A DNA stretch of 64,000 bases, taken from an uncultured Eubacteriales bacterium (GTDB taxonomy: Bacteria > Bacillota > Clostridia > Christensenellales > CAG-138). How positions within the stretch are numbered: the stretch's first letter is position 1; each line of letters starts with the position of its first letter. A model generated the notes under the pieces. It was not told where the DNA came from, searched no databases, and worked only from the letters and a program-made list of their open reading frames with translations. Position numbers and translations under genes: made by a program. The stretch is from contig URFJ01000001.1 of NCBI GenBank assembly GCA_900547135.1, positions 269 to 64,268 of the forward strand. Reading direction: 5' to 3'. Shown here one piece after another: positions 1-64,000 of this stretch.

Positions 1-53
1 TAAGCATGATAGCCGGCACGGCCCGCAGCATGGGCATAATGGTTGTTGACTGA
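1..53 (+). CDS. rplK: 50S ribosomal protein L11, C-terminal end (gene runs off the window start)
   Basis: The frame starting at nt 3 reads SMIAGTARSMGIMVVD, then TGA at 51-53. This is a typical L11 C-terminus, and it sits directly upstream of rplA as in the rplKA operon. Confidence 0.85.
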   Translation, partial: SMIAGTARSMGIMVVD

Positions 54-104
54 TAGACATCGTGGGAGACCTGAGGTCGCTACCACCACGTAGGAGGAAT
101 AGAA

Positions 105-794
105 ATGAAGCATGGCAAGAAGTATATTGACAGCCTGAAAACAATCGATAAGCTTAAGCTGTACGATCCCGCTGAGGGGCTTGCGGCGGTAATCGGCACG
201 TCCAAGGCTAAATTTGATGAAACCGTTGAAGCACACATCCGTCTGGGCGTTGACCCCAGGCACGCCGACCAGCAGGTGCGCGGCGCGGTAGTACTGCCAA
301 ACGGCACGGGCAAAACCGTTCGCGTGCTCGTGTTCGCAAAGGGCGACAAGGCGCGCGAGGCGCAGGAAGCCGGAGCGGACTTCGTGGGCGACGACGATCT
401 GGTAAAGAAGATTCAGACGGAAAACTGGTTTGGATTCGACGTTTGCGTGGCCACGCCGGACATGATGGGAACCGTTGGACGCATCGGCCGCGTGCTTGGA
501 CCAAAGGGCCTGATGCCAAACCCCAAGAGCGGAACCGTAACCTTTGATATAGCAAAGGCTATCGCGGACATCAAGGCCGGTAAGGTTGAATACCGTGTAG
601 ACAAAACTAGTATCGTACACGTGCCCATAGGCAAGGTATCGTTTGGCGTTGAAAAGCTGAGCGATAACCTGAACACCCTGATGGACGCCATAATTAAGGC
701 AAAGCCGGCTGCGGCCAAGGGCACGTATATAAAGAGCCTGGTGATAGCCTCGACCATGGGCCCGGGCGTGAAGCTCAACGGCGCAAAGTTCTAA
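105..794 (+). CDS. rplA: 50S ribosomal protein L1
   Basis: 229-aa ORF with L1 hallmarks ([30 protein letters not shown]). An AGGAGG RBS lies just upstream. Confidence 0.97.
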
Positions 795-833
795 TCAGAG
801 TGTCAAAAAACTGGCTTCACTTTTTTGAGTAGT

Positions 834-882
834 CAGGTTTCCCCGCCCTCTCGCCCTACGGGCTCCCGGGCGGGGAAACCTG
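834..882 (+). terminator. GC-rich inverted repeat downstream of rplA, a possible terminator
   Basis: 15-bp arms caggtttccccgccc (834-848) and gggcggggaaacctg (868-882), about 40 nt after the rplA stop. No clean T tract follows, so terminator function is uncertain. Confidence 0.45.
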
Positions 883-1045
883 CAAAGAACGAAATCCTCT
901 GGATTTCATCCGTTCCGGCGTACATGCCGCCGAAGCCGGAATAAAGTCAAGGGGTACACCCCCTGACAATCCCCAGGGGTTTTTTGACAGTCGGGGCGGA
1001 AGTGTTCAAAGCGCTTCCGCTTTTATTTTTTAGGAGGTGCGGTAG

Positions 1046-2125
1046 ATGGCCCAAGAGATCAGGGAATTGTATGAAGGAATGAAGGCCAGGCTTGACGGGG
1101 TTGATTTTAGCGCAATATGGGAGGGCTTTCACAGGTATCCCTTTGCGCTGTACAATGATGAATCCGTGTGGCTGGACGGCGAAGTCATACCGCGTGACAA
1201 TAGGTTTTTGGGCAATACCTGCATAGAATACGGCGGAGGGCGCATTGCCATATGGAATATAGGCTATGGCATTGACGGGGACGCGGATATATTCGCCTCC
1301 AGCCTGGTCCATGAGATGTTTCACGCGTTTCAGATGGAAAACAGCGAAACAAGGTTCCCAAACGATCTGGTAACGCTCGACTATCCGATGGACGTTATGA
1401 ACTTTAGCGTCAAGCTGGAGGAAAACCGCCTGCTTGCGGAGGCCTGCCGCGGGGGCGGACAGAAGCGCGGGCGGGATCTATTAAGGAGGTTCGCGGGCCT
1501 CAGGCTTTACCGCGAATCCATAATAGGCGGGTCTATCGACTGTGAATGCCTTACGGAAACCGTGGAGGGAATGGCCGAATATGCCGGCATCTTAGCCCTT
1601 AACCAGCTGAGCGGCAAAAAGTTCGATGAAAGGCTTGAAAAATACCTGTCCATCATAGAATTCCCGGGCGAATTGCTGTTCGATCCAAGGCGGATATCGT
1701 ATTATACGGGCGCGCTTGTAGTATTGGCGGCCAAACTTGCGGGAATAAGCCTGTCGCATGGGCTTGGCGCGGAGCGGCGAAGCGTGTTCCGCATTTTGGC
1801 CGGCGCGCTGGACGCTAAAGCCCAGTCGCCTGACCCGTCGAGTTTTCCTGACGGCGGGATTTCACAGCTGTTTTCGGACTTCCGCGCGGCCAGGGCGGCT
1901 ATATTCGACGGCTTCATGGGCGTCAGGCGCGAAAAGACGAGCGGAAGCTATACAATATGCGGATACGATCCGATGAACATGATAAAATCAGAGGGCAAAG
2001 TGCTTTGCAAAAACTTTATCATGCTTAAAGAGGACGGTAACGAGGAAGCGCGGTTTATAGGCGGTCCTGTCCTTCTGGAGCTTGAGGAAAACTCGGTAAA
2101 CCGAGTAAAGGCGTATTATAAGTAG
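1046..2125 (+). CDS. putative zinc metallopeptidase (HExxH, gluzincin / peptidase-MA-like)
   Basis: 359-aa ORF with LVHEMFHAFQ (HExxH) and a downstream ETVEGMAEYAG third-ligand-type motif. A GGAGG RBS is present. No closer family assignment is possible by eye. Confidence 0.55.
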   Translation: MAQEIRELYEGMKARLDGVDFSAIWEGFHRYPFALYNDESVWLDGEVIPRDNRFLGNTCIEYGGGRIAIWNIGYGIDGDADIFASSLVHEMFHAFQMENSETRFPNDLVTLDYPMDVMNFSVKLEENRLLAEACRGGGQKRGRDLLRRFAGLRLYRESIIGGSIDCECLTETVEGMAEYAGILALNQLSGKKFDERLEKYLSIIEFPGELLFDPRRISYYTGALVVLAAKLAGISLSHGLGAERRSVFRILAGALDAKAQSPDPSSFPDGGISQLFSDFRAARAAIFDGFMGVRREKTSGSYTICGYDPMNMIKSEGKVLCKNFIMLKEDGNEEARFIGGPVLLELEENSVNRVKAYYK

Positions 2126-2187
2126 CCCGCCGGGAAAAACCGTAAAACAGGGCTTTTGGCTGCAAGCAACTGCCAGGCCACTTACAT

Positions 2188-2265
2188 GGGGCTCCGCCCC
2201 AAACCCCGCCAAAGGAGACTTTTTTGTAAAAAGTCCCCTTTGGAATCCCGAAAAACAACATTTGA
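2188..2265 (+). repeat. intergenic structured repeat, copy 1 (shorter and more diverged)
   Basis: ggggctccgccccaaaccccgccaaaggagactttttgtaaaaagtcccctttggaatcccgaaaaacaac matches the copies at 8259 and 8586. It contains the palindrome aaaggRgacttttt-gt-aaaaagtccccttt. Confidence 0.85.
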
Positions 2266-2280
2266 CTTTATTATTTTTAT

Positions 2281-2409
2281 CTAGGCTTTTTTATGCCAGT
2301 GCTGGCAGGCCCTGTCGGTTGTACATCTTACTTTTTGCCGCGTCTTCTTACAATGTCCGTACGCGGACTTGTAATATGATTTAATGCCATTTGAGATGTT
2401 GTTTAGCAT
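2281..2409 (-). CDS. small Cys-rich paralogue (42 aa from the internal ATG)
   Basis: MLNNISNGIKSYYKSAYGHCKKTRQKVRCTTDRACQHWHKKA. The ATG at 2409 lies 4 nt after the TAG of the upstream 74-aa gene. The motif YGHC-x-R-x-K-x-R-x4-RACQxW is shared with the 74-aa protein. Confidence 0.4.
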   Translation of the reverse strand: MLNNISNGIKSYYKSAYGHCKKTRQKVRCTTDRACQHWHKKA

Positions 2410-2413
2410 GCGC

Positions 2414-2638
2414 CTACTGGGATTCGGCCCTTTCTTGCCAGTATTGACAGGCCCTGTTGTCTGCATATCTTATTTTCAGCCTCGGTTCCATGCAATGCCC
2501 ATACTCCATCTCGCGGTATCTCCCCCTTGAATATCTGACATAATGCAGTCGAAAGTATACGCAATTCTTACATGCTCTGTCCTCCTGAACTTGGCTTAAG
2601 CCCGTCCCGATTGAATCCTTTAAACGTTTATTTGACAT
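2414..2638 (-). CDS. small Cys-rich protein (74 aa), putative zinc-binding
   Basis: The ORF carries CKNC, then GHC, then RACQYW. RBS agaagggaag lies before the ATG. It shares its C-terminal motif with the next small ORF. Confidence 0.5.
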   Translation of the reverse strand: MSNKRLKDSIGTGLSQVQEDRACKNCVYFRLHYVRYSRGRYREMEYGHCMEPRLKIRYADNRACQYWQERAESQ

Positions 2639-2789
2639 GTTATCTTCCCTTCTATAAATACACTTTTACTGAAATCTTACACCATCTGGGGCTATGCTTT
2701 TAGGATTGAACACCGTGCGGTGTCCTATAAAGTTAACGGTGGAGTTAAAGCCAAGCTTTGGACTCTATGAGCTGTATGAGAGGCTGAGA

Positions 2790-2963
2790 GCGAATGGTAA
2801 TATCTATATAATTGCCGTAAAATGCGCAAAAGAGTAGGCTAAGTTATAGAACAATCGATACAGGGAGGATATATCATGACAGCATTTTGCCCACAGAACC
2901 GATAAGGTAACCGGCAGCGCGGTCAGGGAGCTGTTCAAGCTGCTCGGCGATCCGGAAATAATC
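2790..2963 (+). repeat. direct repeat A: duplicated promoter and 5' end of the aminotransferase gene, with a frameshifted gene stub
   Basis: Near-identical to 3619-3812 (gcgaatgg...atatctatataatt...gccgtaaaatgcgcaaaagagta...cagggaggatatatcatgacagcatt...ggcgatccggaaataatc). The ATG at 2876 reads MTAFCPQNR then stop, because T4 here replaces T3 in the intact copy. Confidence 0.9.
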
Positions 2964-3204
2964 CCCTTGTATGGGGGATGGTGGGTTACTCCCCTATGAT
3001 TAGTTGATTTAATGCCATCGTTTCTTTCATTGTATAATAAACTATGAAATAAGTTGACGTTTAGTAGATGTCATATAAAATATTTTTGGTAAAGAAGACA
3101 CTATTTATGAAAAGCATATTACTAAGATTGTATGACGGTGAGATTTATCCCGCCGGGCAATTCAATCTCAAAACAGAAGAATACCGTTCTTTGCGTCAAA
3201 AACA

Positions 3205-3351
3205 ATACCAACACTTCAAAGAGCAGGACTGGACATTAATAAAAATGCTGTGCAGAGGATAGAGAGCGGCAAACGATTTGTTACGGATATAGAGTTAAAG
3301 GTTATCGCGGAAGTGCTGGGTGTGGGTTATCAGGATTTGCTAGATGATTAG
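3205..3351 (+). pseudogene. XRE-family HTH regulator fragment (C-terminal part only)
   Basis: This frame reads ...QRAGLDINKNAVQRIESGKRFVTDIELKVIAEVLGVGYQDLLDD then stop, with no N-terminus or start codon. The overlapping ORF 3068-3262 (LRLYDGEIYPAGQF..EEYRSL) looks like a second unrelated fragment fused out of frame. Confidence 0.55.
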
Positions 3352-3438
3352 AGGGTATTATGGTATGCTTATGGAAGTTAAGGAAAAGGCAAATCGGAAT
3401 ATGAAGTGTAGATTATCTATATAATGGGGAGCAAAGAA

Positions 3439-3549
3439 ATGGTTAATATACAGCGTATAAAATGTGGCAATGGGAATTGCTATATTTATATTATCGAGGA
3501 AAATGGGAAAGCGGTTCTTGCCTGGCACAAAAATGAGAGCAAATTTTGA
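3439..3549 (+). pseudogene. possible N-terminal stub of an MBL-fold hydrolase (36 codons)
   Basis: MVNIQRIKCGNGNCYIYIIEENGKAVLAWHKNESKF then stop. This resembles the first strands of metallo-beta-lactamase-fold proteins but ends before the HxHxDH motif. Confidence 0.3.
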
Positions 3550-3618
3550 AGAATATAGATAATAAATTTAATGAAATGCATGGAAAAATAGCCAGTTCAT
3601 ACTGTCCACCTCAGGGTG

Positions 3619-3812
3619 CGAATGGCAAATATCTATATAATTTTATATGAACCATTATATACTTGCCGTAAAATGCGCAAAAGAGTAGACTAAGTTAAAC
3701 AACAACCGATACAGGGAGGATATATCATGACAGCATTTGCCCACAGAACCGATAAAGTAACCGGCAGCGCGATCAGGGAGCTGTTCAAGCTGCTTGGCGA
3801 TCCGGAAATAAT
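3619..3812 (+). repeat. direct repeat B: the functional promoter and 5' end of the aminotransferase gene
   Basis: Partner of 2790-2963. It carries about 20 extra nt (ttatatgaaccattatatac) relative to copy A. Confidence 0.9.
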
Positions 3813-4920
3813 CTCCTTTGGCGGCGGTAATCCGGCAAAGGAATCCTTCCCCGTGGAAACGGTGCGTAAGCTCACGGATAGCCTTCTTCAGGAGAAGGGG
3901 ACCTCCCTGCTCCAATATGGGCCCACCGAGGGCTATGCCCCGCTGACAGACGCGTATATCAGCCATGTGCTTTACCCGCTTGGGCTTAGCGGCGCGCGGG
4001 AAAACGTGCTGGTAACGTCCGGCTCCATGCAGGGGATAGATTTAATAGCCAGAATTTTTGTGGATCCGGGCGATACCGTGCTTGTCGAATCCCCCAGCTT
4101 TTTGGGCGCGCTGCAGACGTTTAACCTCTACCAGGCCAACCTGGTTCCGGTTGATATGGACGATCACGGCATTATAATCGAGCGCCTGGAGGAGCTGATG
4201 AAGCTTCACAGGCCCAAACTGTTCTACTGCATTCCCACGTTCCAAAACCCCACGGGCAAAACGCTTCCGGAGGACAGGCGCAGGGCCGTGGCCGAGCTTG
4301 CCAAAAAATATGACGTGATTGTCATAGAGGACGACCCGTACAGGGAGCTTAGGTATCACGGCGAGCCGCTTAAAACGATAAAATCCTTTGACAGCGCCGA
4401 ACAGGTCGTGCTTTTAAACAGCTTTTCAAAAACGCTTTCCCCGGGCATCAGGGTGGGCTGCGCGTTCGGAAGGCAGGACATAATCAGAAAGATGACCATA
4501 GCCAAGCAGAGCGCGGATACCCATACGTCCAACCTTACGCAGGCCATAGTAGCCGAGTTTCTTGAAAAGGGCTGTATGCCGCCGCACCTGAGCGGGATAA
4601 TACCAGATTACGCCGTGCGTATGGAGGCCATGCTAACCGCAATGGATAAGTTTTTTCCAGATGTGTGCGCCTATACCCGCCCCGAGGGCGGTCTGTTCAT
4701 CTGGGGTGAGCTGCCCGAGGGGCTTGAAATGCTGCCGCTGTTCAAGCGGGCGACTCAGGAATTGAAGGTTGCGTTCATTCCGGGCGAGCATTTCTACGTT
4801 TTGCCCGAAATGGGAAAGAATACGTTCAGGCTCAATTTTTCGGCCGAGGGGCCGCAGCGCATAGGGCAGGGCATAAAGCTCCTGGGCGGACTGTTCAGGG
4901 AGGCAGTGGAAGCTAAATAG
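3727..4920 (+). CDS. PLP-dependent aminotransferase, class I/II
   Basis: 397 aa with NSFSKTLSPGIRVG (PLP-lysine motif), FGGGNP, IPTFQNPTG and a GGAGGA RBS. Confidence 0.85.
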   Translation: MTAFAHRTDKVTGSAIRELFKLLGDPEIISFGGGNPAKESFPVETVRKLTDSLLQEKGTSLLQYGPTEGYAPLTDAYISHVLYPLGLSGARENVLVTSGSMQGIDLIARIFVDPGDTVLVESPSFLGALQTFNLYQANLVPVDMDDHGIIIERLEELMKLHRPKLFYCIPTFQNPTGKTLPEDRRRAVAELAKKYDVIVIEDDPYRELRYHGEPLKTIKSFDSAEQVVLLNSFSKTLSPGIRVGCAFGRQDIIRKMTIAKQSADTHTSNLTQAIVAEFLEKGCMPPHLSGIIPDYAVRMEAMLTAMDKFFPDVCAYTRPEGGLFIWGELPEGLEMLPLFKRATQELKVAFIPGEHFYVLPEMGKNTFRLNFSAEGPQRIGQGIKLLGGLFREAVEAK

Positions 4921-5027
4921 AACCCACCCCCTCTGTAAGGGCCTGCCAGAGGCTGGCGGAGCCGCCCTGCTCCACAACAGGCGCATAGAAGCTGCGCCCC
5001 GCATAAAATCAGAAGAGGTGAAACAAA

Positions 5028-6260
5028 ATGGAACACACAAATGTATACGACATATTGGAGGAGCGCGGACTGCTTAAACAGGCTTCGCATCCCGAGGAGA
5101 TAAAGGAACTGCTTGGAAGGGAAAAGGTTACGTTCTACGTGGGCTTTGACCCAACCGCGGACAGCCTTCACATCGGCCATTATGTGGCGCTTATGACCAT
5201 GGCGCACATGCAGCGCGCCGGCCACAGGCCCATAGTGCTCCTGGGCGGGGGAACCGCAATGGTGGGCGACCCGTCGGGTAAAACCGACATGCGCCAAATG
5301 CTTACGCAGGAGGATATTGACCATAACGCGGGCCGCTTTAAGGAGCAGATGTCGAGGCTTATCGACTTTTCAGAGGGTAAGGCGTTCATGGTCAACAATG
5401 GCGACTGGATCAGGGATTTGAACTTCCTTGAGTTTATGCGCGAGATAGGCGTGCATTTCACGGTAAACAGGATGCTTGCCGCCGAGTGCTATAAACAGCG
5501 CATGGAGATAGGCCTTACATTCTTTGAGATGAGCTACATGCTGATGCAAAGCTATGATTTCCTGGTGCTAAACAGGCGCTACGGCTGCGTGCTTGAGATG
5601 GGAGGAGACGACCAGTGGAGCAACATGCTGGGCGGAGTCGACCTGATACGGAAGAAGGAGCGCAAGTTAGCGTTTTGCGCTACCAACGCGCTTCTCACAA
5701 CGTCCGAAGGCAATAAGATGGGAAAAACCGAGCGGGGCGCGGTATGGCTGGACAAGGAGAAGTTTTCCGTATACGACTTTTACCAGTACTGGCGGAACGT
5801 CGACGATGCGGACGTGGAGCGCTGCCTTGCCATGCTCACCTTCCTACCCATGGACGAGGTGCGCGGGCTGTGCAGGGAGTCCGGCGCGGCTTTGAACGAA
5901 GCAAAGCGCGTGCTGGCGTTTACCCTTACAGAGCAGGTCCATGGAACTCAAGAGGCGGTAAAGGCACAGCAGGCCGCCGAGGCGCTGTTTTCGGGCAGGG
6001 GGGATTTATCCAACATGCCCACGGTGCGCCTGAGTGCTGACGATATAAGCGAAACCGGACTAAGGGTGGTCGACCTTTTGGTTAAGGGCGGGCTTTGCAA
6101 GAGCAAGTCGGACGCGCGGCGCATGATAGAAAGCGGGGCCGTGTTTGCCGACGACGCGAAGGTGGACGGCGTGTCGGACGCCATCGATCAGGCTAAGCTT
6201 GAAGAGGGCGTGATACTCAAAAAGGGCAAAAAAGGGTTTGTAAGGATATTGAAGGCATAG
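5028..6260 (+). CDS. tyrS: tyrosine--tRNA ligase
   Basis: 410 aa with the HIGH motif (LHIGHYV), a KMSKS variant (KMGKT) and a C-terminal S4-like domain ([18 protein letters not shown]). Confidence 0.95.
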
Positions 6261-6312
6261 ATTATTATGGGCGCGGGCGGCGGACGGGAGTTCGCCCGCC
6301 GCGGCGCGGAGG

Positions 6313-6951
6313 ATGGCAATGCTTACGTACAAAACCGTGAAATCAGAATCAAGAATCGAGATAGTAATAAACAAATCGCGTTTTATCGGGCATTGCTTTC
6401 CTATCTTGGATGAGGATGAAGCCGCCCGCATTTTAGCAAGGCTTAGAAAGGAATACTGGGACGCCAGCCACAACTGCTACGCCTACGCGCTGGGCGAAAC
6501 AGGGATGATTGCCAGGTTTTCCGACGACGGCGAGCCAGGCGGCACGGCGGGCATGCCCATACTCGATGTGATCAAAAAAAAGGGGCTTACCTATACGCTT
6601 ATAGTGGTCACCCGCTATTTTGGGGGCATACTGCTGGGCGCCGGAGGCCTTGTGCGGGCATATTCCAACAGCGCCGCCCAGGCGGCAACGGAAGCGGGCA
6701 TGGTAAGCGTGGAGCCTGCGTCCAAGATAGAGCTTGTGGTTGATTATTCCAGGTATGGGGCCATAGAGGGCTTTGTACGGGAGAATTCACAGGTTGCCTC
6801 AACGGAGTTTACGGACGCTGTCACGATGCGCGTAATGCTTCCTGAGACCGCGGCCGAAAACTTCATAGCCGAGATAGTGGAGCGCACGGACGGACGGGTA
6901 AGGCCCGTAATTTCGGGTTCGGGAAGCATTAGAAGGGTATTGGACAGCTGA
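6313..6951 (+). CDS. yigZ: YigZ / IMPACT family protein
   Basis: 212 aa with KSRFIGHCFP, HNCYAY and DDGEPGGTAGMPIL, all diagnostic of the UPF0029/IMPACT N-terminal domain. Confidence 0.85.
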   Translation: MAMLTYKTVKSESRIEIVINKSRFIGHCFPILDEDEAARILARLRKEYWDASHNCYAYALGETGMIARFSDDGEPGGTAGMPILDVIKKKGLTYTLIVVTRYFGGILLGAGGLVRAYSNSAAQAATEAGMVSVEPASKIELVVDYSRYGAIEGFVRENSQVASTEFTDAVTMRVMLPETAAENFIAEIVERTDGRVRPVISGSGSIRRVLDS

Positions 6952-7099
6952 TTCGCTTTAAAGGTAGCTGCGAATTATATCAAACGCTGTTGCATTATGC
7001 GCTGTACGCGTATAAAATCAACTTAAAGACCTATGCCGCGGTTAGCGCGGATTAATAAAATAATTGCGTATGTCAATTATCCTGAAGGGGGTTTTTCAC

Positions 7100-8164
7100 A
7101 TGGAAATCGATGTAAAGCTTACAGCTTCGCCAAAGGCAAAGCCGCAGGACGAGTCAAATCTTGGCTTTGGCAAAATGTTCACAGACCACATGTTTATAAT
7201 GGAATATGAGGGTGGCAAGGGCTGGGTAAATCCACGCATTGAGCAATATCACAGGCTGTCGCTTGATCCGGCGTCCAGCGTGTTCCATTATGCGCAGGAG
7301 ATATTTGAAGGGCTTAAGGCATACCGGGCCGACGACGGACGCATCCTGATGTTCCGTTCACGCGACAACTGCTTAAGGCTCAACAGGTCGGCCGAGCGCA
7401 TGTGCATGCCCCAAATCGACGTTGAGTTCAATTACAGCGCCATGCGCAAGCTGGTGGAGATTGAGCGCGAGTGGGTGCCGCACGCGCCTGGTACTTCGCT
7501 CTACCTCAGGCCCACCATGATTGCCAATGACGAAGGGCTTGGCGTGCATGCTGCAAACAATTATATCTATTATGTCATCTGTGCGCCTTCTGGAGCCTAT
7601 TATCCCACCGGACTTGCGCCCATAAGCATTCTTGTGGAGGACCGCTATGTTCGGGCCGTCAGGGGCGGAATGGGCGAAGCAAAGACGGGCGGAAACTATG
7701 CATGTTCCATCAAGGCCGGCGAAGAGGCGCAGAAAAAGGGGTATTCACAGGTGCTGTGGCTTGACGGTGAAACGATGAAATACGTTCAGGAAGTCGGCGC
7801 GATGAACATGATGTTCATAATCGACGGGGTATTAGTAACCGCGCCGCTGGAGGGCAGCATACTTCCTGGCATAACGCGCGACAGCATACTCACCATTGCC
7901 CGCGATGAGGGAATTAAGGTTGAGGAGCGCAGGCTTTCCATAGACGAACTTATGGACGCCGGCAGAAGCGGAAGGCTAAGCGAGGCGTTTGGCACCGGAA
8001 CCGCCGCCGTTGTATCGCCGGTCGGTCGGCTGACATACAAGGATTGCACTATTACGGTAAACGACGGCGGCATCGGCCGGCTGACCCGCCATTTCTATGA
8101 TACGCTTACAGGGATCCAGTGGGGACGCATTGCGGACACCCGCGGCTGGATGACGGAGGTATAA
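7100..8164 (+). CDS. ilvE: branched-chain-amino-acid aminotransferase
   Basis: MEIDVKL...GFGKMFTDHMF...EGLKAYR...GEAKTGGNYA is typical of class IV BCAT. The start was moved to the ATG at 7100, which is preceded by gaaggggg; the ORF track begins at 7064. Confidence 0.92.
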   Translation: MEIDVKLTASPKAKPQDESNLGFGKMFTDHMFIMEYEGGKGWVNPRIEQYHRLSLDPASSVFHYAQEIFEGLKAYRADDGRILMFRSRDNCLRLNRSAERMCMPQIDVEFNYSAMRKLVEIEREWVPHAPGTSLYLRPTMIANDEGLGVHAANNYIYYVICAPSGAYYPTGLAPISILVEDRYVRAVRGGMGEAKTGGNYACSIKAGEEAQKKGYSQVLWLDGETMKYVQEVGAMNMMFIIDGVLVTAPLEGSILPGITRDSILTIARDEGIKVEERRLSIDELMDAGRSGRLSEAFGTGTAAVVSPVGRLTYKDCTITVNDGGIGRLTRHFYDTLTGIQWGRIADTRGWMTEV

Positions 8165-8215
8165 TCGCCTTCGGCGTCGCGTCGTGCTTGATCAGCGCAA
8201 CGCGAGTTAACCCAC

Positions 8216-8256
8216 AAAAACGGTCATTGGCTACAAACAGCCGAGGACCGTTTTTC
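8216..8256 (+). terminator. rho-independent terminator of ilvE
   Basis: Stem aaaaacggtc / gaccgttttt with the T run merging into the stem, about 55 nt after the ilvE stop. Confidence 0.6.
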
Positions 8257-8258
8257 TT

Positions 8259-8366
8259 GGGGCTTCTGCCCCAAACCCCGCCAAAGGGGACTTTTTGTAA
8301 AAAGTCCCCTTTGGAATCCCGAAAAACAACGTTTAATCTATTGGATTTCATCGCTTGCTCTCAAGG
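8259..8366 (+). repeat. intergenic structured repeat, copy 2 (~108 nt)
   Basis: ggggcttctgccccaaaccccgccaaaggggactttttgtaaaaagtcccctttggaatcccgaaaaacaacgtttaatctattggatttcatcgcttgctctcaagg. Almost identical to copy 3. Confidence 0.92.
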
Positions 8367-8585
8367 TATCAAAAACCGGCGCGCATGTCGGGGCCTTAGG
8401 ATTATACTTTTGGGTTCGGCCAAGCCTTGAGCTGTTTCCGCTGATTTTTATAAGATTGCAAACCTGTGGTGATGTACGAAATAAAAGTTATTTCCTTGTG
8501 TTTTTTGGAGTTCTTAGAACCTTTTTTGCAAAAAAGGTTCTAGCCGCCGGAGGCAAAACCAGACAAGTGGCTCGTTCCGGCTTTA

Positions 8586-8693
8586 GGGGCTTCTGCCCCA
8601 AACCCCGCCAAAGGAGACTTTTTGTAAAAAGTCCCCTTTGGAATCCCGAAAAACAACGTTTAATCTATTGGATTTCATCGCTTGCTCTCAAGG
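8586..8693 (+). repeat. intergenic structured repeat, copy 3 (~108 nt)
   Basis: Same sequence as 8259-8366 except for a few substitutions (aaaggagac versus aaaggggac). Confidence 0.92.
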
Positions 8694-8739
8694 GTTTAAC
8701 GCGTTAACTCAGCTCTGCATGCCGTCGACCGCCAGATAT

Positions 8740-9264
8740 TTATATTAAGTTCAGTATCGCGAGCACCCCGTTTTCAACCAGAGTGTCGCACACGCCCTGG
8801 GCGCTTTGCGCCGGCACCGCGATTATGCCTGTCTTTACGTTCATCCTGCGGCAAAGCTCGCCCAGACGTTTCGCCGGCATCACGGGCTTTCCGTTTATCA
8901 AGGTACCCGCCATGTCCTCATTGGAATCGAAGGCAGCTATGATGTCCAGGCCGTACTCCTCAAAGCCATCGTAGGACAAAAGGGCGCGGCCCAGATTGCC
9001 CGCCCCGACTATGACCGTCGCGTTCGAGTTGCCATAGCCAAGGAACCGCTCTATATCCAAAATTAGGCTGTCTGTAACGTATCCAACTTTGGGCCTTCCG
9101 CCCGAACTTACCGAAGCCAGGTCCTTTCTGACCTGAACGTCGTTTAGGCCCAGTGCGTCCGCTATCGCGGTTGCGGATATGTTTGCGGCGCCGCCCTTGG
9201 CCGCGGACCTTAAATAACTTAAATACAACGGCAGCGTCTGCTTTGAAATCGGCCTGCTGTCCAT
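8740..9264 (-). CDS. rex: redox-sensing transcriptional repressor Rex
   Basis: 174 aa with an N-terminal winged helix (ISATAIADALGLNDVQVRKDLA), a Rossmann GAGNLG motif, and a Rex-typical C-terminus (IIAVPAQSAQGVCDTLVENGVLAILN). Confidence 0.92.
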   Translation of the reverse strand: MDSRPISKQTLPLYLSYLRSAAKGGAANISATAIADALGLNDVQVRKDLASVSSGGRPKVGYVTDSLILDIERFLGYGNSNATVIVGAGNLGRALLSYDGFEEYGLDIIAAFDSNEDMAGTLINGKPVMPAKRLGELCRRMNVKTGIIAVPAQSAQGVCDTLVENGVLAILNLI

Positions 9265-9267
9265 AGC

Positions 9268-10665
9268 CTATTCTCCTTTGCCCTTTATGTATTCGTCGAT
9301 GGCCGACGCGGAAGCCTTTCCCGCTCCCATGGCAAGTATAACTGTGGCAGCTCCGGTTACAGCGTCGCCTCCGGCATATACGCCCTCCCTTGATGTAAGG
9401 CCCGTGGAATCGTCGGCTACTATTCCGCCCCACTTTTTAGTTTCAAGTCCCTGTGTGGTGGATTTAATAAGCGGGTTTGGCGAAGTGCCTATAGCCATTA
9501 TTACGCAGTCAAGCTCCATGGTAAATTCCGAACCCTTGCGCGGCACCGGCCTGCGCCTGCCGGATTCGTCCGGTTCGCCCAGCTCCATCTCTACGCACGT
9601 CATGCCCTTTACAAACCCATTTTCGTCGCCAAGAATCTCTACGGGGTTATTAAGCAGCTTGAAGATTATCCCCTCCTGCATAGCGTGTTCGACCTCTTCC
9701 TTTCTGGCCGGAAGCTCCTCAAGCGACCTTCTGTAAACGATGTACACCTCCTCTGCGCCCAGCCGCTTGGCGCAGCGGGCCGCATCCATCGCCACGTTGC
9801 CGCCGCCTACCACGGCCACGCGCTTTGCCCGCTGTATGGGTGTGGCGCTGCCCGGCAGATAGGCTTTCATGAGATTTACGCGCGTTAAAAACTCGTTTGC
9901 CGAATATACGCCCTTGAGGTTTTCCCCGGGTATATTCATAAACCTCGGAAGCCCCGCTCCAGAACCGATGAACACGGCCTCAAACCATTGCTCATCCATA
10001 AGCTCGTCGATAGTTATCACCTTGCCAACGACCATGTTTGTTTCAATCTTTACGCCCAAATCCCTGAGCGTATCTATTTCCTTTTGCACTATCGCCTTTG
10101 GCAGCCTGAATTCGGGGATTCCATATTCAAGCACCCCGCCCGCAAGGTGCAGCGCCTCGAACACGGTAACGTCATAGCCCCTTTTGGCCAGGTCGCCCGC
10201 ACAGGTAAGGCCCGACGGACCTGAACCGATTATTGCTACCTTATGGCCGTTTGGCTCAGGCCGTTTGGGCTTTTCGCCGCTGTTTTTATTGTGGTAATCC
10301 GCCGCAAAGCGCTCAAGGCGGCCTATGCCCACCGGCTCGCCCTTAAGCCCCCGCACGCAGCGCTGTTCGCACTGTGTCTCCTGAGGGCATACCCTTCCGC
10401 ATACGGCGGGTAAGGAACTTGATTTTGATATGACGGAATATGCCTCCTCAAAGCGGCCTTCTGCCATCTCCTTTATAAACGACGGTATGTCGATGTGTAC
10501 CGGACAGCCTCCCACGCACGGCTTGTTCTTGCAGTTAAGGCAGCGCTTTGCCTCATCGATTGCCTGCTCCTCCGTATACCCAAGGGTGACCTCGTTGAAG
10601 TTCTTGTTCCTGACGTTTGGTTCCTGTTCGGGCATCTCATTCTTCTTCATGGACATGTTGGCCAT
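9268..10665 (-). CDS. nfnB: NADH-dependent reduced ferredoxin:NADP+ oxidoreductase large subunit (GltD-like; NfnB / SudA type)
   Basis: 465 aa with N-terminal Cys clusters (CLNCKNKPC, CPV, CGRVCP, CEQRC) and two dinucleotide folds (IIGSGPSGL, VVGGGNVAMD). It is paired with a PyrK-like subunit. Confidence 0.85.
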   Translation of the reverse strand: MANMSMKKNEMPEQEPNVRNKNFNEVTLGYTEEQAIDEAKRCLNCKNKPCVGGCPVHIDIPSFIKEMAEGRFEEAYSVISKSSSLPAVCGRVCPQETQCEQRCVRGLKGEPVGIGRLERFAADYHNKNSGEKPKRPEPNGHKVAIIGSGPSGLTCAGDLAKRGYDVTVFEALHLAGGVLEYGIPEFRLPKAIVQKEIDTLRDLGVKIETNMVVGKVITIDELMDEQWFEAVFIGSGAGLPRFMNIPGENLKGVYSANEFLTRVNLMKAYLPGSATPIQRAKRVAVVGGGNVAMDAARCAKRLGAEEVYIVYRRSLEELPARKEEVEHAMQEGIIFKLLNNPVEILGDENGFVKGMTCVEMELGEPDESGRRRPVPRKGSEFTMELDCVIMAIGTSPNPLIKSTTQGLETKKWGGIVADDSTGLTSREGVYAGGDAVTGAATVILAMGAGKASASAIDEYIKGKGE

Positions 10666-10666
10666 C

Positions 10667-11509
10667 TCATTTCACCTCCATACGGTACAGGTTGCACGCT
10701 TCCTCATGCGCGGCCCTCTCAAAGGGCTTATACATGGACGAGCGCGCTATCGCCTCGTTAAAATCTATCTCGTGACCGTCAAAATCCGGCCCGTCTACGC
10801 AAGCAAACCTGGTTTCGCCGCCCACGGTGAGCCGGCAGCAGCCGCACATGCCTGTGCCGTCGATCATTATCGGGTTCATGCTGGCGATGGTCTTTATGCC
10901 GTACTCCTTTGTCAGTTTGCATACGAATTTCATCATGATAAGTGGGCCTATGGTAATGACAGCGTCGTATTTTTCGCCCGCCTCAATCAGTTCCTTAAGC
11001 GCGTCGGTCACAAGGCCCTTTTTCCCATAACTACCGTCGTCGGTCATCATTTCCATCCGGTCGCTCACAGCCCTAAACTCGTCCTCAAGTATGACCAGGT
11101 CTCTGCTTCTAAACCCCACCACCGAGTGAACCTCGGCGCCCTCGGCGTGCAGCTTCTTTGCCACGGGATAGGCAATTGCGCACCCAACGCCTCCCCCGAC
11201 GACAGCTACCTTCTTTAGCCCCTCGGTTTCGGTGGCCCTGCCAAGCGGGCCCACAAAGTCGCAGACCCGAGCGCCCTGCTCAAGGTGGTTCAGTTTTTCA
11301 GTGGTTGCGCCCACGATTTGGAATATAATCGTTATAATTCCCTTCTCCCTGTCATAGTCGGCCACGGTAAGGGGGATGCGCTCCCCGTTTTCCTCGGCGC
11401 GCAGGATTATAAACTGTCCCGGTTCCGCCTTTTTAGCAACCAGCGGAGCGTATATCTCCATCAGGGTTACGGTTGGGTTCAAGGACTTTTTTCTGACAAT
11501 TTCGTACAT
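10667..11509 (-). CDS. nfnA: NfnA / PyrK-like FAD-NAD and [2Fe-2S] subunit
   Basis: MYEIVRKKSLNPTV... with VVGGGVGCA and a C-terminal CGCCRL...C cluster. The start is placed at the ATG at 11509, behind AGAGGAG. Its stop lies 1 nt before the nfnB start. Confidence 0.85.
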   Translation of the reverse strand: MYEIVRKKSLNPTVTLMEIYAPLVAKKAEPGQFIILRAEENGERIPLTVADYDREKGIITIIFQIVGATTEKLNHLEQGARVCDFVGPLGRATETEGLKKVAVVGGGVGCAIAYPVAKKLHAEGAEVHSVVGFRSRDLVILEDEFRAVSDRMEMMTDDGSYGKKGLVTDALKELIEAGEKYDAVITIGPLIMMKFVCKLTKEYGIKTIASMNPIMIDGTGMCGCCRLTVGGETRFACVDGPDFDGHEIDFNEAIARSSMYKPFERAAHEEACNLYRMEVK

Positions 11510-11580
11510 AATTACCGCTCCTCTTTTCATTAAAGATGACTTCCGCCATCAAAGAGCGGCAGCCATGGATTTATTATAGC

Positions 11581-12705
11581 CTAAAAGTCAACGTCTTGGC
11601 CATAATAGATGCGGGTGAAGAGCCTTTCCATTATATCCGGCGTAATCCCTCTTGGGTTTGAACCCGTGCACGCGTCGCCCACCGCCAGCTCGGAAATCCT
11701 TGCGATCTTTTCCCTGAATTCGGCCTCGTCTATGCCAAATTCACTCAGCGACTTTGGAATATTGAGCATCTTATTATATTCATCAATCCTTCCGCACAGC
11801 GAGAGCACCAGCTCATCCTCCGTGTTTCCGGCAAGTCCGGCCGATCTTGCTATATCGGCATAGCGGGCCTTTGCCGCGGCATCCTTTGCGTTATACTTTA
11901 TTACATAGGGCAGATAGATCGCGTTGGCGCAGCCATGCGGGATATGCCCGGTTGAAAACGCGGCGCCCGTCTTATGCGCCATGGAGTGGACGATGCCCAA
12001 GAGCGCGTTTGAAAATGCCATTCCCGCCAGGCACTGCGCATAGTGCATCTGCTCCCTTGCATTCATATCCCCATCGTATGAGGCGGGCAGGTACTCAAAT
12101 ACCATGTTTATCGCCTTGAGCGCAAGCGGGTCTGTAAACGGGCCGTTTAGGGTGGATACATACGCCTCTATAGCGTGGGTCAGGGCGTCCATGCCGGTGT
12201 TTGCGGTAAGCTTCTGAGGCATGGTTTCAGCAAGCTCGGGATCAACAACCGCTATGTCCGGCGTGATGCTGAAATCGGCAAGCGGATACTTTATGCCCTT
12301 CTCATAGTCCGTAATTACGGAGAATGCGGTTACCTCGTTCGCGGTGCCGGATGTCGACGGGATCGCTAGGAATTTTGCCTTCTGCCTGAGCGCTGGGAAG
12401 CTGAACGGGGTGATGAGCTGCTCGAACGTAACGTTGGGATACTCGTAGAAAGCCCACACCGCCTTTGCCGCGTCTATGGGCGAACCGCCGCCCATGGAGA
12501 TTATCCAGTCCGGGCCGAACTCGCGCATAGCCTCCGCGCCGCGCATAACCGTTTCTACGGAGGGGTCTGGCTCCACGTTTTCAAACAGCTTAACCTCCAT
12601 GCCCGCTTCCTTCAGATAACCAATGGCCTTGTCGAGAAAACCGAACCGCTTCATGGAACCGCCGCCAACCACGACGAACGCCTTATTCCCCTTAAGGGTT
12701 TTCAA
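11581..12705 (-). CDS. iron-containing alcohol dehydrogenase, AdhE-type ADH domain without an ALDH domain; N-terminus irregular
   Basis: 374 aa, strongly AdhE-C-terminal-like (GGGSPIDAAKAVW, YPLADFSITPD, DALTHAIEAYVS, HGCANA, CTGSNPR...YYGQD). The called start is TTG, and the first conserved strand is missing from this frame (see finding). Confidence 0.8.
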   Translation of the reverse strand: MKTLKGNKAFVVVGGGSMKRFGFLDKAIGYLKEAGMEVKLFENVEPDPSVETVMRGAEAMREFGPDWIISMGGGSPIDAAKAVWAFYEYPNVTFEQLITPFSFPALRQKAKFLAIPSTSGTANEVTAFSVITDYEKGIKYPLADFSITPDIAVVDPELAETMPQKLTANTGMDALTHAIEAYVSTLNGPFTDPLALKAINMVFEYLPASYDGDMNAREQMHYAQCLAGMAFSNALLGIVHSMAHKTGAAFSTGHIPHGCANAIYLPYVIKYNAKDAAAKARYADIARSAGLAGNTEDELVLSLCGRIDEYNKMLNIPKSLSEFGIDEAEFREKIARISELAVGDACTGSNPRGITPDIMERLFTRIYYGQDVDF

Positions 12706-12850
12706 TACTTCCTATATTCCCCCCTGCAAATATTCCCTGAATTAAATTAAACCCCTATTTTATTTTTTTCCGCCTTGGAAATCGGTTGATTATAGCGAGG
12801 ATTGACCAAATACGGTTTAGCTTTTCTGACCGGTATTTCAAAAAACGGCC

Positions 12851-12878
12851 ATATCAATCCTGGAATATTGATATTCCA
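12851..12878. promoter_or_regulatory. overlapping palindromes in the adh upstream region, a candidate operator
   Basis: ATATCAAT-N8-ATTGATAT (12851-12874) overlaps TGGAATAT-TG-ATATTCCA (12861-12878), about 150 nt upstream of the adh start. It does not match the Rex box TTGTTAA-N4-TTAACAA. Confidence 0.3.
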
Positions 12879-12905
12879 TTTTCGGCAATGTGCTTAAATA
12901 TATAA

Positions 12906-13831
12906 TCAGATATATTCCCTGAACGCAGCCTCGTTTCTGGCCTCAAACAGTTTATCGACAAAGCGTTTGTCCAGCGCTGAAGGGATATCCCTTTGAATAT
13001 ATAAGCAAGTCCTTACAGCTGTTATTAAAAGCGTCGCAGCGCCTCTGCACAAGACCATACAGCTTTAAAAACTCGTCCGGTATGGGAGATACCCACATAT
13101 ATGTGCCTGGGACATGGGCCAACAGGTCAAACTGTCTGCACCGCTCGTATACATATATGACCTTTCTGCCCTGTTCGGAATCGGCTTTCTTTCTAATATC
13201 CTCGTGAAGGTATGGAACATTCGTATCCCCGTGCGCTATCTCAATGTACTTTAAAAAATCCTCAAAGCGTACTTACTTATCATGGGCGAGCGGATGCCGC
13301 TCCGACATCACCGCCATATAGTCAAACTCCCACACGGTTTCATGCTTTATATCGTTTTTGGCCAGGAAGTCCAGAAAGTAGTTCTCATAGCCCATCTTAT
13401 AGCGGATTACGCCAAGATTGAACCGGCCCTCGGATATGCTGCGGATGGCGTTTATTGAGTTGGTTTCCTGGATGTTTACGTCGATCTCCCTTCCTCCGTC
13501 AAGCGTTTGCACAAATCGCGTTACCGCTTTTGCGATATAGCTTACGCGGGGTATTGATATGTTAAACCTCTGCCTGCCTTCGTTGTCGTGGCGGCACAGC
13601 GACTCAACCTCGTCCAGCTGGGCCAGTATCTTTTTGGCGTATATCAAAAACGCGGCGCCCTTCTTTGTAGGCACCATCCCCTTGGAGGTTCTCTTAAACT
13701 CCGTTATGCCAAGCGTGTCCCTTTATAGCCTTGCTCAGGTTTGGCTGTGCCATAAATAGGTTGTCAGCCGCCTGTGTTATGGAACCCGTGCGCTCCACTT
13801 CAACGGCGTATTTAAAATGCAGTGTGTTCAT
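12906..13831 (-). pseudogene. LysR-family transcriptional regulator, inactivated
   Basis: The N-terminal HTH MNTLHFKYAVEVERTGSITQAADNLFMAQPNLSKAIK (ATG at 13831) is shifted out of frame near 13720 relative to DTLGITEFKRTSKGMVPTKKG (ORF 13273-13677). An in-frame TAA falls at 13270-13272, and the substrate-binding domain continues after it (VRFEDFLKYIEIAHGD...). Confidence 0.8.
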
Positions 13832-13999
13832 AAAAACTCCTATCGGGCTGTAAAACGTTGCAAACGCTGCTTAGCGCCATTTGCCTTAAACCTGGGGGGA
13901 AGCATACCCTTCACCAAACAACGCCATTCTAATATCTAGTATCGCCGTTGTCAAATTGCAGTCCCGCGCCAAATATTGTTACGTGCGGTGTATTATGTT

Positions 14000-14407
14000 T
14001 TACCATGCGCTAAGCCAATGCTTTACGGTTTCATCGGCTTCTATAAGCTGCTTATCGTTCCCTCCCGGATTTTTTATAAACAGTACTTTTGTGTCGCTTA
14101 TATGCTTTGAGGCATATTTTAGCCCTGGCGGAATAATAAACAACGATCCCTTTTCAAAAAGGTATTCCTCTTTTTCATCTAAGAGCAAGACCTTACTTGC
14201 CCCGTCCATGACAAAATTGTACTCCGCAGCGTTTATATGTAAATGGGGCCGGTCAGCCGAAAAGAACTTATAATGGCTCAATCCAATTTCAATTCCAGTA
14301 TCATGAATCCATTCCAAATCCTGCGGTTTCTTTAGATTTCCGCACAGGTAAACCCTGTCCGAGGTCTTTAAAGCTTCCCTCACGTCAAATCCCATTATAT
14401 AATTCAT
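14000..14407 (-). CDS. metal-binding cupin-domain protein (135 aa)
   Basis: Cupin motif 1 is HLHINAAEYNFVMDG and motif 2 is GSLFIIPPGLKYASKH. The start is placed at the ATG at 14407, 7 nt after GGAGGG. It overlaps the upstream gene's end by 23 nt. Confidence 0.7.
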   Translation of the reverse strand: MNYIMGFDVREALKTSDRVYLCGNLKKPQDLEWIHDTGIEIGLSHYKFFSADRPHLHINAAEYNFVMDGASKVLLLDEKEEYLFEKGSLFIIPPGLKYASKHISDTKVLFIKNPGGNDKQLIEADETVKHWLSAW

Positions 14408-15560
14408 AATTCTGCCCTCCACGTGCGTTACGCCAATACTCTGACCATTCGCGCAAATTCTTTATCGATGGCCTTTCACAAAGCTTTGGGTTTATTCTAA
14501 TGGAGTTAAAGTTGTTTACAAAGAAGCTGTAATTTACCGGGTCGTCCGTTTGCCAAATTACGAAGCTCCTACGGTTATCTTCATTATCCAGCGATGCTGA
14601 ATACAAATCGATTTTTACATGGTTGAATTCCCTGTATTTATCTAAAAACTCCACGTTGAATATGGCGAACGGGGCGCTGACCTTCATTAGGTAAAAGTGA
14701 AATCTCGCTGGAATTGAATCCCACGTCTGATGATAGATAGAGCTTTTATTGGAAAGCGCATTATAAAGGTTATATATGGCGCTGTAAACTACGCCTGAGG
14801 ATGAGCCTGCCCTATAGTTCGCTACCTTTGTTTCCAGATCAATTAAGTTATATCTTGACGGCTTTGTCAGTATCAGCTCCATGGTAGCCGCAGACTCGCG
14901 CATGATCATTTCCATAGCTTTATTAAGCTTGATATCCTTCATCTGCTCAATATGCCCGCTGTCCCCAATCTCAGGATTTAGAAGTAAATTCCCTGCAAAG
15001 TTTAAAATCCTGATCTTTTGAATGCTTCTATAATATCCATCGCTGATATGCAGTCTGTCGTCTATAGTATGGATATCTTGTATCCCTTTTCTGTCAAGCA
15101 TCAGCAGGTTGTTTTTATGCCTGAGGGTATTATAATGCCTTATACCATTTAGCCAAATCCTTAGCTTGTTATTCATACTCTGTATATCTGACAAATCATA
15201 GTCCAGCAGTGTTACGCCGCTAAAATCAGTTGGTACGTGCGTACCTCTGACTTTACAGATTGCCACTGCCTTTTTGCCTAATACGCCGCTGAATATACCG
15301 GCCTCTACCAAAACGTTGTCCCGAGGTATATAGCCTCTATAATCATCCGTTATAACATTATCATCCGTATTGAAAATAAAAAGTCCGGCGCTGTGCTCCT
15401 TAGCGGCTCTTAATAAATCATCAATGGTGTTTTCACCTAGATGAAACGCTTCACTATCCTTCCAGCAAGTCGTCTCGACTCCAAGGTTATTTAGTATTGC
15501 CTGCATTTTACGCGCGATTTCCAAAGCTTGATTCGAACTTCCTATAAACACCCTTTTCAT
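14385..15560 (-). CDS. TIR-like (PF10137 / CAP12-Pycsar-effector type) domain protein with an uncharacterised ~265-aa C-terminal domain
   Basis: 391 aa from the ATG at 15560. The N-terminus MKRVFIGSSNQALEIA...FIFNTDDN...IPRDNVLVEAGIFSGVLGKKAVAICKV...VPTDFSGV follows the bacterial TIR-like nucleotide-binding pattern. I recognise no motif in the C-terminal part. The segment is AT-rich. Confidence 0.6.
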   Translation of the reverse strand: MKRVFIGSSNQALEIARKMQAILNNLGVETTCWKDSEAFHLGENTIDDLLRAAKEHSAGLFIFNTDDNVITDDYRGYIPRDNVLVEAGIFSGVLGKKAVAICKVRGTHVPTDFSGVTLLDYDLSDIQSMNNKLRIWLNGIRHYNTLRHKNNLLMLDRKGIQDIHTIDDRLHISDGYYRSIQKIRILNFAGNLLLNPEIGDSGHIEQMKDIKLNKAMEMIMRESAATMELILTKPSRYNLIDLETKVANYRAGSSSGVVYSAIYNLYNALSNKSSIYHQTWDSIPARFHFYLMKVSAPFAIFNVEFLDKYREFNHVKIDLYSASLDNEDNRRSFVIWQTDDPVNYSFFVNNFNSIRINPKLCERPSIKNLREWSEYWRNARGGQNYELYNGI

Positions 15561-15733
15561 TTGTTTACCCCCAAAAAACAGCAATGTCATTTATATAATA
15601 CCATATTTTCTACAATTAGTATTGTATTGTACGGTTTATTTGAATACAAGTCCTATTAGGCCCATGTCCGCCCGGCTGTACAAAGGGTTTCATATATGAT
15701 ATTATTGATAAAATCGGGATTGGAGGTCAAACT

Positions 15734-16801
15734 ATGCGCCGTCGTTCCCTAATCATATATACGATAAGCCACTTTATAGTGGATTTTGCGTGCTTTTTCA
15801 TACTATTCGGCCGCTTCACACAATCCGCTGGACCCGAATCGGCAGGTCTGGGATTTCTGGTTTATAATGTTATAGCCTTTGGCCTTCAGCCTGTCCTTGG
15901 CTATATCTGTGATAGGCGAAAGGGGCTGCCGGCCGGACCCCTGGGCTGCTTTTTGGTCGCGGCGGCGGTTATTCCCATATTTGGCGTTTGGGTACAGCTT
16001 GTTGCGGCGGCGTTTGGAAACGCAATGTTTCATGTGGGCGGAGGTATCGACAGCCTCTCATCGTCCAAAGGAAGCATGGGTTCAAGCGGGATATTTGTAT
16101 CCTCGGGCGGCCTTGGGGTAGCGCTTGGTACGCTGGCCGGAAGCTATGCCGGACCATCAGCGTATCTATACCTGGCAATACCGGCGGCCGTATCCATATG
16201 CGGCGTTTTAATCGCTTCGATTCGTCCGCTTCCGCCTGAATCGGGTTATAAATCCCACGCGTTTTCAAAGGCGGAAAGTGGAAAGGGGTTTTATGCTGTC
16301 ATAGCGCTGTGCTTTATATCCATATTCGTGCGCGCCTATGTCGGAGGGAGCGTGCCCATGGGGTTTAAAACCGGAGCGCTTATGGCCGTGTTCGCGGCGT
16401 TCGCCGCCTCCCTGGGCAAGGCGCTGGGCGGCCTCGCCGCCGACAGGTTTGGAGCGCGCCTGACAGGCGCCGCTACGCTGCTTGCGTCGGCGCCGCTGCT
16501 ATGCCTGTTTCACGACAACGCATACCTCTGCGCGCTTGGGCTTATGCTTTTTAACATGAGCATGCCGATTACGCTGTGCGGTATGGCGTCAAAGCTGCCG
16601 CGCCATCCCGGATTGGCGTTTGGGCTTTCCACGCTGGCACTGCTGCTAGGCTCGGCGCCCCTGTTCCTCTTTGTCATCGAAGGTCCGGCGCGCGTTATTG
16701 TTATGGCCGCGCTTACAGTGCTTTCTTCCGGCTGCCTGTACGCCGCCTTTTTCAGCGCCACATCTAAAAAGGGCGTTATTGATATGGACGCGCGGATATG
16801 A
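15734..16801 (+). CDS. polytopic membrane protein, possibly MFS-like
   Basis: 355 aa with about 10 or more hydrophobic segments, a GGAGG RBS and a GNAMFHVGGG motif. No specific family was recognised. Confidence 0.5.
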   Translation: MRRRSLIIYTISHFIVDFACFFILFGRFTQSAGPESAGLGFLVYNVIAFGLQPVLGYICDRRKGLPAGPLGCFLVAAAVIPIFGVWVQLVAAAFGNAMFHVGGGIDSLSSSKGSMGSSGIFVSSGGLGVALGTLAGSYAGPSAYLYLAIPAAVSICGVLIASIRPLPPESGYKSHAFSKAESGKGFYAVIALCFISIFVRAYVGGSVPMGFKTGALMAVFAAFAASLGKALGGLAADRFGARLTGAATLLASAPLLCLFHDNAYLCALGLMLFNMSMPITLCGMASKLPRHPGLAFGLSTLALLLGSAPLFLFVIEGPARVIVMAALTVLSSGCLYAAFFSATSKKGVIDMDARI

Positions 16802-16881
16802 CGCAGATAGGGGATTCATGCCGTGGCGTTGAACGTTTTTTTGACGGTTAATTTATTTATTGATGAGGAGGAGCTTTATAG

Positions 16882-17055
16882 ATGGTTATATTGAATGCGG
16901 CGCTGGACGCTGTGCTGATTGGGCTTATAACGATAGTCTCGGTTTTGGGCCTGATGGGGCTTGGCATAGCTATAATGCTTGTTGTTAGAATGAAAAAGAT
17001 AAAGAGGATTAAGATGGATAAGATTAAAAGGGATGAAGAAAAGGGGGAGAAATGA
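16882..17055 (+). CDS. small single-pass membrane protein (57 aa) with a Lys-rich tail
   Basis: MVILNAALDAVLIGLITIVSVLGLMGLGIAIMLVVRMKKIKRIKMDKIKRDEEKGEK with a GAGGAGGAG RBS. Its stop overlaps the next ATG (aaATGATG). It is below the ORF-track cutoff. Confidence 0.45.
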   Translation: MVILNAALDAVLIGLITIVSVLGLMGLGIAIMLVVRMKKIKRIKMDKIKRDEEKGEK

Positions 17056-17204
17056 TGTTTTATTCTTTGCTCGACGTGGCGCCGCCCACTCTGCTGGATC
17101 TGGTATATGACTTATGGCCCATATTCCTTATCGGCCTTGGCGTAGCCGCCATAATCGTAGTTGCGGTCCTGCTCGTGCTTAAAGCAAAGCGGGAGCAGAA
17201 ATAG
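17052..17204 (+). CDS. small single-pass membrane protein (50 aa)
   Basis: MMFYSLLDVAPPTLLDLVYDLWPIFLIGLGVAAIIVVAVLLVLKAKREQK, translationally coupled to the preceding small ORF. Confidence 0.4.
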   Translation: MMFYSLLDVAPPTLLDLVYDLWPIFLIGLGVAAIIVVAVLLVLKAKREQK

Positions 17205-17247
17205 CCTTTAGCTATGTCAATATTATTTTATGGACCGGTAAAACCGC

Positions 17248-17622
17248 TTGAACGAATGCCTGGAAATAGCCCTCATACTGTTTGCCAGCCTGGCTCTTAC
17301 CATATTTGCAGAGGGGCTTTTGACTGCCATATGGTTTAAAAACGGGCGTATGGTATATTTCAGCGTACTGTGCAACCTTATTACCAATCCGGCGCTGAAC
17401 ATATTGGTGATTGCTTCTGTATCCGCGTTTGGCGCCGCCGCCTATGTTCCCGCTGTAGCACTGCTGGAACCGGCCGCGGTTGCGGTTGAGGCATATATAT
17501 GGAGAAGCTTGTGCAAATTTTCGCGCTGCAGGGCGCTGTGGACAGCATTTATTACAAATCTGCTGTCATTCGCCGCGGGTCTTGCGGCGCAGCCGGTCCT
17601 TTGGGGCGCATTGGCAAGGTAA
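17248..17622 (+). CDS. small polytopic membrane protein (about 4 TM)
   Basis: 124-aa hydrophobic ORF. The called start is TTG without a clear RBS, so the start is uncertain. Confidence 0.4.
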   Translation: MNECLEIALILFASLALTIFAEGLLTAIWFKNGRMVYFSVLCNLITNPALNILVIASVSAFGAAAYVPAVALLEPAAVAVEAYIWRSLCKFSRCRALWTAFITNLLSFAAGLAAQPVLWGALAR

Positions 17623-17677
17623 ATGCATAAATAAGCGCGATGTTTCACAAATGTTTACAAAATAGTTTGGAAAAATA

Positions 17678-18373
17678 ATGATATTTCCGCATTTGGAGCG
17701 TATTAATGTGATAAAATATAAGGAAATATACTGTTCGGATTATCCGCTCCACGATAGAATACGCGGCGCGCTTGCCTTGCTTATTCACGGTGCGCTGGAG
17801 GATTGTTCGGATACTCCGGATTTTGACTTTTTTGCGTATAACGCTGAAATATCCACGCCTGCAGCACTGCGCCTTGGATCTGCCCAAAATCTGTGCGGCA
17901 GAATAAATGAAGAACTGGCCTCTTACGGCGGCCCTAAAATCATTGGGGCACGCATGGTAAGCCAAGCGTTTGAAACGGGAGGGCACGTTAACTTTCGGTT
18001 ATCCCATGGGTTTTATTACGCCCTCATTGATCTTGTAAACAGTTCTTCCCCACTGCCCGCGCTGAGCGGCGACATAACCCATGGCGAGGGCTATGCCCTG
18101 GCCCGTATGCTTATGATGAATAAATGCCTGGGAAACCATGGCGGTATACCTGAGCATGCGCTGAGGGCGCTTTGGACCGCATTCGCCGCATGCGACCCAA
18201 TGCTTAACTCCCGCAAAAGGATAGCCGCGATAGCAAGGGCCTCAAAGGCGCTTACGGGACTTGCCGCGTGTATTGAGCCGAAATCACGGCGGCAGCTACT
18301 CAGCGGAGCCGGAGATATGGCGGCGTGCGCTGCCCGGCTTTTGGCCCGCGCGGCCCAGTGCGCCAGGCGCTGA
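17678..18373 (+). CDS. hypothetical protein, possibly an ArgRS-N/DALR-like anticodon-binding-domain protein
   Basis: 231 aa. The segment GGHVNFRLSHGFYYALIDLV resembles the ArgRS N-terminal add-domain signature (GPGFINF.L). The RBS is weak. Confidence 0.35.
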   Translation: MIFPHLERINVIKYKEIYCSDYPLHDRIRGALALLIHGALEDCSDTPDFDFFAYNAEISTPAALRLGSAQNLCGRINEELASYGGPKIIGARMVSQAFETGGHVNFRLSHGFYYALIDLVNSSSPLPALSGDITHGEGYALARMLMMNKCLGNHGGIPEHALRALWTAFAACDPMLNSRKRIAAIARASKALTGLAACIEPKSRRQLLSGAGDMAACAARLLARAAQCARR

Positions 18374-18432
18374 GCGCGTCCGTATTTTAGGGCGGGTTAG
18401 GATCTATATTTTCCCATAAAGGAGGTCTCAAT

Positions 18433-19080
18433 ATGGAAATTAAATGGTACGGTCATTCATGCTTTGTACTCACAAGCTCTCAGGGAACCAGGATTCTGAT
18501 GGATCCGTGCTCCCCCGACACCGGCTATACGCTAGGGCCTATACAGGCGGACGCCGTCACCTGCAGCCACGACCACTATGATCATAACTACGTGTCGGCT
18601 GCTGCGGACAATCCGGTGCTAATCCGCGGCCCTGGGGAATATTTCGTTAAGGACACGCTGATAAAGGGCGTGCCGACTTGGCATGACGACGCCCAGGGCG
18701 GCAAGAGGGGGCCCAATATGATGTATATCGTTGAGATGGATGATATGCGCATCCTGCATGCCGGGGATATCGGGCACCTGCCCGACGAGGGGTGCCTAGG
18801 CATGATCGGTGAAATTGACGTTCTGCTCGTTCCAGTCGGGGGCGTTTATACGATAAACTACCTGCAGGCGCTCGGGATGGCCAATATGCTCAGGCCAAGC
18901 GTTGTTATCCCAATGCATTATAAAACGCCTGATTGCAAAGTGGATCTTGGCGAGCTTGCGCCGTTTATAAGCACTGCAAAGGACTGCAAAATACACAGGC
19001 TTAATCAAAGCGAAGCCACGCTGAGCAGGGGAAGCCTTGGCGAGGACAGGGTGCTTGTGCTTGATTATGAAAAACAATAG
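18433..19080 (+). CDS. MBL-fold metal-dependent hydrolase (UPF0173-like)
   Basis: MEIKWYGHSCFVLTS...ILMDP...SHDHYDHN...HAGDIGH with an AAGGAGG RBS. Confidence 0.8.
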   Translation: MEIKWYGHSCFVLTSSQGTRILMDPCSPDTGYTLGPIQADAVTCSHDHYDHNYVSAAADNPVLIRGPGEYFVKDTLIKGVPTWHDDAQGGKRGPNMMYIVEMDDMRILHAGDIGHLPDEGCLGMIGEIDVLLVPVGGVYTINYLQALGMANMLRPSVVIPMHYKTPDCKVDLGELAPFISTAKDCKIHRLNQSEATLSRGSLGEDRVLVLDYEKQ

Positions 19081-19395
19081 CTTGGCGCAAGGCGGGGTAT
19101 AAAGAGGGCGACGGAGGCATGTTTAAGCGGCAGCCGCACGCCCTTTTGTTCTATGTTATAAAACCTACAGGTATGCATATTCATGGCGCTGTCAGATCTT
19201 GGGCGCGCCTGCCTGAGCCGCCGCGGTCTCCCGCTGTCATTCCAGTTTGAAAATACCCTGAGCCACCGCGGGTTTAACTTGGCTTTGCCGGGCATTGAAT
19301 CTGCGCCTTTATAAGTGCTGCGGTATTGATTCTAAAACTAAAACGGTCTATAATCTGAATAAGCTCACTTGAATTGCTAAGGAGGAATAATCCCA

Positions 19396-20511
19396 ATGAT
19401 GGACAGTAGAATAGAGAAACTTGCCAACATACTCGTTACCTTCTCTACCGAGGTCAAGCCCGGCGAAAACGTTCTTATAAACTCCGGAAATGGAAACGAT
19501 ATGCTGGTCAAGGCACTCATCCGCGAGGTATATAAGGCGGGCGGCCGGCCATTCGTATGGCTGCAAAACTCGGCGATTGAACGGGAACTTGGCATGGGGT
19601 ATACAGAAGACCAGCTAAAAATACGGGCTGAGGCAGACGCGCTGCTGATGAGCAAGATGCAGGTGTTTATAGGGTTCTCCGGAGTTGTTAATAACTCGGA
19701 AACCTCCGACGTTCCGGCCGACAGGCTGTCGCTGTACGCCCAGCACTACGGCGAGCAGGTTCATGGGAAGATCCGCGTGCCGAAAACCCGCTGGGTTGTT
19801 CTCCGCTACCCGACGCCTGCCATGGCGCAGATGGCGGACATGAGCACCGAAGCGTTTGAGGATTTCTATTTTGACGTATGCAATATGGACTACTCGAAGA
19901 TGGACAGGGCCATGACCCCGCTCAAGGAGCTTATGGAGCGCACGGATATGGTGCGCATAGTTGGCCGCGGGACCGATATCTCCTTCTCAATAAAGGGACT
20001 GCCCGCCATTAAATGCGCCGGCAAGGTAAACATACCGGACGGCGAGATATTTACAGCGCCGGTAAAGGGCAGCATAAACGGCGTGATAACCTACAACACG
20101 CCTTCGGTACACGACGGCTTCACCTTTGAAAACATCTGCCTTACCTTTAAAGACGGCAGGATCGTAAACGCGACGGCTAATGACACGGAGCGCGTGAACC
20201 ATGTGTTTGACATGGACGAGGGCGCAAGATCCGTCGGCGAGTTTGCAATTGGCGTAAACCCGTACATAATCAACCCCATGAAGAACACCCTGTTCGATGA
20301 AAAGATAATGGGCAGCTTCCACTTTACCCCCGGCGCATGCTATGACGAATGCGACAACGGGAACAAATCCGCGCTCCACTGGGATCTGATATGCATCCAA
20401 ACCCCCGAATACGGCGGCGGCGAAATGTACTTCGACGGCGTTTTGGTGCGCAGGGACGGGCGCTTCGTGCTTCCGGAGCTTGAATGCCTGAATCCCGAAA
20501 ACCTGAAATAG
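19396..20511 (+). CDS. aminopeptidase, M29 family (AmpS/PepS-like)
   Basis: 371 aa with KLANILVTFSTEVKPGENVLI, EFAIGVNP and the HWDL motif typical of thermophilic metalloprotease M29. Confidence 0.85.
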   Translation: MMDSRIEKLANILVTFSTEVKPGENVLINSGNGNDMLVKALIREVYKAGGRPFVWLQNSAIERELGMGYTEDQLKIRAEADALLMSKMQVFIGFSGVVNNSETSDVPADRLSLYAQHYGEQVHGKIRVPKTRWVVLRYPTPAMAQMADMSTEAFEDFYFDVCNMDYSKMDRAMTPLKELMERTDMVRIVGRGTDISFSIKGLPAIKCAGKVNIPDGEIFTAPVKGSINGVITYNTPSVHDGFTFENICLTFKDGRIVNATANDTERVNHVFDMDEGARSVGEFAIGVNPYIINPMKNTLFDEKIMGSFHFTPGACYDECDNGNKSALHWDLICIQTPEYGGGEMYFDGVLVRRDGRFVLPELECLNPENLK

Positions 20512-20542
20512 CTTTCCTCCAGCAGAGGACTTAAACCACTCT

Positions 20543-20572
20543 AAGCCGGCGGTATATTGCCGGCTTTATCAT
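20543..20572 (+). terminator. rho-independent terminator after the aminopeptidase gene
   Basis: Stem aagccggc / gccggctt (20543-20550 / 20559-20566) followed by a T-rich tail. Confidence 0.6.
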
Positions 20573-20854
20573 TCATAAATAAGCGTCTTACCGTAGGAGT
20601 TCTATACGTCGTTTCGTTTAAAACGCGGTAATAAAATCTTTTAGCTGCCTTAAAAACGCGCGTTAATTGAACAGTTTGGTGATAGAGTCCACTTGACTTC
20701 ACCGACAAAGTATTGATTATATTACAATGGCGGATTAAAAGTAGAGTAGAAGTAAGTAAGGCGAAAAATCCGCCGTGTAATGTTGTTTTGCTTTTGAATT
20801 TATGATAACGTCTAGGTAATGATCACATTATTTATCTAATACGGAGGCAGCTAT

Positions 20855-21277
20855 ATGAAGAAAAATGGGGTCATCAGGTTTTGGGCCGTCCTTGTCGTTA
20901 TCATCATATGCCTTACAGGCTGTACTACTACGTGCGCAACACTAACCATAAACCTGGTGGAGCGGCGTACTGAAACCGGCTGGGACATATCGTTTGACGC
21001 GATGAACGGTTATATGTCCACCTCCTTTAATAATATCTATGAATCGGCTGTGCTGGATTATCAGATAACCTACGGCGAGGGGGAGATCATCGTCCGGCTG
21101 CGTCAGGGCAGCCGCTCGCAGGAGCTTTCGATGGCTGAGAGCAGCATATCCCTATCCGGCTGGGATCAGGGAAGCATCACTATAGAGCTTAACGCCAAAG
21201 CCGCGCGGTACGCCAGGCTTTCCTTCTCATGGGAGGAGGCAGGCAATGGCGGCGGTATCGCCGCAGGGTTTGAATAA
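20855..21277 (+). CDS. putative lipoprotein, function unknown
   Basis: 140 aa with a signal peptide and lipobox (VVIIICLTGCTT) and an AT-rich upstream region. Confidence 0.55.
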   Translation: MKKNGVIRFWAVLVVIIICLTGCTTTCATLTINLVERRTETGWDISFDAMNGYMSTSFNNIYESAVLDYQITYGEGEIIVRLRQGSRSQELSMAESSISLSGWDQGSITIELNAKAARYARLSFSWEEAGNGGGIAAGFE

Positions 21278-21480
21278 ATGGGCATTAAATATAAGCCCGA
21301 AGCATGCCCCCTCACTAGTAAAAACTATCCGGCGCTTATCTTGCGCCTGAGCGATTGATCCTAATACTTTCGTAGCCATATGTAGCACAGAATCGGATTT
21401 CAACCTTGGGTCAGTCCGACAGCCGGACTTTCTAATGCAGCTAATGCCGGCAATCCGCAAATACTGTACGTTCACACCGC

Positions 21481-22833
21481 TTAGCCTACCATTATACTGC
21501 CCTCGGGGTATCTAAGCGTTGAATCGTCGGATTTGCCGCTAAGCGACAGCACCAATGTGAGCGGGCCGACCCTTCCCGCGAACATGAACAGGCAAAGCAC
21601 CACCCTTGTCATCGCGGTGGCCTCCGCTGTTACGCCCGTGCTTACGCCCACAGTGCCCACTGCTGAAGCAAGCTCAAAGAACACGTCTATGAAGCTTGAG
21701 CGGACGCCTATCTGCGAAAATGATACGATCATGCTCGCAGACATCAGCATGAGAATCCCAACTATGAATATGCACAGCGACCTTTGCACCAGCGCCTGAG
21801 AAACCCTGCGCCTGAATACGTTTACATCCGAATGCCCCCTTAAAAACGACCTGAGGGTAAGCGCCAGCAGCGCCACGGTAGTGACCTTTATGCCTCCGGC
21901 CGTTCCGGCAGGCGCGCCGCCGATAAACATCAGAATCGACGACAAAAGCTTTGACGAATCCGTCAGGGCCGCCTGATCCACCGTGTTAAACCCCGCTGTC
22001 CTGCATGTTACGGACTGAAACAGCGAGGCCAGCGCCTTTTCTCCAACGCTCATGCCCTGCATTGTGCCGGTATTGTCATATTCAAGGATAAAGAAAAGCA
22101 ATGCCCCAGCAAACAGCAGCACGAGCGTGGTAAACAGCACAAGCTTGGTATGAAGCGACAGGTGCCGCGTGCGCCTGAACGCGCCAAGGTCCATAATTAC
22201 GGCAAAGCCCAGGCCGCCGATAATGATAAGGCCGATAAGGGTGAGGTTTACCAAAAGATCGCCGTGCAGGGCGGTAAACGAGCTGTATTCGCCCGTTACC
22301 CTTCCCATCAGGTCAAAGCCGGCGTTGCAGAAGGCGGATATGCTGTGAAACACTGAGTACCATATCCCCTTTGACCATCCCAGCATTGGAATAAAGCGTA
22401 TGGATAAAAGCGCGGCCCCTATAAGCTCGCAGCCAAAGGTTATGATAGCCGCGTTTCGTCCCAGTCGCACTATTCCTGAAAGCTTGTTTTCACCCAGGGA
22501 TTCAGCTATAGTAAGCCTTTCCTTAAGGGATATACGCTTTCTTATCGACAAAAACAACAGCGTCGCCATTGTCATGAATCCAAGTCCGCCGCACTGAATA
22601 AGCATTATTATGACAACCTGGCCAAACATTGAAAATGTTACGGCGGTGTCCGTAACTATCAATCCGGTTATGCATGACGCGGATGTAGCCGTAAACCAGG
22701 CGTCAAACACCCCGATTGACGTCCTGTCAACAGTGGCTATTGGCAGTGAAAGCAACACCGTGCCGACTAAAATCAGCCCCAAAAAGCCCAGGGGCAGTAT
22801 TGCAACGGGACGAATCCCCCTTTTTGTTCGCAA
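21481..22833 (-). CDS. trkH: TrkH/KtrB-family potassium uptake permease
   Basis: 450 aa, polytopic, with repeated selectivity-filter-like motifs (TGL, GGLG, CNAGF, RTAGF, TVGVS). TTG start behind GGAGGA. No trkA/ktrA gene lies adjacent. Confidence 0.85.
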   Translation of the reverse strand: MRTKRGIRPVAILPLGFLGLILVGTVLLSLPIATVDRTSIGVFDAWFTATSASCITGLIVTDTAVTFSMFGQVVIIMLIQCGGLGFMTMATLLFLSIRKRISLKERLTIAESLGENKLSGIVRLGRNAAIITFGCELIGAALLSIRFIPMLGWSKGIWYSVFHSISAFCNAGFDLMGRVTGEYSSFTALHGDLLVNLTLIGLIIIGGLGFAVIMDLGAFRRTRHLSLHTKLVLFTTLVLLFAGALLFFILEYDNTGTMQGMSVGEKALASLFQSVTCRTAGFNTVDQAALTDSSKLLSSILMFIGGAPAGTAGGIKVTTVALLALTLRSFLRGHSDVNVFRRRVSQALVQRSLCIFIVGILMLMSASMIVSFSQIGVRSSFIDVFFELASAVGTVGVSTGVTAEATAMTRVVLCLFMFAGRVGPLTLVLSLSGKSDDSTLRYPEGSIMVG

Positions 22834-23060
22834 GGCTACGATCCTCCAACCAAAATTACCTCATTATCTGATGCATTATACTTCAACATCAGCAAAAAAA
22901 CCAGTACTCATATTAGAATATCTGTACAGTATAATGCTGGAAGGGTATACTAAGTGAAGGTAATTTTAATTTCAGGATGAATCCAGTCTGGAAACGCCGT
23001 ATAGCATACGTCGGAGCTGGTATGGACTTAATATGAGTAATAATGGAGGTATAGAAAACG

Positions 23061-24770
23061 ATGTATAAAGACAGTTACGACGAATGGCTTTCAGCACTTC
23101 CCGAGGACAGCGCTCTAAGAAGGGAGCTTGAAGGTATAGAAGGAGACGAAGCGGCCATTGAGGAAAGGTTTTACAGGGAGCTTGAGTTTGGCACAGCCGG
23201 CCTGCGTGGAATACTGGGCGCGGGCACGAACCGGATGAACGAATATGTCGTGCGGCGAGCCACGCGCGGGCTGGCCGCGTACCTCCTCGGCTTTGACAGC
23301 GCAAAAGAGCGCGGGGTGTGCATAGCCTATGACTCCCGGCGGTTTTCTAAAGAGTTTGCGTGGGAAAGCGCAAGGACGCTTTCTCAATACGGCATCCGTG
23401 TATATATATTCGACACCCTGCATACGGTCCCCCAGCTGTCGTTTACGCTGAGGGAGCTTAAATGCATTGCCGGAATAATGATCACGGCAAGCCATAATCC
23501 CCCCCAGTACAACGGCTACAAGGTATACTGGGAAACCGGCGGCCAGATGGGGCCACAGCAGGCTGAGGAGGTAACGCTGAAAATAGAGGGGTTTGGATAC
23601 TTCGATGCCCCAAGCCAATATGACGAAACGCTGATAACATCTATCGGCGAGGATGAGGACGAAGCCTACTATGGTAAAACCCGGACCCTGCTCATGCACC
23701 CCGAGCTTTTAAAGGATAAGGGCGACTCCATCAGGGTGGTATATACGCCCCTGCACGGAGCGGGCTACGTTCCGGTGACAGGGCTTTTAAACAGGGTTGG
23801 CGTCACTGGCCTAAGCGTTGTTGAACAGCAGCGGCTCCCTGACCCGGATTTTCCTACGGTGAAGGTGCCAAATCCAGAGGACAGGGGCGCGTTTGACCTG
23901 GCGTTTAAGCTCGCAGACCGAGTAGGCGCCGACGTTATCCTGGCGACCGATCCTGATTCCGACCGGCTTGGAGTGGCCGTGCCTACAGACGATGGATATG
24001 TTCTGCTTACCGGCAACCGTATAGGCTGTATTCTTATAAACTATATCCTGTCGTCGCTAAGCGAAAGGGGGCAGCTCCCAAAAAACGCGCTCGTTGTTAA
24101 ATCCATAGTGAGCACCGGCCTGGCCGACGCGATATGCAACCGCTATGGCGCAGCCATTAAGTCAGTGCCGACCGGTTTTAGATTCATATCCGAGATAATA
24201 GACGAATGCGACAGAACGGGCGAATACGACTTCCTGTTTGGTTTTGAGGAGAGCTACGGGTTCCTGGCCGGAGGGTTCGCGCGGGATAAGGACGCGATAT
24301 GCGCGGCAATGCTCATCTCAGAAGCCTGCGTGTATTACCACGCCCAGGGGAAAACGCTGTACGACGTGCTTGAGGATATCTTCAACGAATACGGCTTTTA
24401 TGAGGAGACGGTCAAGTCCTACACCTGGGACGGCAAGGCGGGAATGGAACGTATCTCAAGGGTGATGGGCATGCTCAGGGATGATCCGCCCCATTCCGTG
24501 GCTTCGGCGCGGGTGCTGTCGGCCGATGATTTTGATAGCCTGGCAAGCACCGACTTTATATCGGGAGAAACGTGTAAGATCGATATGCAGCGCATGAACA
24601 TGATAAGGCTCAACCTGGATGGCGGCGCCTGGATATGCGTAAGGCCTTCTGGAACCGAACCTAAGCTTAAGATCTATATCGGCACTTGCGCCAAAAATAT
24701 GGCCGACGCCGTAACGTTTGGCAGGGCGCTTATGGACTCTATGGATTTGCTGATATCCTCATGCGAATAA
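23061..24770 (+). CDS. phospho-sugar mutase (phosphoglucomutase/phosphomannomutase family)
   Basis: 569 aa with the active-site loop TASHNPPQYNGYKV, the metal loop DPDSDR and the sugar loop GFEESYG. Confidence 0.92.
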   Translation: MYKDSYDEWLSALPEDSALRRELEGIEGDEAAIEERFYRELEFGTAGLRGILGAGTNRMNEYVVRRATRGLAAYLLGFDSAKERGVCIAYDSRRFSKEFAWESARTLSQYGIRVYIFDTLHTVPQLSFTLRELKCIAGIMITASHNPPQYNGYKVYWETGGQMGPQQAEEVTLKIEGFGYFDAPSQYDETLITSIGEDEDEAYYGKTRTLLMHPELLKDKGDSIRVVYTPLHGAGYVPVTGLLNRVGVTGLSVVEQQRLPDPDFPTVKVPNPEDRGAFDLAFKLADRVGADVILATDPDSDRLGVAVPTDDGYVLLTGNRIGCILINYILSSLSERGQLPKNALVVKSIVSTGLADAICNRYGAAIKSVPTGFRFISEIIDECDRTGEYDFLFGFEESYGFLAGGFARDKDAICAAMLISEACVYYHAQGKTLYDVLEDIFNEYGFYEETVKSYTWDGKAGMERISRVMGMLRDDPPHSVASARVLSADDFDSLASTDFISGETCKIDMQRMNMIRLNLDGGAWICVRPSGTEPKLKIYIGTCAKNMADAVTFGRALMDSMDLLISSCE

Positions 24771-25016
24771 AAAATATAAGGCCATTATGAGCCGCCAGAA
24801 GGGTTAAATTTGGCGGCAGTCCTGCCCTCCTATGCGCTGTTTGGCGCCCAGGTGCTTTGCCAATTTAAGCGCTTGCGGGCTTGCAATAAACTATTATGGC
24901 TATGACCATTGTTCAGCATGAATCCGCGGCAACGCGCCGGTTTTACATCATAAAAGAGAAACCGCGCCTGGCCAGAGATGGGGGCGTTTGGAGCGCCCGA
25001 ACCCCTGTGTTAAGGC

Positions 25017-25546
25017 TTACGGATATAATATTGATTTGAGTCCGTCGTGGGAAAGAACCTTTGCAAACCGGTTGTTCCAAATCCGCTCTTCATAAAACGC
25101 TATGAGCTGCGCCGCTGAAAACGGGCCGTTGTCAAAGGTCGTGTGCGCCCATTTAGGCACGTATACCATATAGTCCCTCTCAAACGCGGCCTTGCATGTG
25201 GCGTCAATGCAGTATTCGGTCCGCAGGCCGGTAAGGATAATGTTTTTTATACCCTTATCCTGCAGATGCCCGTGCAGGCCCGTGTCTAGAAACGCACTGT
25301 TGAAGCGTTTGTCAAATATTCGCTCCCCATCCTTTGGCGCAAGCGCCTTATGGATCTCATGGCCCGTACAGCCTGCCGTGAAGCCCGTCTTACCCGAATC
25401 ATGCCTTATATATATGATCTCAGCCCGCTGTCTCTCGCGCTCTCCACAAGGCTGTGGATATTTCCAACCGTCTCCATCGCGCGAAACGGCCCCGCTTCTA
25501 TCAGCGCGGTCTGAACGTCTACAATCAATAAAGCCGTATACCCCAC
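25017..25546 (-). pseudogene. isochorismatase-family cysteine hydrolase, frameshifted
   Basis: The N-terminus (GTG at 25546, GGGAGGAAAG RBS) reads GYTALLIVDVQTALIE...LVESARDSG in one frame. AEIIYIRHD...IILTGLRTEYCIDATC continues in another. The shift maps to the CCC run at 25424-25426. Confidence 0.75.
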
Positions 25547-25689
25547 TGTTCTTTCCTCCCATGAATATATACGTCTAACGCTGCCAAAACCAAAGCTTTT
25601 AAATCTGGCCCTTCTAAGCATCGGCAAATCATATCAAAAAGGCGGCTGTTATTTCAATTTAACAGCGCGCCCTTTGTTTTTAACCCTTC

Positions 25690-26754
25690 CTATTTCTTAG
25701 GGTCATAGGAGGTTACCTGAATCCAGGCGTCGTTATAAACCGTTACAAAATTGCCCAGATCGTGGAATACGTCACACCGGTCGATTATGTCCTGAGGCGG
25801 ATTGTATGTTTCATCCCCTGTCCACTCCTCGTCCATTAGCTCCAGCGCGGCCTTAACCGGAGTGCTGTAGCCTATGTATTCCGTATTCTGCTTTGCTACG
25901 TCCGCCTGGCACAGGAAGTTGATGAACTTCTCGGCCTCTTCGGTATGCTTCGATGTTTTGGGGATTATTATGTTATCAAACCAAAGGTTGCTGCCCTCCT
26001 TGGGCACCGCGTAGGCGAGATCCTCGTTTTCAAGCATGCATGCCATCGCGTCGCCCGAGTATACCACGGCGAGCGCTCCGCCGTTATTGATCATGGTTCC
26101 CTTTATGGTGTCGCCAAGGTATGCCCTAACAAGCGATTTCTGCTCCATCAGGGCGTTTTTCGCGGCCTCTATATGCGCCTCGTCGCGCGTATTTATGTCA
26201 TATCCAAGCTTTAGCAGGGCTACGCCGATTGTATCGCGCATGCTGTCATACATAAGGATCTGTCCGGAATACTTTTCATCCCAAAGTATGTCCCAGCTGT
26301 CCACCGGATCGTCCACCATCTTGGTGTTGTAAAGAATGCCCACCGTGCCCCACATATACGGAACCGAGTATTTATTGTCCGGATCAAAGGACAGGTCCAT
26401 AAACCGCTCGTCGATATTCTTTATGTTTGGTATGTTATCCATGTCGAGTTCGTGGAGCATGTTGTTGGCTATAAGCTTCTCAATGATGTAGTCCGACGGG
26501 AAGCACAGGTCGTATATGCAGTCGGGCGATTCGAGCTGTACGATCATCTCCTCGTTGTTTGCCATGAACGTATAGTTGATGTCTATGCCCGACTCCTCCT
26601 CAAAGCGCTTTATAAGCTCCTCATCAATATAGTCTCCCCAGTTAAGGACATTAAGCGTAACCTTACCGTTTGAACTGCACCCAGGCAGAATAACGGCGAT
26701 GGCAAGAATGAATACCATCGTCATTGCCATTAAAAGTGAAAAACCCTTTTTCAT
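25690..26754 (-). CDS. potD: spermidine/putrescine ABC transporter substrate-binding lipoprotein
   Basis: 354 aa with lipobox LPGCSS, a PotD-like sequence and pot operon context. Confidence 0.88.
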   Translation of the reverse strand: MKKGFSLLMAMTMVFILAIAVILPGCSSNGKVTLNVLNWGDYIDEELIKRFEEESGIDINYTFMANNEEMIVQLESPDCIYDLCFPSDYIIEKLIANNMLHELDMDNIPNIKNIDERFMDLSFDPDNKYSVPYMWGTVGILYNTKMVDDPVDSWDILWDEKYSGQILMYDSMRDTIGVALLKLGYDINTRDEAHIEAAKNALMEQKSLVRAYLGDTIKGTMINNGGALAVVYSGDAMACMLENEDLAYAVPKEGSNLWFDNIIIPKTSKHTEEAEKFINFLCQADVAKQNTEYIGYSTPVKAALELMDEEWTGDETYNPPQDIIDRCDVFHDLGNFVTVYNDAWIQVTSYDPKK

Positions 26755-26815
26755 CCCTCTAAAAATCCTCCGTTTATGTATACTAGGTATATATTAACCC
26801 CTTATGGGGGGTGTA

Positions 26816-27631
26816 TCAGCCCTTAAGCTTGGCCGCCTCCTTAGCGGCCTTTCGCTCCTCCCTGACGGATTTGAAGTTGACAATCAGCAAAAGCGTGAGC
26901 ACAGCCGCAAACATCAGTGTGGACAGCGCGTTTATCTTGGGACTGATGCCCTTTCTGGCCATGGAATAGATGTATATCGACAGGTTCTGCTGGCCCTGCT
27001 GGGCAAAGTAGCTTATTACGAAGTCGTCAAGGCTCAGCGTAAAGGCAAGTATGAGCCCCGATACTATCCCCGGCATTATATCCGGAATTACCACCTTGCG
27101 AAGCGCTGAAAACGGCGTGCAGCCAAGATCCAGCGCTGCCTCATAGAGCATGTCGGAGCTTTGCCTCAGCTTTGGCATGACTGAGAATATTACATACGGG
27201 ATATTGAAAGTAATATGCGCTATGCACAGCCTGAGATAGCTGTTCTGCTGGCTTATCCCGATAAACGAGAACAGCATCATAAGGCTTATCCCCGTAACAA
27301 GATCGGGATTTATCATCGGAAGCTGGGACACGTTTTCAATCAGCATGCGGCGGCCCTTTTTCATGGAGTGCATGCCTATGGCCGCAAACGTGCCTATTAT
27401 GGTCGCTGCCACAGCCGAAATTACCGCTACGCTCAGGGTTACCCCCAGCGCGTCCATGATGGTGGCGTCGTTTATAAGCTCTTCGTACCACTTGAGGGAA
27501 AAGCCCGACCAGTTGCCCATGGTCTTTGACTCGTTAAATGAATAGACCATCAGCACAGCAATCGGCGCATAGAGGAAGACGAGCATAATTCCTAGGTACG
27601 TCCCCTTGAAAAACGTTCTTAGTTTTTTCAC
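26816..27631 (-). CDS. potC: spermidine/putrescine ABC transporter permease
   Basis: The start is placed at the GTG at 27631, which overlaps the potB TGA (ctgGTGAaa). The product begins VKKLRTFFKGTYLGIMLVFLYAPI. The ORF-track N-terminal extension is spurious. Confidence 0.85.
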   Translation of the reverse strand: MKKLRTFFKGTYLGIMLVFLYAPIAVLMVYSFNESKTMGNWSGFSLKWYEELINDATIMDALGVTLSVAVISAVAATIIGTFAAIGMHSMKKGRRMLIENVSQLPMINPDLVTGISLMMLFSFIGISQQNSYLRLCIAHITFNIPYVIFSVMPKLRQSSDMLYEAALDLGCTPFSALRKVVIPDIMPGIVSGLILAFTLSLDDFVISYFAQQGQQNLSIYIYSMARKGISPKINALSTLMFAAVLTLLLIVNFKSVREERKAAKEAAKLKG

Positions 27632-28455
27632 CAGAGCTTGCCCCCCTCCTCGCCTGTCCTGCGCTCGGCGTTGCGCATGATCAGCATGGATATTATTACG
27701 AGTATCAGCAGGATAAACGACAGCGCCGAGCCTATTCCCCATTCGTTTACCAGCAGGAACTGGTTTTCTATAAGATCGCCGTAGAGCATGTACATCCCGC
27801 CCCCGAGCAGCCTTGATATGGCAAAGGTGGTTATAGCGGGAATGAACACCATCGTTATTCCAGAAATCACCCCGGGCATGGACAGCGGCAGTATTACGCG
27901 CGTAAACGTTGTAATCCCGTTGGCGCCAAGGTCGCTGGCAGCTTCAAGGTGCGATTTATCGAGCTTTATAAGCACGGTATATATCGGCAGTATCATGAAC
28001 GGCAAAAAGTTGTATATGTTTCCTAGCAGTATCGCCGTTTCCGTAAACAGAAGCTGCTGGGGCGCAAGCCCGATCGAGGTAAGCAGGGCGTTGATCGCCC
28101 CGTCCGTGTCCAAAATCACCTGCCACGCATAGGTCCTGAGCAGAAAGTTCATCCACATGGGCAGGATAAAAAACATCGATACTATGGCAGCCTTCGACCG
28201 TTTCATATTGGAGAGTATGTAAGCCACCGGATAGCCCAGTGCCAGGCAGACCAGCGTGGTTTCAAGCGCCATCACCACCGAGCGCCATAATACGGCCATG
28301 TTCTGGCTTCTCAGGCCGCTTATAAGGTTTGCCAGGGTAAACGCTCCCGCCTTGTCGGTGAGGGCGTAATATCCTATAAGCATCATCGGAGCCGCTATGA
28401 AGATTATCATCCAAACGATGTATGGATATGAAAAAACTGAACGTTTCAGCTTCAT
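27628..28455 (-). CDS. potB: spermidine/putrescine ABC transporter permease
   Basis: 275 aa with 6 TM and the EAA-type loop (EAASDLGANGITTFTRVILP). Confidence 0.88.
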   Translation of the reverse strand: MKLKRSVFSYPYIVWMIIFIAAPMMLIGYYALTDKAGAFTLANLISGLRSQNMAVLWRSVVMALETTLVCLALGYPVAYILSNMKRSKAAIVSMFFILPMWMNFLLRTYAWQVILDTDGAINALLTSIGLAPQQLLFTETAILLGNIYNFLPFMILPIYTVLIKLDKSHLEAASDLGANGITTFTRVILPLSMPGVISGITMVFIPAITTFAISRLLGGGMYMLYGDLIENQFLLVNEWGIGSALSFILLILVIISMLIMRNAERRTGEEGGKLW

Positions 28456-28523
28456 AATATCCTGCCCTCCCCCTCTGTCCGGCTTATGCCGGTACGTAAT
28501 CGCGAATATTTTTTAAAACCGAG

Positions 28524-29600
28524 TTATTCCTGCAACGACCCGTCGGTCGCCTCCGCCTCAGGCCCCGGATGCATTACGTGGATGGCGTCGGGCGGTATCT
28601 CCACCCCAACCTCAGTACCCTGAGGTACAAAGTCCGTTGAGTGTATAAGCCACTCAAGGTCTCCGCACTGCACCCTGAATTCATAATGCACGCCCATGAA
28701 CAGCACGCTTTTGATTATGCCGGTTAGCTTGGAGCTGTCCTTATTCACTATATCGATATCCTCGGGCCTTACCACAACGTCCACGTCCGTTTTCTTGCCA
28801 AAACCAGCGTCAACGCAGACAAACTCGTGCCCCTCAAAGCTTACCCTGTAGTCGTCCTCCATGACGGCGCTTAAAATATTGCTTTCGCCTATGAAATCCG
28901 CAACAAAGCGGTTCCTGGGTTCGTTGTATATATCGGCCGGCCGGCCGATTTGCTGTATAACGCCGCGGTTCATGACAGCTATGGTGTCGCTCATGGTAAG
29001 CGCCTCCTCCTGGTCATGGGTGACGTATACGAATGTTATCTTCAGCCGCTGCTGCATGCGTTTAAGCTCGACCTGCATCTCCTTCCTGAGCTTTAGGTCC
29101 AGCGCGCCAAGGGGTTCGTCCAGCAGCAACACCTCCGGCTCGTTTACCAGGGCGCGCGCAATAGCCACGCGCTGCTGCTGCCCGCCGGAAAGCTGCTCTA
29201 TATACCTTTTCCCATAGCCTGCCAGGTTGACAAGGTCAAGCATGGCGTTGACCTTCAGCTCTATATCCTTTTTGGCAAGCTTTTTTATCTTCAGCCCGAA
29301 CGCTATATTATCAAATACGTTTAAATGGGGAAACAGCGCATATTTTTGAAATACGGTGTTTACCTTCCGCTTATGCGGAGGGATGCCCACCATGTCCTTT
29401 CCATACATCAGGAGCTTTCCTTCCGTAGGCATGGTGAAACCGGCGATTATTCTAAGCATCGTGGTCTTGCCGCATCCGGAAGGTCCCAGCAGCGTTAAAA
29501 ACTCGCCGTCGCGGATATAAAGGGATACGTCGTTGAGCGCAGGCTCGCCATCGTACAGCTTTGTTATGTTTTTAAGCTCAATCAGGCGCGTGTTTTCCAT
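28524..29600 (-). CDS. potA: spermidine/putrescine import ATP-binding protein
   Basis: Walker A GPSGCGKTT, signature LSGGQQQR, Walker B LLLDEP and a C-terminal TOBE-like domain. Confidence 0.92.
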   Translation of the reverse strand: MENTRLIELKNITKLYDGEPALNDVSLYIRDGEFLTLLGPSGCGKTTMLRIIAGFTMPTEGKLLMYGKDMVGIPPHKRKVNTVFQKYALFPHLNVFDNIAFGLKIKKLAKKDIELKVNAMLDLVNLAGYGKRYIEQLSGGQQQRVAIARALVNEPEVLLLDEPLGALDLKLRKEMQVELKRMQQRLKITFVYVTHDQEEALTMSDTIAVMNRGVIQQIGRPADIYNEPRNRFVADFIGESNILSAVMEDDYRVSFEGHEFVCVDAGFGKKTDVDVVVRPEDIDIVNKDSSKLTGIIKSVLFMGVHYEFRVQCGDLEWLIHSTDFVPQGTEVGVEIPPDAIHVMHPGPEAEATDGSLQE

Positions 29601-29616
29601 TGAAATCCCCCCGTCC

Positions 29617-30156
29617 CTAGAAGCTGGGCGGCGTAGCCACCCACAGCACCTTTGCGGCAGTGTTTCCGGTGTTCTTTATCTGATGGGGAGCCGTAGGCTT
29701 AAAACAGAAGCTGGATCCCCGCCTTACCTTTAATTTTCTGTCGCCCAGGCACAGCGTTACGCTGCCCTGAAGCACATATCCAAATTCTTCGCCCTCATGC
29801 GGATCGTCCATATAACTTTCTCCGCCGGGCCTGAGCGCTATAAGAATCGGCTCGAGCGCGTTCTTCTGGGCGTTAGGCACCAGCCAGCAGATGCTGTACC
29901 CGCACTCGTTGTCATTTTTAATAAACATATCATCAGGGGTAAACGCCAGCTTTTCCTCGGGTTTTTCATAAAAAAACTCGGAAAGATTCGTTCCCAGCGC
30001 CTCCAGTATGTCCATAAGCGTGGCTATAGACGGCGACGTCTGGTCGCGCTCAAGCTGGGATATAAATCCCTTTGACAGCTCCGTTCGGTTCGCAAGCTCT
30101 TCCTGGGTGAGGTTGAGCTTTAACCTCAGGCGCTTTATCTTGCCGCCAATGCTCAT
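29617..30156 (-). CDS. XRE-family HTH plus cupin transcriptional regulator (PuuR-like)
   Basis: MSIGGKIKRLRLKLNLTQEELANRTELSKGFISQLERDQTSPS with a C-terminal cupin. The start is at the ATG at 30156, behind GGAGGA. It sits immediately upstream of potA. Confidence 0.85.
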   Translation of the reverse strand: MSIGGKIKRLRLKLNLTQEELANRTELSKGFISQLERDQTSPSIATLMDILEALGTNLSEFFYEKPEEKLAFTPDDMFIKNDNECGYSICWLVPNAQKNALEPILIALRPGGESYMDDPHEGEEFGYVLQGSVTLCLGDRKLKVRRGSSFCFKPTAPHQIKNTGNTAAKVLWVATPPSF

Positions 30157-30497
30157 GTTTAACGATTCCTCCTGACTGCACCGCGCAGATGCAGTTATAC
30201 TTAACCCCGTGTATAGCAATTCTGTCTGGCACAGAGCATCTATACTTAATGTTTATGATTGCTAAACACCACGCGACGTAATTAAACCATGATTCTACAT
30301 ACTTGTCAACGCCTTTTTGCTTTTTACGGAGTTTTAATATAAAATGTTTGTTAGTCTCATTTATACATTTATAAAATGACTTAAACGCCTGGACAATTTA
30401 CATGTTTTTTTGTATATCCGGAGGTCGGGATAACCAAGGTTTATATAAAGCGGGGTTAAACTGATAAAAATGTCTCAAGCAGGAAGCAGAACCCCAA

Positions 30498-30587
30498 GCG
30501 TCGCCCCTGGAACGTTCACCGCTTCCCCGTGCTCTGGCAGTATCACGCGGCTGAAGCCCAGCCGCAGGCATTCCTGAACCCGCTTTT
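30498..30587. repeat. displaced copy of the radA 3' region (~90 bp)
   Basis: gcgtcgcccctggaacgttcaccgcttccccgtgctctggcagtatcacgcggctgaagcccagccgcaggcattcctgaacccgctttt is nearly identical to 30761-30850, which lies inside radA. Confidence 0.9.
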
Positions 30588-30704
30588 AAAACCTTTTTAT
30601 CTAATAATAGGTCCAATAATTTTAGAAGGTAAATAAAAAAAGGCCTTAAGCCTAAAGTAAGCGCTGTGTTAAAGCTAAAGCAAAGTTTATGCGGTTTAGG
30701 CATT

Positions 30705-32045
30705 CTAATTATATATCCCCGCAAGCGCTACCGCTTCATCAATGGTCTTAACCTTCAATAGCGTCGACCCTGGAACGTTCACCGCTTCCCCGTGCTCTGG
30801 CAGTATCACGCGGCTGAAGCCCAGCCGCAGGCATTCCTGAACCCGCTTTTCAAGCCTGCTTATCCTGCGTATCTCGCCCGTCAATGAAACCTCGCCCAGC
30901 ACGGCCGTGGACTTTGGCAGCGCTGATTCAGTAAGCGCCGACGCAATGGAAAGCGCGATGGCCAGGTCGGACGCGCGTTCGCTCAGCCTCAATCCCCCGA
31001 CAACGTTGGCATAAATATCACGGTCCGAGACCCTAAGCCCCGCCTTTTTTTCAAGCACCGCAAGCAGCAGCACAAGCCTGCCGTTATCCATGCCCGTTGC
31101 CATGCGCCTGGGATTGCTGAACTGGGTGGGCGAGATAAGGGCCTGCACCTCGGCCAGCATGGGACGGGTACCCTCCATCATGCAGGTTACCGAGCAACCG
31201 GCCGCGTTTGCGCCGGACAGAAACAGCATCGACGGGTCCGGAACCTCTGCCATGCCTGTATCGCGCATTTCAAATACGCCTATCTCGTTTGTAGAGCCAA
31301 AACGGTTCTTCACTGCCCTGAGCAGCCTGAACGAATCATGGCGGTCGCCCTCGAAATACAGCACCGTGTCAACCATATGCTCCAGCATCCTCGGCCCCGC
31401 CAGCGCGCCCTCCTTGGTTACGTGACCTACTATGAACACAGCGCAGCCCGAGGACTTGGCGTATCTTGTAAGCGAATCCGTTACCTGGCGGATCTGCGTT
31501 ATGCTTCCCGCGGCGCTTTGTATATCCGGGTCGTACATAGTCTGTATCGAATCAATTATCAGCACCGTGGGCTGCAGCCTTATAAGTTCGGTTTCTATGT
31601 TCTGAAGCGATGTATCCGCCAGCACAAGCATATCGCCGCAGGCCGCGAGCCTTTCAGCCCTTAGCCTCAGCTGGGCGCCCGACTCCTCACCGGTGACATA
31701 CAGCACCTTTAAAGAGGCGGCCAGCGTTCCGGCCACCTGCGTAAGCAGCGTTGATTTACCTATGCCCGGGTCGCCTCCTATCAGCACTACCGAGCCTGGA
31801 ACCAGGCCGCCGCCCAGCACGCGGTCGAGCTCTCCAATGCCTGTGCAAAGCCTGCGCGCGCTGTCAGCCGGCAGCTCCCTAAGCGGCCTTGCCATTTCTA
31901 AAGAGGCACTGTCGCGCCTGCCCTTTACAGCATTTATCTCCACCATCGTGTTCCAGCTTGAGCAGGCCGGACAGTGCCCAAGCCACTTCCCGCTTTCATA
32001 GCCGCACTCGCCGCAAACGTATACGGTTTTAACCTGTTTTGACAT
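30705..32045 (-). CDS. radA: DNA repair protein RadA/Sms
   Basis: 446 aa with an N-terminal zinc ribbon (CGECGYESGKWLGHCPAC), Walker A GDPGIGKST, KNRFG and a Lon-like C-terminal domain. Confidence 0.95.
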   Translation of the reverse strand: MSKQVKTVYVCGECGYESGKWLGHCPACSSWNTMVEINAVKGRRDSASLEMARPLRELPADSARRLCTGIGELDRVLGGGLVPGSVVLIGGDPGIGKSTLLTQVAGTLAASLKVLYVTGEESGAQLRLRAERLAACGDMLVLADTSLQNIETELIRLQPTVLIIDSIQTMYDPDIQSAAGSITQIRQVTDSLTRYAKSSGCAVFIVGHVTKEGALAGPRMLEHMVDTVLYFEGDRHDSFRLLRAVKNRFGSTNEIGVFEMRDTGMAEVPDPSMLFLSGANAAGCSVTCMMEGTRPMLAEVQALISPTQFSNPRRMATGMDNGRLVLLLAVLEKKAGLRVSDRDIYANVVGGLRLSERASDLAIALSIASALTESALPKSTAVLGEVSLTGEIRRISRLEKRVQECLRLGFSRVILPEHGEAVNVPGSTLLKVKTIDEAVALAGIYN

Positions 32046-32069
32046 CCATTCTCCTTTTAATCCGTCCGC

Positions 32070-33272
32070 CTAGCCAGGAATCGGCGCGAACTTCATGATA
32101 TCGCGCTCCCGCGACGTAACGTCCATCCAAAACGCCACATCGCCCGATACTCCCATGAACTGGGCCTTCTCGTCCTCGGGCGTAATCCTGTAGCTTACCG
32201 CATCCTCAAATATGTATACGTAAATGGCTTCAGCTTTGCTGTATACCACAAAGTCGCTGCCAAGGCCGAACTCAACGACCCCCTCGTCAATAAGGACGGG
32301 GTCTGACGGCCCCTTAGCCCCATAAAGCTTCGCGCCAGGCGCGTGGTTTGAATCAAGCCATGCGAAATACGCCCCGTTCCCCTCGGGGTCATGCACGTAT
32401 GTTCCAGGCTCATAGGTATATATCTGGCTTGTGAGCCGCGCATAGTTTATACAGCTGGTAGCGCCGCCTTGGGTTGAAAACTCGCCGTAGGCATCGGCCC
32501 AGACAATAAGTCCGTTCATGAACGAAGGAAGGCTCTGCCCATATTCGGAATTGTTGAACATGGCCAGGGTGGCGCTCTCCTGCGTTTCGAGGTCGCATAT
32601 ATACAGCTTATCCATTCGCGTGCCCGTGCGCTCGGTCCATACGATATAGTGATCGTACAGCTTTATCTCTGGCTGGCCAACATAGAACTCCTTAACCACG
32701 CGTGGCCTGCCAGACGAGTTGCCTCGCCGCATGGCCATTATCCTTCCCCCGCCTTCGAACTTGCCGTCGATAAACACAAGCCAGTCTTCATTTATCGACG
32801 GGAAAAGAAAATGATCGTACTGAAGGTTATAGTCCAACCCGCTCGCTTCTCTGGTATCCGGATTGTAGAAAAACAGGTCCGTCATAAGCGCCCTGCCATC
32901 GACGACCTTACCGCCGGTAAAAACGATTTCGCCGTTATGATAAAATGGGTCTCCGTACCATCTGTAATCCATCACGTCGGATACGGATAATACTATCTCG
33001 TTCTGAGCCGTTTCCGGTACAAAGTTGGTCATAGGGTGCGGCGTGGGCGTAGGCCTTAGCGTCGGCTCTGGAGTTGGTTCAGGCGCAAACGGCGGTTTGT
33101 AATCAATCCCCAGCATTGGCAGCAAAAGCGGCAGCGCGACAAATACTATTAGCGCAATAACCGCCAGAATGCCCATTATTATACCTATAAGCGCGAATAT
33201 CGGCCCCGCGTTTGAGCGGTTAAGCTTGCGAAGCCTTTTTCTGGGTACTTTTGTACGGTATTTTCTCCCCAT
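32070..33272 (-). CDS. membrane-anchored protein with a Pro-rich linker and a beta-rich ectodomain, function unknown
   Basis: 400 aa with a basic N-terminus, one TM (IFALIGIIMGILAVIALIVFVALPLLLPML) and a PEPTPEPTLRPTPTP linker. It is co-directional with radA and 24 nt upstream of it. Confidence 0.5.
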   Translation of the reverse strand: MGRKYRTKVPRKRLRKLNRSNAGPIFALIGIIMGILAVIALIVFVALPLLLPMLGIDYKPPFAPEPTPEPTLRPTPTPHPMTNFVPETAQNEIVLSVSDVMDYRWYGDPFYHNGEIVFTGGKVVDGRALMTDLFFYNPDTREASGLDYNLQYDHFLFPSINEDWLVFIDGKFEGGGRIMAMRRGNSSGRPRVVKEFYVGQPEIKLYDHYIVWTERTGTRMDKLYICDLETQESATLAMFNNSEYGQSLPSFMNGLIVWADAYGEFSTQGGATSCINYARLTSQIYTYEPGTYVHDPEGNGAYFAWLDSNHAPGAKLYGAKGPSDPVLIDEGVVEFGLGSDFVVYSKAEAIYVYIFEDAVSYRITPEDEKAQFMGVSGDVAFWMDVTSRERDIMKFAPIPG

Positions 33273-33382
33273 TTTAACTAAGACATCCTTGCGTTATTTG
33301 TTCCATTATAACATATAGCGGTGGATTCCAAAATAAAAAGGCAATATAAAATAACATGCTTACGCATAGTAAATTCAGCGGC

Positions 33383-33895
33383 TCAGAATACGCTTCCCGG
33401 ACGTATATATGAAAACACACGGTCATGGTAGGAAAGCTCCGGAATAAGGCGGCCTTCCCTGTATAATCTTCTGACCTCGAATGGAAGCATCCACCTCGCG
33501 TCCACTACCTTCTCGGTGTTAAGCGTGAATGAGCAAATATCCACCTCCTCAATAAACAGCCATGCGTCAACTACGACGTCTTGTCCAAAAATTGAGGCGG
33601 TTAGGGCGCCGTTTTCCCTGTTAGGGGTCAGGCCTATGGTTTCGCTTGTAAGTCGCAGTGCGCCGGATTCACTGCTTTCGCCCGGGTTTACCGGCCCTGT
33701 TATACACTCCCAGCAGAGTGAAAATGGCCTGCACGGATGCCTTTTGAGCATCAGATACTCCCCTGCCCCGTTTTTTATCCAAACGTTTATTATAAGCTTG
33801 CCAAAGCCCCTCGCCGCTGCGTGCCTGCCGCCGATATCCCCGCCGGAACTTATAGGACCGTCCATTACGCTTTCCTCCATCAATCGTTTTTTCAT
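33383..33895 (-). CDS. NUDIX-fold-like protein with a degenerate Nudix box
   Basis: GPVNPGESSESGALRLTSETIGL aligns to GX5EX7REUXEEXGU, but REL and EE are replaced by RLT and SE. The likely true start is the internal ATG behind GGAGGAAAG (near 33865). Confidence 0.4.
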   Translation of the reverse strand: MKKRLMEESVMDGPISSGGDIGGRHAAARGFGKLIINVWIKNGAGEYLMLKRHPCRPFSLCWECITGPVNPGESSESGALRLTSETIGLTPNRENGALTASIFGQDVVVDAWLFIEEVDICSFTLNTEKVVDARWMLPFEVRRLYREGRLIPELSYHDRVFSYIRPGSVF

Positions 33896-34072
33896 TTGAC
33901 TTCAGTATAATATAAATTTGGATATATGCTCAAATATATAGGCTGTATTTATGTTAATTTATGATGAATATAGCTTGCATAAATGAATATTATATATTCA
34001 TAAAATTATTTCCATTTTTTTCTAATTACGTTATAATATGTTGATTTTACATTTTAAGGAGTTAAGAACGGC

Positions 34073-35523
34073 ATGTCTGCTTTTGGTGATAAACTCAGAT
34101 TATACATTGATAAATGTGGTGAAAGCATTTACCAGCTTGCAAAGCGGTCAGGTGTTGAACGCACGTCAATACACAAGGCCATGTCGGGTTCAAGAATACT
34201 TAACCAGGCCTGTTTTGACAGGTTAATAGAGCTGCTTAAGCTTACCCCCGCTGAAAAGCAGGATTTGATCAACAGTTATGAGATTGCCAAGCAGGGAGAA
34301 GACGTATATCACCGCCGACGCAAGATGGCCGCTATGCTCAATGGCCTGGCCGCGCTGCCCTCCAAGGAGTTTAACAGCCCTGTAGCCGAATTTAAGGTGA
34401 ATATGGGGGGCCAATCGTTTGACCGTATAGAGCTTATAAAGGGGAAATATGAGTTCTATAACCTGATGCGCACCGCGGTGTTAGAGGAGATATCGGACCA
34501 GCATACGCCGACGGTGTGTACAAATATACGCTTCAACGACCAGTTCATGGCTGACACTACCTCATTAATCTACATGTCCACGGGAGGAAAGCTTACCATC
34601 AAGCATATACTTCGGTTTGCGCGCCACAGCGACTTAGCTTCGGGCAACTACAACATGGATAGGCTGTCGGAAGTGCTCCCCATGGTCCTGTATGTAGGCT
34701 GTGGGTATAAGCCCTATTATTTTTATGGCGATTACGACAGCGCAAACGCCGTTACTACATAATAACCTGTAAGCGTGTTATAGCCGTATCCGCGGACTTA
34801 AATAAGGGCGTCGCTTTCAACGATCCTGAAATAGTCCGTATCTGCCAGGAATCCTTCGATATGGCAATTAAACGCTGTCATCCACTGATCAGCTACCTCA
34901 GCAGCCCCATGGAAGCAATGAACCACCTTAAGGAGTATGAATCGAACCTGGATCAGCCTATATATAAGTTTGAGGCAATCCCATGCTTTGCGCTGTTCTT
35001 CAGCCCGCAGCTGATAAAAAAGAAGATACGTTCTGATGTGCCAAACGGCGGCGAGCTGGCGCGCCTGATGAGCGTGCGCTGTGAAGCCATGCGCGCCTCA
35101 TCCAATATAAACATCATGTTCTTTTCCGAATTTGGCTTAAACCATTTTACAGATACAGGCACGCTTATTAACATGCCATCCGATATGGCCATTCCCTTCA
35201 CAGTCGAAGAGCGGCTTAAGCTGCTCCGTGATCTTAAAAAATCTATTGACAGCGGCGATATTAAGGCGATTGCCGTGAACCCGGACCGTCTTAATATTTC
35301 AAACAGGATATCCATTTACTATACCGAAACCGGAGGGATCCTGTTTTCGGGTTACAACGACGAAGAAGGAAGCTACGTGATCCTTCTTCTAAAGGAGGAG
35401 GGCATCGTAAAAGCCATAAGCGACTTTATGGCTTACCTCCCCCAAAGCGACCTGGTGTTAAACCCTCAGCAGAGCGCCGCGGTAATTGACGGGTGCATCA
35501 AAAGGCTCGAATCAGCGCTATAG
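34073..35523 (+). pseudogene. large XRE-type HTH regulator (~480 aa) split by a frameshift
   Basis: ORF 34073-34762 (HTH: IYQLAKRSGVERTSIHKAMSG) stops at TAA. A different frame is open from about 34745 (YYIITCKRVIAVSADLNKGVAFNDPEIVRICQESFD) into ORF 34861-35523. The flanks are AT-rich. Confidence 0.6.
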
Positions 35524-35556
35524 CCTACCGGCTTAAAAACCCTAAAACGTATAAAA

Positions 35557-35590
35557 GATCCCGCACTCCACCATTGCGGGATCTTTATTG
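35557..35590 (+). terminator. rho-independent terminator
   Basis: Stem gatcccgca / tgcgggatc (35557-35565 / 35575-35583) followed by tttatt. Confidence 0.7.
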
Positions 35591-35845
35591 AACGCCAATG
35601 CGCTCGCTGCACACGCGAAGGTGTAAAAGTGATAAAACTGATATCTACCATATGCTGATGCAAAAGGCCCGCTCCGCGTGTGCATACAAACGCATTGGCC
35701 GCCCTGACAACAATTACACATTATTTTATTGAACCGTGGTATCCCAAACAATATGTGCCCAAAATTGTGGCGCGGGTTCTGATACGCAGAGACGGGAAGC
35801 GTCTGTCCGCTTCCCGTCTCTGTAATGTATGGAGGTTGGTTATGG

Positions 35846-36019
35846 TACCCTCAGTTGACAAAGGGCCACACGTCCCAATAGGAGGGCATCCCCGCTATTT
35901 CCTCTTAACCACTGGTTCCGCGCGTCCAAAGATCGCGGTAAATTCGCGCGGGCCAGGCTATTATTAAGATGGGCCCTGGGCTACAAAAGGACTATGTGCG
36001 CCTTTGGCAACTGAGGGTA
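35846..36019. ncRNA. candidate structured RNA enclosed by a 12-bp long-range stem (strand and identity unknown)
   Basis: taccctcagttg (35846-35857) pairs with caactgagggta (36008-36019). The helix can extend inward (caaagg/cctttg, caca/tgtg, gtcc/ggac). Internal hairpins include ccgcg...cgcgg. No convincing ORF is present. Confidence 0.3.
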
Positions 36020-36038
36020 TAGGGCATGATAATTGTCC

Positions 36039-36845
36039 TCAAATGGCACTCTGGATTTCAGGCCGCAGGCTTTTTTCCCGTTCGGCGTCCATGATAAGCT
36101 TGTCCCCGACAAGGGCTATGAACTCTCCATTTGTAGGCTTATCGTTCTTTGAGTAGATGTTGTATCCAAAGAGCTGATTGATGTTTTCGATCTTTCCCCG
36201 TGTCCATGCCACCTCGATTGCGTGGCGTATTGCGCGCTCCACCTTTGATGGTGATGTGTTGAATCGTTTTGCAATCCCTGGATACAGCTCCTTTGTTATC
36301 CTGTTTATAATCTCAGGCGTATAGTAAACCATCCTTATCGCTTCCCTCAGGTAGTGATAACCCTTTATATGGGCGGGAATACCTATCGTAAGGAATACGG
36401 AGGTTATCTTTTCATCCAGCGTGCGTGGCGCAGAGCTGAGTGAACATACCTGGGATTTTCCCGCATAGGAGTTTTCAAGCAGGTCCGTCATCCTCTTGTA
36501 TAGCGTTTCGGGTTCAACCGGCTTGACCATAAAGTATTTTGCCCCAAGTATGCAGGCCCGCCTTACCATATCCTCCTGGCGCATGGCGCTTATCATAATT
36601 ACCATTGGAGGAACCTCTACCAATCCCAGATTTAGCTGCTCAAGTACGCCGAATCCGTCCACACGCGGCATTATCAGTTCCGTTACCAGCGCGTCGTACC
36701 GGTTTGAACGCAGTGCGTTGAGCGCCTCGAAGCCGTCCGCGACACAGTCAATCTGCTGAATGCACTCCTGCGCCGTCAAATAGTCCCGCAACTGTGTCTG
36801 AAAATGAGTATTGCTGTCTGCGATTAAAACACGATATTTTTTCAT
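36039..36845 (-). CDS. spo0A: sporulation master regulator Spo0A homologue with an atypical receiver domain
   Basis: The C-terminal domain is unmistakable ([40 protein letters not shown]). The receiver has ADSN in place of ADDN and [11 protein letters not shown] in place of VLDIIMPHLDG. The start is set at the ATG 8 nt after AGGAGG. Confidence 0.88.
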
Positions 36846-37148
36846 ATTCATTTCCTCCTAAGTATTTTTGTTGTCTTCAGTAAAACCAAGTATCAATCTG
36901 AAGTTTTTAAGGCTTTTTTGTTCCTCGTATGTATTGTATAACAATAAAATCCGCAGCGCTATGTCCTTTAATACAAATTAACGTTTGAATGTATCGTATA
37001 CTTCACGATTATGCACGAATAATGATACGGCTAAAAAAACCTGTTTTTCGTAATAGTCTAAATGCTTGAAAAGTCCTTTTAAATGGCCAATTTTCGAGAT
37101 TTCTTATAGATGGCGCTTGCCAAATTGGATATATAGTCGTATAATTAT

Positions 37149-37452
37149 AACGGCTTCGGGGCGGGGTGAGATTCCCCACCGGCGGTGATGCGGCACTATG
37201 CCGACGAGCCCGCAAGCGACAGTTTGTATACATTTATGCATGCTGCCGCCGAGCCGGTTGGAATCCGGCGCCGACGGTTGCGGCGACGCTTTTGCGGGCC
37301 GTTTGCAACGCATATTATTTGTTTCTAAATGTCTGTTTTTCGCATTTGGGCGTGAAATAAATAATCAACGGCAGGTTTCTGACGGTATTTGCGGGTCAAA
37401 CGCTTCGCGCAGCTGTATATCGCTGTTAAAGTCCGGATGGGAGAGGCGTTAT
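37149..37452 (+). ncRNA. FMN riboswitch (RFN element) with a large internal insertion
   Basis: Conserved blocks are cttcggggcggggtgagattccccaccggcggt, agcccgcaagc, ggttggaatccggcgccgacggt and aaagtccggatgggagagg. The P1 halves are aacggcttc and agaggcgtt. It lies upstream of ribU. Confidence 0.8.
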
Positions 37453-37463
37453 GCTTTTTTTGT

Positions 37464-37494
37464 GCTCCGAATTATGTAATGCGGGGCTTTTTTG
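37464..37494 (+). terminator. possible expression-platform terminator of the FMN riboswitch
   Basis: gctccg...cggggc (one G-U pair) followed by ttttttg. The stem is short, so confidence is low. Confidence 0.35.
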
Positions 37495-37582
37495 TTCCCG
37501 TTATTCAGGCCCCCGCTAAGCGGCGCGCAACAGCGTGTTAAGCCGCTAGGACAGAGGGCAAAAATCGATGGGAGGCTATAAA

Positions 37583-38188
37583 ATGAGATCCACACGCGTA
37601 ATTCGACTGGTCAAAATGTCACTGCTTGCGGCGCTCAGCATAGTGCTGGTGTTTGTAAGCCACTTTTCAATCTTTCCTTCGGCTCCGTTTTTGGAATACG
37701 ATATGGCCGATATACCCATACTGATCGGCACATTCATGTTCGGCCCGTGGCATGGCCTGATCCTGACGGCGGCCGTAAGCCTGCTTCAATGGCTTTTGAT
37801 ATCCCCACAGAGCGGATGGGTAGGAGCGGTAATGCATCTGTTTGCGACAGGCGCTTTTGCAATCGTAGCTGGACTGATATATCAAAGGCGGCATACCATC
37901 AGGGGTGCGATAATAGCGCTTTTATGCGGCTCCCTGGCAATGATAATAGCCATGGTACCCATGAATATCTTTATATCGCCGTTTTTTGTAATGATTATGA
38001 TGGGCTACGAATCCTATAGCGAGGCCCAGACATTCTACGTTGACAACTTCCTGCTCATAAGCTTTATCTTTAACATTATTAAGGCGCTGGGCAATGCGCT
38101 ATTGACGTTTTTGCTCTATAAATCAGCTGGCAAGGCGCTTAACCTGATAGGCAGTGACAAAACGCCCGTCCGACGCGGCCGAGCTTAG
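37583..38188 (+). CDS. ribU: riboflavin transporter, ECF S-component type (RibU/FmnP)
   Basis: MRSTRVIRLVKMSLLAALSIVLVF...LEYDMADIPILIGTFMFGP, polytopic, behind an FMN riboswitch. The start is set at the ATG at 37583, 7 nt after GGGAGG. Confidence 0.85.
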   Translation: MRSTRVIRLVKMSLLAALSIVLVFVSHFSIFPSAPFLEYDMADIPILIGTFMFGPWHGLILTAAVSLLQWLLISPQSGWVGAVMHLFATGAFAIVAGLIYQRRHTIRGAIIALLCGSLAMIIAMVPMNIFISPFFVMIMMGYESYSEAQTFYVDNFLLISFIFNIIKALGNALLTFLLYKSAGKALNLIGSDKTPVRRGRA

Positions 38189-38333
38189 GGCAATTGCAGG
38201 GGCGGGTCCTTTCTCCGCCCCTGCCGCACGGCCGCGCGGCGTCATAGCGAACGGCGGGCTGATTCGCCGCATAAGGATGCATATAAATCGCATGAATATT
38301 ATGAACATGGAAAAATGGACATGCATAAGACTC

Positions 38334-38600
38334 TGTACTCTGTATATTGCTGATTTGGATGAAACGCTGGCACAAAACGGATATCGCGCTTTACCTCCAG
38401 TATGGCAATCGCCCGGTCAACGCCGGTATGCTTTTTTCATATGCCACCGCGCGCTTAAATATCCCCCTTCACAGCGTTATAGAAGGCGGGCGGCATTGCT
38501 TGCGGCCAAAATGCCCGTTTGCATACAATGGTTCGTCTTTTCTTGATAACGCTACCAGAGAGATACTGCTGGCGAACTATTTCATATTTTTAAGTTGCTT
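38334..38600 (+). pseudogene. Cof-type HAD-IIB hydrolase fragment (N-terminal ~85 aa, frameshifted and truncated)
   Basis: LYIADLDETLAQNG (DxDxT motif I) is in one frame. GMLFSYATARLNIPLHSVIEG...PFAYNGSSFLDNATREILLANYF is in the next. No cap or C-terminal motifs follow. Confidence 0.55.
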
Positions 38601-39137
38601 TTCGACTGAAATATATAATAGTTTATTCACATAACAATATACATCGAAGGGTTTTAGTACCCCTTTAGCAAAGTAAATACGGATATCAGGGGATGGGGGA
38701 TATATGGGATATCCCGTAAGCAATACGAGGATTTATGTTGGGTATGCCGTTTTATATTATCTGTATTGACGAAGAGGGAAAGCTGTATACCGTATATAAA
38801 ACATTAAACCTTAGCTGCTGATGCGTTTATCATAAGGACATATACAACGCAAGACATGGTTTTAAATTAATTCCCATCCGCCAATAAGGCAATGCCATCC
38901 TTAAGCTGAAAGAACCGCTTGGATGCAGGAGGATAGTCCCGTATGGCGGCAGGATAAATGGTATCCCCACGTTTAAAATTCCGGATGGACGCTACGCCGC
39001 TAAAAATGCGGCAGCCGGATTAAAAGCAATAGCTACAGAAATTATCAACAGCAACGGCTGCAACGGAGTTTCAAAATGGCTGCTTCACAATGCAGAGCTA
39101 TGAGTAATCTGTAACTATGAAAGTATTAATAATATCG

Positions 39138-39165
39138 ATTTATATATAACTATTTATATATAACT
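39138..39165 (+). promoter_or_regulatory. perfect 14-nt tandem direct repeat upstream of the FtsX permease gene
   Basis: atttatatataact occurs twice back to back (39138-39151 and 39152-39165), about 105 nt upstream of the ATG at 39271. Confidence 0.35.
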
Positions 39166-39270
39166 ATGTCAAAATTGTAAACATCTCTTGTTAATGAGGT
39201 GGCGCTTCCCAGCTATTGAAACTTTTATGTTAAAATTAAATTACCATCTTTAAATTTAGGAGGGCGTACT

Positions 39271-42200
39271 ATGTATACGGCGAAGCTTGCCAAGAGTGGA
39301 ATGAAGGGACGGAAGCGGGATACGCGAATACTGCTTATCGTGCTGACACTGTCCTTTATTTTCACCACCATATCCACCATACTCATATCGAGCATGGAAT
39401 ATACCGACGAGTACCAGAAAAAGCAGATCTATGCCGAGTGGCAGGCGGCGCTGTTTAACGCCGACGAACAGTCGGCAGAAGCGGTCAAATCAAGCTTTGA
39501 CACCGTCGGCGTGTCGCGCGTTATTGGTCAGAACCAGACGTTTGGCATAGTCGGCACGATTGACGAAGGCTTCAAGGAGCTTGCCAACCTGTCCCTGGTT
39601 GAAGGCCGGTATCCGGAAGCCCCGGGAGAGGTGATCATTGAAACCAATCAGATAGGCGGCGCCACAAGCTCGCTGAGCGTAGGCGACAGCCTTGTAGCCA
39701 TATTTAAGCTGATAAATGACGACGATACCTCGGGATCTTTTGAATATTTAGAAGTTCCAAGCGCCTATGATGAGACAGCTAAACAAATGCAGGAAAAGCT
39801 GGATTCCGGCTATTACGACGACATAATATGGGAATACGCCCAGCGCCAAGGGTTTGAGTTTAGCCGCGATTCCTATTCATACAAAAATTATTATAATGAC
39901 ATGGTATTATCGCATTACATAATTCAGAACGACCGGTCCACAGACAGGAAGATGTACAATAAGGGCAACGTGGTTATCACCGTTGATACGCAATATATAT
40001 ATTATAGCTGCAAGCTTGACTATCTTCTTGACCCCTCGTCCTATCAAAGGGACATAAAGGAGAAGGGGGCTATTTGCGGCCAGAACTATCAACTTAACAT
40101 GAATCTTACCGTAGTGGGCATAGTTGAAACCTTCTCGGACAGGTGGGATACGGGCGTGCAGTACATGCCGGTATCGTTTGTAACTGAAGAAACGGCTGAC
40201 CAGCTGCTAAACGCGTTTAATGAGTTAAGGCAGGAGGACGCGAGATCGGCTGGATTTGATTACGTGCAGAATACCAACCTATTCATAAAATCCGATTCAA
40301 TGGACGCGATTGCCACATACAACGCGCTTAAGGAAAGCATGCGGGAGATCTACATGTCCCGCGAGGATTCCCCTGAGCTATGGATGGAAGTAGACCATCT
40401 CGATGGCAAGGCAATGATAAAAAAGGATCTATATGATCCGGACAAGCACATTTTAAATACCAGTTACTACTATGGATTTGAAATGTTTGTTCCGTATACC
40501 TTGACTGACTACGAAGTTGACGGGTTTATACATGAAAACATGGTCCTCGAAGACACTGAGTATATAAGTCTTGATCCTGACGACCCGGATAGCGTAAAGG
40601 CTATATATCTCAAGGACTACATAGAAATTAGTCATAACCCTGAAATGGTGGCGACTGCACCCACTACCGCCGAGGATATCAATAATAAGGAACTGTGGTC
40701 GGTGTTTGAGCATGTGGGCCAGATGTACATAATGGAGTCAAGGTACTTTTTCCAAGAGAACTACATAGAGGATTGCAGTTATTATGATGATCCTTATCTG
40801 AGCACGGATTACATGTACGATGGGGATAAGTTTATGACCGTATTTCTGACCGGAGCAGACTATGACCTGTATGTGCCCAAACCTCTTCTGCAAGCCTCAG
40901 ACCAATACGCCTCAACATTGAATATAACCCTGCCTCCGGACCGGTTTTACCCTGGCAAGGCTAGCGAGAGCCTAAGCTGGCTGGACAACGATCCATATGA
41001 AAACGACGTACATGAACTTAGGCTCAACAGGTTCGCAAACCCCAAGGACGCTGTAAAATCCACCATGTCGCTCGCGGTTCAGGGCATCATATTCATAACC
41101 ACCGTTTGCGCCGTGCTTCAGATTTTCCTCACTCAAATCAAGCGCAGGCGCAGAAGGCTCGCAGTTATGAAATGCGTTGGCGCGACAAACGGCCAAATAG
41201 GCGGCATGCTGGCATGGGAAGGAATATACCTGCTGATGATTTCACTGCCGCTGGGCGCTGCACTTGGCTTTGGGCTGTCCTACGGGGGAACGATGCTTAT
41301 GGGATCCATCGAGGGCTCAAGGGCGATCATGTTCTCCGTGGACTGGGAAAGTCTGGCGATAGGTTTCGCGCTGGGCGTAGCCGCACTGTTCTCAGGAATG
41401 CTGGCTCCCATGATCATGGCAATAAAAACGCCTTTGCGCGGCGATCTCAGCTCGTCCGGCAAAAAAAAGCCGATAAAGCAGAGGTTAAAGGCCGAGCCTG
41501 CCGCCGCCCGCCAGACCTTCGCGTCCATATCGCGCAGGCACGCGCAGGCTAATCGTAGCCGCGTAATCCTTTCCTTTGCGCTGTCAACGTTTATTATAAC
41601 CATTATTCTCATAACGCTGTTCTTGGACTACAGGGCGTTTGGCGATTATAACGACAAGGTTGTTGAGGCGAATAAGCCCGAATACCTGGTAGCCGCTCCT
41701 TACGGCCTGTCCGCACGCGGCATTGAAGACGCGCTTAAGAAACTGGATGAGGTGGACGGCCTTAAATCGATCTGCACATATAAGGTTATAGAGGACGTCA
41801 ATACCCTGCATACCGCCCTAAATGAAAACAGCGGGGAGATAAGCCCAATAATTAAAAGGCTCGCCGAGTCAATTCCGGATTCAATGTATTATGGGTTCTT
41901 CTCAGACGGAGCTTCCCTAACATCATATAAATCCAGCGAATCAGGACTGGAGGAGGTACCGCCTGAAGGCCCTGAGCAGGGCAGCTTTATTACCACGGCC
42001 TACGGAATTGACGTGGAAATGCCGATTTATGAACAGCTAACCTGCTCGCTGACCGAGGGCCAGCTGGACAAGGCGGCCTTCCAGAGAGGCGATGAAGTAA
42101 TACTGATGATACCCATGTATAAGGAAGGCAACGGCGGAGGAAGCGTGCCCGACAACATCAGCAAGCTGCCGCCCACGCAGCAGGCGGGCGCGGTGCTGCA

Positions 42201-43134
42201 AAGCGCCAGGGAGATGGCCCTTTCACTGTCTAATAGGACGTCGCGTTATTATGAGGCCGACACATCCGTTAAGGTGGGCGATACGCTTACGCTGTACGGC
42301 AAAAACGTAAGCGTGCCTATGGGCCTGGGAGTTGTTACCACCGACCAGACATCAAAAGATGTAAAAGTGGCCGGAATAATCCGCTACTTCCGGGGTGAGG
42401 AGATATGGCCGTTTTCCGCCGGCGACTCCTTGTATACCCTTATTGGGAGCTACGGCATGATAACCGATGTAAATCCGGACGCTAACAACAGGCTCATGAG
42501 GGTTAACAGGAACTATATGCTGTCGATGAATACATTATACTTTGGAAATGCCAGAGGGCGCACGGAGTTTTATATAAGCGCTGAGGAAGGCGCCACCAGA
42601 AACGACACGGATCTGCCCCTACTAAAGATGTCAAAGGAGCTTAATTTCGCCTATGAAAACTACCGCGAAAGCAACTCGGCGCTGTTTTCAGAGGCCATCA
42701 ACAATGCGCTTATCGTCGGCCTTCTGGGTTTTGCGGCGGTCATGATCGCGCTTGTGATACTGGCAAATACCGTATCGTCCGCCATTGATCAGGAACGCAA
42801 GCGTTTTGGAATACTGCAGTCCATAGGAGTGGAGGAAAAGACGTTTAAAAAGCAGCAGTATATGACCGGCCTGAAGCATGGACTCCTATCGCTAGTAATA
42901 GCAAACTCGGTAATGCTTATAGTCCTCTTCGCCTTCTCGGTGATAAATAACGCCTGGCTTGACATGGGGATTATGGATTATGTGAAGGACCTGGTATTCA
43001 ACACAATGTCGAGATACCCATGGGCGATCCACTTCGCGCTGTGCGGGGCTTACCTCATAGTATTGCTGCTGATACACAGGATTCCTGTCAGAAATGTGCT
43101 TAAATACAGCCCCGTAGAAAATATACGGAGCTGA
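39271..43134 (+). CDS. very large FtsX/MacB-type ABC transporter permease (1287 aa, two FtsX modules)
   Basis: An N-terminal TM is followed by a ~550-aa ectodomain and then FtsX module 1 (KRRRRRLAVMKCVGATNGQIGGMLAWEG). A second TM and a ~350-aa ectodomain follow, then FtsX module 2 (ERKRFGILQSIGVEEKTFKKQ). AGGAGG RBS. Confidence 0.8.
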   Translation: MYTAKLAKSGMKGRKRDTRILLIVLTLSFIFTTISTILISSMEYTDEYQKKQIYAEWQAALFNADEQSAEAVKSSFDTVGVSRVIGQNQTFGIVGTIDEGFKELANLSLVEGRYPEAPGEVIIETNQIGGATSSLSVGDSLVAIFKLINDDDTSGSFEYLEVPSAYDETAKQMQEKLDSGYYDDIIWEYAQRQGFEFSRDSYSYKNYYNDMVLSHYIIQNDRSTDRKMYNKGNVVITVDTQYIYYSCKLDYLLDPSSYQRDIKEKGAICGQNYQLNMNLTVVGIVETFSDRWDTGVQYMPVSFVTEETADQLLNAFNELRQEDARSAGFDYVQNTNLFIKSDSMDAIATYNALKESMREIYMSREDSPELWMEVDHLDGKAMIKKDLYDPDKHILNTSYYYGFEMFVPYTLTDYEVDGFIHENMVLEDTEYISLDPDDPDSVKAIYLKDYIEISHNPEMVATAPTTAEDINNKELWSVFEHVGQMYIMESRYFFQENYIEDCSYYDDPYLSTDYMYDGDKFMTVFLTGADYDLYVPKPLLQASDQYASTLNITLPPDRFYPGKASESLSWLDNDPYENDVHELRLNRFANPKDAVKSTMSLAVQGIIFITTVCAVLQIFLTQIKRRRRRLAVMKCVGATNGQIGGMLAWEGIYLLMISLPLGAALGFGLSYGGTMLMGSIEGSRAIMFSVDWESLAIGFALGVAALFSGMLAPMIMAIKTPLRGDLSSSGKKKPIKQRLKAEPAAARQTFASISRRHAQANRSRVILSFALSTFIITIILITLFLDYRAFGDYNDKVVEANKPEYLVAAPYGLSARGIEDALKKLDEVDGLKSICTYKVIEDVNTLHTALNENSGEISPIIKRLAESIPDSMYYGFFSDGASLTSYKSSESGLEEVPPEGPEQGSFITTAYGIDVEMPIYEQLTCSLTEGQLDKAAFQRGDEVILMIPMYKEGNGGGSVPDNISKLPPTQQAGAVLQSAREMALSLSNRTSRYYEADTSVKVGDTLTLYGKNVSVPMGLGVVTTDQTSKDVKVAGIIRYFRGEEIWPFSAGDSLYTLIGSYGMITDVNPDANNRLMRVNRNYMLSMNTLYFGNARGRTEFYISAEEGATRNDTDLPLLKMSKELNFAYENYRESNSALFSEAINNALIVGLLGFAAVMIALVILANTVSSAIDQERKRFGILQSIGVEEKTFKKQQYMTGLKHGLLSLVIANSVMLIVLFAFSVINNAWLDMGIMDYVKDLVFNTMSRYPWAIHFALCGAYLIVLLLIHRIPVRNVLKYSPVENIRS

Positions 43135-43399
43135 AACGCCGGCATTGAGGGGTTCGGACATATTGGCCTGCCGCAAGCCGTTTGCCAGGTTTGCGGCGGT
43201 ACCTTTTTTATCGGGCTATGAATCTCCCCGCTTTTTGAAACAAACTTGAGCCGGCTTTACAGCGCCCGCCGTAAGCGTACCCAGCCAGCGTTTTATTTCA
43301 GGTTCTTTTTGCGGCTGCCTTGCAAATCATGACGAATGATTGTAAAATAGGATGAATATGTAGTTGCATATGCAAAGCGTATATGCAAGGAGGTCAACT

Positions 43400-44299
43400 G
43401 TGGGTCTGTCGCTAGAAGCAAAGAAGTTCATAAATTCGGAGCATACCGGCTATTACGTCGATGTAATGACGCCATACAGGGAGGATCGGGGAAAGGGCGG
43501 CGCCGCCTCCACGACGTTAAAAATCCATTACATGGACGAAGGCGCGGGCGAGCCGCTGATATTAATACACAGCGTGGGTCAGTCCATCTATACATGGCGC
43601 AGGCTGTTCAGCAAACTCAGCGAGAGCTACAGGGTTATAGCAATAGACCTGCCCGGGCATGGTTTCTCCGACCGTCCCACGCAGTTTAATTACGGCATTG
43701 CGGATTATGCCGATATGCTGCGCAGGGTGATGGACGCCCTCAGGATTGAATCAGCCCATTTTCTTGCGTTTTCAATGGGATGCGCTTATGTGCTTCAGCT
43801 CGCCAGGATGAGTCCTGAAAGGATGGGCCGCATAATAGCGCTTACGCCTGGGGGTGTAACGGCTCAAATGCCGTCTACTGTCCGCATGATGGAAAGTCCC
43901 GTGTTTGGCCCGATCGCGTCAAGGCTTTATGGCATAAGAGCTGTTGAAAATATGCTGGGCGAATGCTTCTTCGACCTTACGAACATTACCCCTGACGTGG
44001 TAAACGAGTATTACCATACGGTGGCCGACCCAGACGCGCGGCGCGCGATACGGCGGGCTTTACAAAGATATGACGAAGACGGCCTGTTCGCCGAGTTAAG
44101 GGCCATTGAAACCCCCATTCTCATACTATGGGGGAGCGAGGACAAATGGCATCCATCCGAGCTTCAGGAGCTTTACCATTCAGCGCTGAAAAACGCCGGC
44201 TATGTAATCGTTCGCAACACCGGGCATTTGCTTCATGAGGAAAAATACGACAAGGTGCTGGAGCTTATCAAAGAGTATATACCGGTTCCAATCGACTGA
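43400..44299 (+). CDS. alpha/beta-fold hydrolase
   Basis: HSVGQS, DLPGHGFSD, nucleophile elbow AFSMGC and a C-terminal GHLLHEE. The start is placed at the GTG at 43400, behind AAGGAGG. Confidence 0.8.
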   Translation: MGLSLEAKKFINSEHTGYYVDVMTPYREDRGKGGAASTTLKIHYMDEGAGEPLILIHSVGQSIYTWRRLFSKLSESYRVIAIDLPGHGFSDRPTQFNYGIADYADMLRRVMDALRIESAHFLAFSMGCAYVLQLARMSPERMGRIIALTPGGVTAQMPSTVRMMESPVFGPIASRLYGIRAVENMLGECFFDLTNITPDVVNEYYHTVADPDARRAIRRALQRYDEDGLFAELRAIETPILILWGSEDKWHPSELQELYHSALKNAGYVIVRNTGHLLHEEKYDKVLELIKEYIPVPID

Positions 44300-44485
44300 T
44301 CCTGTAGGTTCTATTGTGATTCAACCGGATTTCTGTCTTTCAGCTGGTTTGGCCCGTCCGTCCAGACACTCCTGACGCTCGCCGGCGGCGCAAATGGTTC
44401 GCCTCTGGGACCGGCTTATAACCCTTGGCCGCACCGCGTAAAGCGCGCTGCTTAACCAGAGGGTTATTTTTTAATACTTTAGTCT

Positions 44486-44737
44486 TCAACCCTGAAGTCC
44501 GCGCGACTGCCGTTCCATATCCTCGATGACTATATCGTAAATCTCCCCTAACGAGGCGCAGTATTCCAATACGCTCCAAGGCTTGTTGGTATGAAAGTGT
44601 ATTTTGATCAGCGTTTCCCCGCCTACGGCAATCAGGCAGTCCCCGTCAAGGTTTTTACTAAAATACGCAGCTATTTCATCCTCTGAAAGGTTTTCCCCTT
44701 CAATTAACAGCTGAATATCATATCTATATTCAAGCAT
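44486..44737 (-). CDS. small protein resembling the central module of YloV/DAK2-fusion (FakA-like) proteins; standalone domain or gene fragment
   Basis: The 83-aa product YRYDIQLLIEGENLSEDEI...GDCLIAVGGETLIKIHFHTNKPWSVLEYCASLGEIYDIVIEDMERQ matches the YCTEF.I...GDSLVVV...KVHVHTN.P...G.L..I.I.NM..Q segment of YloV. It has its own GGGAGG RBS. Confidence 0.4.
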   Translation of the reverse strand: MLEYRYDIQLLIEGENLSEDEIAAYFSKNLDGDCLIAVGGETLIKIHFHTNKPWSVLEYCASLGEIYDIVIEDMERQSRGLQG

Positions 44738-44840
44738 TTATTATAACATCCTCCCAGATTATCACGGACCCCGGCTCCTTCTGTACGAGTTTCATATCCT
44801 CTCTTAGGCACCATGCGCTATCATTCCTCCGTCTTCGGCC

Positions 44841-46403
44841 TTAGCCGCCATGGAGCCTCTCTACAGGATTGGTTCTCAATATAAACACCCCGGGCATAAG
44901 CCCTCCCGCCTCTGTCCTCGACTGCCTGATAAGCTCGAGATGCGGATTTTCCGCAACCAGCCGCTTCATGAGCGTAAATTCCATAGTATAGAGAATGGCC
45001 ACGCCGCCTGGACGGAGCCATTCGCCCAGCTTGGGAAGCAATCCCGCGTAAAGCCTTTCGTTGGACGAATGAGTTCCCACCCTGTTTCCAAAGGGCAAGT
45101 TTGATATCACCTCGTCGTATGGCTCAGAAGCACGGAATTTAAGGCAATCCTTGCATACAAGCTCAATGCGGGCCTTTGCCGCCTCCGCGTTTTTTACAGC
45201 TACTTCCAGCGCCCTTGGCGTTATGTCTACCCCTGTCAGAGCCGAACACCCGGACAGCTTTTCACGCTCAATTAGCATGGTGCCGCTCCCGCAGAATGGA
45301 TCCAGCACGCGCGCGTTTGTCCTTAGGCTTGACGAAGCCAGCCGCAGTATCGCGGCGGCCGTGGCGGGATGCATTGACGCTGGAAGCGAACCCACCCGAT
45401 AATCAAACCTACCGTCCTCTATCATATAAAGCTTTAAATAAAGTCCGCATATCTCTTTATAGCGCTCCACGCGCAGCTCGGCGTCATATGCCGACGGGGA
45501 ATTCTTAAGCCCTCCCCCGTCAAGCGCGATAGCCAGCTCTTTGATGAAGTCCGCTCTTCCGGCGTCCATCCCCCTGACGTCTATCCTGTAGCCGTACGGC
45601 GCGCCGCCGCCGCACGACGAGCTAAGCAGCTTAAGCATGGCGCCTTTTGCCGCGGCGGCTACGTCCTTTGCGTTGAACGGCACGTTCTTGTTAATTGGAA
45701 TAAGCATTTCGCTGAAGCACCTTGCTTCAAACAATGGCGCGGGATCGGTTATAGATAGAAGCACGCCGTCGTTCCACGCCTTTTTAACGCTGAAACCCAG
45801 TTCGTCCAGCTCCTGAGCAAGCTGGGCCCCAAGGTTTCTGGCCGAGCGTAGCTCAACGTCAACCGGCGACGCAAAGCCGGTAAAGCTTCGCGAAGGCGGC
45901 GCCTCAATACGGCTCAACGCCAACCTCAGCGCCTCCTGCTCATCATTGAAGTGCTTCCTCTCGCCCTCGTCGGCGGGCGTCTCTATTTTATATCCGGTCA
46001 AAGCGCTTTTTGCTTCCTCCGTGCCAATAGCCCCAAGGGCAAGTATGATGCTTGGCCTAACCAGGCGCCGCTGTTCCCTGAAAAGCGCCGTTGCGAGCGG
46101 CGCGGCGTCCAACGGGTCCATTAAGGCTCCAGCCAGCCTGGCCGCGTTCTTCCTCAGCTTTGTGTTTTCGGACAAAAGCGCGTCCCTGATTGCGTTACGA
46201 TCGCCAAGCCTTTGGTTAATTTCATCCCTGTACTGCTTTTTCTTGGCGATGGAGCTTAAAAGCCCGCATGCAGCCGCGTTTCCCTCAAGTGTGAAAAGCC
46301 TCCATGCGGCCTCAAACGCCGCCTCAGGCATCCTGCGCATTCGTTCGGCCCCATTTGGAGCCTCGAGTTCCTTTTTTAACTGTTCCGCGGTTAGCTGTTT
46401 CAT
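44841..46403 (-). CDS. THUMP-domain class I SAM-dependent RNA methyltransferase with an N-terminal HEAT-like repeat extension
   Basis: SAM motif VLDPFCGSGTMLIE and catalytic NLPFG. The THUMP region is RIDVRG...AELRVER...YLKL...DYR...PASMHP. The N-terminal ~150 aa contain LRKNAARLAGAL and ILALGAIGTEEA repeats. Confidence 0.75.
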   Translation of the reverse strand: MKQLTAEQLKKELEAPNGAERMRRMPEAAFEAAWRLFTLEGNAAACGLLSSIAKKKQYRDEINQRLGDRNAIRDALLSENTKLRKNAARLAGALMDPLDAAPLATALFREQRRLVRPSIILALGAIGTEEAKSALTGYKIETPADEGERKHFNDEQEALRLALSRIEAPPSRSFTGFASPVDVELRSARNLGAQLAQELDELGFSVKKAWNDGVLLSITDPAPLFEARCFSEMLIPINKNVPFNAKDVAAAAKGAMLKLLSSSCGGGAPYGYRIDVRGMDAGRADFIKELAIALDGGGLKNSPSAYDAELRVERYKEICGLYLKLYMIEDGRFDYRVGSLPASMHPATAAAILRLASSSLRTNARVLDPFCGSGTMLIEREKLSGCSALTGVDITPRALEVAVKNAEAAKARIELVCKDCLKFRASEPYDEVISNLPFGNRVGTHSSNERLYAGLLPKLGEWLRPGGVAILYTMEFTLMKRLVAENPHLELIRQSRTEAGGLMPGVFILRTNPVERLHGG

Positions 46404-46556
46404 TCACTTCTCCCCTGCGCTGTCAGCGCAAATCAGCCTGTAATCAAAATATACTTATCCTAAACCGTAGCACATACGAAGCTCCCCGTCAAGCCGCTTT
46501 ACATACGCGCGTTTTGGCTGTATCATTGATTTTACAATAAACTGCCGGAGGATATC

Positions 46557-47018
46557 ATGTTTATAGCAAAATGGAAGATGGGGCTTGTGGATTTTGAAGG
46601 TGTGCGGGCCGTTCGCGAGGCTGTGTTCGTTACCGAGCAGGGCGTGCCGTATGACGAGGAATTCGACAGCTTTGACGGCTTATCCTTCCATCTGTATATT
46701 ACCACGGAGGAAGGCGCGCCTATAGCTGCGGCGCGGATCCATCCAGAAGGAAACAATACCGCAATAGGCCGCATCGCGGTAATAAAACAATTCAGGAATG
46801 ACGGCTATGAGGAATTCGCGCTCCGCATGCTGCTCTTTAAGGCCCAGAACCTGGCGGGAGAGAGGATAACTACTCTTGCGCCGGAGTCCAGCAGGGAGCT
46901 GTATGAACGGTTTGGTTTTCGTGCGGACCGGACCGCCGAGTTTTCGCGCCGCGCTGAGTATATACCAATGAGCGTAGGCAGGGGTGATATAACGTGGTTC
47001 AGTCAATGCCGGCACTGA
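46557..47018 (+). CDS. GNAT-family N-acetyltransferase
   Basis: 153 aa with VREAVFVTEQGVP, IGRIAVIKQFRNDGYEEFALRML and LYERFGF. Confidence 0.8.
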   Translation: MFIAKWKMGLVDFEGVRAVREAVFVTEQGVPYDEEFDSFDGLSFHLYITTEEGAPIAAARIHPEGNNTAIGRIAVIKQFRNDGYEEFALRMLLFKAQNLAGERITTLAPESSRELYERFGFRADRTAEFSRRAEYIPMSVGRGDITWFSQCRH

Positions 47019-47231
47019 GGACTTAACCGCCCGGTGGACGAAAGACGAATAAACCCTGATGCGGGTAAAACAGTCCGCACGTTGCATAAAACCTACGCGC
47101 TTTTAAACCAAAAGCCCGCTAATAAACCGGTAGCACGCTGATAAAGGCGGCCCAACGCTTATGATCTAAATACGAAAAGGGCGGCGGAGCCTTTTTTCTG
47201 CACCGCCCCCTCAATCCTCTTTTAAAGACCC

Positions 47232-47603
47232 TTATCCCACAACGTCAAATTCAATCTCCGGAAGCCGCCTTTGCAGACGCGCTACAATGGTCTCTCCCGA
47301 TTCATGAGGAGCGCCCATGATGATCAGCTCCACCCCGTTTTCGTTGGCGTAATCCACAAGCGCGTCCTCCACATCATCGGTGCGGAGCATGGTAAGATCG
47401 CCTCCGGCCAGCTGGGCGGCAGTAAAAAGGTATTCTATGGCGTCTGATTCGTCCTCGCTGTTTAAAAAACGCCTTCCCGTCTGCACACAATGCACCACAT
47501 GCAGCTTGGAACCCTCGTTCTTGCGCGCAACGCCCCTGCTAATTAGCCGGTCGCATGCCCGCTGGCCTGTAACACAGACCATTATATCACGTGTTTTTTT
47601 CAT
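47232..47603 (-). CDS. universal stress protein (UspA-like) domain protein
   Basis: 123 aa with IMVCVTGQ...LHVVHCV...ELIIMGAP. It overlaps the end of the upstream LOG gene by 17 nt. Confidence 0.6.
   Translation of the reverse strand: MKKTRDIMVCVTGQRACDRLISRGVARKNEGSKLHVVHCVQTGRRFLNSEDESDAIEYLFTAAQLAGGDLTMLRTDDVEDALVDYANENGVELIIMGAPHESGETIVARLQRRLPEIEFDVVG

Positions 47604-64000: not shown

Follow-up and report, generated by a model that had tools for sequence, protein, structure and literature searches.

The gene under study lies on the reverse strand of the window (the whole stretch of 64,000 nucleotides that was analysed, from an uncultured Eubacteriales bacterium) and codes for a homologue of Spo0A (Table 1). 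The full open reading frame extends from 36039 to 36851 on that strand and comprises 270 amino acids, an in-frame ATG at 36851 adding two residues to the product listed. Judged from the sequence, translation more likely begins at the ATG at 36845, because most of the closest homologues are likewise 268 amino acids long and an AGGAGG motif is located 8 nt upstream. With this start, which agrees with the coordinates of the sequence-only reading, the residue numbers are the same as those of B. subtilis Spo0A.

Table 1. Location of the spo0A gene, its domains and pocket residues, and of the sporulation genes in the window
Feature	Position	Strand	Details
spo0A coding sequence	36039..36845	-	268 aa; stop codon at 36039-36041; from the list of open reading frames
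Receiver (REC) domain, predicted pseudo-receiver of the aspartate-less kind	36492..36830	-	PF00072, residues 8-120 of the 270-aa frame
Asp10 (kept) and Ser11, the latter at the second acidic-pocket/Mg2+ ligand position	36813..36818	-	Codons GAC AGC
Thr55, residue before the acceptor position	36681..36683	-	Co-varies with residue 56 (alignments)
Glu56, at the phospho-acceptor position (Asp56 in B. subtilis)	36678..36680	-	Codon GAA (TTC on +)
Ser86, at the conserved Thr/Ser position	36588..36590	-	Codon AGC
Lys108, conserved pocket lysine, kept	36522..36524	-	Codon AAG (CTT on +)
Spo0A_C DNA-binding and transcription-activation domain	36096..36407	-	PF08769
0A-box recognition helix region, [15 protein letters not shown]	36204..36248	-	14/15 identical to B. 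subtilis
spoIIE-like gene	48560..50311	-	583 aa; PF07228 SpoIIE 97 bits, PF19732 SpoIIE_N 31.6 bits
dpaA, dipicolinate synthase subunit	54477-55250	+	178 and 150 bits, under both cut-offs
dpaB, dipicolinate synthase subunit	55312-55887	+	273 and 254 bits, over both cut-offs

Domains and receiver pocket of the window protein

The product matches the NCBIfam model TIGR02875 (spore_0_A) with 276.1 bits, the cut-off being 200, over model positions 2-258 of 262. Pfam searches with the 270-residue frame gave Response_reg with 65.3 bits, above the gathering cut-off, and Spo0A_C with 139.6 bits at residues 149-252, covering profile positions 1-104 of 104. The product is a full-length Spo0A, composed of a receiver domain and Spo0A_C. 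In the AlphaFold model the receiver adopts the (beta-alpha)5 fold, with block pLDDT values of 81-97, and comparison by Foldseek with phosphorylated Spo0A-N (PDB 1qmp) yielded a target-normalised TM-score of 0.92-0.93. The DNA-binding domain was matched by phmmer to PDB entries 1fc3 and 1lq1 (E-values 1e-42 and 1e-41), and the target-normalised TM-score of the model to the DNA complex 1lq1 was 0.94. The recognition helix had been described, from the letters of the sequence, as fully conserved. Conservation is indeed high, 13 of its 15 residues being invariant in alignment A1 and I212 and A215 at least 90% conserved; "fully" slightly overstates it, because phmmer and BLASTP reveal a single difference from B. 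subtilis, a K for R.

In and next to the pocket of the receiver the residues are D10, S11 (D11S), T55, E56 (D56E), S86 (T86S) and K108. In the phmmer alignments with the Spo0A receiver chains of the PDB, "liadsn" pairs with "cvaddn" and "lvtelimp" with "lvldiimp", and the same pocket columns were obtained by BLASTP to B. subtilis Spo0A and in MAFFT alignments of 122 and 201 sequences. The claims of the sequence-only reading that the phospho-acceptor aspartate and one acidic-pocket Asp are replaced while the conserved Lys is kept were borne out: Glu occupies the acceptor position in every formal alignment (four independent ones), and in the AlphaFold model it is located at the C-terminal end of strand beta3, the expected acceptor site; Ser at the second acidic position is supported by phmmer, BLASTP and MAFFT and by its codon (GCT at 36813-36815 of the forward strand, that is, AGC); and the AAG codon of K108 was read directly. 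The change at position 86, which the same reading had listed with them, is real, but it is no special feature, as Ser is found there in 92 of 107 canonical relatives.

A canonical receiver is characterized by five conserved residues, DD, D, T and K (PMC12632262); pseudo-receivers lack at least one of the five, and their aspartate-less subset lacks the D site (PMC12632262, PMC4395418). The window receiver departs from the phospho-accepting pattern in having no Asp at the acceptor position and a DD pair reduced to D10, while S86 and K108 provide the conserved Thr/Ser and Lys. By its residues, the protein fits the definition of a pseudo-receiver of the aspartate-less subset.

It is vanishingly improbable that faulty sequencing, assembly or alignment masks a true Asp. 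Sequencing error is excluded because the residues recur in a protein of 98% identity, which is encoded on 894 contigs of a large number of samples and has the Glu in the same codon context, and because E56 is present in 46 of the best 120 database clusters, with D11 in none of the 46. Moreover, the four alignment methods and the structural model are concordant, and the nearest Asp residues, D51 and D63, are also conserved in canonical Spo0A and lie away from the acceptor position.

Receiver states among relatives

Three states are distinguished among the relatives by the residues at positions 10, 11 and 56, namely DDD, D[S/G]D and D[S/G]E, and residues were counted in 107 canonical, 33 D11-less/D56 and 54 E-type sequences. 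Position 56 is Asp in all 107 canonical proteins and Glu in all 54 of the E-type, and position 11 of the latter is S, G, A, H, N or P, never D. The rest of the pocket is retained in the E-type group (D10 in 53/54, S86 in 53/54, K108 in 54/54), and Lys108 is also found in 33/33 of the D11-less/D56 and 107/107 of the canonical proteins. The residue preceding the acceptor position follows the state of residue 56: Glu56 is accompanied by Thr55 in 52 of 54 sequences and by Thr or Ser in all 54, Asp56 of the D11-less group by Cys55 in 30 of 33 (29 in a second count), and canonical proteins have Leu or Met at this position. The sequence-only reading had left it to an alignment of orthologues whether Glu at position 56 is lineage-wide; the alignments of the nearest clusters show this to be so for one clade of uncultured Christensenellales.

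Comparison of the window gene with that of its sister species gave 61.7 synonymous and 6.3 non-synonymous differences, a pN/pS of 0.03, and the gene is, by its pattern of substitution, functional and under strong purifying selection. Relative to the DNA-binding domain, the E-type receiver evolves no faster than the canonical one, receiver identities at matched divergence of the DNA-binding domain being 0.507 for E-type and 0.498 for canonical pairs at one level, and 0.563 and 0.554 at another.

Changes between Asp and Glu were counted on neighbour-joining (NJ) trees from 250 columns, a weak method for such counts. When sites 11, 55 and 56 were left out, at least six D/E changes were required in 100 of 100 bootstraps, and the single origin of E56 that had been considered was rejected on this count; the full data required 9 changes, versus 29 with shuffled states. 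A protein with the C-D pair (P0050) shares 87.3% identity with a T-E protein, that of locus L010, and only 79.5% with its best relative in the same state. Because of the repeated changes on the NJ trees and this closer relationship across states, D and E look interchangeable at position 56 after the loss of D11. Recombination of the beta3 segment may be an alternative source of the pattern.

Gene order, copy number and sporulation genes

A SipL-like gene with the orientation of spo0A lies no more than 5 kb downstream of it in 3 of the 7 E-type loci (L012, L031 and L036), in 2 of the 4 loci of the D11-less/D56 type and in 14 of the 55 canonical ones. This gene order, common to the E-type, intermediate and canonical states, argues for orthology and against a diverged paralogue. 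In the window's own species spo0A does not adjoin sipL; hence the orthology of the window gene rests on its membership of the clade. The neighbours of spo0A in the window code for an ECF S component, a 488-aa HTH protein, a NUDIX protein, a 400-aa protein and RadA. Immediate neighbours are kept in the same species group (L004) only, and LOG, spoIIE and a hydrolase are all that loosely recurs near spo0A in other loci, so that neighbour synteny was discarded as evidence of orthology. Adjacency of spoIVB was likewise set aside as uninformative in this order, canonical loci included: no Peptidase_S55 (spoIVB) gene was found upstream of spo0A in ten loci comprising all three state types, the upstream genes being those of EPSP synthase, ABC components, phosphoglucomutase and similar proteins. 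In the loci examined, spo0A is linked to neither a kinase gene nor a gene for a partner, and an Rfam scan of the whole window, including the 700-nt region between spo0A and the ECF gene, gave no match at gathering thresholds.

A canonical spo0A elsewhere in the genome, which the sequence-only reading had named as the finding that would make this gene a diverged paralogue, did not appear among the matches listed. The best 120 matches included no canonical Spo0A (at least 61% identity) on the 2.62 Mb contig of a 98%-identical relative, nor any canonical cluster on the contigs of 2.62, 2.44 and 1.44 Mb that carry E-type or D11-less genes. In the genome scan, among the matches listed, 7 of 8 E-type metagenome-assembled genomes (MAGs) and both D11-less MAGs have one spo0A locus. 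The remaining case is MAG ADurb.Bin248, in which the E-type locus L010 lies on a contig of 70 kb and a fragment of canonical type, L030, on one of 1.2 kb. The fragment is identical to P0113, which occurs in other samples on contigs shorter than 3.6 kb only, and this difference in contig size suggests that L030 is probably a mis-binned fragment of a rarer organism. Two further loci, P0018 on a contig of 166,744 bp and P0047 on one of 166,739 bp, have a sipL neighbour in common; they had been considered as one contig with two spo0A genes, but they come from different assemblies and the resemblance is a coincidence. The window Spo0A is probably the only Spo0A of the lineage.

Concerning sporulation, the spoIIE-like gene is located about 11.7 kb upstream of spo0A on the same strand, and one E-type locus (L011) and one D11-less locus (L094) have a LOG-spoIIE pair at about 10 kb or less from spo0A. 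The earlier suggestion that the window contains other sporulation genes, spoIIE and dpaAB, was upheld in part. The SpoIIE architecture and dpaB stood, while spoIIE and dpaA remain below the NCBIfam cut-offs (212 bits to TIGR02865 for the SpoIIE-like protein, whose equivalog cut-off is 490.8). The evidence for spore formation in these uncultured organisms consists of spoIIE, dpaAB and sipL, from which they would be predicted to sporulate. Upstream of spo0A no 0A boxes were found, and the motif TGTCGAA occurs at 3 sites on both strands of the window versus about 7.6 expected, an absence of enrichment that is uninformative.

Proposed control of the pseudo-receiver and competing explanations

The explanation favoured here, with moderate confidence, is that the window gene encodes the functional Spo0A orthologue, probably the sole one, of an uncultured Christensenellales lineage, the receiver of which has turned into a pseudo-receiver, probably active-like and under a control other than phosphorylation. 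The Mg2+-binding Asp11 would have been lost first and, in that D11-less background, Asp56 would have changed to Glu together with the change of Cys55 to Thr55. The resulting domain would be unable to carry out His-to-Asp phosphotransfer, because the acceptor Asp and the metal ligand are both absent. Asp10, Ser86 and Lys108 may hold the carboxylate of Glu56 in the pocket, which would bias the receiver to a fixed, probably active-like and dimer-competent conformation, and the unchanged Spo0A_C would then bind 0A boxes. Control could have shifted from phosphorylation to, for example, a different modification, the amount of the protein or its binding to a partner. As far as the residues indicate, this Spo0A is probably not switchable by the usual kinase signal, and we infer that its activity is most likely independent of His-Asp phosphotransfer.

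The sequence-only reading had arrived at kinase independence by a different way, taking Asp-to-Glu as a partial phosphomimetic. That argument is not supported for Spo0A, in which, according to a passage of PMC4395418 that cites Green et al. 1991, the substitution alone is insufficient for constitutive activity and further mutations are needed. In view of that report, "active-like" is no more than a guess; the sequence is just as compatible with a receiver locked in the off state and dependent on a partner. A stronger case for phosphorylation independence, to which the sequence-only reading gave too little weight, comes from the loss of D11 in every E-type protein and from the repeated D/E exchanges in its absence. 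We propose only tentatively, as a possibility that falls short of probable, that a whole gut and rumen Christensenellales clade sporulates without His-Asp phosphotransfer to Spo0A, residue 56 having been freed by the loss of Asp11 to toggle, repeatedly, between the pairs Cys55-Asp56 and Thr55-Glu56, and the input being other than phosphorylation.

The locked-off receiver implies that Glu56 is no mimic and that the DNA-binding domain is inhibited until a partner, a ligand or a modification intervenes, with Ser/Thr phosphorylation at the conserved Thr55 or methylation of Glu as candidates. Besides the report of Green et al. 1991, it is supported by the strict coupling of Thr/Ser55 to Glu56 and by a constraint on the receiver equal to that of canonical Spo0A, which fits a domain still receiving a signal; other modifications and partners are also named in reviews as known routes for pseudo-receivers. 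Nevertheless this explanation is unlikely, as no gene of a linked partner or kinase accompanies spo0A in the loci examined, the candidate modifications would be purely hypothetical, and position 11, where six different residues are found, is not a conserved modification site. A diverged paralogue, with a canonical phosphorylatable spo0A elsewhere running sporulation and the E-type copy acting as an accessory regulator, appears less plausible still and is rated as quite improbable. Multiple copies are known in Clostridiales, two spo0A genes being present in 10 genomes and three in one (Galperin et al.), ADurb.Bin248 contains both types, and the window gene adjoins neither spoIVB nor sipL. The E-type genes, however, occupy the same position next to sipL as canonical spo0A of related lineages, the MAGs with a single locus and the three long contigs point the same way, the fragment L030 seems mis-binned, and spoIVB is not next to spo0A in canonical loci of the order either.

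It might also be argued that the lineage does not sporulate, phosphorylation control having decayed in a Spo0A repurposed to govern other genes. Cultured Christensenellaceae are described as non-spore-forming, the spoIIE and dpaA of the window score under the equivalog cut-offs, and 0A-box motifs are neither enriched in the window nor present upstream of spo0A. In addition, of 102 non-spore-formers 40 have spo0A, among them 32 of the 42 asporogenous Clostridia (Galperin et al.). On the other side, the window carries an intact spoIIE with both Pfam domains as well as dpaB and dpaA, SipL-like genes adjoin spo0A in three E-type loci, and the recognition helix is near-invariant in a gene with such a low pN/pS. 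Repurposing is accordingly regarded as rather unlikely; it concerns the regulon, not the mechanism, and would be compatible with the pseudo-receiver explanation.

Comparison with known receivers and implications

The window protein resembles canonical Spo0A of B. subtilis, Geobacillus stearothermophilus and C. difficile (TIGR02875; structures 1qmp, 1lq1, 1fc3 and 5wq0) in length and two-domain architecture, in a Spo0A_C of about 60% identity whose recognition helix is almost the same, and in the conserved receiver fold, D10, Thr/Ser and K108. It differs in having Glu for Asp56 and Ser for the Mg2+ ligand Asp11, and in that spoIVB is not adjacent to spo0A, in the window or in related loci. Every endospore former is stated to activate Spo0A through phosphorylation of the conserved Asp56 (PMC11210211). 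In C. difficile Spo0A, the substitutions D10A, D11A, D56A, S86A and K108A all lower sporulation, and D56A abolishes phosphorylation (bioRxiv 10.1101/2022.02.07.479450).

Receiver folds with Glu in place of the phospho-accepting Asp are found in ChxR of Chlamydia, plant pseudo-response regulators and fungal Rim15p, for example, and the window protein conforms to the typical aspartate-less pattern (PMC4395418, PMC12632262): Glu stands at the D site, Lys and the first acidic residue are kept, and the second acidic residue is lost. Among aspartate-less receivers Glu is the commonest replacement (26%), and acidic position 1 is kept in 65%, acidic position 2 in 29% and Lys in 70% (PMC4395418). Unlike the known examples, the window protein has Spo0A_C as its output domain, and the regulator affected is a developmental master regulator whose orthologues in sister lineages are canonical; no member of the Spo0A type was found among the aspartate-less or pseudo-receivers in the texts of PMC4395418 and PMC12632262 or in the supplements of the 2025 review. 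With C55-D56 and no D11, the sister D[S/G]D proteins of the clade resemble atypical response regulators in which the Asp is kept and pocket residues are lacking. Streptomyces GlnR is such a regulator, with Asp kept and pocket residues missing, and the window protein goes one step further in losing the Asp itself. The substitution is the same, at the same position, as that of engineered phosphomimics such as NtrC D54E, and constitutive Spo0A alleles, sad67 for example, exist. Activation of some response regulators by Asp-to-Glu without phosphorylation is mentioned in a passage of PMC4395418 (refs 31-33). In contrast to engineered mimics, the change described here is natural, fixed and clade-wide, and is accompanied by the loss of D11 and by a coupled position 55.

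No published Asp-less Spo0A was found, Davidson 2018, Galperin 2022 and the 2024 mBio review included, in a survey that took in little of the subscription literature. Research on clostridial sporulation centres on identifying the kinases of Spo0A. If the explanation favoured here is true, this Spo0A would be the first exception to the rule of Asp phosphorylation in endospore formers, and would show how a master developmental switch can be detached from two-component signalling. The way in which pseudo-receivers come to work independently of phosphorylation is "largely a mystery" (PMC12632262), and the natural series from DDD through D[S/G]D to D[S/G]E, with its coupled position 55, is a rare resource for dissecting them. 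The presence of spo0A alone in gut MAGs is an unsafe basis for inferring kinase-controlled sporulation.

Pocket residues and fold of the window Spo0A

The likelier start of the window spo0A is the ATG at 36845, which lies 8 nt after an AGGAGG and gives 268 amino acids, as in most of the nearest homologues among the matches listed; with this start the residue numbers coincide with those of B. subtilis Spo0A. The protein carries a Response_reg domain (65 bits) and a complete Spo0A_C domain (140 bits) in Pfam, and scores 276 bits on the NCBIfam equivalog TIGR02875 (cut-off 200). The best phmmer matches in the PDB are Spo0A structures for both domains, 1fc3 (E 1e-42) and 1lq1 (E 1e-41) for the C-domain, and 9phz, 1dz3/1qmp and 5wq0 for the receiver. 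An AlphaFold model was built on 53 homologues (mean pLDDT 86.9) and shows a normal (beta-alpha)5 receiver, low confidence being limited to residues 129-140, the inter-domain linker, and 264-270, the C-terminal seven. The TM-scores, normalised to the target, were 0.92-0.93 for the receiver against phosphorylated Spo0A-N (1qmp) and 0.94 for the C-domain against DNA-bound 1lq1.

In phmmer against the PDB, BLASTP against B. subtilis and MAFFT (122 and 201 sequences), ADSN pairs with ADDN and LVTELIMP with LVLDIIMP. The alignments give the pocket set D10, S11, T55, E56, S86 and K108, and residue 56 is found at the end of strand beta3 in the model, the acceptor position. The substitutions noted in the sequence-only reading, D56E and D11S with the lysine kept, are thus confirmed by all alignments, by the codons and by the model. 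Its statement that the effector domain is fully conserved holds for the near-identical recognition-helix stretch, apart from one K-for-R difference from B. subtilis; Ser86, which it counted among the changes, is present but not peculiar, serine being usual in canonical relatives too.

Coordinates of spo0A, its pocket codons and other features of the window
Feature	Position	Strand	Remarks
spo0A ORF	36039..36851	minus	270 aa from upstream ATG
Glu56 codon	36678-36680	minus	GAA, raw sequence
Ser11 codon	36813-36815	minus	AGC, raw sequence
Lys108 codon	36522-36524	minus	AAG, raw sequence
Interval between divergent spo0A and ECF-transporter S component	36852-37567		716 nt
Gene convergent with spo0A	34073-35523	plus	frameshift near 34755; ORFs of 229 and 220 aa
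FtsX-domain membrane protein	39271-43134	plus	1287 aa, between spo0A and spoIIE
TIR-domain protein	14385-15590	minus	401 aa
dpaA	54477-55250	plus	257 aa, TTG start, no upstream extension possible

Three pocket states among relatives

The nearest protein cluster (98% identity) occurs on 894 contigs, one of them of 2.62 Mb (GCA_047031175.1, contig JBKYIQ010000002.1), and the sources label the cluster members Christensenellales. That assembly, which holds locus L004 of the sister species, is itself labelled Candidatus Gastranaerophilaceae, that is, Melainabacteria; the locus shares its gene order with the window and includes a Spo0A gene. The label conflicts with the gene content and is probably a taxonomic mislabel.

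Relatives show a canonical state, D10-D11...L/M55-D56, a D11-less state, D10-[S/G]11...C55-D56, and an E-type state, D10-[S/G/A/H/N/P]11...T55-E56. Glu56 occurs in 46 of the best 120 clusters (61-98% identity), which answers the question whether it is lineage-wide: it is a lineage feature and not an accident. Glu56 and Asp11 never occur together in the relatives aligned. The E-type group keeps D10 (53/54), S86 (53/54) and K108 (54/54), the near 100% retention that is a general signature of aspartate-less receivers, plus many other receiver positions. The acceptor is also lost with D10 and D11 intact, to Ala in locus L018 (4782-5555) and to Gly in cluster P0096, so that this broad group has another type of Asp-less Spo0A, independent of the first.

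The window gene and that of the sister species are separated by 61.7 synonymous and 6.3 non-synonymous differences (pN/pS 0.03); the five amino-acid differences are all conservative but one, in the C-terminal tail. At 80-85% identity of the DNA-binding domain, receiver identity is 0.507 in E-type pairs versus 0.498 in canonical pairs, and at 85-90% it is 0.563 versus 0.554. Judged from these comparisons, the E-type receiver is not decaying and still has a role that is visible to selection.

Neighbour-joining trees were built omitting columns 11, 55 and 56, and D/E changes were counted by parsimony; by this crude method, and with beta3-segment recombination as a further possible contributor, nine changes are needed on the full data, at least six in 100 of 100 bootstrap replicates, and about 29 when states are shuffled within the D11-less clade. 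Cluster P0050 (Cys55-Asp56, C-D) is 87.3% identical to the Thr55-Glu56 (T-E) protein of locus L010 and 79.5% to its best C-D relative, and the T-E clusters P0040 and P0049 have C-D proteins as their nearest relatives, 6-8 points ahead of any T-E protein. Residue 55 is coupled to 56: Thr55 accompanies Glu56 in 52/54 proteins and Cys55 accompanies Asp56 in 29-30/33 D11-less ones, while canonical proteins have Leu or Met. Going from Cys to Thr requires two nucleotide substitutions; even so, the pairs seem to have been exchanged several times, and intermediates are rare (S-E in P0056 and locus L033, T-D in P0057). This pattern suggests that D and E have been swapped repeatedly and that, once D11 is missing, the C-D and T-E states are functionally near-equivalent, which is hard to reconcile with D56 as an obligatory phosphorylation site in D11-less proteins.

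Genomic position and orthology

In Bacillus and Clostridium spoIVB is paired with spo0A, but none of the loci examined in this order, canonical ones included, shows that arrangement, which is therefore unusable as an orthology test. A SipL-like gene (PF12673; SipL is a morphogenetic protein of the clostridial spore coat) follows spo0A closely, on the same strand, in 14 of the 55 canonical loci listed for which 3 kb or more of downstream sequence is available, in the D11-less loci L007 and L094, and in three of seven E-type loci (L012, L031, L036). Genes of this kind, of about 475-515 aa, follow spo0A in these five loci, in L098 and in 13 others. The window, E-type L011 and D11-less L094 each also have a LOG-spoIIE pair no more than about 10 kb away from spo0A. 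From these common neighbours, E-type genes occupy the position that canonical spo0A has in related lineages.

Some Clostridiales are documented to carry Spo0A paralogues (Galperin et al. 2022), and the window gene, whose locus is without sipL, might likewise be a diverged paralogue beside a canonical spo0A. This is unlikely, given the sipL order common to E-type, D11-less and canonical loci. A scan of the genome collection covered at least 79 assemblies and at least 80 loci, and among the matches listed seven of eight E-type MAGs hold a single spo0A locus. In the eighth, ADurb.Bin248, the E-type gene is on a contig of 70 kb, and a contig of 1.2 kb carries a canonical-type fragment; the fragment is identical to cluster P0113, seen in other samples only on contigs below 3.6 kb, which suggests a mis-binned piece from a less abundant organism. 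The 2.62, 2.44 and 1.44 Mb contigs with E-type or D11-less genes carry no member of the 41 canonical clusters that are among the best 120. The concern that a canonical spo0A exists elsewhere is thus partly answered, ADurb.Bin248 aside, and the gene is probably orthologous, a clade-wide, selected Spo0A with a pseudo-receiver.

The sporulation genes claimed for the window are borne out in part. dpaB is a clear full-length match above its cut-offs; spoIIE has its PP2C (PF07228) and SpoIIE_N (PF19732) domains but falls below the equivalog cut-off, and dpaA is short, matches its 297-position profile only from position 89 onward and scores below both NCBIfam cut-offs. asd, dapA, an aspartate kinase and housekeeping genes are also present. 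No histidine kinase, Spo0F or Spo0B was found within the 64 kb, nor any 0A-box enrichment or Rfam match at gathering thresholds; neither an Rfam match nor a 0A-box motif occurs in the interval upstream of spo0A.

In the sister species (L004, 11351-12817), the counterpart of the frameshifted gene convergent with spo0A encodes one protein of 488 aa, with an HTH at its N-terminus. The C-terminal half of the window gene is only about 69% identical to the relative, against 92-98% for the genes on either side; the gene evolves fast, and in the window it is either a pseudogene or wrongly assembled. The FtsX-domain protein is about 84% identical to that of the sister species (neighbours, 90-95%) and is split into two genes in locus L006. 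The 401-aa protein has an N-terminal CAP12/Pycsar-effector TIR domain (PF10137, 92 bits) and weak matches, far under cut-off, to CBASS Cap12 NAD+ hydrolases; no cyclase gene was recognised among its annotated neighbours, and the protein may be an orphan defence effector.

A receiver probably beyond phosphorylation

For phosphotransfer a receiver needs its acceptor Asp together with a divalent cation that the two acidic residues coordinate; Thr/Ser and Lys then stabilise the active conformation by binding the oxygens of the phosphoryl group (PMC12632262). In Spo0A of C. difficile, sporulation is severely impaired by either D11A or D56A, and phosphorylation is lost in D56A (bioRxiv 10.1101/2022.02.07.479450). 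With the acceptor and one metal ligand gone, we infer that E-type Spo0A cannot be phosphorylated by a kinase or the phosphorelay. In the most economical model, K108 and S86 would hold Glu56 and fix the receiver in one conformation, probably dimer-competent, in which the unchanged C-domain would bind DNA; regulation would move to the protein level, to a partner protein or to another modification. The weakest step is that the receiver is fixed in the active state. Asp-to-Glu alone is reported to be insufficient for constitutive activity in Spo0A (Green et al. 1991, in what PMC4395418 cites of it), and what makes Glu56 work may be the changes that come with it (S/G11, T55 and others); alternatively, the receiver may be a partner-controlled inhibitor. 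The proposal that the protein may act independently of a phosphorelay or kinases is partly supported, by the missing acceptor and metal ligand; it is weakened as regards Glu56 acting by itself as a phosphomimetic.

The E-type protein resembles canonical Spo0A in architecture, equivalog score and recognition helix, but differs from all studied Spo0A proteins in being without their one shared mechanistic feature. The definitions of PMC12632262 make it an atypical response regulator whose pseudo-receiver falls in the aspartate-less subset. Pseudo-receivers are common and are said to have arisen many times within all major response-regulator families (PMC12632262, PMC4395418), Glu being the commonest acceptor replacement in aspartate-less ones (PMC4395418). 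Neither review reports one of Spo0A type, and an Asp-less Spo0A is reported neither in Davidson et al. 2018, Galperin et al. 2022 and the 2024 review of clostridial sporulation initiation (PMC11210211), nor in full-text literature searches, an absence that is not proof, most subscription journals being outside their scope. Pseudo-receivers are thus known as a kind, and for the Spo0A-type example no report was found. Supported by uncultured genomes and with its mechanism a proposal, a clade-wide pseudo-receiver Spo0A would challenge a textbook generalisation and offer a natural mutational series.
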